Assembly (NCBI RefSeq): GCF_964213995.1
Contig: NW_027590138.1
Span: 1 to 64,000, forward strand
Source: Mustelus asterias
Taxonomy: Eukaryota
Length of the DNA: 64,000 nucleotides
Reading direction: 5' to 3'
The translations under genes were made by a program, and so were the position numbers. The first letter of the stretch is position 1; every line of letters starts with the position of its first letter. Below, in pieces: positions 1-64,000 of this stretch. The notes under the pieces were generated by a model. It saw only the letters and a program-made list of their open reading frames with translations, did not search any database and had not been told where the DNA came from.

Positions 1-109
1 AGCTGACAATGATTCTGAAGGGTTTGCGGATCCACAAAGTGTTTCCAAATCCTCCCAGCCACCGCCTAACGCTGACTCCGCTTCTCCGGGACAAACAAGC
101 GCCAAGGAC

Positions 110-400
110 AGCAATGACACTGCGCATGCTCCACATCACAATGCCCGGGGATTGATTGACGGCAGCTCCGGACCAATAGGAAGAGGGGGCGGGACTGGAG
201 GACCGAGCGGGAGCGGCTGGTCCTCCAACCAATCGGAGTGAATGAGAGGCGGGACCTGAAGCATGCGCAGTGCGGGTGAACCAGATAAACCTGTTGGACT
301 TTAACCTGGTGTTGTTTGACTTGTTGCTGTGTTTACCCCAGTCCAACGCCGGCATCTCCACATCAGTGCGGGTAATGGCGACAGACGGCCGGTTTTAGTT
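110..400. promoter_or_regulatory. CpG-rich ZNF promoter module (NRF1, CCAAT, GC boxes); paralogue of 18145-18330
   Basis: ACTGCGCATGCT at ~119, CCAAT at ~173 and ~229, GGGGCGGG at ~185, GCATGCGCAGT at 261; near-identical to 18150-18320. Confidence 0.7.
281..363 (+). mobile_element. Short Penelope-type (family A) terminal fragment inserted in the promoter
   Basis: Matches the end of the family A repeat; flanked by CAGTGCGGGT at 268-277 and 364-373; absent from the paralogous promoter at ~18302. Confidence 0.8.
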
Positions 401-635
401 TGGAAGGGCGATCAATACGAGGTAGTGGGCGGCGTGCGGGGAATGATAAATGTGGCGGGTGGGTGGAGAGACTTTGTAAACATGTTGTTCAAACCCAAAC
501 CCCGGAAATGAACTTCCCGGTCCCCCCCTTTGTACCAAATGGAGCGGCAGCTTGTAGTGTTAGACCCGGGCTGACTGCCGCCATTGAGGCTGCATGTGGG
601 AGGCCGGCAGGGATTGTGATCGGAGAGTGAAGCCC

Positions 636-743
636 TGACGTCACAATGGAATGGGTGAGGGTGTGACGTCACAATGGAATGGGTGAGAGTGTGACGTCAC
701 AATGGAATGGGTGAGAGTGTGACGTCACAGTGGAATGGGTGAC
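636..743. repeat. 28-bp tandem repeat x4, each unit with a palindromic CRE (TGACGTCA)
   Basis: TGACGTCA at 636, 664, 692 and 720; unit TGACGTCACAATGGAATGGGTGAGAGTG. Confidence 0.9.
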
Positions 744-798
744 GGTTCCAGATGAGCTGAGACTGGGCTGGAGTCGGGCGATGGCACTGACATGTGTC

Positions 799-958
799 CC
801 GGTGGCACAGTGGTTAGTGCAGCTGCCTAACAGCGCCAGGGACCCGGGTTCAATTCCAGCCTCGGGTCACTGTCTGTGCAGAGTTTCTACATTCTCCCCG
901 TGTCTGTGTGGGTTTCCTCCGGATGTTCCGGTTTTCCTTCCACAGTCCAAAGATGTGC
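799..958 (+). mobile_element. HE1-like tRNA-derived V-SINE, 3'-truncated by a Penelope-type insertion
   Basis: A box GGTGGCACAGTGG, B box GGTTCAATTCC, V-domain GGGTTTCCTCCGG...CCACAGTCCAAAGATG. Confidence 0.85.
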
Positions 959-1337
959 CGGCGTTGGACTGGGGTAAGCACAGTAAGTAATCTCACAACA
1001 CCAGGTTAAAATCCAACAGGTTTATTTGGTAGCACAAGCCACAAGCTTTCAGAGCGCTGCCCCTTCATCAGGTGAGTGGGAGTTCTGTTCACAAACAGGG
1101 CATATAAAGACACAAACTCAATTTACAAGATAATGGTTGGAATACGAGTCTTTAAACGTAATCAAGTCTTAAAGGTACAGACAATGAGAGTGGAGAGAGG
1201 GTTAAGCACAGGTTAAAGAGATGTGTATTGTCTCCAGCCAGGACAGTTAGTGAGATTTTGCAAGCCCAGGCAAGTCGTGGGGGTTACAGATAGTGTGATA
1301 TGAACCCAAGATCCCGGTTGAGGCCGTCCTCATGTGT
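952..1337 (-). mobile_element. Penelope-like element (family A) 3' end/pLTR with hammerhead motif
   Basis: Colinear with 56815-57175, whose upstream part encodes a GIY-YIG C-terminus. Confidence 0.8.
1039..1075 (-). ncRNA. Minimal type I hammerhead ribozyme motif
   Basis: Minus strand UCAC-CUGAUGA-AGGGGC-AGC-GCUCU-GAAA-GCUU-GUGG: core boxes, stem II, stem I, NUH triplet CUU. Confidence 0.7.
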
Positions 1338-1589
1338 GATTGACAGATCCATGCTCACTGCTTCTTGCTCTGGATGCAGAGAGCTGAAAATTTCCATGCA
1401 GGCTGCCAGACAGATAAATGTCTGCATTACTGGAGTAAAAATGTGTGGAATATACAGACCGAATTCACTTCATTTCCTTCAGTTGCTGCAAGTCCCCAAC
1501 TTCCCCCAGAATGAGAAAAGAAATGGAAAGGGGGAAACATTGATTTCCTCCCAGATGTTGTCCGGAGGAGGGAGTTTCACTCTGAAGCT

Positions 1590-2050
1590 CATTGGACAAC
1601 TTCCGCATTGTGACGTCACAATAGAGTCCTGCCTGAATCAGCCAATAGGAATCACTCTGCTTCGCGGTGACGTCTCCGGGTTCCAGTGCTCAGGCCCGGG
1701 CGCGCGGACCCAGGAGCCCCGCCCCCACCCATTGTTCCCCTCCCCTACATCTCCTTGAACCAAGGTTTCCAGGCAACCGGCTGACGGCTCCGGCAAGAGC
1801 AAGAAGCCGCTCGGTGATCTCCCCCTCCCCCCGGCCCGGGACTGCAAAATGTGCGAGGGAGAGGGGAAGCTGCGCATGTGCGGGGGAGAACCCACCCTCT
1901 GATCTTCATGCTGAGGTGTTGACCAATGGGAAGAGTTGGAGGACCGGAAGGACTCTGGTCTTCCAGCCAATCAGAGCGCGGGCTTTGTGTGAATGAAGAT
2001 TGATTTTCAGACAGACTCAAACTTCCTCCTATCTCAAACATCTGTGAGTA
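1590..2050. promoter_or_regulatory. Second CpG promoter module with a plus-strand exon-1 donor; paralogue of 58650-59185
   Basis: ACTTCCG (Ets), TGACGTCA at ~1611, CCAAT at ~1642/1923/1967, TGCGCATGTGCG at 1871, donor CT|GTGAGT at ~2043. Confidence 0.65.
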
Positions 2051-2425
2051 AAACACTTTCTTTTCTCCCCCTTTCCATTTCTTTTCTCATTCTGGGGGGA
2101 AACTGGGGACTTGCAGCAACTGAAGGGAAAGGAAGTGAATCCAGGGAGGGTGCAGACTCTGGAAAGGTTGGTCCAGGTTTCTCTCTCTCTTAAACCCCAG
2201 AAAATGATCCATTTCTGCCCACTGTTTGCTATGAGCCAATCTTCTATCCACGCCAATATGTTCTCCCCGCAGCATGAATTTTTATTTGCTGCAATAACCT
2301 TTCATGTGGCACCTCATCAAATGTCTTCTGGAAATCTAAGTACAGCGCATCCACCGGTTTCCCTTTATCCAATTCCCGATGGGGAATTTTAGAAAATTGA
2401 ACAACACATCAACTCTCTCACTCTG

Positions 2426-3400
2426 TTAAGACCCGAGAATGAAGCCCAGCAGGACCTGAGGACTCATCAGCCCACAGCTCCAACAGTTTGCTGAGGACCA
2501 CTTCCCTGGGAATTGTGCTTTTTCAGAGTTCATCCCACACTTCTGTTTTCTGATTTCCAGCTGTTTCTGAGTTTTAACTCTATCCTCTATTGTGAACACC
2601 GAGGCAAAATACTTGTTCAATTCATCTCCCAGCTCCTTATTTTTCATTATCAATTCCTGGAATCACTTTCTATTAGACAGTTAAGAAATGAGGTGGAGCA
2701 AGTGACTGAAGTGTCAGTCAGGGAGCACTATTGGGAGCACCAATAGTTTCAAAATAGTTCTGGAAAAAGATAGGACAGGTCCACAAGTCAAGGCCCTAAA
2801 CTGGAGCAGGGCCACTTTTGTGGGCATTAGGCAGGATCGAGCAGATGTCGATTAGGTGAATTTGTTTGAAGGGAAAGGAATGACTGGCAATTGGGAGGTT
2901 TTGAAAGTGTGATATCAAGAGTCCAGGGGCAGTATATTCCTGTTAAGATGAAGGGAAAGAATGGTAAATTTAGGGATCTCTGGCAGACAAGGGACATTGA
3001 GGCTCTGGTCAGGTAAAAGAAGGAAGCATAGATTGGGTTTAGGCAATCGGGGACAAGTGAATTACTCTGACTATAAAAAGTGTAAGAAAATACTGAGGAG
3101 GGAAATCAGGAGGACAGAAAGAGGGTATGATATGGATCTGGCAGGTAAGATTAAAGAAAATTCCAAGAGGTTCTATAGCTATATTAAGAGTAAAAGGGTG
3201 GACAGAGAGAGAATAGATCCCCTTAAAAATCAGTATGGCCATCTGTGTGTGGAGCCACAGGAGATGGGTGAGATTTTTAATGAATACTTCTCCTCTGTGT
3301 TTTCTGCGGAGAGCACCATGGGTGCTAAAGAAATAAGGGAAACAAGTGATGATGTCTTGGACACACGCATGTTACTTGGGAGGAGGTATCTGCAGCCTTA
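2426..3400. mobile_element. Two CR1 ORF2 fragments in opposite orientation (minus 2426-2670, plus 2680-3400)
   Basis: Peptides ELNKYFASVFT and IKENSKRFYSYIKSKR...EMGEIFNEYFSSVF are typical of the CR1 EN-RT linker. Confidence 0.85.
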
Positions 3401-3536
3401 TAAAAGCAAATTACTGCGGATGCTGAAATCTGAAACCAAGAGAGAAAATGATGTTTCTTGTCTAGATGACCCTTTGTCAAAGCTCTGAAACATCAGTTCT
3501 TTTCTCTCCATACAGATGCTGCCAGACCTGCTGAGA
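3400..3536. mobile_element. Family B short element (inverted arrangement, hammerhead-like)
   Basis: AAAAGCAAATTACTGCGGATGCTG...GATGACCCTTTGTCAAAGCT followed by an inverted CAGATGCTGCCAGACCTGCTGAGA; a fuller copy lies at 19422-19610. Confidence 0.7.
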
Positions 3537-4022
3537 ATGGGGAGAGAGTGTGTGGGATGGAGTTTGACAGCTTTTGGGGAATGAGAGAGGAAAGAATGTT
3601 CCATAGAAATTGTCTGTTCTGAATTCCTATCCTGTACTGACACTGATGACTTTTGTAAACTCATTTTCCAGGATATTGAAAGAGGAATCACAGGCTGAAA
3701 TCTCAAACGTCACGTCGAGACGTGACAGAGTCATATTCCTTGGGAGCTGAATATCATCGGACTTTCAATCCAGAAGGAGAAATGATTGTCCAGTCTGTCG
3801 ATTTGAAAAGATTTGAAATGTCAGTGTGACTGAAAAAGCATCGACACACTGCCACACTTGAGTGAGAGTGTTCCAATGCACTGACTGAAGAGCTTTAACC
3901 AGTTACACAGTCTGAATAAATATCACACCATTCACAGCGGGGAGAGACTGTAATCTTGTTCTGTGTGTGGACGAAGTTTCAACTAATTGTCCACTCAAGA
4001 GAGAGGCATGGACACCTGCATC

Positions 4023-4781
4023 ATGGAGAAACCATGGAAATGTGCGGATTGTGGGAAGGGATACAGAGCCCCATCTAAGCTGGAAGTTCATCGGCGCAAC
4101 CACACTGGGGAGAGGCCATTCACCTGCTCTCAGTGTGGGAAGGGATTCACTCGGTTATCCCTCCTGCAGAGACACCAGCGAGTTCACACTGGAGAGAGGC
4201 CATTTACCTGCTCTCAATGTGGGAAGGGATTCAGTCAGTTATCCGACCTCCAGAGACACCAGCGAGTTCACACTGGGGAGAGACCGTTCACCTGCTCTCA
4301 GTGTAGGAAGGGATTCACTCAGTTATCCAGCCTGCAGACACACGAACGCGTTCACACTGGGGAGAGACCGTTCACCTGCTCTCAGTGTGGGAAGGGATTC
4401 ACTCAGTTATCCAGCCTGCAGACACACGAACAAGTTCACACTGGGGAGAAACCATTCACCTGCTCTGAGTGTGGGAAGGGATTCACTAACTCATCTGACC
4501 TGCAGACACACCAGCGAGTTCACACAGGGGAGAAACCATTCATCTGCTCTGAGTGTGGGAAGGGATTCACTAACTCATCTGACCTGCAGACACACCAGCG
4601 AGTTCACACAGGGGAGAGGCCGTTCACCTGCTCTCAGTGTGGGGAGGGATTCACTCAGTCATCCAACTTGCAGAGACACCAGCGCATTCACACTGGGGAG
4701 AGACCATTCACCTGCTCTCAGTGTGGGAAGGGATTCAGAGTTTCATCCCACCTGCTGAGACACCAAGAAGTTCACGAGTGA
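4023..4781 (+). CDS. C2H2 zinc-finger protein, 9 fingers, MEKPWKC class (ZNF-A)
   Basis: Nine CxxC-x12-HxxxH units with TGE(R/K)PF linkers; ATG at 4023 (alternative in-frame ATG at 4008); splice acceptor TTTTCCAG at 3671. Confidence 0.88.
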
Positions 4782-5008
4782 TTCCAGGGGTTGGATTCTG
4801 CTGTTATTGTTTCTGCTCTCAATTACATCCAGGACTGCATTTTGTTCGTTCTCACAGTTGGTCAATGGGGAGGGTCGGGGGGTTTCTTTCTGCTGGACTG
4901 GCCGGTCTCATGACTTTGCCTCCAGTGGGCTGATGCTCTTTGAGTCTTGTTGCAAATACCTGGTTTCAGATTTCACAAGGATCACAGAGTGACAGGGTGT
5001 TAGGAAGT

Positions 5009-5280
5009 TATAGAGGTTTACAACATGGAAACAGGCCCTTCGGCCCAACTTGTCCATGCCGCTCAGTTTTTACCACTAAGCAAGTCCCAATTGCCCGTAT
5101 TTGGCCCATATCCCTCTGTACCCATCTTACCATGTAACTGTCTAAATGCTTTTTAAAAGACAGAATTGCACCCACCTCTACCACTGCCTCTGGCAACTCA
5201 TTCCAGACACTCACCACGACCTGAGTGAAAAACTGCCCCTCTGGACCCTTTTGTATCTCTCTCCTCTCACTTTAAACCTA
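5009..5280 (-). mobile_element. CR1/HER1-type LINE 3' end
   Basis: VVSVWNELPEAVVE...FKKHLDSYM peptide plus the GGGCCGAAGGGCCTGTTTCC tail. Confidence 0.85.
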
Positions 5281-5359
5281 AAACTAAGAACAAGAAATGT
5301 ATCGATAAAATGATTAGAGAACAGAGCCAACATTTTGAGTCTGAATGATGCTTCATAAG

Positions 5360-5487
5360 AGCTGTTATGAAGGGTCATCCATTATCGAAACTTTGGCTCC
5401 ATTCTTCACAGATGCTGTCAGACCCGCTGAGATTTTCCAGCATTTTCTGTTTTTGTTTCAGATTCCAGCATCCGCAGTATTTTACTT
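5360..5487 (+). mobile_element. Family B short element, degenerate
   Basis: GAAGGGTCATCC...CGAAAC...CAGATGCTGTCAGACCCGCTGAGATTTTCCAGCA...GATTCCAGCATCCGCAGTA. Confidence 0.65.
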
Positions 5488-5879
5488 ATCTGATAATTTG
5501 ATTTGGTCTGAGTGGAATCCCCACGACCCTCCCGCAAAACAGAGGGAGTGGTGGCAAAGGGAGAAAAAGGATAAGGATGATAAAGTCTGGGTTCTGATTC
5601 TCCGAGCCCATGTAGAATCAACAAAACCAGTGAACCAGTCTATAAAGAACGGAAGTTACCTATCCCTAACAAAAACTGATCAAATAAAAATAATTAGGTT
5701 GAGGAAGAGAACAAAAGAATTAATAGATTAAGTTTAAAATCAACTTTATTTTGTTGTTGGACAAGTTTTTAAAAATTATGTAAAGTGATGTAATTGTGTG
5801 CCAAGTGTTTTCTGCTCACTCCCCACCCCTTTAGATTCTGTAGAAAAGTTAACCCTTTCAGCAGACAGTTCATTTAGTG

Positions 5880-8820
5880 ATAGAGGTTTCCAGCTTGGAA
5901 ACGGGCCCTTCTGCCCAACTTGTCCATGCCGCCCCTTTTTTAACCCCTGTGCTAGTCCCAATTGCCCACGTTTGGCCCATATCCCTCGACACCCATCTTA
6001 CCCATGTAACTGTCTAAACGCTTTTTAAAAGACAAAATTGTACCCGCCTCTACTACTAGCTCTGGCACCTTTTTTCAGACACTCACCACCCTCTGTGTGA
6101 AACAAATGCCCCTCTGGATCCTTCTGTGTCTCTCCCCTCTCACCTTAAACCTATGCCCTCTAGTTTTAGACTCCCCTACCTTTGGGAAAAGATGTTGACT
6201 ATCTCGCTGATCTATGCCCCTCATTATTTTATAGACCTCTATAAGATCACTACAAAGCCTCCTACATTCCAGGGAAAAAAATCCCAGTCTATCCAGCCTC
6301 TCTTTATAACTCAAACCACCAAGTCCCGGTAGCATCCCAGTAAATCTTTTCTGCACTCTTTCTGGTTTAATAATATGCTTTCTATAATAGGGTGACCAGA
6401 ACTGTACACAGTATTCCAAGTGTGGCCTTACCAATGTCTTGTACAACTTCAACAAGACGTCCCAACTCCTGTATTCAATGTTCTGACCAACATGCAGAAT
6501 GCCTTCTTCACCACTCTGTCCACCTGCAACTCCATTTTCAAGGAGCTATGAACCTGTACCCCTAGATCTCTGTTCTGTAACTCTCCCCAACACACTACCA
6601 TTAACTGAGTAAGTCCTGCCCTGGTTCGATCGCCCAAAATGTATCACCTCGCATTTATCTGAATTAAACTCCATCTGCCATTTGTCAGTCCACTGGCCCC
6701 TCATTATTTTATAGACCTCTATAAGTTCACCCCTCAGCCTCCTACATTCCAGGGAAAAAAGTCCCAGTCTATCCAGCCTCTCTTTATAACTCAAACCACC
6801 AAGTCCCGGTAGCATCCGAGTAAATCTTTTCTGCACTCTTTCCAGTTTAATAATATGCTTTCTATAATAGGGTGACCAGAACTGTACACAGTATTCCAAG
6901 TGTGGCCTTACCTATGTCTTGTACAACTTCAACAAGACGTCCCAACAAGATCATGCTACAATCCTAGATAACCTTCTTCACTGTCCACGATACCACCAAC
7001 CTTGGTGTCATCTGAAAACTTACTTACCATGCCTCCTACATTCTCATCCAAATCATTAATATAAATGACAAATAACAGTGGACCCAGCACCGATCCTTGA
7101 GGCACACCGCTGGTCACAGGCTCCAGTTTGAAAAACAACCTTCTACAACCACCCTCTGTCTTCTGTCATCAAGCCAGTTTTGTATCCATTTGGCGAACTC
7201 ACCCTGGATTCCATTAGATTTAACCTTAAGCAACAATCTACCATGCGGTACCTTGTCAAAGGCCTTGCTAAAGTCCATGTAGACAGCATCACCTGTACTG
7301 CCCTCATCTACCTTCTTGGTTACCCCTTCAAAAAACTCAATCAAATTTGTGAGACATGATTTTCCACTCACAAAGCCATGCTGACCGTCCCTAATCAGTC
7401 CCTGCATCTCTAAATGCCTGTAGATCCTGTCTCTCAAATACCTTCTGACAACTTACAGATGTGAATCACACCGGCCTGTAGTTCCCAGGCTTTTGCCTGC
7501 AGCCCTTTTTAAACAAAGGCTCAACATTTGCCACCCTCCAATCTTCAGGCACCTCACCTGTGACTATCAATGATTCAAATATCTCTGCTCGGAGACCCGC
7601 AATTTCCTCTCTAGCCTCCCACAGTGTTCTGGGATACACTTCATCAGGTCCCGGGGATTTATCTACCTTGATGCGCTTTATGACTTCCAGCACCTCCTTC
7701 TCTGTTATAAGTACACTCCTCAAGACATCACTTTATTTCCCCAAGTTCCCTAACATCCATGCTTTTCTCAACAATAAATAATGATGAAAAATATTCATTT
7801 ATGATCTCACCCATCTCTTGTGGATCGGCACATAGATGTCCTTGTTGATCCTTAAGAGGCCCTACTCTCTCCCGAGTTACTCTTTGGCCCTTTATGTATT
7901 TATAGAACCTCTTTGGATTCTCCTTTGCCTCATCTGCCAAAACAATCTCGTGTCCCCTTTTTGTCCTCCTGATTTCTCTCTTAATTCTACTCCTACACCC
8001 TCTATACTCTTCAAGGGATCCACTTGATCCCAGCTGCCTATGCATGTCATGTGCCTCCTTCTTCTTCTTGACCAGGGCCTCAATATCTTGAGTCAACCAG
8101 GGTTCTCGACTTCTACCAGCCTTGCCCATCACTCTAAGAGCAATGTGCTTACACTGAACCCTGGTTAAAACACTTTTGAAAGCCTCCCACTTACCAGACG
8201 TCCCTTTGCCTTCCCACAGACTCTCCCAGTTAACTGTCGAAAGTTCCTGCCTGATACCATCAACATTGGCCTTGCCCTAATTTAGAATTTTAACTTTTGG
8301 ACCTGACCAATCATTTTCCATAGGTATCTTAAAACTGATGGAATTATGGTCACTGGTCCCAAAGTGATCCCTCACGAACACTTTTGTCACCTGCCCTTCC
8401 TTATTTCCCAAGAGGAGGTCAGGTTTTGCCCCTCTCTAGTCGGGCCATCCACATACTGAATAAAAAATTCCTCCTGAATACACTCAACAAATTTCTCCCC
8501 ATCCAAGCCTCGAATACTATGTCTGTCCCAGTCAATGTTGGGAAAGTTAAAATCCCCGACTATTACCACCCTATTTTTCTTGGAACTATCTGTAATCTCC
8601 TTACATATTTGCTCCTCAATTTTCCACCGACTATTTGGGGGCCTATAGTACAACCCTATCAAAGTGATTTCCCCCTTCTTCTTTCTCAGTTCACCCCTTT
8701 TGACTCAGTAGGCGAACCCTCGGATATATCCCCTCTCAGTACTGCCGTGATGTTTTCCTGAATCAAAAGTGCAACTCCCCCTCCTTTCTTTCCTCCTGTT
8801 CTGTCTTTCCTCTGGCATCT
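5880..8820 (-). mobile_element. Degenerate CR1 LINE ORF2 (APE endonuclease, RT, 3' tail) with an internal ~250-bp duplication
   Basis: Frameshifted ORFs with [63 protein letters not shown]; 6216-6466 is repeated at 6696-6946. Confidence 0.92.
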
Positions 8821-8839
8821 TGTTTTTAACTTGTTTTTA

Positions 8840-9110
8840 AATCGCCCAGAAACTCGTGTCTATTTTAGTTTATAATTGTGGATTTATTGGAGCCAGTTAA
8901 ATGTGGAAATTTTAAGCGTAGCCTGGAGGAATTTGGAATAACTATGAGAATTTTATTGTGTTGTCACCTCAACCCCAGATAAAGAACAAAGAGTTTGCAG
9001 GTGGTAACGTGTTTGGGATTTTAAATCAACAAAGATTAGATGTTGCCGATAAAATCAGGCCTTGGAAGTTGGCTGAAAAAGGGTTAAGTTACAATGAAGG
9101 ATCTTGCATC
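8840..9110. repeat. Unclassified interspersed repeat (possibly LTR-derived), second copy at 22780-23020
   Basis: Shared blocks TAGCCTGGAGGAATTTGGAATAACT, CCCCAGATAAAGAACAAAGA and GTAACGTGTTTGGGATTTTAAATCAACAAAGAT. Confidence 0.6.
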
Positions 9111-10276
9111 TTATTTTAATCAAGGAGTTGTGAGTTTGTAGTGCTCTGTCGCTTTAAGAAGCTACAGCTGCGAGAGAGAATGCTGAGGATTCATTGTTTG
9201 AAATTTACGAGCTGTGAGAATCTGTGTGTTTTGTTTGTTTTATGTGGATGTTTGTAGATGTGTTTTATCATTGTTTTGGGCTACATTTGTTAAGGTTTAT
9301 CTTTCTGGGGAATTAACCTTACCTTGAGTCTTTAATTAAAGGCATTTTTGGGAGTTTAAAAACAGGATCACAAGAACGCTTAAGTAATTAATTTTGGTTA
9401 TTGTTGTTGTAAAGCACATGCTAAGTTTCTCTGTTTGTGTATGGATGATATTTGTGGGTTGAACGCTTTAAGCTTTGAGGTTTTCTGTCTGTGATTTAAA
9501 TCAAACAGATTTTTAAAAAGGAAGTGTAATTAATAAAGCTTTTTTTTCAAAAGTTATGAACTTGGAGCCATATTTACTGGACAGAGACAGGATTCCAGGA
9601 TATTTCACTAAACATGCGGGAATTTTAATCCGGATACAATTCACTCATGAGAATGAGTTTTAATTTGTAATGGTTATTTAAAATTTGGGACATGTGAAAT
9701 GATTCTGACCAATCCTGTGTTGGATTGATCTTGGGTTAAACTTCCTGTCAGGTCCAAAGACACAATTAACACAATGAAAAGGAAAATTCTGGAATTGGAT
9801 ACTGAAGAAAAGAGTTTAAAAGGAGAGATTATTAAATAGAAATGATTCCCAGACCGTGTGGTCGTTAGGTTGGAACAAAGGAAGAGTGCTGACATCCATT
9901 TGAAAACTTTTAATCCACCCCTTTTCAAACTCAGTCTATGTACAAAGAAAACCCCAAGGATGGTAGATAAGGGGTTCTGGAAAACATCATGATGGGGGCA
10001 CCTATCTGTTCATGAGATGATCACAAAGCCCCATGATGTCCAAATACTAATTTCATTGGACCTTTCTGTAATGTGTGTAATCTATCACCATTCTGATTGG
10101 ATTGTGTCCAGCCGGGATGAGCTGAGTAACTGGATAAGAATTGATTATTTTCTTTGTTGGATGGAGTTACACATGGTCAGCCCCTGTGGCTTCTCCCCGC
10201 TGGCGTAACTCAATAAACTATTTGTTGAATCAGGTTTAAGTGTTGAATGATTCTTCTGAGTTCATTCACCCCAACA

Positions 10277-10435
10277 CACTGGGTACATTACCACTTCATC
10301 CTTGGGAGTGGCCTGATAGGCCGTGGTCCAGACTACATGTGGCCTTTGGGGGGCCTTTCATGAATCACATGTGTTTGCTTGTTGTAGATGCGCATTCAAA
10401 ATGCTTGGAAGCACAGATCATGAGTAATATTACAG
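10277..10435 (+). mobile_element. Ty3/Gypsy integrase core fragment
   Basis: PLHPWEWPDRPWSRLHV(A)FGGPFMNHMCLLVVDAHSK resembles the start of the Gypsy rve domain; the first catalytic D is mutated. Confidence 0.8.
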
Positions 10436-11094
10436 GGCAATTAGGACTAGCTTAGTGGTAAAAACTGGGCGGCATGGACAAGTTGGGCCGAAGGGCCTGT
10501 TTTCATGCTGTAAACCTCTATGACTCTAACTACCTTTTTTGTGGCCTGAAGTTCCCACAATTGGAAAGCAGCCAGATTAGTTAAATAGACAGCATTAATT
10601 GTAAGACAATTAAATAATAAATGATTCATTAATATATATGTTATGAAGGCTGGAAATGTAAATTTGAACACAAGTTTATAACTTTTAGAATTATAAACAC
10701 ATTAAGAATGGTTAAAATGCTGTGGGAATTATCAGATGTTCCCTTCTCATGCTGACAGAATAAAGAAAGATGAAAGGACTTGTTAACCTTGACTGGAGGG
10801 AATGAATCGGCTCCTGTTCAAGATGTCTCAACATTGAATGACTGATGTGAACCAATTATTGGTTGACACTCAGGCTACCCCAAGCTAAGAGATATCGTTT
10901 GAGAGAAAGAATTGTCTTAAAATTAAGACAACGTGTGCAATTAGCTAAAAACCAAACCAATGTCATTATTGACAAGTTATCGACCAATTGGCTAATTCCC
11001 AACAATTAGCTGAGGATGGCTTTCTACATTTTGAAAGTATAAAAAGGGGGATTCGAGAAACCAATTTGGTAGAAGTTTTTAAAAGTTAACTTTG

Positions 11095-11640
11095 TTTATA
11101 GTTTGTTTATTAGTGTCACACATAGGCTTACATTAACATTGCAATGAAGTTACTCTGAAAATACCCCAGTCGCCACAATCTGGCGCCTGTTTGAGTAAAC
11201 TGAGGGAGAATTTCGCATGGCCAATGTACCCAACCAGCACGTCTTTTTGACTGTGGGAGGAAACTGGAGCACCCGGAGGAAACCTGCACTTTACTGTTCA
11301 AAAATCTATCTATCCTTGCCTTAAAAACATTCAATGAGGCAGCCTCAACTGCTTCACTGGGCAGGGAATTCCACAGATTCACAACCCTTTCTGTGAAGAA
11401 GTTCCTCCTCAACTCAGTCCTAAATCTGCTTCCCTTATTTTGAGGCTGTGTCTCCTAGTTGTAGGTTAGGGGGATGAGCAGGGTAAATACTTGGGGTTAT
11501 GGGACAGGTCTGGATGGGATTGCCCTGTGTGTCAGGGGGATTATATGAGGTTACAAGGATTAGGCCTGCGTGGGATTGTTATCAGTGCAGACCTGATGGG
11601 CCAAATGGCCTCCTTCTGCACTGAAAGGATTCTATGATTT
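11095..11640. mobile_element. Composite of an HE1-like SINE (minus), a CR1 3' fragment (minus) and a SINE tail (plus)
   Basis: V-domain GACTGTGGGAGGAAACTGGAGCACCCGG; peptide RRNFFTERVVNLWNSLP; tail GATGGGCCAAATGGCCTCCTTCTGCACTG. Confidence 0.75.
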
Positions 11641-11763
11641 CAGAGAATTGTGAAATTGGAGATTACTGAGATAGGGAGGGATAAGGTCATGGAGGAATTT
11701 GAAAATAAGGATGTGAATTTTAAAATTGAAACATGACTTGACTTAAAGCCGATGTAGGCTTTA

Positions 11764-11826
11764 TGGATGAATAGGATTTGGATGAATAGGATTTGGATGA
11801 ATAGGATTTGGATGAATAGGATTTGG
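11764..11826. repeat. 15-bp tandem repeat x4
   Basis: (TGGATGAATAGGATT)4. Confidence 0.9.
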
Positions 11827-12602
11827 TGTGAGAAAGCAGACGGGCGGCAGAGTTTTGGATGATCTCACATTTCTATGTGGGGAGTGGGGTGAATGTGAGA
11901 GGCTGCTCAGAAATATATTGGAATCATCAAGACTAAAGGTAACAGATGGAGTGGGGTGGAGACTGTGGACATTTTGGAGATTGAAATATTTGGTATCAGT
12001 GATGGGATGGATATGTGGTCAGAAACTCATCCTGTTGTTAAATCTGACAGCAAGGCCTGAATTTTTCATCCGTTGGGCACACTCACATGGGAGTGCCTGG
12101 AAGTGGGTGTAATCAGCCCTGGAAATCGGCCCCGGAAAGTGATCTCATGCTGGCTGGCTGATTAACGGGCAGTCAGTGTGAAACGTGCACTGGGAAAGGC
12201 TCAGTGCTGCCGGGTAGGGAGGGAGGGAAGGGGACGGGCACTGAGGAAAGCGAGGGTGCTGTTGGCATTTCCAATACGCTCCCTCAGGGGGACAGCTGCT
12301 GCGGAGCCTGTCTCACAGCTACTGACCTGTAAAAAATAAACTGCGATGGAGCTCCTCACACTTGTTGGAGGTGAGAATGGCAGAGATGGGGAGAGGGAGA
12401 ACCCTTCAAAAGGAATTAACTTCTGTTAGCAGTATTTAAAAGACGCAAGACACTGTGTTTAACACAAAGCTGATTTATTTGACTCTTATCCAGAATATTT
12501 ACACCTATAACCGGCCTGGTGTTTATTAACATCAGCAGGACCAGACTCCAGTGAATGATATTCAATCCTGCAGGTGATTAACAGCAAACCCAATCATTGT
12601 CA

Positions 12603-13640
12603 TTACTTGTGACCGCGCTGGTGTCTCAGCAGATGGGATGACTGAGTGAATCCCTTCCCACACACAGAGCAGGTGAACGGTTTCTCCCCGGTGTGAACTC
12701 GCCAGTGTTTCAGCAGACTGGATGAATCACTGAATCCCTTCCCACACTCCGAGCAGCCGAGCGGCCTCTCCCCAGTGTGAATTCTTTGGTGTACGGTGAG
12801 CTGAGATGATTTCCTGAATCCAGTCCCACAACGAGAGCATCTGAACGGTCTCTCGTCAGTGTGAATACGTTGATGGGTCACCAGTTCCCCAGAACTTTTA
12901 AAGCACTTCCCACAATCCAGGCATTTAAATGGTCTCTCGTCAGAGTGAACCCGTTGATGGGATGTCAGTTCCACAGAACTTTTAAAGCACTTCTCACAGT
13001 TCAGGCATTTAAAAGGTCTCTCATCAGTGTGAACTCGCTGATGTTTCAGTAGGTGAGATGACTGAGTGAATCCCTTCCCACACACAGAGCAGGTAAATGG
13101 TTTCTCCCCAGTGTGGATTCGCTGGTGTTTCAGCAGATCAGATAACTGAATGAATCCATTCCCACACTCGGAGCAGGTAAATGATCTCTCTCCAGTGTGA
13201 ATTCGCTGATGTGTCATCAGGTGGGATGACTGAGTGAATCCCTTCCAACACACAGAGCAGGTGAATGGCCTTTCCCCAGTGTGACCACGTTGGTGTCCTA
13301 ACAGATTGGATAACTGAGTGAATCCCTTCCCACGCTCAGAACATGTGAATGGTCTCTCCCCATTGTGATCTCGCTGGTGTTTTAGCAGACTGGATGACTG
13401 AGTGAATCCCTTCCCACACTGAGGGCAGGTGAATGGTCTCTCCCCAGTGTGACTGCGTCGATGAGTTTCCAGGTCAGATGGATAACTAAACGCTTTCCCA
13501 CAATCCCCACATTTCCACAGCTTCTCCCCAGTGTGACTGTGCTTGTGTCTCGACAGGCTGGATGATCGACTGAAGCCTTGTCCACACACACAACACGTGT
13601 ATGGTTTCTCCTCACTGTGAACAGTGCTTTTTCCTTCCAT
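12603..13640 (-). CDS. C2H2 zinc-finger protein, 12 fingers (4th has C>R), MEGKSTVH class (ZNF-C)
   Basis: 345-aa ORF from ATG 13640; acceptor TTTCACAG at 13750; AATAAA on minus at ~12474. Confidence 0.88.
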
Positions 13641-14779
13641 ATTTAATATTCAATGATATTCAAGTTACGATAAATGATACACCTCTGTCAGCTCCTGGTG
13701 TGATGTTTGGTTTCAGTTTCCTGACTGTAAATCCTCCTCTTCTAAAACCCTGTGAAATTGATTTAAAACAAAAACACAGAAGTGAGAGAGAACCCACAAA
13801 AACTCAAAGGCAGCTTGTGAAATTGAGCTGAATGAATCTGGTAATTTGTCTGATACTAATGAACAGTGCTGGATTATCATAAAAACCCAACTGATTCACT
13901 AATGTCCATCAGGGAAAGGAACCTACCACCCAGTCTGGGTCTGTACAGACTCAGGCCTCTACTTAAGGAGAGTTCAAGACAGTGGGAGAGAACGGGGAGT
14001 AATGCAAGAGGTGAGGTTGTGGGGGGATGGGGGAGGTGCTGGTGATGGCAGGAGGAGAGGGATTTTACACATCTATAACTCAGCTGGAGCTTTGACAGAA
14101 TCTCCCAAACCCTCAACTTCCACCACCTGGAAGGACCAGGATCACAAGTGTGAATGAACACCTCGAAATTCACCTTCAAGTCTCACACACTTGGGGATTT
14201 TCACAGTAACTTCATCGCAGTGTTAATATAAACCTACTCGTGACATGATAAACTTTTTAAAAAAACTTTAAACACACTGTTCTGACTTGTCTGCCATCCA
14301 GTCCTGGATGAACAGATATTTTATATATTGGGAAGACTGAAGTCACTGGTTTCAGTCTTTGCTACAAACTTCACTCCCCAGCCACCGACTCCATCTCTCT
14401 CCCTGATAATTGTCCGAGGCTGAACATGATTGTTCACAACCATGGTGACATGTTTCACCTCAAGAATTAGGAGTCGGCCATTCGGTCCATCAGGTCTTTC
14501 ACCTCTGTCACTGTTTCAAGTCTGGATGACCGTTCTCCAAACAGTCATTCAGACTCGAAACGTTGGCTCTATTCTCTCTCCAAAGATGCTGTCAGACATG
14601 CTGGGATTTTCCAGCACTTTGTTTTTGTTAAACATTCACTTGATTGCAGTTTGCTGTGGGTAAATCCTCCCCTTCTAACCCATGTAAAATAAGTTTCCAA
14701 AACCCATCACTCTCAGTCCAGGATAGAAATTCACAACATTGTGTCTGCCTGCTTTCTGGCTCAGGATTACTTAAGCTGG

Positions 14780-15925
14780 GACACATTTTCATTGGAAGCA
14801 GATGAGAAAATGTTCACTAGGCTGACTCCTGTGATGAGGGGGTTTGGCTTCTGAGGAAAGGTGGAACAGGTTGGGTCTTTACCCATTGGAATTCAGAAGA
14901 ATGAGAGGTGATCTTGGTGAAGCATATTAGATCCTGGGGGAGCTTGACCGGGTAGATTCTGAGAGGATGTTTCCCCTCATGGGGTAATATCCAATTATGG
15001 AACAGTTGAAAATAAGAGGTCTCAGTTTACACCATGAGGAGAAACGTATTCTCTATGAAGATCATTAGTCTTTGGAAATCCCTTCTCCAGTAAGTAGTAG
15101 GCTTGGTCATTGAATACATTTAAGTCTGTGTTAAGTTCATAAGATATTGGAGCAGAATTAGGCCATTCGGCCCATCGAGTCTGCTCTGCCATTCGACCAT
15201 GGCTGATATGCTCCTCATTCCCATTTTCCTGCCTTCTCCCCATAACCAATTAAAAATCTGTCTAACTCCTCCTTAAATTTACTCACTGTCCCAGCATCCA
15301 CCGCACTTCAGGGTAGCGAATTCCAGATTCACAACCCTTTGGGAGAAGTAGTTTCTCCTCAACTCTGTTTTAAATTTGCTGCCCCTTATCCTAAGACTAT
15401 AAGCTCTTGTCCTAGAATACCCCACAAGAGGAAGTATCCACTCCACGTCTACTTTATCCATACCTTTTATCATCTTGTACACCTCAATTTGATCTCCCCT
15501 CATTCTTCTAAATTCCAGAGAGTATAGGCCTCTCTCTCTTCATACGACAAACCCGTCATCTCTGGAATCAATCTGGTGAACCTCCCCTGAACTGCCTCCA
15601 ATGCCACTACAACTTTCCTCAAATAAAGGGACCAAAACTGTGCACAATACTCCAGGTGCGGCCTCACCAATGCCTTGTATAGTTCCTTACATTTATATTC
15701 TAATCCTTTAGCTATAAACGCCAACATTCCATTCACTTTCTTTATAATCTGCTGTACCTGCATGCTGGTTTTCTGTGACTGGTGAACGAGGACACCCAGA
15801 TCCTTCTGCACTGGAGCACCCTGAAGTCTCTCCCCATTTAGATAATAAATCGCCTTCCCAACACTCCAGCCCAGGCAACATGCTGGTGACTCTCCTCTGC
15901 ACTCTTTCCAGTGCAATCACATCCT
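14780..15925. mobile_element. CR1 3' fragments (plus 14780-15130; minus 15137-15925)
   Basis: RGDQIEVYKMIKGMDKV and RPHLEYCAQFWS peptides with a CR1 tail. Confidence 0.85.
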
Positions 15926-16230
15926 TCCTATCGTGTTCCTCAGTGTTACGTTCTGTCTGATTCTGTCAGTTGATGTTTCTGAGATTCACCTTGGGACACT
16001 CTCCTACATTAAGGGTCTGATATAAATCAAAGTTATTTTTAAATCACATTGTAACAGACTGGGGAAGTCAGGATTAAAACAATATCTAGGTAAATGGAGT
16101 TTGGTCACAGATCAGCCGTGACCCCAGTCAATAAGAGAACAGGCTCAAGGGGGAGAAATGATTTCCTCCTGTTCCCAATAAACTTGGGCTCAAACACCAG
16201 CTGATGAATGGAAAGTGATGGGAGAACTGG

Positions 16231-16735
16231 GGGGGAAGACACTTCACCAGAAACCAGCACTGGAGCAGAGTTAGAGAGTGGGAGAGGCCCGGGGGGGAAA
16301 CAACACAGGAAATGGAGTAGCTCATTCAGCCTTTTGAGTCTGCTCTGTCATTCAGTTAGACTCTGGCTGATCAATTAGTCTTTCTGAACTTGAAGAACAA
16401 ATAGCTGAACAGTTAACTCCAGCTGGTTATAGGGTTATTAACAGCAGCAGAAACACCAGCTGATAAATGGAAAGCCTGTTCCTGTGCTGTACTTTTCTTT
16501 GTTCTTAAGTGGGGAGAAGACACTTCACCAGGAACCAGCGATGGAGCAGAGTTAAAGAGTAGGAGAGTCCTGTGGAGAGACTACTCAGGAAATGGAATAG
16601 GTTGTTCACCCCTTCAAGTCTGCTCTGTTATTCAATTAGACCCTGGTTGATCCATTAGTCCATCTGAACTTGAACAAATACCTGAATTGTTAACTCAAGC
16701 TGGTTACAGCAGTTATTAACAGCAGCAGAAACACA
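16231..16735. repeat. Local ~225-bp direct duplication in the 3' flank of the ZNF pseudogene
   Basis: GAAGACACTTCACCAG...TTATTAACAGCAGCAGAAACAC at 16231-16457 and 16511-16735. Confidence 0.75.
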
Positions 16736-16809
16736 CCATAGCTATCAGAATGCACATGGGTCAGTGCAGGATGTGATTACCTGTTCAATAACTGGGGAAT
16801 CTGCCTCCA

Positions 16810-17245
16810 GACTTGTGAACTCGCTGGTGTCTCATTAGGTTTTGTGACTGAGTGAATCTGTTCCCACACATGGAGCAGGTGAACGGCCTCTCCCCGGTGT
16901 GAACTCGCTGGTGTATCAGGAGATCAGATGAGTTAGTGAGCACACTTGTGTTTCAGCAGGCGAGATGAACTGCTGAATCCCTTCATACACACAGAGCAGG
17001 TGAATGGCCGCTCCCCAGTGTGAAGTCGCTGGTGAGTGCGAAGGTTGAACATTCGACTAAAACTCTTCCCACACGCGGTGCAGATGAACAGACTCTTCCC
17101 AGTGTGACTGCGCTGATGTGCTTCCAGCTGGGATGGAGAACTGAATTCCTTCCCACAGTCCCCACATTTCCATGGGTTCTCTATGGTGTAGATGTCCTCG
17201 TGTCTCCAGGTTGGATGATTTAATGTGTGTATATTTCAAATATCC
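16810..17245 (-). pseudogene. C2H2 ZNF pseudogene, MEKPWKC class (ZNF-D)
   Basis: [24 protein letters not shown] followed by frameshifted fingers; start codon ATG>ATA at ~17183; leader largely deleted. Confidence 0.8.
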
Positions 17246-18144
17246 TGTAAAAGGAGTTTAGAAACATCACTGTCAGTACAAGATAGAAATTCAGAACAGA
17301 CATTTCTACTTTCTGTGGAACATCGTTTCCTCACTTGTTCCTGTGCAGCAGTAAATCCTCATCCTGAACACTTTCCCTCCTCCCTGTCCTGCAACCAACT
17401 CCCACACTGACCAACCAGCTCATATTTCAATGGATTGTCCCATGACTCCAGTGTGCCAGGCTGCATGGCGTATGGGCGCTGTTTCACCCATATGATGGAT
17501 GTGTGCAGCACCCTCTTCCAACTCTTCTGGCTGCCAACCAGCCCCTGTCCACCCACACAGTTCCAGCAGCACCGCACACAATACTGCTCACCTGCTTCGA
17601 CAGACTCATGAAGGATGTCCTTTCATTTTCTCAGAGAGTTGGTCAGCCTGGCAAACCCAGTGTGAAATATCTTCACAAATCTTTTCTCCCACCCTCTATC
17701 CTGGCTGGGTTCAGTTCTCTTTTGTACAGAGTGAAAATAAAATCAATTATTTTCTCTCCTGGTCACTACAGGGAGCTGCAGCTTCTTATTGGCGGCGTTG
17801 GGGCCTCCAGCGGGTGTTTGTGAATCCTCCCCGCCCACCTCCCAGGGTTTCCTTCCTTCCCAGAGATCAGAGTCCTCATTGATTTGAGGCCAAAGTGTAA
17901 CCTCTTATTTATTGTCCCCCTCCCCCATCCTCTGATGTGAACCATCCTCCAGTGGCTGAGCCAGGATGGGGCCGTTAACCTGGGCCTGTTCCCGGGAGGG
18001 AGGGAGGGAGAAGCCCCGCAGCTGCAAACCAGGGAGCTGACAATGATTCTGAAGGGTTTGCGGATCCACAAAGTGTTTCCAAATCCTCCCAGCCACCGCC
18101 TAACGCTGACTCCGCTTCTCCGGGACAAACAAGCGCCAAGGACA

Positions 18145-18330
18145 GCAATGACACTGCGCATGCTCCACATCACAATGCCCCGGGACTGATTGACGGCAGC
18201 TCCGGACCAATAGGAAGAGGGGGCGGGGCTGGAGGACCGAGCGGGAGCGGCTGGTCCTCCAACCAATCGGAGTGAATGAGGGGCGGGACCTGAGGCATGC
18301 GCAGTGCGGGTAATGGCGACGGACGGTTTA
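18145..18330. promoter_or_regulatory. Putative bidirectional CpG promoter between ZNF-C/D (minus) and ZNF-B (plus)
   Basis: NRF1-like ACTGCGCATGCT (~18153) and GCATGCGCAGT (~18296), two CCAAT boxes, two GC boxes. Confidence 0.7.
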
Positions 18331-18363
18331 GAAAATTGAACATCAACGATCTCCCTCTGTTAA

Positions 18364-18485
18364 GACCCGGGAATGAAGCCCAGCAGGACCCGAGAATGAA
18401 GCCCAGCAGGACCCGAGAATGAAGCCCAGCAGGACCCGAGAATGAAGCCCAGCAGGACCCGAGAATGAAGGCCAGCAGGACCCGA
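18364..18485. repeat. 23-bp tandem repeat x5 (single unit in the paralogue at 2430)
   Basis: (GACCCGAGAATGAAGCCCAGCAG)5. Confidence 0.9.
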
Positions 18486-19517
18486 GGACCCATCAGCCCA
18501 CAGCTCCAACAGTTTGCTGAGGACCACTTCCCTGGGAATTGTGCTTTTTCAGAGTTCATCCCACACTCCTGTTTTCTGATTTCCAGCTGTTTCTGAGTTT
18601 TAACTGTATCCTCTATTGTGAACACCGAGGCAAAATACTTGTTCAATTCATCTCCCAGCTCCTTATTTTTCATCATCAATTCCTGGACTCACTTTCTATT
18701 AGACAGTTAAGAAATGAGGTCGAGCAAGTGACTGAAGTGTCAGTCAGGGAGCACTATTGGGAGCACCAATAGTTTCAAAATAGTTCTGGAAACAGATAGG
18801 ACAGGTCCACAGGTCAAGGCCCTAAACTGGAGCAGGGCCACTTTTGTGGGCATGAGGCAGGATCGAGCAGATGTCGATTCGGTGAGTTTGTTTGAAAGGA
18901 AAGGAATGACTGGCAAATGGGAGGTTTTAAAAGTGTGATATCAAGAATCCAGGGGCAGTATATTCCTGTTAAGATGAAGGGAAAGAATGGCAAATTTAGG
19001 GATCTCTGGCAGACAAGGGACATTGAGGCTCTGGTCAGGTAAAAGAAGGAAGCATACATTGGGTTTAGGCAATCGGGGACAAGTGAATCACTCCGACTAT
19101 AAAAAGTGTAAGAAAATACTGAAGATGGAAATCAGGAGGACAAAAAGAGGGTCTGATATGGATCTGGCAGGTAAGATTAAAGAAAATTCCAAGAGGTTCT
19201 TTTGCTATATTAAGAGTAAAAGGGTGGCTCGAGAGAGAATAGATCCCCTTAAAAATCAGTATGGCCATCTGTGTGTGGAGCCGCAGGAGATGGGTGAGAT
19301 TTGTAATGAATACTTCTCTGTGTTTACTGCGGAGAGCACCATGGGTGCTAAAGAAATAAGGGAAACAAGTGGTGATGTCTTGGGCACACGCATGTTACTT
19401 GGGAGGAGGTATCTGCAGCCTTATAAAAGCAAATTACTGCGGATGCTGGAATCTGAAACCAAGAGAGAAAATGCTGGAAAATCTCTGCAGGTCTGGCAGC
19501 ATCTGTAAGGAGAGAAA

Positions 19518-19560
19518 AGAGCTGATGTTTCTTGTCTAGATGACCCTTTGTCAAAGCTCT
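19518..19560 (-). ncRNA. Hammerhead-like motif, U3-A8 core variant (family B)
   Basis: AGAGCU-UUGACAA-AGGGUC-AUCUA-GACAA-GAAA-CAUC-AGCUCU: 6-bp stem I, AUC triplet, partly decayed stem II. Confidence 0.5.
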
Positions 19561-20096
19561 GAAACATCAGTTCTTTTCTCTCCATACAGATGCTGCCAGA
19601 CCTGCTGAGAATGGGGAGAGAGTGTGTGGGATGGAGATTTCCAGCTTTTGGGGAATGAGAGAGGAAAGAATGTTCCATAGAAATTGTCTGTTCTGAATTT
19701 CTATCCTGTACTGACACTGATGACTTTTGTGAACGAATTTTCCAGGATATTGAAAGAGGAATCACAGGCTGAAATCTCAAACGTCACGTCTAGACGCGAC
19801 AGAATCATATTCCTTGGGACTTCAATATCATCGGACTTTGAATCCAGAAGGAGAAATGATTGTCCAGTCTGTCCATTTGAAAGGATTTGAAATGTCAGTG
19901 TGAGTGAAAATGCATCAACACACTGCCACACTTGAGTGAGAGTGTTCCAATGCACTGACTAAAGAGCTTTAACCAGTTACACAGCCTGAATAAATATCAC
20001 ACCATTCACAGCGGGTAGAGACTGTAATCTTGTTGTGTGTGTGGACGAAGTTTCAACTGATTGTCCACCCAAGAGAGAGGTAAGGACACCTGCACC

Positions 20097-20771
<675 letters not shown>

Positions 20772-20994
20772 TTCCAGGGGTTGGATTCTGCTGTTATTGT
20801 TTCTGCTCTCAGCTGCATCCAGGACTGCATTTTGTTCATTCTCACAGTTGGTCAATGGGAAGGGTCAGAGGGTTTCTTTGTGCTGGACTGGCTGATCTCA
20901 GCCTCCAGTGGGCTGATGCTCTTTGAGTCTTTTTGCGAATACCTGGTTTCAAATTTCACGAGGATCACAGAGTGACAGGGTGTTAGGAAGTTTA

Positions 20995-22055
20995 GAGATA
21001 TTTAGTCGGAAGAAAACAGAGGTTGGCAGTGCAAAGGTACATTTCTGAATGGAGGGTTGTGACAAGTGACATTCCTCAGCGATCAGTGCTGGGACTTTTG
21101 CTGTTTGTAATATATATAAATGATTTGGAGGAAAATGTAACTGGTTTGATTGGTAAGTTTGTGGACGACACAAAGGTTGGTGGAATTGCGGATAGCGATG
21201 GGGAACGGCAGAGGATACAGCAGGATATAGATCAGTTGGAGACTTGGGCGGAGAGATGGCAGATGAAGTTTAATCCGGACAAATGTGAGGTAATGCATTT
21301 TGGAAGGTCTAATACAGATGGGAAATATACAGTAAATGGCAGAACCCTTCAGAGTATTCATAGTCAGAGGGATCGAGGTGTACAGGTACACAGGTTATTG
21401 TAAGATAATCAAGAAGGCATACGGCATGCTTGCCTTCATCGGCCAGGGCACTGAGTTTAAAAATTGGTCAGTCATGTTGCAGCTTTATAGAACCTTAGTT
21501 AGACCGCACTTGGAATCTCGTGTTCAATTCTGGTGACCACACAACCAGATGGATGTGGAGGCTTTGGAGAGGGTGTGGAAAATGTTTATCAGGATGTTGC
21601 CTGGTGTGGAGGGCATTAGCTATGAGGAGAGGTTGGAGAAACTTGGTTTGTTCTCACTGGAACGACGGCGGTTGAGGGGGGCGACCTGATAGAAGTCTAC
21701 AAGATTATGAGGGGCATGGACAGAGTGGATAATCAGAAGCTTTTTCAGGGGGTGGAAAAGTCAATTACGAGGGGCATAGGTTTAAGGTGAGAGGGGCAAG
21801 GTTTAAAGGAGATGTACAAGGCAGGTTTTTTACACAGAGGGTGGTGAGTGCCTGGAACTCGTTGCCGGGGAAGGCAGTGGAAGCAGATACGATAATGACT
21901 TTTAAGATGTGTCTTGACAAAGATATGAATAGCATAGGAATAGAGGGATATGGTCCCTGGAAAGGTAGGGGTTTTAGTTCAGACGGGCAGCATGGTTGCT
22001 ACAGGCTTGGAGGGCCAAAGGGCTTGTTTCTGTGCTGTAATTGTCTTTGTTCTGT
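20995..22055 (+). mobile_element. 5'-truncated CR1 LINE (RT C-half and tail)
   Basis: [43 protein letters not shown]. Confidence 0.9.
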
Positions 22056-23019
22056 TTGGAACATCCCAAATGCCCATCCAATTTCCTTTTTAATTGTTTA
22101 TTGTCTCCACTTCCTCCACCCTCGTAGACAGCGAGTTTCAGATCATTACCATTCGCTGCATCAGAATATTCTTCCTCACATCTCCCCCCCCCCCTCCCCC
22201 ACTCCCCCCCCTTGCATCTCTGACCCAAAACAAGAAATCTGTGTCCCCCCTCGTCCTTGTCCCATCAGCTAATAGGAACAGCTTTTCTTTGTCCACCTTA
22301 TCTAAACCTGTCAGAATTTTGTCCACCTCTATCAAATCTCCCCTCAACCTCCTTTGCTCCAAGGAGAACAACCCCAGCCTGACATTGACAATAAAGAACA
22401 AACCAACAGAATATGTTACTGTCTGAAATCAAATGGGAATCTTTAATTTCTGTTTTAAAGATATTGTGAATATATTGTCCTGGACAATAAAGGAATTGGA
22501 ATAACTCACCTTGGATGTGGTTGAATGGAATATATCAATCATATATGCACCTACAGTCTCATGAAAGTCTGGAATATGTAGCTGGAAGTCCCTTCCTAAC
22601 AGCACTGTGGGTGGACGTACACCTGAGGCATTGCAGCAGTTCAGGAAGCCACCCTTGGGGTTGGGGTTGACCATGGCCAAGGCAGCTACGTACAGCCACA
22701 TATTCTGTTATAATTGAAGGACTGCAGATTGAAAGTGAAGCATTGTGGGACTAGACTATCTTGACCATATTCCTGTGACTGCCCGGAAACTCAATGGTCT
22801 ATTTCAGTTTATAATTGAGGATTTCTGGGAATAAGTTAAATGCAGAAATATTAAGCATAGCCTGGAGGAATTTGGAATAACTGAGAATTTTATCCCCAGA
22901 TAAAGAACAAAGATTTTGCCGGTGTTTGGGTGTAACGTGTTTGGGATTTTAAATCAACAAAGATGTTGCCTCTAAAATCAGTCCTTGTAAGTTGTCTTAA
23001 AAAAGGTTAAGTTATAATG

Positions 23020-26000
23020 AACATAGAACAGTACAGCACAGAACAGGCCCTTCGGCCCACGATGTTGTGCTGAGCTTTATCTGAAATCAAGATCAAGCTA
23101 TCCCACTCCCTATCATCCTGGTGTGCTCCATGTGCCTGTCCAATAACCGCTTAAATGTTCCTAAAGTGTCTGACTCCACTATCACTGCAGGCAGTCCATT
23201 CCACAACCCAACCACTCTCTGCGTAAAGAACCTACCTCTGATATCCTTCCTATATCTCCCACCATGAACCCTATAGTTATGCCCCCTTGTAATAGCTCCA
23301 TCCACCCGAGGAAATAGTCTTTGAACGTTCACTCTATGTATCCCCTTCATCATTTTATAAACCTCTGTTAAGTCTCCCCTCAACCTCCTCCACTCCAGAG
23401 AGAACAGCCCTAGCTCCCTCAGCCTTTCCTCACAAGACCTACCCTCCAAACCAGGCAGCATCCTGGTAAATCTCCTTTGCACTCTTTCCAGCGCTTCCAT
23501 ATCCTTCTTATAGTGAGGTGACCAGAACTGCACACAATATTCTCAATGTGGTCTCACCAAGGTCCTGCTCAGTTGCAGCATAACCCCACGGCTCTTAAAC
23601 TCCAACCCCCTGTTAATAAAAGCTAACACACTATCGGCCTTCTTCACAGCTCTATCCACTTGAGTGGCAACCTTCAGAGATCTGTGGATATGGACCCCAA
23701 GATCTCTCTGTTCCTTCACAGCCTTCAGAACCCTACCTTTGACCCTGCAATCCACATTTAAATTTGTCCTACCAAAATGAATCACCTCACATTTATCAGG
23801 GTTAAACTCCATTTGCCATTTTGCAGCCCAGCTTTGCATCCTATCTATGCCGACCATGGGGGACCTTATCAAACGCCTTACTAAAATCCATGTATATGAC
23901 ATCAACTGCCCTACCTTCATCAACACACTTAGTTACCTCCTCAAAAAATTCAATCAAATTTGTGAGGCACGACTTGCCCTTCACGAATCCGTGCTGACTA
24001 TCCCGGATTAATCCGCATCTTTCTAAATTGTCGTAAATCCCATCCCTAAGGGCCTTTTCCATCAACTTACCAACCACCGTAGTAAGACTAACCAGCCTGC
24101 AATTACCAGGGTCATTTCTATTCCCTTTCTTAAACAGAGGAACAACATTCGCCACTCTCCAGTCCTCTGGCACCATCCCCGTGGACAGTGAGGACCCAAA
24201 GATCAAAGCCAAAGGCTCTGCAATCTCATCCCTTGCCTCCCAAAGAATCCTAGGATGTATTTCATCAGGCCCTGGGGACTTATCGACCTTCGGTTTATTC
24301 AAAACTGCTAGTACATCCTCCCTCCAAACATCTACTTCCTCCAGCCTATTAGCCTGTAACACCTTCTCTTCCTCAAAAACATGGCCCCTCTCCTTGGTGA
24401 ACACTGATGAAAAGTATTCATTCATCACCTCTCCTATCTCTACTGACTCCATACACAAGTTCCCACTACTGTCCTTGACTGGCCTTAATCTCACCCTGGT
24501 CATTCTTTTATTCCTCACATAAGAGTAAAAGGCCTTGGGGTTTTCCTTGATCCGACCCGCCAAGGACTTCTCATGCCCCCTCCTAGCTCTCCTAAGCCCC
24601 TTTTTCTGCTCATTCCTTGCTAACTTGTAACCCTCAATTGAGCCATCTGAACCTTGTTTCCTCATCCCTACATAAGCTTCCCTCTTCCTTTTTGCAAGAC
24701 ATTCCACCTCTTTTGTGAACCATGGTTCCCTCACTTGGCCATTTCCTTCCTGCCTGACAGGGACATACCTATCAAGGACACACAGTATTTGTTCGTTGAA
24801 AAAGTTCCACTTTTCATTAGTTCCCTTCCCTGACAGTTTCTGTTCCCATCTTATGCCCCCTAATTCTTGCCTAATCGCATCATAATTACCTCTCCCCCAA
24901 TTGTAAACCTTGCCCTGCCGCATGGCCCTCTCCCTCTCCATTGCAATAACAAAAGACACCGAATTGTGGTCGCTATCTCCAAAGTGCCCTCCCACAACCA
25001 AATCTAACACTTGCCCTGGTTCATTTCCCATTACCAAATTCAGTGTGGCCCCACCTCATCGGCCTATCCACATATTGTGTCAGGAAACCCTCCTGCACAC
25101 ACTGCACAAAAACTGCCCCATCTGAACTATTCGACCTACAAAGGTTCCAATCAATATTTGGAAAGTTAAAGTCCCCCATGACAACTACCCTGTGAACCCC
25201 ACACCTATCCATAATCTGCTTACCAATTTGTTCCTCCACATCTCTATTACTATTTGGGGGCCTATAGTAAACTCCTAACAACGTGACCGCTCCTTTCCTA
25301 TTTCTAACCTCAGCCCATATTACCTCAGTGTGCAGATCCCCCTCGAAGTGCCTTTCCGCAGCCGTTAAACTATCCTTGATTAACAATGCCACTCCTCCAC
25401 CTCTTTTACCAGCTTCCCTACATTTACTGAAACATCTATACCCCGGAACGTCCAACAACCATTCCTGTCCTTGTTCTACCCATGTCTCCGTAATGGCCAC
25501 AACATCGTAGTCCCAAGTACCAATCCACGTCCCAAGTTCATCTACCTTGTTCCGGATGCTCCTTGCATTGAAGTAAACACACTTCAACCCACCTTCCTGT
25601 CTACTGGTACCCACCCTTGACCTTGATACCTTCCCCAACACCTCACTACCCTCAACACTGACTTCCGGACTACAACTCCTTTTCCCACCCCCCTGACAAA
25701 TTAGTTTAAACCCCCCTGAAGAGCCTTATCAAATTTCCCTCCCAGGATATTGGTGCCCCTCTGGTTCAGGTGCACCCCGTCCTGTTTGTACAGGTCCCAC
25801 CTTCCCCAGAATGTGTTCCAATTATCCATGTAGCTGAAACCCTCCCTCCTACACCATCCCTGCAACCACATGTTTAACTGTACTCCCTGTTTCTCAACTC
25901 GCTATCACATGGCACTGGTAACGTACCAGAGATGACCACATGTTTTTTCTTGGCTCTCAGCTTCCAGCCCAGCTCCCTAAAGCCCCGTCCCTTCTTTTAC

Positions 26001-26505
26001 CTATGTCGTTGGTACCAATGTGTACCACGACTTGTGACTGTTCCCCCTCCCCCTTAAGAATCCAGAAAACACGGTCCGAGACGTCACGGACCCTGGCATC
26101 CGGTAGGCAACATACCATCTGTGAGTCTCTTTTGCTGCCACAGAACCTCCTATCTATCCCTCAAACTAACGAGTCCCCAATAACTATTGCCCTCCCGCTC
26201 TGCCCCTTACCCTCCTGAGCCACAGAGACGGACACAGTGCTAGAGATCCGCTCACTGCGGCTCACCACTGGTATGTCGTCCCCCTCAACTGCATCCAAAG
26301 CGGAATACTTGTTGCTAAGGGGAACAACCACAGGGTATCCCTGCACTGACTGCTTCCTCCCAGCCCCTCTCACTGTCACCCATCTATTTTCCTTTCCTGG
26401 AGTAACTATATCCATGAAGCTTCTGTTTATGGCCACCTCTGCCTCCCTAATGATCCTAAGTTCATCCAGCTCCAGTTCCCTAACACAGTTTTGGAGGAGC
26501 TGCAA
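23020..26505 (-). mobile_element. Near-full-length CR1 LINE: ORF1 (SGNH/GDSL esterase) and ORF2 (APE endonuclease, RT), frameshifted, with an RT internal deletion at ~23850
   Basis: ORF1 VPLSNKYSAL...AIVIGDSLV; ORF2 CVYFNARSIRNK, VAITETW, MGDFNFPNIDW, DFSKAFDKVPH; 3' tail at 23020-23090. Confidence 0.93.
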
Positions 26506-26511
26506 TCTTAT

Positions 26512-27225
26512 ACAATGAATGGTAAGGCCCTGGGGAGTGTTGAGGAACAGAGGAACCCAGGAGAAGTACATAGTTTGTTGAAAGTGGCGGCACAGGTCGA
26601 CAGAGTGGTGAAGAAGGCATCAGTCAGGGCACTGAGTATAGGAGTTGGGACATTATGTTACAGTTGTATAAGTCATTGGTGAGGCTGCACTTGGAGTATT
26701 GTGTACAGTTTTTGTCACCCTGTGATAGGAAAGACATTGATAAACTGGAAAGAGTGCAAAGAAGATTTATGAGGATGTTGCCGGGCCTAGTGGGTCTGAG
26801 TGATCGCGAGAGGTTGGACAGGCGAGGGTTGTATTCCTTCGAATGTAGGAGAATGTGGGGTGACTATGTTGAGGTGTATTAAATCATGGGGGGCATAGAT
26901 AGGATGAACCCACATTGTCCTTTTGCCAGGGTATGGGAATTGAAAACTAGAGGGCATAGGTTTAAGGTGAGAGGCGAAAGATTAAAAGGGACCTGAGGGG
27001 CAACTTCTTCATGCAGAGGGTGGTGTGTACATGGAATGAGCTGCCAGAGAAAGTGGTTGAGACAGGTTTAAACATTTAAAAAGCATAAGTACATGAATTG
27101 GAAAGGATGAGAGGGATATGAGCCAAACATGGGCAATTGGGACTAGCTGGGAGGGCACCATGGTTGGCATGGATCAGTTGGGCCCAAGGGCCTGTTTCCG
27201 TGCTGTATTGCTCTATGACTCTATG
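26512..27225 (+). mobile_element. CR1 3' portion
   Basis: LQLYKSLVRLHLEYCVQF peptide; tail GGGCCTGTTTCCGTGCTGTATTGCTCTATGACTCTATG. Confidence 0.85.
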
Positions 27226-27587
27226 TGCTGGCTGCGTCAGCATCTATTCCCATAACTCATTGCCCTTGAACTGAGTGGCTTGCATTGCTGGGGGATGTGG
27301 TAATTTCCTTCTTTAAAGGACATTATTAAATTGGATAGATTTTTACAACACTTGTCATCAATGGACTTCTAATTCTAGATTTTTACTGAATTCAAATTTC
27401 AACATCTGCCACTGTGGGATTCGAACCCAGGGTTCACAGTGCATTGCCCTGGATCCCTGTATTACTAATACAATGACACTATCACTGCACCATTGCCTGC
27501 CCATCCATGGTAAAGGAGTTATAATAGCCCGAGATCTATGGAATCAGAGCATGCTCTAAATTTAAATTAATGCTCACTAACACTCAC

Positions 27588-27699
27588 CTCAAAACAATTT
27601 CACTGTTTTCAACATTTTAAACCTGCTGGAGTCTACGTCTGCAAAGATCTCAGAGAGATTGGTGTCCGGGAAAAATGTTGCAATCTTCAAATCTTCTCC
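27588..27699 (-). other. Putative non-coding internal exon built from the ZNF acceptor module
   Basis: Acceptor CATTTACAG at 27700 and donor GAG|GTGAGT at 27587; 27780-27870 is homologous to ZNF acceptor regions at 14660-14740 and 17240-17310. Confidence 0.4.
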
Positions 27700-28319
27700 C
27701 TGTAAATGAGGAAAGTTATAGGTGTAATTCAAGGTTAGAAATTCAGGACAGACAAACATTTCTTTTGGTCTGAGTTTGCTGTGTGTAAATCTTTCCCTTC
27801 TAATCCCCTGTAAAAGGAGTTTCCAAAATCCATCAGCATCTGTCCAGAACAGAAATTCAAAACATTCTCTCCTGTTACCTGCACAGAATTACTTTAGTGG
27901 GACAAAATTGCAGTGGAAGCAGTTCAGAGAAGATCCAGTTCGTTGATTATAGAACATAGAACATAGAAAGCCACAGCACAAACAGGCCCTTCGGCCCACA
28001 AGTTGCGCTGATCATATCCCTACCTCTAGGCCTATCTATAGCCCTCAATCCCATTAAATCCCATGGACTCATCCAGAAGTCTCTTAAAAGACCCCAACGA
28101 GTTTGCCTCCACCACCACCGACGTCAGCCGATTCCACTCACCCACCACCCTCTGAGTGAAAAACTTACCCCTGACATCTCCTCTGTACCTACCCCCCAGC
28201 ACCTTAAACCTTATTCCTGAAATACGGAGTTTTATCTGTCAGGTTGAGCAGTTGGAGCCTGTACTCTTTGGAGTTCAGAAGACTGAGAAATAATCTTATT
28301 GAAACATCTGGGAATTTAA

Positions 28320-28625
28320 GGGTGGCATGATGCCTCACAGTACCAGGGTCCCAGGTTCAATTCCGGCATTGGGTCACTGTCTGTGTGGAGTTTGCACATT
28401 TTCCCCATGTCTGTGAGAGTTTCCTCAGGTTGCTCCGGTTTCCTCCCACAGTCCAAAGATGTATGGATCAGGTGGGTCGACCATGCTAAATTGACCCGAG
28501 TGTCAGGGGGATTAGCAGAGGAAATGCAGGGGGTAGTGGGGATGGGGCCTGGGTAGTATTGTGGTCGGTACAGACTTGATGGACCAAATGGTCTCCTTCT
28601 GCACTGCAGGGATACTATGATTCAT
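28320..28625 (+). mobile_element. HE1-like V-SINE with CR1-type tail
   Basis: B box GGTTCAATTCC, V domain, tail CCTTCTGCACTGCAGGGATACTATGATT. Confidence 0.85.
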
Positions 28626-28819
28626 ATGATATAAGGTGCTTGACAATGTGGATGCTGAGGATGTTTCCTTTGGTGTGGGAATCAAGTAAAAATAAAGGAT
28701 TTAAGATTAAGATGAAGAGAAATCTATTCTCTCAACGGGCTGTTGATCTTTGGAACTCTGTCTTCACCAGTGAGGATTGGAGGCAGGTCATTGAATATAT
28801 TCAAAGCTGAGGTTCTGAT

Positions 28820-30085
28820 CCACAACTTGTCCATGCTGCCCTTTTTTTTAAACCCTTGAGCTCATCCCAATTGCCCGCATTTGGCCCATATCCCTCTATA
28901 CCCATCATACCCAAGTAACTATCTAAATGCTTTTTAAAAGACAAAATTGTACCCGCCTCTACTACTACCTCTGGCAGCTTGTTCCAAATACTCACCACCC
29001 TATCCAGTTGCAATGGGATCTTGATCAATTGGGCCAGTGGGCTGACGAATGGCAGATGGAGTTTAATTTCGACAAATGCGAGGTGATGCATTTTGGTAGA
29101 TTGAACCAGGGCAGGACTTACTCAGTTAATGGTAGGGCGTTGGGGAGAGTTACAGAACAAAGAGATCGAGGGGTACATGTTCATAGCTCCTTGAAAGTGG
29201 AGTCACAGGTGGACAGAGTGGTGAAGAAGGCATTCGGCATGCTTGGTTTCATCAGTCAGAACATTGAATACAGGAGTTGGAATGTCTTGTTGAAGTTGTA
29301 CCAGACATTGGTAAGGCCACACTTGGAATACTGTGTGCAATTCTGGTCACCCTATTATAGAAAGGATATTATTAAAATAGAAAGAGTGCAGAAAAGATTT
29401 ACGAGGATGCTACCGGAACTTGATGGATTGAGTTACAAGTAGAGGCTGGATAGACTGGGACTTTTTTATCTGGAGTGCAGAAGGCTGAGGGGTGATGTTA
29501 TAGAGGTCTATAAAATAATGAGGGGCATAGATCAGCTCGATAGTCAGTATATTTTCCAAAAGATAGGGGAGTCTAAAACTGGAGGGCATAGGTTTAAGTT
29601 GAGAGGGGAGAGATACAAAAGTGTCCAGAGGGGAAATTTTTCACACAGAGGGTGGTCAGTGTCTGGAACAAGCTGCCAGAGGTAGTAGTAGAGGCGGGTA
29701 CAATTTTGTCCTTTAAAAAGCATTTAGATAGTTACATGGGTACGATGTGTATAGAGGGATATGGGCCAAATGCAGGCAATTGGGTTTAGTTTAGGGGTTT
29801 TAAAAAAAAGGGCGGCATGAACAAGTTGGGCCGAAGGGCCTGTTTCCATGCTGTAAACCTCTCTGACTCTATGACCCTCTGTGTGAACAATTTGCCCCTC
29901 TGGACACTTTTGTTTCTCTCCCCTCTCACCTTAAACCTATGCCCGCTAGTTTTAGACTCCCCTACCTTTGGGAAAAGATATTGACTATCTAGCTGATCTG
30001 TGTCCCTCATTATTTTATAGCCCTCTATAAGATCACCCCTCCGTCTCCTGTGCTCCAGAGAAAAAAGCCCCAGTCTATCCAGGCT
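28820..30085. mobile_element. CR1 3' ends in inverted arrangement (minus 28820-29000, plus 29003-29872, minus 29873-30085)
   Basis: ORF 28927-29442 has WQMEFNFDKCEVMHFG and RPHLEYCVQFWSP; the flanking pieces are reverse complements of its 3' end. Confidence 0.85.
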
Positions 30086-30189
30086 CTCCAAAGTAGACAT
30101 GATCTTATTGAATGATGCAGCAGGCTCGATGGGCCGGATGACGGGCTCCTGTTCTGAATTCTTATGTTCTTATTCCGATGTTCTTGGAT

Positions 30190-30345
30190 AGTTGCGCATG
30201 CGCCCTGCAACCTGTTGTCCCTCTGAAGATAGTGGTTCTGAACCGAGCCCCCTGAAGCCACGCCCATTATGACCAGCCCGAGAGCATGCGCTCTCCTTCC
30301 CCGCTGAAACAGGATGGCAGCCGAAAACCAGGGCCTGTTCCCGGG
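30190..30345. promoter_or_regulatory. NRF1-containing CpG segment related to the ZNF promoter/5' leader module
   Basis: TGCGCATGCGC at ~30193, GAGCATGCGC at ~30282; GGGCCTGTTCCCGGGA shared with ~17982. Confidence 0.5.
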
Positions 30346-30351
30346 AAAAAA

Positions 30352-30673
30352 TGACATGGAGATGCTGGCGTTGGACTGGAGTAAACACAGTAAGAAGTCT
30401 CACAACACCAGGTTAAAGTCCAACAGGTTTATTTGGTAGCACAAGCCACTAGTTTTCAGAGCGCTGCTCCTTCATCAGGTAAGTGGGAGTTCTGTTTACA
30501 AACAGAGCATATGAAGACACAAACTCATTTTGTGTCTTCATATTTTGTGTCTTTATATGCCCTGTGTGTGAACAGAGCTCCCACTTACCTGATGAAGAAG
30601 CAGCGCTCCGAAAGCTAGTGGCTTGTGCTACCAAATAAACCTGTTGTACTTTAACCTGGTGTTGTGAGACTTC
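30352..30673. mobile_element. Palindromic Penelope-type family A element with two opposed hammerhead motifs
   Basis: Arms ~30392-30525 and ~30545-30673 are reverse complements; TSD-like TTCCCGGGA(A/T)AAAA at 30338-30351 and 30674-30687. Confidence 0.85.
30585..30621 (+). ncRNA. Minimal type I hammerhead ribozyme motif
   Basis: UUAC-CUGAUGA-AGAAGC-AGC-GCUCC-GAAA-GCUA-GUGG; the opposite-strand copy is at 30446-30482. Confidence 0.7.
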
Positions 30674-30774
30674 TTCCCGGGATAAAAGCCCGGGAGCTTT
30701 AAACCCGGGACCCACATGTTCTTATTCGGGCCTTGCGGCCTCCAGCGGGTGTTTGTGAAGCTTCCGCTCTCTCC

Positions 30775-32805
30775 CCACCCCGTCTCCATTCCTCCCTCGC
30801 CATCCCGGCTCCATTCCTCCCTCCCCACCCCGACTCCCGGCTCCATTCCTCCCTCCCCACCCCGACTCCCGGCTCCATTCCTCCCTCCCCACCCCGACTC
30901 CCGGCTCCATTCCTCCCTCCCCACCCCGACTCCATTCCTCCCTCCCCACCCCGACTCCCGGCTCCATTCCTCCCTCCCCATCCCGACTCCCGGCTCCATT
31001 CCTCCCTCCCCACCCCGACTCCCGGCTGCATTCCTCCCTCCCCACCCCGACTCCCGGCTGCATTCCTCCCCCCCCCATCCCGACTCCATTCCTCCCTCCC
31101 CATCCCGACTCTCGGCTCCATTCCTCCCCCCCCATCCCGACTCCATTCCTCCCTCCCCACCCCGACTCCCGGCTGCATTCCTCCCTCCCCACCCCGACTC
31201 CCGGCTGCATTCCTCCCCCCCCATCCCGACTCCATTCCTCCCTCCCCATCCCGACTCTCGGCTCCATTCCTCCCCCCCCATCCCGACTCCATTCCTCCCT
31301 CCCCACCCCGACTCCCGGCTGCATTCCTCCCTCCCCACCCTGACTCCCGGCTGCATTCCTCCCCCCCCATCCCGACTCCATTCCTCCCTCCCCATCCCGA
31401 CTCTCGGCTCCATTCCTCCCCCCCCATCCCGGCTCCATTCCTCCCTCCCCACCCCGACTCCCGGCTGCATTCCTCCCTCCCCACCCCGACTCCCGGCTGC
31501 ATTCCTCCCCGCCCATCCCGACTCCATTCCTCCCTCCCCATCCCGACTCTCGGCTCCATTCCTCCCGCCCCATCCCGGCTCCATTCCTCCCTCGCCACCA
31601 CGACTCCCGGCTCCATTCCTCCCTCCCCACCCCGACTCCCGGCTCCATTCCTCCCTCCCCACCCCGACTCCCGGCTCCATTCCTCCCTCCCCACCCCGAC
31701 TCCCGGCTCCATTCCTCCCTCCCCACCCCGACTCCCGGCTCCATTCCTCCCTCCCCACCCCGACTCCCGGCTGCATTCCTCCCTCCCCACCCCGACTCCC
31801 GGCTGCATTCCTCCCATCCCGACTCCATTCCTCCCTCCCCACCCCGACTCCCGGCTCCATTCCTCCCTCCCCATCCCGACTCTCGGCTCCATTCCTCCCC
31901 CCCCATCCCGACTCCATTCCTCCCTCCCCACCCCAACTCCCGGCTGCATTCCTCCCTCCCCACCCCGACTCCCGGCTGCATTCCTCCCCCCCCATCCCGA
32001 CTCCATTCCTCCCTCCCCATCCCGACTCTCGGCTCCATTCCTCCCCCCCCCCATCCCGGCTCCATTCCTCCCTCCCCACCCCGACTCCCGGCTGCATTCC
32101 TCCCTCCCCACCCCGACTCCCGGCTGCATTCCTCCCCCCCCAATCCCGACTCCATTCCTCCCTCCCCATCCCGACTCTCGGCTCCATTCCTCCCCCCCCA
32201 TCCCGACTCCATTCCTCCCTCCCCACCCCGACTCCCGGCTGCATTCCTCCCTCCCCACCCCGACTCCCGGCTGCATTCCTCCCCCCCCAATCCCGACTCC
32301 ATTCCTCCCTCCCCATCCCGACTCTCGGCTCCATTCCTCCCCCCCCATCCCGACTCCATTCCTCCCTCCCCACCCCGACTCCCGGCTCCATTCCTCCCTC
32401 CCCACCCCGACTCTCGGCTCCATTCCTCCCTCCCCACCCTGACTCCCGGCTGCATTCCTCCCTCCCCACCCCGACTCCCGGCTGCATTTCTCCCTCCCCA
32501 CCCCGACTCCCGGCTCCATTCCTCCCTCCCCACCCCAACTCCCGGCTCCATTCCTCCCTCCCCACCCCAACTCCCGGCTCCATTCCTCCCTCTCCACCCC
32601 GACTCCGGGCTCCATTCCTCCCTCCCCATCCTGGCTCCCGACTCCATTCCTTCCTCCTCACCCCGACTCCATTCCTCTCTCCCCACCCCGACTCCCAGCT
32701 CCATTCCTCCCTCCCCATCCCGACTCTCGGCTCCTTTCCTCCCTCCCCATCCTGACTCTCGGCTCCTTTCCTCCCTCCCCACCCCGACTCCATTCCTCCC
32801 TCCGC
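30775..32805. repeat. ~2-kb C-rich minisatellite, ~32-bp unit with shorter variants
   Basis: Unit CTCCATTCCTCCCTCCCCACCCCGACTCCCGG with GCTGCATT, CTCTCGG and deleted variants. Confidence 0.97.
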
Positions 32806-32859
32806 CCCGCTGACTCTCACCCGCTGAAAAAAAGTCCCCCGACTCGCAGAGCTCTGAGC

Positions 32860-32975
32860 AAAGTGACACTGCGCATGCTCCAGATACAGCATTGCGCCTG
32901 CGCAATAGGCTCCTGCGGAATGAATGGGACACTTTCACGCCCGCCGGGGCACCTGGGAATTAACGGCGCCATTAT
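32860..32975 (-). promoter_or_regulatory. ZNF-type promoter module facing the minisatellite
   Basis: TGACACTGCGCATGCTCCA identical to ~18149; TGCGCCTGCGCA (NRF1-like); CGCCATT (YY1-like). Confidence 0.55.
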
Positions 32976-33829
32976 CAATCAAAGACATAATAGAAAACTA
33001 TCTTGTGCAATTGAGATTAATTAATTTTTAAAAATACATTCCTCTGAATTTGTGATGTGTACTTATGTACTAAGCAGGTATTAAGGTTCCACTTAAAATT
33101 GAAAGAAAAGGTGCTGGAAAAACGCAGCAGGATTGAGAGGCAAGTTATGAATAGAGTTCAGACTGAAACAACAATTAAAAAAACCCACACGGGGGAGTGC
33201 AGGAACTGAGTTCTGCATCCAACAGACAGCCTGATTTATGCCAGCTCCCAACTGTGTTTCTAAACTCGAACTTATAAAACAATAACACAGAAACAAAACT
33301 CTGTAGAGACTGTTTCTGGGACAAAGAAAATAAATCTTGGAGATATTCATCAGGCCAGGCAGCCTGTGAGAGTCACAAACAGAATTGAGGATTCAGGTTG
33401 CTGACCTGCCCTCAGTCTGCAATTAAACATTTAGAGTCAGTCACTGACTAATGGCGGTCATAATTCCCACAATGCTCTGCGCCTCAGAAACCCCTCCATT
33501 CAAAAGTTGTTCGCCGTAATTCACGTATCATAGAAACCTTACAGTGCAGAAAGAGGCCATTCGATCCATCGAGTCTGTACTGACTCTACGACAGAGCATC
33601 TTTCCCAGGCACACCCCCTATCCCCGTAAACCTACGCATTTACCCTGCTAATCCTCCGACTGACCTTTTTCTTCACCCTGCCTGCAACGGCAACAATATA
33701 TTCTGCACCCGAATCTTTTCCTTCCCCCCTATGTACTCCATCAATTTACGTTTTTTTTCTCTATAGCACGCAAGAAATAATACTTTTCACTGTATCCCAG
33801 AACATGCGACAATAATAAATCAAATTAGA

Positions 33830-34467
33830 CACTACATATCTTGGGACACCAAGGGACAAATTTACCTAACCTGCACATCTTTGGGCTATGAGAAAAAACC
33901 GGAGCACCCAGAGGAAATGCACACAGACAGAGGGATATTGTGCAAACTCCACACATGAGGGGGAGATGCCAGCGCTGAGCTGGGGTGAGCACAGTAAGAA
34001 GCCTCACGACATAAGGTTAAAGAACAACAGGTTTATTTGGAACCACAAGCTTTCAGAGCGCTGATGAAGGAGCAGTGCTCTGAAAGCTCGTGATTCCAAA
34101 TAACCAAAAGAAGAATGCTGGAAAATCTCAGCAGGTTTGGCAACATCTGTAAGGACAGAAAAGAGCTGACATTTCGAGTCCAGATTACTCTTTGTCAAAG
34201 CTTTGACAAAGGGTCATGTGGATTCGAAGCATCAGCTCTTTTCTCTGCTGACAGATCCTGCCATATCTGCTGAGATTTTCCAGCAATTTCTCTTTTGGTC
34301 TCAAATTCCAGCATCCGCAGTAATTTGCTTTGATTCCAAATAAACTTATTGGACTTTAACCTGGTGTTATGAGACTTCTTACTGTGCAAACTCCACAGAG
34401 ACAGTCACCCACCGCTGGAATCGAACCCAGACTCAGTGAGGCAGCAGTGCGAACCGCTGTGCCACAG
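33830..34467 (-). mobile_element. HE1-like SINE interrupted by a palindromic family A element, itself interrupted by a palindromic family B element
   Basis: TSD TGTGCAAACTCCACA at 33939-33953 and 34383-34397; TSD TGATTCCAAATAA at 34091-34103 and 34331-34343. Confidence 0.88.
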
Positions 34468-35257
34468 TGAAGGTAGTTTGCCGCAAATTTCGGGTGACAA
34501 CAATGGGCTGGATGTTGCTCAGAATGTGGAGCACTGCAGCAAAGTACAGACAGACAGAGACAGAGCAGCAGACTGGACTGAGAAATGGAGTCTGCAGACT
34601 GGAACTGGCAGCATGAGGAGAGGTTATTTACTCTAACACTCACAGCAATCTACAACTTTTAACATTTAAGAAAAACTTGGACGGGTTCATGGATGAGAGG
34701 GGTGTGGAGGGATATGGTCCAAGTGCAGGTCAGTGGGACTGGGCAAAAAATGGTTCGGCACAGACAAGAAGGGCCAAAAGGCCTGTTTCTGAGCTGTAAT
34801 TTTCTATGGTTCTAACCCACCCCCATTACCGAGACAGTGAGACAGAGATTATAAACACTCACCAACACAGCTCCACTGAAACGTCCCAGGAAAAAGGGGG
34901 AATCTGTGGCAGTTCCTGTCCTGAAATAGCCCCAGGACTGTCACTCAAACCCCCAACCCGGCCCAGTTCACAGCTCAGCCTCTCAGCTTGCAGCTTCCTG
35001 CACCTCGAGCCAACCCTGTCCAGGTGTGGCAGGTCGGTGGAACCACAGAGTGGGGGGAGGGGTGACCTCCTGCTGTGCCCCAAATAGTTTCTCCTTCCCC
35101 TCCCCCTTGGCGCTCTCAGCTCTCAATGTGGATGTGTTGATGGACTTTGCAGAGCCTCACTGAGCTGCGCCTGTCCCTTATCCGGTGTCACCCCCTTCCC
35201 CCTGGGTTCAGTGCGTTCAGTTCGCTGCTTCTTTCCCTGCTGAACCTTCAGTTAATC

Positions 35258-35415
35258 AAAAACAGAAAGTGCTGGAAAACCTCAGCAGGTCTGATCGCAT
35301 CTGTGATCATCCAGACTGGAAGCATTAACTCTACTCTCTCTCCACAGATGCTGAGATTTCCAGCATTTTCTGTTTCTGTTTCAGATTCCAGCATCCGCAG
35401 TATTTTGCTTTTATC
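35258..35415. mobile_element. Family B-related short element, inverted arms
   Basis: AAAACAGAAAGTGCTGGAAAACCTCAGCAGG...CAGATGCTGAGATTTCCAGCATTTTCTGTTT...CAGCATCCGCAGTATTTTGCTTTTAT. Confidence 0.7.
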
Positions 35416-35951
35416 TTCATTTAAACAAGCATTCTTTGACGGCCTTTACCCTCCGTGCTCCTTTCCAGAGCTTCCCACCTTCTGCTATTGTCCCTGACTC
35501 CCACATTAACTCTGTCATTCCTCCCCTTTACCCCGCTCACCCTGTCTGAAGTCAGGCTCAGAGTTTTCCCGCCATCTCCCCCTCCCCCAGCCTCCACATC
35601 CCAACACCCGGAATCTCTAACCCAGCGGTTCCAGTTTGTCTGGTTTGAGTTCAGATTTGCCGCAGCACCGACAGGATTTCACTTCAAACCAGCCGGAACT
35701 GACTGCTCACAAATCCCTAAATGTTTCTCCAGCAGCCCGGGCTTGTTAACGTTGTTTAAAGTCAGCGCCCAAATGCAGCTACTCTCCTCAGTTTAAAAAG
35801 CTTCTCCGTTTAATCTGAAGTATTATTTGCACCAGACACAAACACAAAATTATGAACGTTACCCGAACCCCCCCCCAGACCCGAGCTGGTGTGTCCTGAG
35901 GAAGAGACATCTGTTCCAGGTGTGACAATTCTTACACATTCTCTGCTTGAC

Positions 35952-36633
35952 ATAAAACGGAAAACGCTGGAAATACTCATGAATGAAAGCAAGTTGTTGC
36001 TTTCGTCAAAAGGGTCACTTGGACTCGAAACCTCAGCTCTTTTTGTCTCCTTACAGATGCTGCCAAACCTGCTGAGATTTTCCAGCGTTTTCTCTTTAGG
36101 CTGGAAATACTCAACAAGTCAGGCAGCCTCTGTGGAGAGAGGAACAGACTGAGTGTGACCTGTCATCGGAACTGGGAAATATAATATTATTTCTCGCAAC
36201 TGAAAGAGACACTTTACAGCCTTCAGAACAAAACTGAGCTCAACAATTTTACACCACAATCTCTGCCCCCATTCTGTTCTGTGTTTCGTTGCTGCTTTTT
36301 TCACCTCATTTCCCTCTTGTTTACTTTACATTCAGACTATTGCTCACCAGCTATTCACACCTCATCCAGAACATCTTTTGTGTCTTTACTTGTCCCATTA
36401 CCACTCGCTTTGGTCTTGGGCCGTGAATCATTTTGTCAGTTTGCGGATCTTACATTTTGTTCTTCTCCACCTCCCTCTCTCAATTCTTCAGAGGTCAGTC
36501 TTTGACAAAGGGTCATCTGGACTCGAAACGTCAGCACTTTTCTCCCCTGACAGATGCTGTCAGACCTGCTGAGATTTTCCAGCATTTACTCTTTTGGTTT
36601 CAGATTCCAGCATTCACTGTAATTTGCTTTTAT
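35952..36633. mobile_element. Cluster of family B elements
   Basis: Copy 35980-36099 is flanked by GCTGGAAATACTCA (35966-35979, 36100-36113); a plus-strand copy ends AATTTGCTTTTAT at 36633. Confidence 0.7.
36497..36536 (+). ncRNA. Hammerhead motif, U3-A8 core variant (best family B copy)
   Basis: CU-UUGACAA-AGGGUC-AUCUG-GACUC-GAAA-CGUC-AG: 5-bp stem II, palindromic ACGU, GUC triplet. Confidence 0.6.
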
Positions 36634-37069
36634 CCTGATTTTCCCTGTGTGGCTCTGGGGAGCGCTTGAGACGTTAGGGACAGAGAGAACGAGATTTTTC
36701 TCTCTCTCTCAGGGGGTCTTTGGTCTGTGGAATTCTCTTCGCCAGAGAGCAGTGTAGACAGAGTCATTGAATATTTTTAAGACTGAATAAATGGATTCCT
36801 GATTGACAAGAGAGTCAGAGGATTTGGGGGTGGGGGGAGGGGAGAGGGGACGGGGGGGGGGGGGGCGGAGACAGAAAAATGGAGTTCTGGCCACAATCAG
36901 ATCAGTCGGGATCTTGTCAAATGCTGCAGCAGAGGGGCCCAATGGTCCACTGCTGCTCCTCATTCATATGGATGTTTGGCTGTATGTTTCACTCTGTTTC
37001 TGCCTTCATAGAAGCTGCTGGGCCTGTTGACTATTTGTGGCATTGACTGTTTTATTTCAGATTTTAAGA

Positions 37070-37300
37070 CTCTGTAACGTATCACTGTGTAATCCAACAA
37101 TTAATCCAGTTCTCCTGGATTTCTACTCTGTAACATATCACTGTGTAATCCAACAATTAATCCAGTTCTCCTGGATTTCTGCTCTGTAACATATCACTGT
37201 GTAATCCAACAATTAATCCAGTTCTCCTGGATTACTGCACTGTGGCATATCACTGTGTAATCTAACAATTAATCCAGTTCCCTGGATTACTGCACTGTGG
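37070..37300. repeat. 56-bp tandem repeat x4 abutting a SINE 5' end
   Basis: ATCACTGTGTAATCCAACAATTAATCCAGTTCTCCTGGATT recurs at a 56-bp period. Confidence 0.9.
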
Positions 37301-37615
37301 CATAGTGGTTAGCACTGCTGCCTCACAGCGCCAGGGACCCGGGTTCGATTCAAGTTTTGGGTCACTGTCTGTGTTGAGTTTGCACATTCTCCCCGTGTCT
37401 GCATGTGTTTCCTCTGGGTGCTCCAGTTTCCTCCCACAGTCCAAAGATGGGCGGGTTATGTGGATTGGCCATACTAAATTGCCCCTTAGTTTCAGGGGGA
37501 ATTAGCTAGGGTAAATGCATGGCATTAAGGGGGTGGGGCCTGGATAGGATTGTGGTCGGTGCAGACTCAATGGGCCGAATGGCCTCCTTCTGCACTGTTG
37601 GATTCTATGATTCTA
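37293..37615 (+). mobile_element. HE1-like V-SINE, full length, CR1-type tail
   Basis: A/B boxes, V domain, GGGCCGAATGGCCTCCTTCTGCACTG...TTCTATGATTCTA. Confidence 0.9.
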
Positions 37616-37882
37616 GTTAGAAGTCTCACAACACCAGGTTAAAATCCAACAGGTTTATTTGGTATCACGGGCTTTCGGGACGCACGCGCATGCGCGCACG
37701 CACGCACCCGCACACACGGGTTGATGTCAGTCTCAGTCTAATCCAACTGCTGGGCACCAAAATAATAACAGAAGCCAATCTGAAACTCAGTGTGTGTGTT
37801 TTATTGTGAAATGAGATAATGTATAAATATATCCCCATCGCTCCGGGTGGGAGTGGAATTGATGATTTCTTGACTGTCTGTC

Positions 37883-38145
37883 TGCACTGCTGCCTCATAG
37901 TGCCAGGGACCTGATTTAATTCCCGGCTTGGGTCACTGTCTGTGCAGAGTCTGCATGTTCTCCCCGTGTCTGTGTGGGTTCCCTCCAGGTGCTCTGGTTT
38001 CCTCCCATGGTCTGAAAAATGCACTGTTTAGGTGCATTGACCCGAACAGTTGCCAGACTGTGGTGACAAGGGGAATTTCACAGTGTTAATTGCAGTGTTA
38101 ATGTAAGCCTTACTTGTGACTAATAAATAAACTTTAACTTTTAAC
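37883..38145 (+). mobile_element. HE1-like V-SINE with alternative tail
   Basis: V domain followed by TTTCACAGT...GTAAGCCTTACTTGTGACTAATAAATAAACTTT. Confidence 0.85.
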
Positions 38146-38162
38146 TTGAATTTTGTGATCTC

Positions 38163-38490
38163 ATAGAAACGTAGAATCTTACAGTGCAGAAGAAGGACAT
38201 TCAGCCCATCGAGTCTGCACCAACCACAATCCCACCCAGGCCCTATCCCCGTAACTCCACATATTTAACCTGCTAATCCTCCTGACACTAAGGTCAATTT
38301 TGCATGGCCAGTCAACCTAAGCAGCACATCTTTGGACTGTGGAAGGAAACCGGAGCACCCGGAGGAAACCCACACAGACACGGGGAGAATGTGCAGACTC
38401 TGCACAGACAGTGACCCAAGCCGGGAATTGAACTCAGGTCCCTGGCGCTGTGAGGCAGTAGTGCTAACCACTGTGCCACCATGTTGCCCT
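38163..38490 (-). mobile_element. HE1-like V-SINE, CR1-type tail
   Basis: Reverse complement of the 37293-type consensus. Confidence 0.88.
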
Positions 38491-38854
38491 CATCTTCTAG
38501 AACAAATAGTAAATTGTTGAGATTATAAAGTTTGAATTGTAATATCTAATGGTGTAAAGTATCTGGGAGCAGAGTGGATGTGATAAAGGCTGGAATACAG
38601 ACTGTGGGAATGAGGCTGAAACTGCTGTGCTCAGTGAATGGTTCTTATTGGAGGGAGGGATGGGAGGAGGGAGAGAGGGATGGATGGTGAGAGGGAGGGA
38701 TGGAGAAAGGGAGGGAGTGTGAGGTGGATGGAGGGTGAGAGGGATGAATGGGGGTGAATGTGAAAAGCTGAAGTTTACATTTGAGGAGGTTCCCAGTCTC
38801 TCTGATCTCCAGTCTCCAGCTGAACTGGGGAAGCTTTTGCACAGAGTGTGCTGC

Positions 38855-38889
38855 TGCTGTTTCGCCTCCTGTCCACCAGGGGTCGCTAT
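38855..38889 (+). promoter_or_regulatory. Candidate CTCF site
   Basis: CCACCAGGGGTCGCT at 38873-38887 is one mismatch from CCACCAGGGGGCGCT; TGCTGTTTC lies upstream at about the U-motif spacing. Confidence 0.45.
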
Positions 38890-39014
38890 ATGCCTCCCAG
38901 CTGCTGCTCCTCCCAGTGTCACCACTTGCCCACTCCAGCCCCTCCAGTACACCTCACTGGAGCCCCGGGCCATTCTTGCCATCCTGCCAGGTCTCGGGTA
39001 CTGAGGCCAATAGT

Positions 39015-39305
39015 AAAGTTTATTTATGTGTCACAACTAGGTTTACATTCACACTGTAATGAAGTCACTGTGAAAATCACTTTGTTGCCACACTCCGGCA
39101 CCTGTTCGGGTACACTGAGGGAGAATTCAGCATGGCCAATGCACCTAACCAGCCTGTCTTTTGAACTGTGGGAGGAAACTGGAGCAAATCCACACAGACA
39201 CGTGGAAAATGTGCAAACTCCACACAGTGACCCAGCCGGGAATCGAATCCAAACCCCTGGTGCTGTGAGGCAGCAGTGCTAACCACTGGGCCACTGTACC
39301 ACCCA
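39015..39305 (-). mobile_element. HE1-like V-SINE, alternative tail
   Basis: A/B boxes at 39235-39300; tail AAAGTTTATTTATGTGTCACAA on plus. Confidence 0.85.
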
Positions 39306-39906
39306 GTGCTCTAAGGTTAAGTTTCTTCTTCAAATCAAAGAAGATTCAGTGTCACATCAGGACGGGGAAAAAGGAGTCCATTGGCTTCAGATGGATAATG
39401 GTAAAAGTGAATATCCCAATTTATTCACTTTATTCCTTCAAGCTGAGGTTTACAAAGTGAAAATTCCGCTGTTTATAGCAGTGACTAAATAAGCAATGAC
39501 CCACCACATAGCTAGTAATGCAGAATTTATCCCATAGGCAGCTCCTTGGCTCATTGTCTGCTGATGTGTCATCCAGAGCTGTTTCCCTGGCAGTTTGTGT
39601 CAGTAGTAGGCTGCCGTTACCATCCACTCTTGGGCAGGGTGAGGAGACAGCTCCGACACCGACCTCAGCTGGAATGGGGATTGAACCATACATTAGTCCG
39701 CAGGCCAGCAATGCTGCAAGAATTGCAAAGGGGCTCCACAGAGGCCCAGAATTAGAAGAGGGGGTTGTGAAGATGGAGGAAGTGTCTGCAAGACATGGGG
39801 ACATTTTGGATTATCTCAAAATTACAGAATATGGGATACCAGTCAGAAATGTGTTGAAATTGTCAAGTCTGGCAGTAATGTGTGGATGTGGGATTCAGCA
39901 GCAGAA

Positions 39907-40230
39907 GGGCTGCACGGTGGAACAGTGGTTAACACTGCTGCCTAACAGCACCGGGTTTGAATCCAGCCTTGGGTTTGTGTGTGGAGTTTGCACCTTCTCC
40001 CTGCGTCTGAGTTTCCTCTGGGTGCTTCAGTTTCCTCCTACAATCCAAAATTGTGCAGGTTAGGTGGATTGGCCATGTTAAATTATCTGTTTGCGTCCAA
40101 AGATGTGTAGGTTGGGGGGGTTAGCAGGGTAAATGCACAAGGGTACAGGGCCCATCGAGTCTGCACCGACTCTCCAACAGAGCATCTTACCCAGGCCCTA
40201 TCCCCGTAGCCCCACATATTTATCCCGCTG
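39907..40230. mobile_element. HE1-like SINE (plus) and an inverted tail fragment
   Basis: GCACGGTGGAACAGTGGTTAACACTGCTGCC, V domain. Confidence 0.75.
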
Positions 40231-40717
40231 TTCCACTGTGTTACTTATTCATTACAATAGGGACCAGAGTCTGAGGTTATAAATGGGTGAGTTTACTCCA
40301 ATAGTAATTCTTTCGACATCTGACAAGTTTACAGCTATTAACATCCTGCCTATCAAATAGCTCCAGCCTACATATGAGAGAACCAACATTCAGAGCTTTC
40401 AAATCCTCATCCTGAAGTTACAAAACAGACTTTAGTCATCGGCCTGCTGATACATCGGCACATTCACACAGGGGTGGATTGGACTGTCATCTGTTTATTA
40501 TTCATCTTTAGTTCAATACAGTTTCTGAGTGATTTAAATTCAAAACAAGGTCTGCAGGCGTGAAGATTTATTGACACATGAATGAGAGATGCTGTGGGGC
40601 ATTCTACGAGTCTAACAGGGCTGATTTACATCAGAAAAACTCCAACTATCAGAATAAACATAATTCAGTCTGGATGTAATTAACAGCAGCAATAACAGCA
40701 GAATCACACCCCTGTGA

Positions 40718-41923
40718 TCACTGGTGAACTCGCTGGTGTCTCACCAGGTTGTGTGACTGGGTGAATCTCTTTCCACACTTTGAACAAGTGAACGGCTTCT
40801 CCTCACTGTGAACTTGTTGGTGCCTCAGCAGAATGGATGACCGGGTGAATCCTTTCCCACACTCAGTGCAGGTGAACGGTTTGTCCTCAGAGTGATTTCG
40901 CTGGTGTGCGAGCAGAAGTCTTCTGCTTTTAAAGCTCTTCTCACAGTCAGAACATCTGAACGGTCTCTCATTTGTGTGAACAAGTTGGTGTGAAGTGAGA
41001 GAGGATAAACAAGTGAATCCCTTCCCACACACAGGGCAGGTGAACGGCCTCTCCCCAGTGTGAATTCGCTGGTGTACAGTGAGGTCGCCTGATCGCCTGA
41101 AACCAGTCCCGCAGTGAGAGCACATGAATGGTCTGTCGTCAGAGTGAACACGTTGATGGTGACGCAGTTCCTCAGAACTTTTATAGCCCTTCCCGCAGTC
41201 TGGACATTTAAACGGTCTCTCTTCACTGTGAACTCGTTGGTGTTTCTGCAGGTTGGATGATCGGTTAAATCCCTTCCCACATTCAGAGCAGGTGAATGGC
41301 CTCTCTCCAGTGTGAATGCGCTCATGTGCCACAAGGTGGAATGATGTCCTGAACCCTTTCTGGCAGTGGGAGCAGCTGAACGGTGTGGAACCGGTGTGAA
41401 TGTACTGGTGCTCCCGCAGTGTGCGTGGAGTTTTAAAACTCTTTCCACACTCAGTGCATTTAAACTCTCTCCTGTCGGTGTGAACTTGCTGGTGTCTCTG
41501 CAGGGCAGAGAAATCTGTGAATCCCTTCCCACACACGGAGCAGGTGAATGTCCTCTCCCCTGTGTGAATGTGCCAATGCATCAGCAGGGCCGATGACTGA
41601 GTAAATCCTTTTCCACATTCAGAGCAGGTGAACTGCCTCTCCCTGCTGTGAATGCGCTGGTGAATCAACAGGCCAGCTGTCTGAGTGAATCCCTTCCCAC
41701 ACACAGGGCAGGTAAAAGGTCTCTCTCCAGTGTGAGTGCGTTGGTGATTTTTCAGGTCAACTGGATAATTGAATCCTTTCCCACAGTCTCCACATTTATA
41801 CGGTCTCTCCCTGGTGTGACTGCGCTTGTGACTCGACAGGCCAGATGATCGATTGAAGCCTTGTCCACACACAGAACACGTGTACGGTTTCTCCTCTCTG
41901 TGAACGGTGCTTTTTCCTTCCAT
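40718..41923 (-). CDS. C2H2 zinc-finger protein, 14 fingers, MEGKSTVH class (ZNF-E)
   Basis: AACATGG start at 41923; frame open back to the acceptor TTTTTCAG at 42030; AATAAA on minus at ~40567. Confidence 0.9.
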
Positions 41924-42590
41924 GTTCAAAGGCCGATGATGTTCAGATCCTGATGAATCAAAGCTCTCTGTCTGATCTTGATGTGATCCTTGATGTACAA
42001 TTTTCTGTAATTCCTCACCTTCTAATCCCCTGAAAAATGAATTGAAAACAGAAAGAGGGAAACATGAGAGACAAGCCATAAATATACAAAGACAAAATGT
42101 GAAAGTGAGTTGATCTAATCTGGTAAATTGTGGGATTGGGACTGGGAAATAGTGGATATGAAAGCTGCTGGATTGTGACAAAGCCTCAAACTGTTTACCA
42201 GTGCACTGAGGGAAAGGAACCCTCCACCTCTTCAGAGCCAACAACAAGAATCCAGCCTTTATGCGTGAAGAGGGAGAGGTCGGGAGGAGGGTGACGGAGA
42301 GAGACTTTATACATCAGCAACTCAACCAGGATTTTGGCAGAATCTCCTAAACCCACAATCTTCTCCACCTGGAAGTACCAGAGCAGCTGGGACATGGGAA
42401 AACCACACAACTCCCTGACTTGGACAAATATCACTATCCCTTCAACGTGACTGGGTTAAAATTCTAATACTCTTGCATTGTGGGAGCACCTACGGACTGC
42501 AGAGGTTCAAGAAGAAGGCCAACTATCACCATCACAAAGGACAATTGGTGATTGGTAACATATGATAGTAATAGTCTGTGATAGTAATTC

Positions 42591-42952
42591 ATGATGTGGA
42601 GATGCCGGCGTTGGACTGGGGTAAACACAGTAAGAAGTTTAACAACACCAGGTTAAAGTCCAACAGGTTTATTTGGTAGCAAAAGCCACACAAGCTTTCG
42701 GAGCTCTTAGCCCCTTCTTCAGGTGAGTGGGAATTCTGTTCACAAACAGGGCATATAAAGACACAGACTCAATTTACATGAATAATGGTTGGAGTGCGAA
42801 TACTTACAACTAATCAAGTCTTTAAGAGACAAAACAATGTGAGTGGAGAGAGCATCAAGACAGGCTAAAAATATGTGTATTGTCTCCAGACAAGACAGCC
42901 AGTGAAACTCTGCAGGTCCACGCAACTGTGGGAGTTACAAATAGTGTGACAT
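42591..42952 (-). mobile_element. Penelope-type family A pLTR with hammerhead motif (42688-42726)
   Basis: Minus UCAC-CUGAAGA-AGGGGC-UAAGA-GCUCC-GAAA-GCUU-GUG. Confidence 0.8.
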
Positions 42953-43329
42953 TTTATAGTAATAAAATTCATTACAGTAATTATAGTAATTCATTACAGA
43001 TACCTGGGTCTTGTCAGTAATGTCCACTTCCAAAGAATTTTTTGTTTATTTGCAAATCTGTATGAAACCTGCAAGTTCATACGTTCACAAGATATAGGAG
43101 CAGAATTAGGCCATTCGGCCCCTTGAGTCCGCTCTGCCATTCAATCATGGCTGATATGCTTCTCATCCCCATTTTCCTGCCTTCTCCCATAACCTTTCAA
43201 CCCATAACCAATTAAAAATCTGTCCAACTCCTCCTTAAATTACTCACTGCCCAGCATCCACCGCACTTTGGGGTAGCAAATTCCACAGATGAAAGGAAAA
43301 CAAGGAAACAAAACCAATGACCACTGCAA

Positions 43330-43590
43330 TCCAGGAGGACAAGGACAGTGGACAGATGGGAAAGCCATTACCTGGAAGTCCCCTTCCAAACCACTCAGCA
43401 TCTTGACTTGGAAATATGTCACTGTTCCTTCACTGTCATTGGATCAAAATCCTGGAATTCCCTCCCTAATAACACTGCGGATGTACCTACGCCACATAGA
43501 CTGCAGCGATTCAAGAAGGCAGCTCACCACCACCTTTTCAAGGGCAATTAAGGATGGGCAATAAATGCTAGTCTAGCCAACGACTAGAAT
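43330..43590 (+). mobile_element. Non-LTR LINE 3' end sharing its tail with the second SINE family
   Basis: GSKSWNSLPNNTADVPTPHRLQRFKKAAHHHLFKGN*, then AAGGGCAATTAAGGATGGGCAATAAATGCT. Confidence 0.65.
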
Positions 43591-43744
43591 CAATTGAACA
43601 ATTTTAAAAATGACTTGGAATATCCATGAGAAAACAATCATGACAGTTACTCAAATAAATACTTCACTCAGTCACACCAGCTTCTGAGTTTATATTTGAC
43701 TGAAGTGGTTGGATTTTGCTGTTGTTTGTGGAAAACTTTGGGGA

Positions 43745-44630
43745 ATTTGCCCAGTCCATTACACAAACTAGCCTCCCATCCATTGTCTCCATCTACACTT
43801 CCCGCTGCCTCGGAAAAGCAGCCAACATAATCGAGAATGTCACACACCCCGGACATACTCTCTTCAACCTTCTTCTGCCAAGAAAAAGGTACAAAAGTCT
43901 GAGATCATGTACCAACCAATTCAAGAACACCTTCTTCCCTGCTGCCATCAGACTTTTGAATAGACCTACTTCTTATTAATTTGATCTTCCTCTACAGCCC
44001 AACTGTGACTGTAATACTACATTCTGCACTCTCTCCTTTTCTCCCCTATGTACAGTATGCTTTGTCTGTATAGTGCACAAGGAATAATGTTTTTCACTGT
44101 ACACTAATATATGTGACAATAATAAATCAAATCAAATAAGAACCCCACACACTCCAAATGTGCGGGTTAGGTTGATTGGCCAGGTTAAAAATTGTCCCTT
44201 AGAGTCCTGGGATGCGTAGGTTAGAGGGATTAGCGGGTAAAATATGTGGGGGTAGGGCCTGGGTGGGATTGTGGTCGGTGCAGACTCGATGGGTCGAATG
44301 GCCTCCTTCTGCACTGTAGGGTTTCTATGTTTCCAGACATACTCTTTTCCACCTTCTTCCATTGGGAAAAAGGATACAAAAGTCTGAGATCAGGTACCAA
44401 CTGACTCAAAAACAGCTTAATCCCTACTGCCATCAGAATTTTGAATGGAGCTGCCTTATATTAAGTTGATCTTTTGCTACACCCTAGATATGACTGTAAC
44501 ACTACATTCTGCACCCTTTTCTTTCCTTCTCTCCTATCTGCTCTATGAATGGAATGCTTTGTCTGTACAGTTCACAAGAAATAATAATTTTCACTGTAAA
44601 CCATAACATGTGACAATAATAAATCAAAAT
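43745..44630 (+). mobile_element. Two Rex1/Babar LINE 3' ends with an intervening SINE fragment
   Basis: LPSIVSIYTSRCLGKAANII...HPGHTLFNLL...KNTFFPAAIRLLN; tails TGTGACAATAATAAATCAAA at ~44113 and ~44609. Confidence 0.8.
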
Positions 44631-44769
44631 TATCCACCAGTTCCCACTTCTGTTCTTTCTGATGAATGAAGGATCTGTGCACAGCTTTTCCGACCCTCCT
44701 CCCAATCTCCACATCACAGCAAAAAGATCACCAGTCAACAATAACGACATTCAATGACGGAGGGTTTAC

Positions 44770-45140
44770 CCAGCATTCGCCGCGGTGGTGAATGTCCCCT
44801 ATTTACACCTGAGGAAGGCACCGCGCAGGCGCAGAATTACCAGATCTGGCGCATGCGCACCGTCAGTTATGGCGATGGGGTGAGTCTCTCTTTTTGTCTC
44901 TTTGCCACGGGGAAGGCAGCGGAAACTCTGAGGGAGCGATGGAGCCGGCTCTGGATAGGGAGAGTTTCTAAACACCTGGTGGACGCCTCAAACCCCGATT
45001 GAGACTCTGTGCTTCCGTGTTTGCAGCTCCGGATCTTTTTCCGCCCGGAGGCCCAAGTCCAGGTTAACGGCCGCTATCTTGGATCAACGAGAGGCGCATG
45101 CGCCAGGGTCTTCGTTGCGCAATAGTAAGGGCGGGGCTGA
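44770..45140. promoter_or_regulatory. Putative bidirectional CpG promoter between ZNF-E (minus) and ZNF-F (plus)
   Basis: GCGCAGGCGCA, GCGCATGCGCA and GCGCATGCGC NRF1 motifs, GGGCGGGG, donor GGG|GTGAGT at ~44880; 44965-45075 is homologous to the reverse complement of 17970-18080. Confidence 0.7.
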
Positions 45141-45254
45141 GATTTTACAGTTCCCACCGGGTCCTAGTTTCCAGCACATTAGAGTTAACATTGATCTTTC
45201 GTGTCAGAAGTAGGTTTACATTGACAGGATAATGAATCTGTAGAGAAAGATCAA

Positions 45255-45522
45255 TTCGTGTCAGAAGTAGGTTTATATTGACACGACAATGAAGTTACTG
45301 TGAAAATCCCCTCGTCACCACACTCCGGCGCCTGTTCGGGTCCACTGAGAGAGAATTTAGCATGGCCAGTGCACCTAACCAGCACATCTTTCGGACTGTG
45401 GGAGGAAACCTGAGCACCTGAAGGAAAGCCACACAGACACAGGGATAATCTGCAAACTCTACACAGACAGTGACCCAATCCGGGAACTGAAGCCAGGTCT
45501 AACCACTGTGTCACTGTGCCTC
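45255..45522 (-). mobile_element. HE1-like V-SINE, alternative tail
   Basis: V domain and TGAAGTTACTGTGAAAATCCCC tail on plus. Confidence 0.8.
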
Positions 45523-46580
45523 CCAGCAAACTGGGCAACAGGTGTCTAAACAGTTTCACCCGCTCCCAGCCTGCAGCTGATGTTTGCAGGAGTCCATGAA
45601 TCATGTACATATTCAGTGTGAGAGGTTGCAGTCCCTGAAGGAGCTGCTTCTCCACTTTTAGTTACACTTCTATTCTGCCCCATGCTCCTAATCATTGGCT
45701 TCCCATGTGGAGGAGGCTTGGGAGGTCAGAGGACCTTTTCCTGGACCTGCTCTCTTGGGGCTGGTTAAAACAGTGATTTGTAGATCAGCATGGGGTAACT
45801 AGGTTGTTGGCCTCTCTCCCACGGTCTTGTCCATGCTCGCGTGGTCCTGGAGAAGAACCGTGCAGTGTCGACTGCAACACTCGATACCTTCCACAACTCA
45901 GGGTACAGAGTGTCTCATAGACACTGGAAACAAAGTTCTGGTTTAGTTGAGATGGAAGTTTGATTGGACCACAAGATTGCGGAAACAAGAGAGAAAAGAA
46001 TATTCCATGGAAATGAGAATTGTCTGTTATGACTTTTTATCCTGTGCTGACAATGATACTGACTCTGTCAATGTCTTTTACAAGGTCCACAAGGGCGATG
46101 AATTGCAGATTGGAAACTGAAACCAAACATCACATCAAGAGCTGATAGAGTCACTCAGTTCATCAGAACCTGAATATCATTGACCTTTAAATGTGGAAGG
46201 AGAAATGTTTTTCTGTTTTGGCGGTGAGGAAAGATTTCAAACATCAGTGTGACTGGAAAAGCACCGAGACACACACACACCCGAGTGAGAGTGTTCCAGT
46301 GAACTGACTGTGGAAAGAGCTTTAACCAGTTACACAGCCTGATTTTTAAAAAGTGTCATTATTCACAGCAGAGAGCCAAAGGATGAGAAGATCTTGGAGC
46401 AGAGTTGGGCCCATTGAGTCTGCTCCACTATTCACTGATCTGATATAATCCTGAACTCCACTTTCCTGCCTTATCCCCATGACCCTTGATTCCCTTACTG
46501 AGAAATAATACACAAGTTCTTTATGTGGACAAGGCTTGAACAGATTGTTTAACCTAGAGGGACACAAGGACACCTACACT

Positions 46581-47630
46581 ATGGAGAAACCATGGAAATG
46601 TGGGGACTGTGGGAAGGGATTCAGTTACCCATCGCTGCTGGAAATACATCGCCGCAGTCACACTGGGGAGAGACCATTCACCTGCTCCGTATGCGGGAAG
46701 GGATTCATTCAGTCATCCCACCTGCTGACCCACCAGCAAGTTCACATTGAAGAGAGGCTTTTTAGCCACTCTGACAGCGATAACAACTCTAAAAGCTCTG
46801 AGGACCTGGTCAAGCACCAGATTGTTCACATTGCAAGACAGTTCAGTTGCTCTCATTGTGGGAAGCTGTTTAAACGATCACAGAACCTCATTGAACACGA
46901 ACGCACTCACACTGGGGAGAGGCCATTCATCTGCTGTGTGTGTGGGAAGGGATTCACACGATCATCCCACCTCGCTACACACCGACTGGTTCACACTGAT
47001 AACAGACCTTTCAAATGTTCCGAATGTGAGAAGAGTTATAAAACCACAAGTGATCTGCTGATACACCAGCGAGTTCACAATGGGGAGAGGCCATTCAGAT
47101 GTACAGTGTGTGGGAAGGGATTCACTCTGTTATCCAGCCTCCAGAAACACCAGCGAGTTCACACTGGGGAGAGGTCGTTCGCCTGCTCCTTGTGTGGAAA
47201 AGGATTCATTTATTTAACCAGTCTCAGATCACACCAACTTGTTCACTCGGATAAGAAACCTTTCAAATGTTCTGAATGTGAGAAGAGCTTTAAGACCTCA
47301 AGTGTTCTGCTGAGACACCAGCAAGTTCACTCCGGGGAGAGACCGTTCACCTGCTCTGACTGTGGAAAGGGATTCACTCGTTCATCCAACCTGCAAACAC
47401 ACCAGCACATTCACACCGGGGAGAAACCATTCACTTGCTCTGAGTGTGGGAAGGGATTTTCTCACTCACCCCACCTGCTGAGACACCAACGCACTCACAA
47501 TGGAGAGAGACTGTTCACCTTCTCTGAGTGTGAGATGGGATTCACTCAGTCAACCCATCTTCTAACACACCAGCAAATTGACAAGTGTCTGGAGGAATTG
47601 GATTCTGCTGTTATTCACATCCAGGACTGA
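46581..47630 (+). CDS. C2H2 zinc-finger protein, 10 intact and 2 degenerate fingers, MEKPWKC class (ZNF-F)
   Basis: ACTATGG start at 46581; acceptor at ~46084; a LINE-tail fragment is inserted in the leader at ~46375-46500. Confidence 0.88.
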   Translation: MEKPWKCGDCGKGFSYPSLLEIHRRSHTGERPFTCSVCGKGFIQSSHLLTHQQVHIEERLFSHSDSDNNSKSSEDLVKHQIVHIARQFSCSHCGKLFKRSQNLIEHERTHTGERPFICCVCGKGFTRSSHLATHRLVHTDNRPFKCSECEKSYKTTSDLLIHQRVHNGERPFRCTVCGKGFTLLSSLQKHQRVHTGERSFACSLCGKGFIYLTSLRSHQLVHSDKKPFKCSECEKSFKTSSVLLRHQQVHSGERPFTCSDCGKGFTRSSNLQTHQHIHTGEKPFTCSECGKGFSHSPHLLRHQRTHNGERLFTFSECEMGFTQSTHLLTHQQIDKCLEELDSAVIHIQD

Positions 47631-48256
47631 ACAATGTTCATTCTGACAGTTGGGGTGTGTTTTTGCTGATGTTAGTGATTGCTATAACTGGGCTGGGGTT
47701 TATTACTCTGGATAAATGTCAAATTAACTAATATTGTTTAAGACACAAAGCTGAGACCTTCATTTCTCCAGGATAAGAAAATATTAATCAATGTCTTGTT
47801 ACCAATTGCTGCATTTTTGTGGCCTTTTCTCCTTCCTAGTTCTAGATTATTTCAGTTTTCATACCTTGTTACTCTCCTGGACAAGTCCCAGCTCCCCATA
47901 CCTTCCAGAGTGTCTTTCCTGGCCTTGGAATCCATGGAAGGCATCAGTAACACATCCGCGATCACCAAACACAAATCACAGTTGTTTGCACTGATCCACT
48001 TCTTTCCCCAGTCATTGAGGATGGTGGTGTTTGTGGAGCTTTCTCTTGTCCACCACCATTCAGGACTGGATGTGGGGGGACTGCAGCTTTGATCTGATCC
48101 GTTGTTTGTGGGATCGCTTGGTCCTGCCTGGAACATGCTGCCTCTGCTGTTTAGCATGCTTATAGTCCCATGTTACAGAGTAACCAGGTTGGAATCTCAG
48201 TTTTAGGGTGCCCAGTGCTGCTCCTGACTTGTTCTCCTACACTCCATGTTGAACTA

Positions 48257-48612
48257 GGGGAGGTGATGACTGGTGGTATTATTGCTGAACTGTTAATCCA
48301 GAAACTCAGCTAATGATTTGGGGACCGGGTTTCGAATCCTGCCACATCAGTTGGTGGAATTTGAATTCAATAAAAAAATCTGGAATTAAGAATTTATTGA
48401 TGACCATGAAACCATTGTTGATTATCGTAAAAAAAACCCATCTGGTTCACTAATGCCCTTCAGGGAAGGAAATCTGCTCTCCTTACCCTGTCTGGCCTAC
48501 ATGTGACTCCCTCTGAAATGGCCTCGCAAGTCACTCAGTTCAAGGGCAACAAGGACTGGACCATAAATGCTGGCCACCCAGCAATGCCCATTTCCCACGA
48601 ATGAATAAAAAA
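48257..48612 (+). mobile_element. tRNA-derived SINE, second family
   Basis: TGGTGGTATTATTGCTG...GGTTTCGAATCC head; body AAAACCCATCTGGTTCACTAATG; ends GAATGAATAAAAA. Confidence 0.8.
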
Positions 48613-48699
48613 GAATTTCAAGTTGAGGACTCCCAGGATGACTTCCTTGCACTGTACACCTCTGTGCTGCTCCCCCTACTCAGGTCTGAACTGCTGGGA

Positions 48700-49850
48700 G
48701 GACAGAACATTTTGGCAGGAAGAATAAAAGGGAAGCAGATTATCTAAATGGTGAGAGATTGTAGAGCTCTGAGATGCAGAGGGATCTGGGTGTCCTAGAG
48801 ATTGAATAAACTGGGATTGTTCTCCCTGGAAAGACGGAGGCTGAGGTGCGACCTGATAGACGTTTATAAAATTATGAGGGGTATGGATAGGGTGAACAGT
48901 TGGGAGCTTTTTCCCAGGGCAGAAATGACAATTACAAGGCGGCACAAGTTCAAGATAAGGGGGAAAGGTTCAGTGGAGATGTGTGGGGGAAGGTTTTTTA
49001 CACAGAGGGTGGTGGGGGCCTGGAATGCACTGCCAAGTGAGGTGATTGAGGCAGATACGTTAGTGACATTTAAGACTTATCTGGATAGACACATGAACAG
49101 ATGGGGAATAGAGGGATATAAGCGGTTGGTCTCGATAGGACAACATGATCAGCGCAGACCGAAGGGCCTGTTCCTGTGCTGTTCTTTGCATGAATCACAA
49201 AAAGCTAGTAAGCAGGTAAAGCAAGTAATTAGGAAAGCTATCATTTGTGAGGGGAATTGATTGCATAAATATGGAGGTTATGCTTCAGTTATCCAGAGCA
49301 CCAGTGAGACCACATCTGGAGTACGGTGTACAGTATTGGTCATCTTGTTTAAGCAAGGATGTAAATACATTGGAAGCAGTCGATTGACCAGACTAATGCC
49401 AGAAATGTGTGGATTATGGGTAAAGCTTGGACAGGCTTGGTTTGTGTCTGCTGGAGTTTAGAAGAGTAAGATAAATTTGATCGAAACATAGAAGATCCTG
49501 AAGGGTCTTGACAGGTTGATGTGGAAAGGATGTTTCCTTTTGTGTGAGAATCGAGAGCGAGAGGTCCCTGTTTAAAAATAAGGGTTCGCACATTTAAAAC
49601 GGAGATGAGGTGAAATATTTTCTTTCAGAGGGTCGTGAACCTCTGGAACACTCTTCTGAAAAGACGGTGGGAGCAGGATCTTTGAATATTTTTAAGGCAG
49701 ATGTAGATAGATTCTTGGCAAGCAAGTGGGTGATAGATTATTGGGGGTAGGCAGGATGCAGATTTAAAGTTACTATCAGATCAGCCCTGATCTGATTAAA
49801 TGGTGGAGCAGACTCAAGGGACCAAATAGCCGAATCCTGCTCCTTGTTCC
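48700..49850 (+). mobile_element. Nested CR1 3' ends
   Basis: LGLFSLERRRLRCDLIDVYKIMRG and FFTQRVVGAWNALP; one CR1 tail is inserted in another. Confidence 0.85.
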
Positions 49851-50204
49851 TGTGAGACATTGGCAGTAAGATATGATTCAAAGTATGACTGTGTCAGCCT
49901 GTTGCTTGACTGAACTGTTTGACTGTCGGAATGGTCATATTTAATAGTTTGTAGCTTAGTTATGTGTAATGATCAAGTAATTGAAGCTTATTAATCAATT
50001 AACCTGATGTGATATTCTGCTGAATTGTAATATATTAGTATCATGTCACTGGCTTTGTCTGTAACTGCGTTCTTATTTGACAAGTGAAATACATCACATG
50101 ACCCGAGGCCGGTGTAAAGCTACACTTTTATACTTTAATTACAGAGTCCTGTGGATCCCATCAACTCTGGATGAGCTGAGGTCTGGAACTGTTAACCCCT
50201 CAGT

Positions 50205-50508
50205 GTCTCACAGCTTGCCTCCTGGACTTGCAGAATCTCACTGGCTGTCCTGTCTGGAGACAATACACATCTCTTTAACCTGTGCTTAATACTCCCTCCA
50301 CTCACATTGTCTGTATCTTTAAGACCTGGTTGGCTGTAGGGATTCGCATTCTAATCAGTATTCTGTAACTTGATTTTGTCTCTCTGTGCCCTGTTTGAGA
50401 GCACATTTCCACTCCATCTGATGAAGGAGTAGTACTCTGAAAGCAAATGGCATTTGCTGCCAAATAAACCTGTTGGACTTTAACCTGGTGTTGTTAAAAC
50501 TCTTACTG
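50205..50508 (+). mobile_element. Penelope-type family A pLTR with a hammerhead variant (50414-50450)
   Basis: CCAU-CUGAUGA-AGGAGU-AGU-ACUCU-GAAA-GCAA-AUGG; stems covary, triplet mutated. Confidence 0.8.
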
Positions 50509-53029
50509 CAGTCACTACAAAAACCAGCAAGTAGTTTCTTTAACCAAAATATACTGATAGTCACCTGCCCCAATGAGAACTCTAAAAGGTCGACACATCA
50601 ATGAGACATTTGAAACAATGAACCCAAATGTTAACCATTGGGATTTGACACCATAAACTTGCTTATTTCAAATAAGTGACAAAGAAGATATCTTTAGGTC
50701 TCCATTATCTCAGTATAAAGCCATAAAATTTAATAAAATCACAGAAAAGGCATATGGGGCAAACTCCGTAAGTAACTGATACATTAGAGGGCCAGTCGGG
50801 AGATTGCAGGAAATGGTCAGGAGATGACCATCACCATTAAGAAACCAATCAGAAACTGATTACACACCATCTAAATCAATCAGGGACTGATCATGGTGAA
50901 CCAGAGTTCAGGAACACCATTCATCGTGCACAGGGGCTGTGTCTAGAAATGGTTAATAACCATCAGCTTTCAGCTGCCCAGTTCACACCTCAGAGAAGCT
51001 GAGCAGGAAGAAGATAGACAACAATCAACAGAACAAGAAACAGTGCCGCAGTCGGCTGGAAGTTGTGCGCCAGAGTTACAAAGTGAACTGACTGCTTCCA
51101 CTGCCTTTGTTAAGTTTTGCATTTTGTACTTGTGATTAACTTAGTAAATTCTGTAAAGCTTGGAACAATATTTGCACCCAGTATGGTCCTGTAGCTAGTT
51201 GTAAATGAAAGTCCCTTTTAGATCAGCTCTCCCAACTAAACCCAACAACTGTAATTGACTCTAAGTCTTACATTTAAGTTGAGGTGAACCCACGTCTTTC
51301 AGAAAATCTCTGCCAACTTTGGCACAAGCCCCCAGCTGTTAGCCAGGAATTCTTTGCAGGATTAACTTGGGAACAGTGTGCTTTTATCATTTCTGGAACC
51401 TAGGTCAATGTGGGGTGGTCAGTCTGGTTTTATCATTGACTCTTCTGTAGCAATTTGACAACTGAATAGCTTGCTCAGGATAGAGAGCTCTGAATCTATT
51501 GTATTACCTCTGTTCTGCAGAACAAGTAACTATACTCTGTCTATTATTGCAGTGCTGTAATAAAGTCAGTTAAAGACAATCGGTTGTTGGGAGTTTGATT
51601 ATCTGATGTATGAAACCACAAGATTCAATATTTAGAGTCAACAAGATGAACAAGGAAACACATCAGGGCCCAAAACTCCAGCTGGATATTCACAGGAGAA
51701 AGTCTGTTACCCAACATCTTGAGTGGACAGAACAGAGAAAGGTCCCAACTGTAAGAAACCCTCCAAACATTTGTAAATATATTTCAAATGTTGACAGGTC
51801 CCAACTCCCAGTTTCCATTAAATTGAAATCAATGAAAGATCTGAGACAGACAGTTGGGTTGAAAGCAGTGCGGGGCCCACATGGACTGAGAAACCAAATC
51901 CAGGGACCACTTACACCGAGACACCAAATCCAGGCAGCATTTGCGCTTTGAAGTTGATTTATCAGGTAGAAGTTGTTTGCAATAAATCCCCAATTTTAAA
52001 TTAAATCTACAAGATTTAACTATCTGGCCAGAATGAACATTCTAATTGGTAAATTCAGATGATTTATTAACCATTAAAAGGTAGAAAGGTAACAAGTTAG
52101 AAAGATAAAAAGCAAAGTTTGAATTAACAGTGATTGACAGGAGGAGGAGAAAGCTCATCTTGAACAATGAAACAGACTTCTCACAACTTTCCTCGGTTGA
52201 TCAGGCCAAAGACGCGAAATGATCATCAGACATGATACATGTTAACAGAATGGCTACTCAAAACCTTTATTTTAACCCCTTCAACTCACATTTGCTTAAC
52301 TCAAATTAGCCTCAGTGTTGAATGATAATTGATTAACTTAATTGTCTGATTGGCCCCTGACACCTACTGGCATCTCCTGATGTCTGAGTACAAAGGTCTA
52401 CTGAATAAATGAGACAGCTTGGGTAAGGTCCCATTTATTCCCAACTTAATGTAACTTGTCAAAGCCATAAATGTTTTGTGAGCTCGACCTTATCTTTCTA
52501 GATTGGCTGGAAAACATAATTTGACAGTTCTCATGATTTATGACCAGTGTACGTAAAATCATATTATTTATTATAATAAAACATTACAGACTTTGTGTTA
52601 CAGGTTATATTACCAGTCTGACAAGTACAACTATTAAGTGCTGATTCTTCAATTGTCTCAGAATGAAGGTTCTTCACTTCACCAATATGAGGATGTTAAC
52701 CCGAGGGTCCCGTCTGCTCTCTGAGGTGAAAGATCACACGGCTTCTATTTGGAAGGAGAGGAGGGAGCTCACCCTGCTGAAACCAATATTACCCCTCACC
52801 CAATCTCCCTAAAAACAGATCACTGCCCCTCATCACATTGCTGCTTGTGGAGGCTGACTGCGCACAGAGATGTCCTGAGGTTGTGAAAGGTGCTATATGA
52901 ATGCAAATTCTGTCGACTCCAGCCCAGTTACTGTACTTTGCAGCAACATCATCAACACTTCCCCAATGTCAGAATGAACAAGGTTCAGTCCTGAATCTGA
53001 TTAACAACAGCAGAATCAGAGCAGAGCCG

Positions 53030-53899
53030 TCATCTGTGAACTCGCTGGTGTTTCACCAGATTGGATGATTCGGTAAATCTCTTCCCGCACTCGGAGCAGG
53101 TGAATGGCCTCTCCCCAGTGTGAATGCGCTGGTGTGTCAGCAGGTGGGATGATCGTGCAAATCCCTTTCCACACTCAGAACAGGTGAACGGCCTCACCTC
53201 AGTGTGAATTTGTTGATGTGTCAGCAGGTTGGAGGACTGACTGAATCCCTTCCCACACTTGGAGCAGATGAACGGCTTCTCCCCAGTGTGAACTCGCTGG
53301 TGTACAGTGAGATGAGATGATCGTCTGAACCCAGTCCCACAGTGAGAGCACTGGAACGGTCTCTCCTCAGTGTGAACAAGCTGATGGGACATCAGTTCAC
53401 CAGAACTTTTAAAGCACTTCCCGCACTCTGGACATTTGAAAGGTCTCTTGTCAGTGTGAACTCGTTGGTGTGTCTGAAGGTGGGTTGCTGTCCTGAAACT
53501 CTTCCCACACTTAGAGCAGTTGAACAGTGTGTACTCGGTGTGAATGCGCTGGTGCTCCCTCAGTCCATGTGGGCTTTTAAAGCTCTTCTCACAATTGGAG
53601 CATTGAAACTCTCTCTTGTCAGTGTGAACTTGCTGGTGTTTCAGCAGGTGGGATGAGCGAGTGAATCCGTTTCCACACACCGAGCAGGTGAACGGCCTCT
53701 CCCCGGTGTGGAGTCGCTCATGCAGCTGAAGGCAGATGAACTGAGCGAATCTCTTTCCACATACGGAACAAATGAACGGCCTCTCCCCGGTGTGTCTGCG
53801 TCGATGAATTTCCAGCTCAGATGGGGATCTGAATCCCTTCCCACAATCCACACATTTCCACCGTTTCTCCCTGGCGTGAACGGTGCTTTTTGCTTCCAT
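53030..53899 (-). CDS. C2H2 zinc-finger protein, 10 fingers, MEGKSTVH-like class (ZNF-G)
   Basis: AACATGG start at 53899 (MEAKSTVH); acceptor TTTTACAG at 54004. Confidence 0.9.
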
Positions 53900-54389
53900 G
53901 TTCAAAGGCCGATGATATTCAAATCCTGATGAATCGAGTGACTCCGTCAGATTTTGATGTGATGTTTGGTTTGACTTTCCTGATCGTGAACCTTTCAAAT
54001 ATTCTGTAAAATGAATTTAAGACAGAATCAAGGAAATATAAAAGAGAACCCAGAAAAACACATAGGCAGGTTGTGAAATTGAGCTAAATTAATCTTGTAA
54101 TTTGTGGGGCCAGCGCTAGGAAAAAGTGACCCTGAAAACTGCTGGTTTCTCATAAAAACCCAACTGGTTCACTAATGTTCTTTAGGGAAGGGAACCTGGC
54201 GCCCAGTCGGGGCTTACACAAGGCTCTGGCTTCCATGGGAGGAGAGAGAGAGGTGAAGGAGAGGGTAAAAAAGATGAACTTCATAGATCTGCAACTGAAT
54301 TTGAATTTTGAAAGAATCTCCCAAACCCATAACTCCACCCACAGAAAGATAAGAGCAGCTGATGCCTGGAAAAACCATCACCTCCAAGA

Positions 54390-54630
54390 CACACACCAGC
54401 GAGTTCAGACTGGGGAGAGACCAGACTCCTGCTCCACATGTGAGAAAGATACAATCGATCATCCAATCAGCTGACACACCAGCGAGTTCAGCAGTGATTA
54501 CTGAGATTGGATTCTGCTGCTGTTAATGACATCCAAGACTGAACTCTGTTCATTCTGATAGTTTGGGTTTGTTTCTGTTGATGTTTATAATCTCTATAAC
54601 TGGACTGGATGTTTAATATTCTGGAACTTG
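54390..54630 (+). pseudogene. Remnant last finger and 3' UTR of a plus-strand ZNF
   Basis: CACACCAGCGAGTTCAGACTGGGGAGAGACCA; TTGGATTCTGCTG...ACATCCAAGACTG matches ZNF 3' UTRs at ~4790 and ~47598. Confidence 0.65.
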
Positions 54631-54715
54631 GCTTGTTTTACCTTGTGACCCTTACTCTTCTAATAAAGTATCTTTCTTTGGTCTGTAGCAAATAGTGATT
54701 TACTTGTAATTTTTT

Positions 54716-55375
<660 letters not shown>

Positions 55376-55579
55376 CTGTGACACTGAATTTAAAAGAAAA
55401 AAAAGTGAGAGAGAACCCACAAAAACACAAAGACAGGTTGTGAAATTGAGCTGAATGAATCTGGTCATTTCTGGGGCCGGCTCCAGGAAAAAGTGACCAT
55501 GAAAATTCTGGAGTGTCATAAACACCCAAGTGATTCACTGATGTCCTGCAGGGAAGGGATTGAATGTCACCCATTCAAT

Positions 55580-56600
55580 AGGATCATGGCTGATCTGACA
55601 TTCCTCATGTCCACTTTCTTGCCCTTTTCCCGTAACCCTTGATTTCCTTACTGTTCAAAAATATACACAAGGGCTTTGCCCCCACAGCTCTCTGCGGCAA
55701 GGAGTTGCAAAGACTCTCAACCCTCTGGGAGAAGAAATTGCTCCTGATCTCAGTCTTAAATTGGCACCTTTTATTCTGAGACTGTGCCCTCTGGTCCCAG
55801 ACTCTCCCATGAGAGGAAACATCCACTCAGCATTTACCTTGTCAAGTCCCTTAAGAATCCAATATGCTTCAATGAGATCACCCCTCATTCTTCTAAATTC
55901 CAATGAGGAGAGGCCCAACCTGTTTAACCTTTCCTCATAAAACAATCCCTCCATAACGGGGATAATCCAAGTGAATCTACTGTGAACTGCCTCCAATGAA
56001 ATAATATTTTTCCTGAAATAAGGAGACCAAAACTGCTCACAGTCCTCCAGATATGGTCTCGTCAGTACCTTGTACAGTTGCAGCAAGACTTCCCTACTCA
56101 TATACTCCAACCACGGTGGCACTGCAGTTAGCACTGCTGCTTCACAGCGCCAGAGACTCGGGTTCAATTCCTGGCTTGGGTCACTGTCTGTGTGGAGTTT
56201 GCACATTCTCCCCGGTTCTGCGTGGGTTTCCTCCGGGTGCTCCGGTTTCCTCCCACAGTCCAAAGATGTGCAGGTTAGGTGAACTGGTCATGCTAAATTC
56301 TCCCTCAGTGTACCTGAACAGGCGCCGGAGTGTGGCGACTAGTGGATTTTCACAGTAACATCATTGCATTGTTAATGTAAGCCTACCTGTGACAAATAAA
56401 TAAACTTTACTTTACTTGAAATAAGGGCCAACATTCTATTAGGCTTCCTGATTACCAACTGCACCTGTGTGCTGGGTTTCTGTGTTTTGTGCAGAAGTCC
56501 CCCAAGTCCTGTTGTGTTGCAGCTTTACAGTCTTTTCCCCATTTAAATAATACTCCCCTGCTCTCCCTTCCAAAATGAACTGTTTCACATTTTCCCACAT
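55580..56600 (-). mobile_element. CR1 3' portion interrupted by a plus-strand HE1-like SINE (56113-56416)
   Basis: LLQLYKVLTRPYLEDCEQFWSP peptide; SINE with A/B boxes and the alternative tail. Confidence 0.85.
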
Positions 56601-56814
56601 TATCATAGAGTCCCTAACAGTGCAGAAGGAGGACATTCAACCCATGAGTCGCACCAATTCTCTCACATAGTATCTTACCCAGAGCCTCTCTCCCACCCTA
56701 TCCCCATACCCTCACACATTTACCATGGCTAATCCATCTAACCTACATGTCTTGGGACACTAAGGGGAAATGGCCAACCCACTTAATCTGCACATCTCTG
56801 GACTGTGGGAGAAA

Positions 56815-57351
56815 CAGTAAGAAGTCTCACAACACCAGGTTAAAGTCCAACAGGTTTATTTGGTAGCAAATACCATAAGCTTTTGGAGCACAGCTCCTTC
56901 GTCAGATGGAGTGGATATCTGTTATCAAACAGTGCAAACAGACACAGAAATCAAATTACAGAATACTGATTAGAATGCAAATCTCTACAGCCAGCCAGGT
57001 CTTAAATGTACAGACAATGTGGGTGGAGGGAGCATTCAACACAGGTTAAAGAGATGTGTATTGTCTCCAGACAGAACAGCTAGTGAAATTCTGCAAGTCC
57101 AGGAGGCAAGCTGTGGGGGTTACTGATAATGTGACATAAATCCAACATCCCGGTTTAGGCCGTCCTCATGTGTGCGGAACTTGGCTATCAGTTTCTGCTC
57201 AGCGACTCTGCGCTGTCGTGTGTCGTGAAGGCCGCCTTGGAGAACGCTTACCTGAAGATCCAAGGCTGAATGCCCGTGACTGCTGAAGTGCTCCCCCACA
57301 GGAAGAGAACAGTCTTGCCTTGTGATTGTCGAGCGGTGTTCATTCATCCGT
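56815..57351 (-). mobile_element. 5'-truncated Penelope-like element: GIY-YIG endonuclease C-terminus and pLTR with hammerhead (56873-56909)
   Basis: QRMNEHRSTI...PVGEHFSSHGH...RRVAEQKLIAKFRTHEDGLNRD; inserted in a SINE with TSD TGTGGGAGAAA (56804-56814, 57352-57362). Confidence 0.88.
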
Positions 57352-58020
57352 TGTGGGAGAAAACCAGAGCACCTGGAGGAAACCCACACAGACATGGAGG
57401 AAAGCTGCTGGATTATCATAAAAACCCAAGGGGTATGCTGATGTCTGTCAAGAAAGGAAATCTGGCACCTGGTCTAGAGTGGAGACAGAGAGAAGTAGAA
57501 GGGGCCGGGGTGAAGGAGAGGGATTTTATACATCTAGAACTCAATGAGAACTTTGACAGAATCTCCCAAATCCTCAACCTCCACCACCTAGAAGGACCGA
57601 GGTAGTAGGTAGATGTGAACGCCATCACCTCCAAGATCCCTCCCCCCCCCCAACTCACACACAATCCTGACTTGTCTGACATCCAGTACTAAAAGAACTG
57701 AAACTTCTTTCATATAAACACTGGGAAGACTGAACCCATTGTCTTCAGTCCCCACTACAAACTCCACTCCCTCGCCAGCAACTCTATCTTCCTGGTAACT
57801 GTCTGAGGCTGAACCAAACTGTTCACAACCATGGTGAAATATTTCACCCCAAGATGAGCTTCCAACCACATTGCCACATCATCATCAAAACCGCCTATTC
57901 CCATCTCAGTGATATCGCCCGACTCCACCCCAGTCTCACTTCATCTGGAACTCTCAACCATTCCAATGTGACGTGGAACTCAAGGGAATGGAACTGACCA
58001 AATTGCTCCACAGAGAGTTC

Positions 58021-58190
58021 AGTAAGTCTCACAACACTAGGTTAAAGTCCAACAGGTTTATGTGGAATCACGAGCTTTTGGAGCACTGCTCCTTCCTCAG
58101 GTCACTCATCTGATGGACTTTAACCTGGTGTTGTGAGACTTCTTACTATGCCCAACCCAGTCCAATGCCGGCATCTCCACATCATGGCTA
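58021..58190. mobile_element. Palindromic family A short element
   Basis: AGTCTCACAACACTAGGTTAAAGTCCA...TGGACTTTAACCTGGTGTTGTGAGACT inverted arms; decayed hammerhead on minus. Confidence 0.78.
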
Positions 58191-58649
58191 CCATGGAGAG
58201 TTAGCATGGATTTAAGTTGCCAAATGCATTTCCTTCTATGTTGTAATCTCTGCATCACTGGAAATTGATAAAGCAGCCACACTGCTGTATATTTCAAGAC
58301 AAAAAATATGGGATCATAAATAACATATCTCTCTCCCATACAAATTTACTGTTGATTTAAATGTTAGCCCTCTTCTGGGAAAACTGAATTGTGAACATTG
58401 GGTAAGAGGCTACCCTATTAGCCAGATAAACTGAGGGAACTAAAAGATGTCAATGTCTTTGAGAGAGAAACAAAAATATACCTGGGCCTCGTCCTGTTCC
58501 TGAATCCGGTCTTCATCTGTAACCTTTCCAGAGTCTGCAGCCTCCCTGGATTCACTTCCTTTCCCATCAGTTGCTGCAAGTCCCCAATTTCCCCCAGAAT
58601 GAGAAAAGAAATGGAAAGGGGGAAACATTGATTTCCTCCCAGATGTTGC

Positions 58650-59185
58650 CCAGAGGAGAGAGTTTGGACAACTTCCGCATTGTGACGTCCATAATAGAGC
58701 TCTGCCTAAATCAGCCAATAGGAATCATTCTGCTCCGCGATGACGTCTCCGGTGCGCAGGCCCGGGCGCGCGGACCCGGGAGCCCCGCCCCCACCCATTG
58801 TTCCCCCTCCCCCTCCACCTCTTCCAGCCACGGTTTCCAGGCAACCGGCTGACGGCTCCGGCCAGAGCGAGAAGCCGCGTATTGATCGCCCCCTCCCTCG
58901 GCCCGGGACTGCGCATGTCCAAGGGAGAGGGGAAGATGTGCATGTGCGGGGGGGAGCCAACCTTTTGACCTGCTGCTGAGGTGTTGGCCAATGGAAAGTT
59001 GGAGGACCGGACGTTCTCTGGTCCTCCAGCCAATCAGAGCTCCCCCATTGTCTGAATGCGGAAGTGGACAATGAGCTTGTTCGGCTGTTCATTCCTGCCC
59101 AGCAAAGCTGCTGCTGCTCTCACTCTGAATGAAGATTGATCTTCAGACAGACTAAAACTTCCTTCTGTCTTCAACATCTGTGAGT
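58650..59185. promoter_or_regulatory. Putative bidirectional CpG promoter between ZNF-G/H (minus) and ZNF-I (plus)
   Basis: ACTTCCG, TGACGTC x2, CCAAT x3, GC box, TGCGCATG, CGGAAGTG; donor CT|GTGAGT at ~59179; paralogue of 1590-2050. Confidence 0.72.
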
Positions 59186-59786
59186 AAAACACTTTCTTTT
59201 CTCTCCCTTTCCAGTTCTTTTCTCATTCTGGGGGAAATTGGGGACTTGCAGCAACTGAAGGGAAACGGAGTGAATCCAGGGAGGCTGCAGACTCTGGAAA
59301 GGTTGGCCCAGGTTTCTCTTTCTCTTAAAGACATTGACATCCTTTGCTCCCTCAGCTTGACTCATTGATTTGTCTGGCTAAAAGGTCCCTTTCCTAATGT
59401 TCACAATTAAAGGGCTGGTTTCCCCAGGTGATGGCTGGCATTTAAAAGGACAATAAATTAATATAGGACAGAGATATGCCTTGTGTTGTTATATTGTAGA
59501 TTTGGTATAATATTTATGGTTCTGTAACAAAGTACGTTTATTATTAATTCTCGTTTTATAATGTAGCACTGAAGCTATGTTATATATTTTCACTCATTGA
59601 GTCATTACGGCGCAGAAGGAGTCCATTCAGTAACTCGAATCCATGCCGACTCTCTGTAGAACAATCCAGTCAGTCCCATTCCCTTTCTATATTCCCTTTC
59701 CCCTGCAACTTTATTTCCTTCATGTGCCCATCTAATTTCTGAAATATATTAAAGGGGACAGTAAACTAATATCGGACAGAGACGTG

Positions 59787-60984
59787 TCTGATGTTTTTTT
59801 TATTCATCCTTGGGACACGGGCATTGCAGGCTGGGCCAGCATTTATTGCCCATCCCTAATTGCCCTTGAACTGAATGGCTCGTGTCGTGGTTCCCCAGGA
59901 CGACAATTTATTCACATCGATTAAAACAGAGAGTCTGAGCAGTGATCTTTCAAGCAATAGACTTTATTTCGCAGCACAAGCAGAATAAAGTCGGGATCTC
60001 CGGAGCAATCCAAAGAGCCCTCAGGCTTTCAGTCTTTAAATACATTTCAGCTTCATATCTCAGGATTCTTATCTCACTTTTACATCCTGTCCTTGTTTCT
60101 TATCTTACTTTACAGCCTGACCTTGTTTCTTTGGCCACCATTGTTTTTAGTTGACCCTTTATCCGTTTTATTCGCGATTTGTCGCTCCCTGTTACATTTC
60201 TTTGTTTCTTAAACCATGGTGGTTATATCTCTGCCCTTACCTCAACTGTCTGCTTGCACAATAATCGTAGTTTTTGCTGACTTAGGCCGAATGTGTTAGA
60301 AAAAAACATCCTCTTTGCTGACTTAGGCCGAATGTGTTAGAAAAGACATCCTCTTTGCTGACTTTTATGGTCCAACATTAAGTTAGACCACTGAGCAGTA
60401 TTCATTGTTTTCTTAAGTGACTATTGTCTGCTTTTGCTAATCAGTGACTGCCATTTACTTCCCTGTTTCCTCTGCCTTGAGCATGTCATCTATACTTGAT
60501 CACATTAGGTCACACGAAGTTACTTTAGGTTACATTGGTTACATACCCATCTCACTACTCACCTAAATCTGCTTTATCACTTCACTAAGACCTAAATCTA
60601 CTTTATCATTTCACTAAGACCTATGAATCTGAATTCCATACTAAACTCATACAATATCCAGTACAATTTCCCTTACACTCGCTCGGCCATTTCAGAAGCT
60701 GTTTGAGAGTCAACCACATTGCTGTGGCTCTGGAGTCACATGTAGGCCAGACTGGGTAAGGATGGCAGATTTCCTTCCCTAAAGCACATTAATGAACCAG
60801 ATGGGTTTTTTGGTCAATCGACAATGGTTTCATGGTCATCAGTAGATTCTTAATTCTAGATTTTGTATTTAAATTCAAATTCCACCATCTGCTGTGGCAG
60901 GGTTCAAACCTGGGTCCCCAGAACATCAGCTGAGTTTCTGGATTAATAGTCTAGCGATAATACCACGAGGCTATCCGCTCCCCT
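59787..60984 (-). mobile_element. Second-family tRNA SINE split by a solo LTR
   Basis: Tail at 59787-59882 and body/head at 60678-60984 match the reverse complement of 48257-48612. Confidence 0.8.
59883..60677 (-). mobile_element. Solo LTR, 795 bp
   Basis: TG...CA termini; 4-bp TSD CTCG (59879-59882, 60678-60681); AATAAA and a TATTTAAA box on minus; U3-like direct repeats at ~60272-60362 and ~60561-60623. Confidence 0.82.
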
Positions 60985-62283
60985 GTTGTTATATGGTACA
61001 GATTCGATATATTATTTATAGCTCTGTAATAAAATACACTTATTATATCTGGCTGTGTAATTTTGGACTGCAGTTATATTATATATTTCCAACAATCTCT
61101 TCCCTCAGAGAATTGTTAGTGTCTAGACTTCTCTTCCATAGGGACCAGTGGAGGGATTGAATATATTCAAGGATGAGTTAGACAGTTTTTGAATGACAAG
61201 GGAGTCAATAATTATTGGGAACAGGCTGGAAAATGGAGAGAAAGCTCAGATGAGGAAGGATTTCTTCACTCAAGGACGTGGTGATGTTTTGGATTCTCTA
61301 CCCCAGAGGACTACAGAGCCTCAGTCATCAAGAATTTTCAAGAGAGGGATTGATAGGTTTCTGGATATTGAAGATATCGATGGATATGGGGGACAGTGTG
61401 GGGAAAATAATGCAGAGGTTGATCAACCAATAATCTGAATGAATGGTTGAGCAGACTCGATGGGCCGAATGCTGACTGCAGCTCCTATTTGTTCTGATTT
61501 CTGTGCTGGACAGGAAGCAGTGAGCATGGATCTGTCAATCAGCCTCAATCAGCACCTTCAGGAGAATTGGGAGGGTGAATATTAGATACAGAAGAGTGAG
61601 AATGGAGGGAGAGTGTGTGGGATGGAGATTTACGGCTTTTGGGGAATGAGAGAGGAAAGAATGTTCATTAGAATCATGGAATTGCTGCATCTTATCAACC
61701 GTCCCTGAGCTTTCACAATGAATCCCACTTCTGAGGACACCCTTATCTCTGACTTGTCTGTACTGCCGGCAGTCTCACAAAGCAGCTGCCTGTGTGCTGA
61801 TACGGGAGGCCCTGCTCGGCAAGTTTAATGCTCCATGACTGTGTATTTAATGAATGCTCCATAGAAACTAGAAATGTCGATTTGAATTTCGATCGTATTC
61901 TGAATTACGATGTTTTTTCTAAATTGACTTACAGGATATTAGACAAGGAGAAATCAGACAGAAATCTCCAACATCACATCGAGATCTGACAGAGTGACTC
62001 GACTTCTTGGGAACTGAATATCATTGGCCTTTGAATCTAGCAGGAGAAATGTTTGTTTGGCCTCTTGGCTTCAAAAGATTGTAAACATCACTGTGACTAG
62101 GAATGCACTGAGATACACACACCCGAGTGAGAGTGTTCCAGTGCACTGAGTGTGGAAAGAGCTTTAACCAGTTACACAGCCTGAAAATACATCGCAGCAT
62201 TCACAGCGGGAGAGACTGTACCCGTGTTCTGTGTGAGATTTAACTGATTGTTTAACCTGGAGAGTCACAAGGACACCCGCACC

Positions 62284-63015
62284 ATGGAGAAACCGTGGAA
62301 ATGTGGGGACTGTGGAAAGGGATTCAGATACCCATCTGTACTGGAAATTCATAAACGCAGTCACACTGGGGAGAGGCCGTTCACCTGCTCTGTGTGTGGG
62401 AAGGGATTCACTCATTCATCCCACCTGCGCAGACACAATCTCACTCACACCAATGAGAGACCGTTTAAATGCACTGACTGTGGGAGCGGATTCAGAAGCT
62501 CTCAGGATCTGGTGTCCCACCAGCGCACTCACACTGAGGAGAGACCGTTCAGCTGCTCTCACTGCTCAAAGAGGTTTAAATGGTCATCCACCCTGCGGGT
62601 ACACCAGCGAGTTCACACTGGGGAGAATCCATTCACCTGCTCGGTGTGTGGGAAGGGATTCACTCAGTCATTCCACCTGTGCAGACACAATCTCACTCAC
62701 AGCAATGAGAGACCGTTTAAATGCTCTGACTGTGGGAGCGGATTCAGAAGCTCTCAGGATCTGGTGTCCCACCAGCGCATTCACACTGAGGAGAGACCAT
62801 TCAGCTGCTCTCACTGCACAAAGAGGTTTAAATGGTCATCCAGCCTGCGGGTACACCAGCGAGTTCACACTGGGGAGAGACCATTCCCCTGCTGTGTGTG
62901 TGGGAAGGGATTCACTGCTTCATCCAGCCTGCTGAAACACAAAGCCACTCACTCCAAGGAGAGCCCCTTTAATGCTCTGCCCGAGAGGCCGGCTTCAGAA
63001 GCTCTCAGGAACTGA
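62284..63015 (+). CDS. C2H2 zinc-finger protein, 8 intact fingers, 3'-truncated by a frameshift, MEKPWKC class (ZNF-I)
   Basis: CACCATGG start at 62284; fingers 2-4 duplicated as 5-7; frameshift at ~62967; acceptor TTACAG at 61934. Confidence 0.82.
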
Positions 63016-63365
63016 TGATCCCCGAGCACATTCACACCGGGGAGAGGCCGTTCAGCTGCTCTCACTGTTCAAGGAGGTTTAGAATATCACCAACACTGCT
63101 GAAACACCAGTGAGTTCACACCGGGGAGAAACCATTCACCTGCTCGGTGTGTGCGAAAGGATTTACTCAGTTATCCAGCCTGCCCAGACACAACATCATC
63201 ACACCCAGGAGAGACCCTTTAAATGTGGGCGTAGCTTCAAAAGCTCTCGGGAACTAATGTCCCACCAGTGAGTTCACACCAGGCAGAGGCTGGTCACCTG
63301 CTCTGACTGGGAAGGGATTCACTCAGTCAGCAAACTTGGTGAAACACCAGTGAGTTCAGAAGTGA
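62960..63365 (+). pseudogene. Decayed distal zinc fingers of ZNF-I
   Basis: About 5 finger remnants with indels and CAG TGA stops at 63111, 63269 and 63351. Confidence 0.8.
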
Positions 63366-63449
63366 TGACAGTTCTGGGATTATTCTTGTGAATCTTTCTT
63401 GCCCCTTCTCCAGTGCCTCTATTTCCTTTTTCTAAATGGAGATCACAAA

Positions 63450-64000
63450 TAGAACATAGAACAGCACAGCACAGGAACAGACCCTTCAGCCCACCATGTT
63501 GTGTCGAACATGATGTCAAATTAAACTATTCCTTTCTGCCTGCCCTTGGTCCATATTCCTCTATTCCTTACATATTCATGTGCTTATTTAAAACCCCCTT
63601 AAATGCCCCTATCGTATCTGCCTCCACCCCCACTCCTAGCAGCGCATTCCGGACACCTACCACTCTCTGTGTAAAAACCTTACCTCTCACATCTCCTTTG
63701 AACTTTCCCCGTCTCACCTTCAGTGCATGCTCCCTGGTATTAGACATATCAACTCTGGGGGAAAAGATTCTCTGTCTCTCATTTTATAGACTGCTATCAG
63801 ATCTCCCCTCACCCTCCACCGCTCTCGAGAAAACAACCCTCGTTTGTCAGTCGCTCACACCCTCCAATCCAGGCAGCATCCTGGGAAACCTCTTCTGCAT
63901 CTTCATCAAAACCTCTCCATCCTTTCTGTAATGTGGTGACCAGAATTGAACACAATATTCTAAGTGCGGCCCAAACAAAGTTTTATAAAGCTGCAACATG
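63450..64000 (-). mobile_element. CR1 3' end running off the window
   Basis: ATAGAACATAGAAC tail repeat; CCAGGCAGCATCCTG and GGTGACCAGAATTGAACACAATATTC are the reverse complement of the RT C-terminus. Confidence 0.85.

Follow-up and report, generated by a model that had tools for sequence, protein, structure and literature searches.

Hammerhead ribozymes with U3-A8 have already been published for Penelope-like elements (PLEs). Minimal hammerheads of this kind gave about 1,300 hits in the Cercyon family of Schistosoma, with low activity as dimers and an extra nucleotide after A9 (Cervera and De la Peña, 2014; PMC4209133), and other natural U3-A8 hammerheads, for which activity in vitro is cited, are on record (Perreault, 2011; PMC3088659). 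In the lizard Anolis carolinensis, the Poseidon element PAc has two internal start sites of reverse transcription that define its tail, and its hammerhead depends on the element's protein for cleavage (Frangieh et al., 2024; PMC11167929). Further literature was used for comparison (PMC7151607, PMC6155905, PMC7761336).

We analyzed a window of 64,000 nt (positions 1-64,000, the whole stretch of DNA under study) within a genome of 3.68 Gb, in which a first-pass annotation had pointed out a dispersed hammerhead-like motif, called here family B. Compared with Cercyon of S. mansoni, as described in PMC4209133, family B is alike in its stem I of 4 bp, the extra nucleotide between 9 and 10.1, G10.1-C11.1, the palindromic 15.2-16.2, the lack of a loop 3, U3-A8 itself and the mostly dispersed copies, single or on opposite strands. 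It differs by a vertebrate-type host, by a stem II of 5 bp instead of 7-8, and by U3-A8 being the master state of an RT and GIY-YIG family, in a genome that also carries a C3-G8 sister. With PAc (PMC11167929) it has in common a hammerhead at the junction of pseudo-LTR (pLTR) and ORF, a tail of 30-40 nt from two RT starts and a lack of support for cut RNA as template, but PAc is C3-G8 and its ORF runs from stem II, whereas the likely ATG of family B lies about 170 nt behind U3. As in Penelope of Drosophila virilis, the promoter would be in the pLTR (Schostak et al., 2008; PMC2377424) and helix I has an acceptor-like AG at its 5' end, the point to which PMC4209133 assigns the end of an intron; the Penelope promoter is internal and TATA-less, whereas that of family B is a putative TATA box fixed 30 nt before stem I. 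The first-pass annotation expected searches for CUGANGA to miss such a family; the variant itself is not novel, and U3-A8 descriptors already exist, which returned the Schistosoma hits. We found no description of family B in the literature searched on hammerhead 3-8 variants and shark Penelope, the coverage of which was incomplete, and family B is a new example of a published variant.

Copies of family B in the window

The five motifs of the first-pass annotation are real, and each carries U3 and A8 (Table 1), but none retains the full motif of the family majority and they are not independent. The copies at 3446 and 19520 lie in a segmental duplication (2430-4692 against 18456-20766, 91% identity; a second stretch, 1-277, matches 18035-18311) and show identical errors, with a broken stem II and a lost ACGU palindrome; in the former, stem I has also lost its 3' strand to an internal deletion. 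Stem II and palindrome are both broken at 34164, and the copy at 34199 bears A15.1>G and G16.2>A. At 36498 the core is intact and two of the four stem I pairs remain; cleavage of this motif would fall after 36532, as the annotation had predicted. The first two copies are duplication twins, and those at 34164 and 34199 belong to one insertion as its two arms, so the five motifs represent three insertions.

Table 1. Coordinates of family B copies and of other repeats in the window.
Feature	Position	Strand	Motif in register	Remarks
Family B arm, duplication twin of the 19424 arm	3401-3484	-	3446-3484	
Partner of the 3401 arm	3481-3536	+		
Family B arm, long tail	19424-19558	-	19520-19558	Stem II broken
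Partner of the 19424 arm	19555-19610	+		Without stem II
Family B pLTR arm, short tail	34102-34202	-	34164-34202	U3 34198
Family B pLTR arm, long tail	34199-34331	+	34199-34237	U3 34203, A8 34208
Target-site duplication (13 nt), left	34091-34103			Flanks 34102-34331
Target-site duplication (13 nt), right	34331-34343			Flanks 34102-34331
Sixth family B arm	36009-36100	+		Stem II and tail present, core lost
Solo family B arm	36500-36632	+	36498-36536	Tail to 36632; stem I reduced to 2 bp; core 36502-36508, extra A 36509, stem II 36510-36524, GAAA 36525-36528
Host repeat, second family	33954-34380 (approximate limits)	+		Canonical CUGAUGA hammerhead-like core at 34061
Second repeat family, other copies	1071, 30478, 42722	-		
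Second repeat family, other copy	50418	+		
Older decayed relatives, sister-type tails	5370-5487, 14538-14637	+		
Older decayed relative, sister-type tail	35259-35413			
C2H2 zinc-finger arrays (84-bp repeat)	3905-4876, 12599-13657, 19979-20866, 40714-41940, 46463-47599, 52980-53951, 62213-63198	both		
Minisatellite (32/25 bp), long	30673 to about 33000			Strong C skew

The arms of the 34102-34331 insertion meet head-to-head around a common AGCT and are predicted to form a single hairpin of -127 kcal/mol. This insertion, which sits within another hammerhead-bearing repeat, is flanked by a target-site duplication, while three further insertions checked in the window gave no clear one. A sixth arm, absent from the first-pass annotation, was also found. 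The window copies themselves contain no RT/GIY-YIG frame and are dead, decayed end fragments.

The setting is one of C2H2 zinc-finger arrays and repeats. The second repeat family, with a CUGAUGA or CUGAAGA core, an extra A, a stem II of 5-6 bp and GAAA, is likely another Penelope-like pLTR. An Rfam scan of the window (E<=5) gave 14 hits with no hammerhead family among them, and its miRNA-like hits are accounted for by inverted family B arms.

The parent element and its predicted transcript

Family B is the pLTR (hammerhead plus tail) of a very abundant autonomous PLE. The unit consists of the hammerhead, a tail region of about 130 nt, one ORF and a 3' UTR of 355-420 nt containing a TATA box, after which hammerhead and tail come again. 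The ORF encodes an RT, a CxxxxCxxC linker and a GIY-YIG domain with CCHH; the Zn-finger-like CxxxxCxxC stands between RT and EN in frame P0001. Among 150 scored hits to an RT query, 20 loci with long open frames were chosen; the motif is present at 19 of them, typically 355-420 nt behind the ORF stop, and all 24 cores listed at such loci are U3/A8. The 732-aa frame of locus L221 matches RVT_1 (E 6e-07, above the cut-off) and GIY-YIG (E 0.006, below the curated Pfam cut-off); the frame of L224 gives like matches, and an NCBIfam search gave no hit. The Penelope affiliation, a guess in the first-pass annotation, is thus borne out by an RT and GIY-YIG frame upstream of the motif. A different Penelope-like RT/EN frame adjoins a family B copy at L237:1379-2500(-).

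Homology between copies upstream of the motif stops at nested lengths behind a common 3' end and extends into the GIY-YIG frame. Copies end at +95..106 or at +131/132 from U3, both forms being present in the 34102-34331 insertion, and these two ends match the optional PLE tail of 30-40 nt and the two RT start sites given in PMC11167929. A sample of 78 arms at 70 loci was selected by tail only from the first 100 listed matches; 45 of these arms have an inverted partner, a known trait of PLEs. A query with the 5' body recovered 25 full-length-type loci, 11 of which have a direct upstream pLTR reaching the motif: three start exactly at the stem I AGCT and continue through the tail into the ORF, and eight have a longer direct pLTR. 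The marks of an EN+ PLE are therefore present, namely RT and C-terminal GIY-YIG encoded in one ORF, partial-tandem pLTRs, inverted 5'-truncated copies and a tail. The same organization, with the CxxxxCxxC linker, is described for the C-terminal EN+ elements of Neptune/Nematis type (Craig et al., 2021; bioRxiv 2021.04.23.441226; PMC8557442), and the Cys linker points to these clades; Neptune is preferred only because it is the clade named in fishes.

The genome also holds a sister family, a related element with a C3-G8 core. In 42 of 45 family B copies and in all six sister copies that retain the region, a TATAAA precedes the A of stem I by 30 nt, a constant distance although the spacer sequences differ. 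Tail-selected arms start at -6..-1 in 39 of 78 cases (28 of the 45 with an inverted partner, 11 of the 33 without) and at the cleavage site in only two, both at an inverted AGCT junction, which disfavors cut RNA as template; no start at the cleavage site was seen among the 25 5'-body loci. The TATA box thus lies 30 nt ahead of stem I, at the usual distance to a start, and copies begin at stem I instead of at the cleavage site; the transcript therefore likely opens with the motif as its first 39 nt and serves uncut as the template, as judged from sequence. Fold-back at the AGCT palindrome may be a partial cause of the -4 boundary, as 28 of the 39 arms starting there have an inverted partner.

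Contigs of five runs cover the motif, often with loose ends at stem I, and list no change at 3 or 8, but they are uninformative on start, strand and cleavage, and changes close to contig ends are left out of their tables; their listed features include no GT..AG joint. In the contigs of run X1 (organism A; L027:1531), H17 is U in about 96% of the depth, therefore representing another subfamily of the element in a related organism. Loci L313, L314, L316, L319 and L322, covering pLTR to ORF start, show within 400 nt about seven acceptor-like motifs of pyrimidine tract and AG, one of which overlaps the 5' strand of stem I, and a GT at 16.2-16.1 with an AG 74 nt later is reminiscent of the 75-nt Penelope intron.

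The lowest-energy fold predicted for the intact 39-mer pairs G5-A6-C7 with G16.2-U16.1-C17 (-9.8 kcal/mol, against -8.3 for the open form). With the ACGU palindrome present, a double-hammerhead dimer is predicted at -14.9 kcal/mol, 8 kcal/mol above the duplex at -23.2. Because the 39-mer favors the form burying G5-C7 and a duplex is predicted to be more stable than the dimer form, the modeled folds agree with a cleavage that would require help, for example from the element's protein.

Positions 3 and 8 across the genome

Core states were counted as exact matches with a shared 21-nt 3' anchor, the U3-A8 pattern having a fixed C7 and the others any N7. U3-A8 was found 4097 times, C3-G8 70, C3·A8 123 and U3·G8 66 times. 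The 4097 matches are exact 28-mers; the complete 39-mer is exact in 1573 copies, and a 32-mer of the tail in 9267. Reversed-sequence controls gave no match, so that the abundance of family B is far above chance. The family majority and these 1573 copies, but none of the five window copies, have every part of a minimal type I hammerhead (core 3-9, G12-A13-A14, A15.1-U16.1, H17, a paired 3-8 and stems I and II), and what was first proposed from the window, a mobile family whose hammerhead layout carries U3-A8, holds at that level. Assigned by their 3' flank, the first 30 C3-G8 loci are sister family in 29 cases, while family B accounts for 12 of 15 C3·A8 loci and for 52 of 55 U3·G8 loci (of 66). 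A pattern with the sister loop gave 394 matches, the first 30 loci of which comprise 21 C3-G8, four C3·A8 (sister family with CpG decay) and five U3-A8 (all family B). Copy-by-copy CpG decay as the origin of A8 was rejected, as 4097 U3-C7-A8 stand against 12 U3-U7-G8 among the 66 U3·G8 matches.

We consider it probable that the window motifs are decayed, 5'-truncated, inverted end fragments of an autonomous PLE whose pLTR opens with a predicted minimal hammerhead, in which C3-G8 became U3-A8 once, in the master. The TATA box of an upstream pLTR would start transcription at the stem I A, reverse transcription of uncut RNA by the element's protein would begin at two internal sites, about 33 nt from each other, and short solo and head-to-head copies would arise by early termination and fold-back. 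The hammerhead would likely cleave only late, as a dimer or aided by the protein; such cleavage would have kept 3-8 paired in the master, and inserted copies would then decay neutrally.

The two majority 39-mers differ at five sites (3, 8, loop II, H17 C/U and a stem I U-A/U·G pair), and all five differences are compatible with the structure, against 0.85% of random sets of five changes, a test that is partly circular because the sister copies were mostly chosen by motif patterns. Between the families the motif (34/39) is no better conserved than the tail (88/97), and the evidence for constraint on the master's motif is modest. In the same element, the hammerhead might no longer matter, U3 and A8 having drifted in the master and the pair being restored by luck: G8A is a transition at a CpG, and the sister 7-8 CpG decays to C3·A8 in 4 of 25 non-B loci; catalytic mutants of the anole element insert unimpaired in vitro (PMC11167929) and Naiad PLEs spread without hammerheads; and the predicted minimum is a fold other than the active one. 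We hold this for unlikely, given the five structure-preserving differences out of five, the recurrence of U3-A8 among unrelated hammerheads (PMC4209133, PMC3088659) and a paired form about 60-fold commoner than U3·G8.

At the level of inserted copies, the 62 tail-selected arms that cover position 3 comprise 55 U3-A8, two U3·G8, two C3·A8, three other and no C3-G8, and only seven have a fully intact motif. Non-CpG core sites are substituted in 22/619 cells (3.6%), and loop II plus tail in 68/1832 (3.7%, p 0.90; tail alone 40/1526, loop II 28/306). Inserted copies thus decay neutrally, and the core, lost at the neutral rate, is not under selection in them. The first-pass annotation had taken the joint change of 3 and 8 in five copies as a sign of selection for self-cleavage; it reflects shared descent from one master, and because C3-G8 belongs to the sister family, the covariation comes down to a single change, between two masters, instead of five. 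Copy-level covariation was accordingly rejected as proof of selection. Only a comparison of masters could argue for selection, and there a single event is unable to demonstrate covariation statistically. That the dispersed copies are themselves maintained as working ribozymes, as the 1573 complete 39-mers could suggest, is very improbable and already largely refuted for these loci by the scarcity of intact motifs (0/5 in the window, 7/62 in the sample), by neutral decay and by head-to-head arms predicted to lock the motif within a long hairpin. Just as little credit can be given to a non-autonomous family of its own, retrozyme or fold-back (MITE-like), that borrows a Penelope enzyme: the majority of copies are short, many are palindromic, and animal retrozymes have been proposed as PLE derivatives (bioRxiv 2026.07.22.740005), but nested truncations join the short copies to the 3' UTR and ORF, tail length and arm junction vary from copy to copy, and, instead of the non-coding tandem monomers with one hammerhead each of a non-LTR retrozyme, the loci examined hold truncations of a coding element and no tandem monomer arrays.

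A possible path to U3-A8 and a possible role of the ribozyme

Within the single-master reading, the 66 U3·G8 matches bear on how the change took place. With positions 3, 7 and 8 masked, a tree of 46 long copies shows a star-like family B (median tip 0.057), well separated from the sister family at 100/100. The U3·G8 copies require 7 changes on this tree against 10.8 when shuffled (1 of 500); no clean U3·G8 clade was recovered on it, six of 12 grouping at 91/76 support, and a first tree gave no diagnostic column for U3·G8 at p<0.002. A two-site UTR haplotype common to all four sister copies, and older-looking, is carried by U3·G8 copies at 9:5, against 7:44 in A8 copies not selected by the UTR query (p 0.0004) and 6:13 in pattern-selected A8 copies (p 0.085). 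In a core-blind search, G8 occurred in one of 12 copies with the old haplotype and in none of 42 with the main one. U3·G8 is thus a possible wobble intermediate, as far as the copies' sequences indicate; reversion within a sub-lineage or back-mutation could also explain it. The clustering of U3·G8, the haplotype bias, the TATA spacing and the copy starts lead us to a tentative joint scenario, in which the C3-G8 of the sister would have given a replicating U3·G8 wobble master and then U3-A8 by CpG transition, the re-paired form sweeping to tens of thousands of copies, and in which the ribozyme, making up the first 39 nt of a transcript driven by the TATA box, would remove the cap after copying or translation.

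The value of family B lies in the test pair that it forms with its sister: both are autonomous, they are related and share a genome, and their hammerheads differ at 3, 8 and three neutral sites, a comparison that bears directly on the purpose of PLE hammerheads. If the transcript indeed begins with the first base of stem I, cleavage would take off a capped piece of 35 nt, which would give these ribozymes a concrete role.
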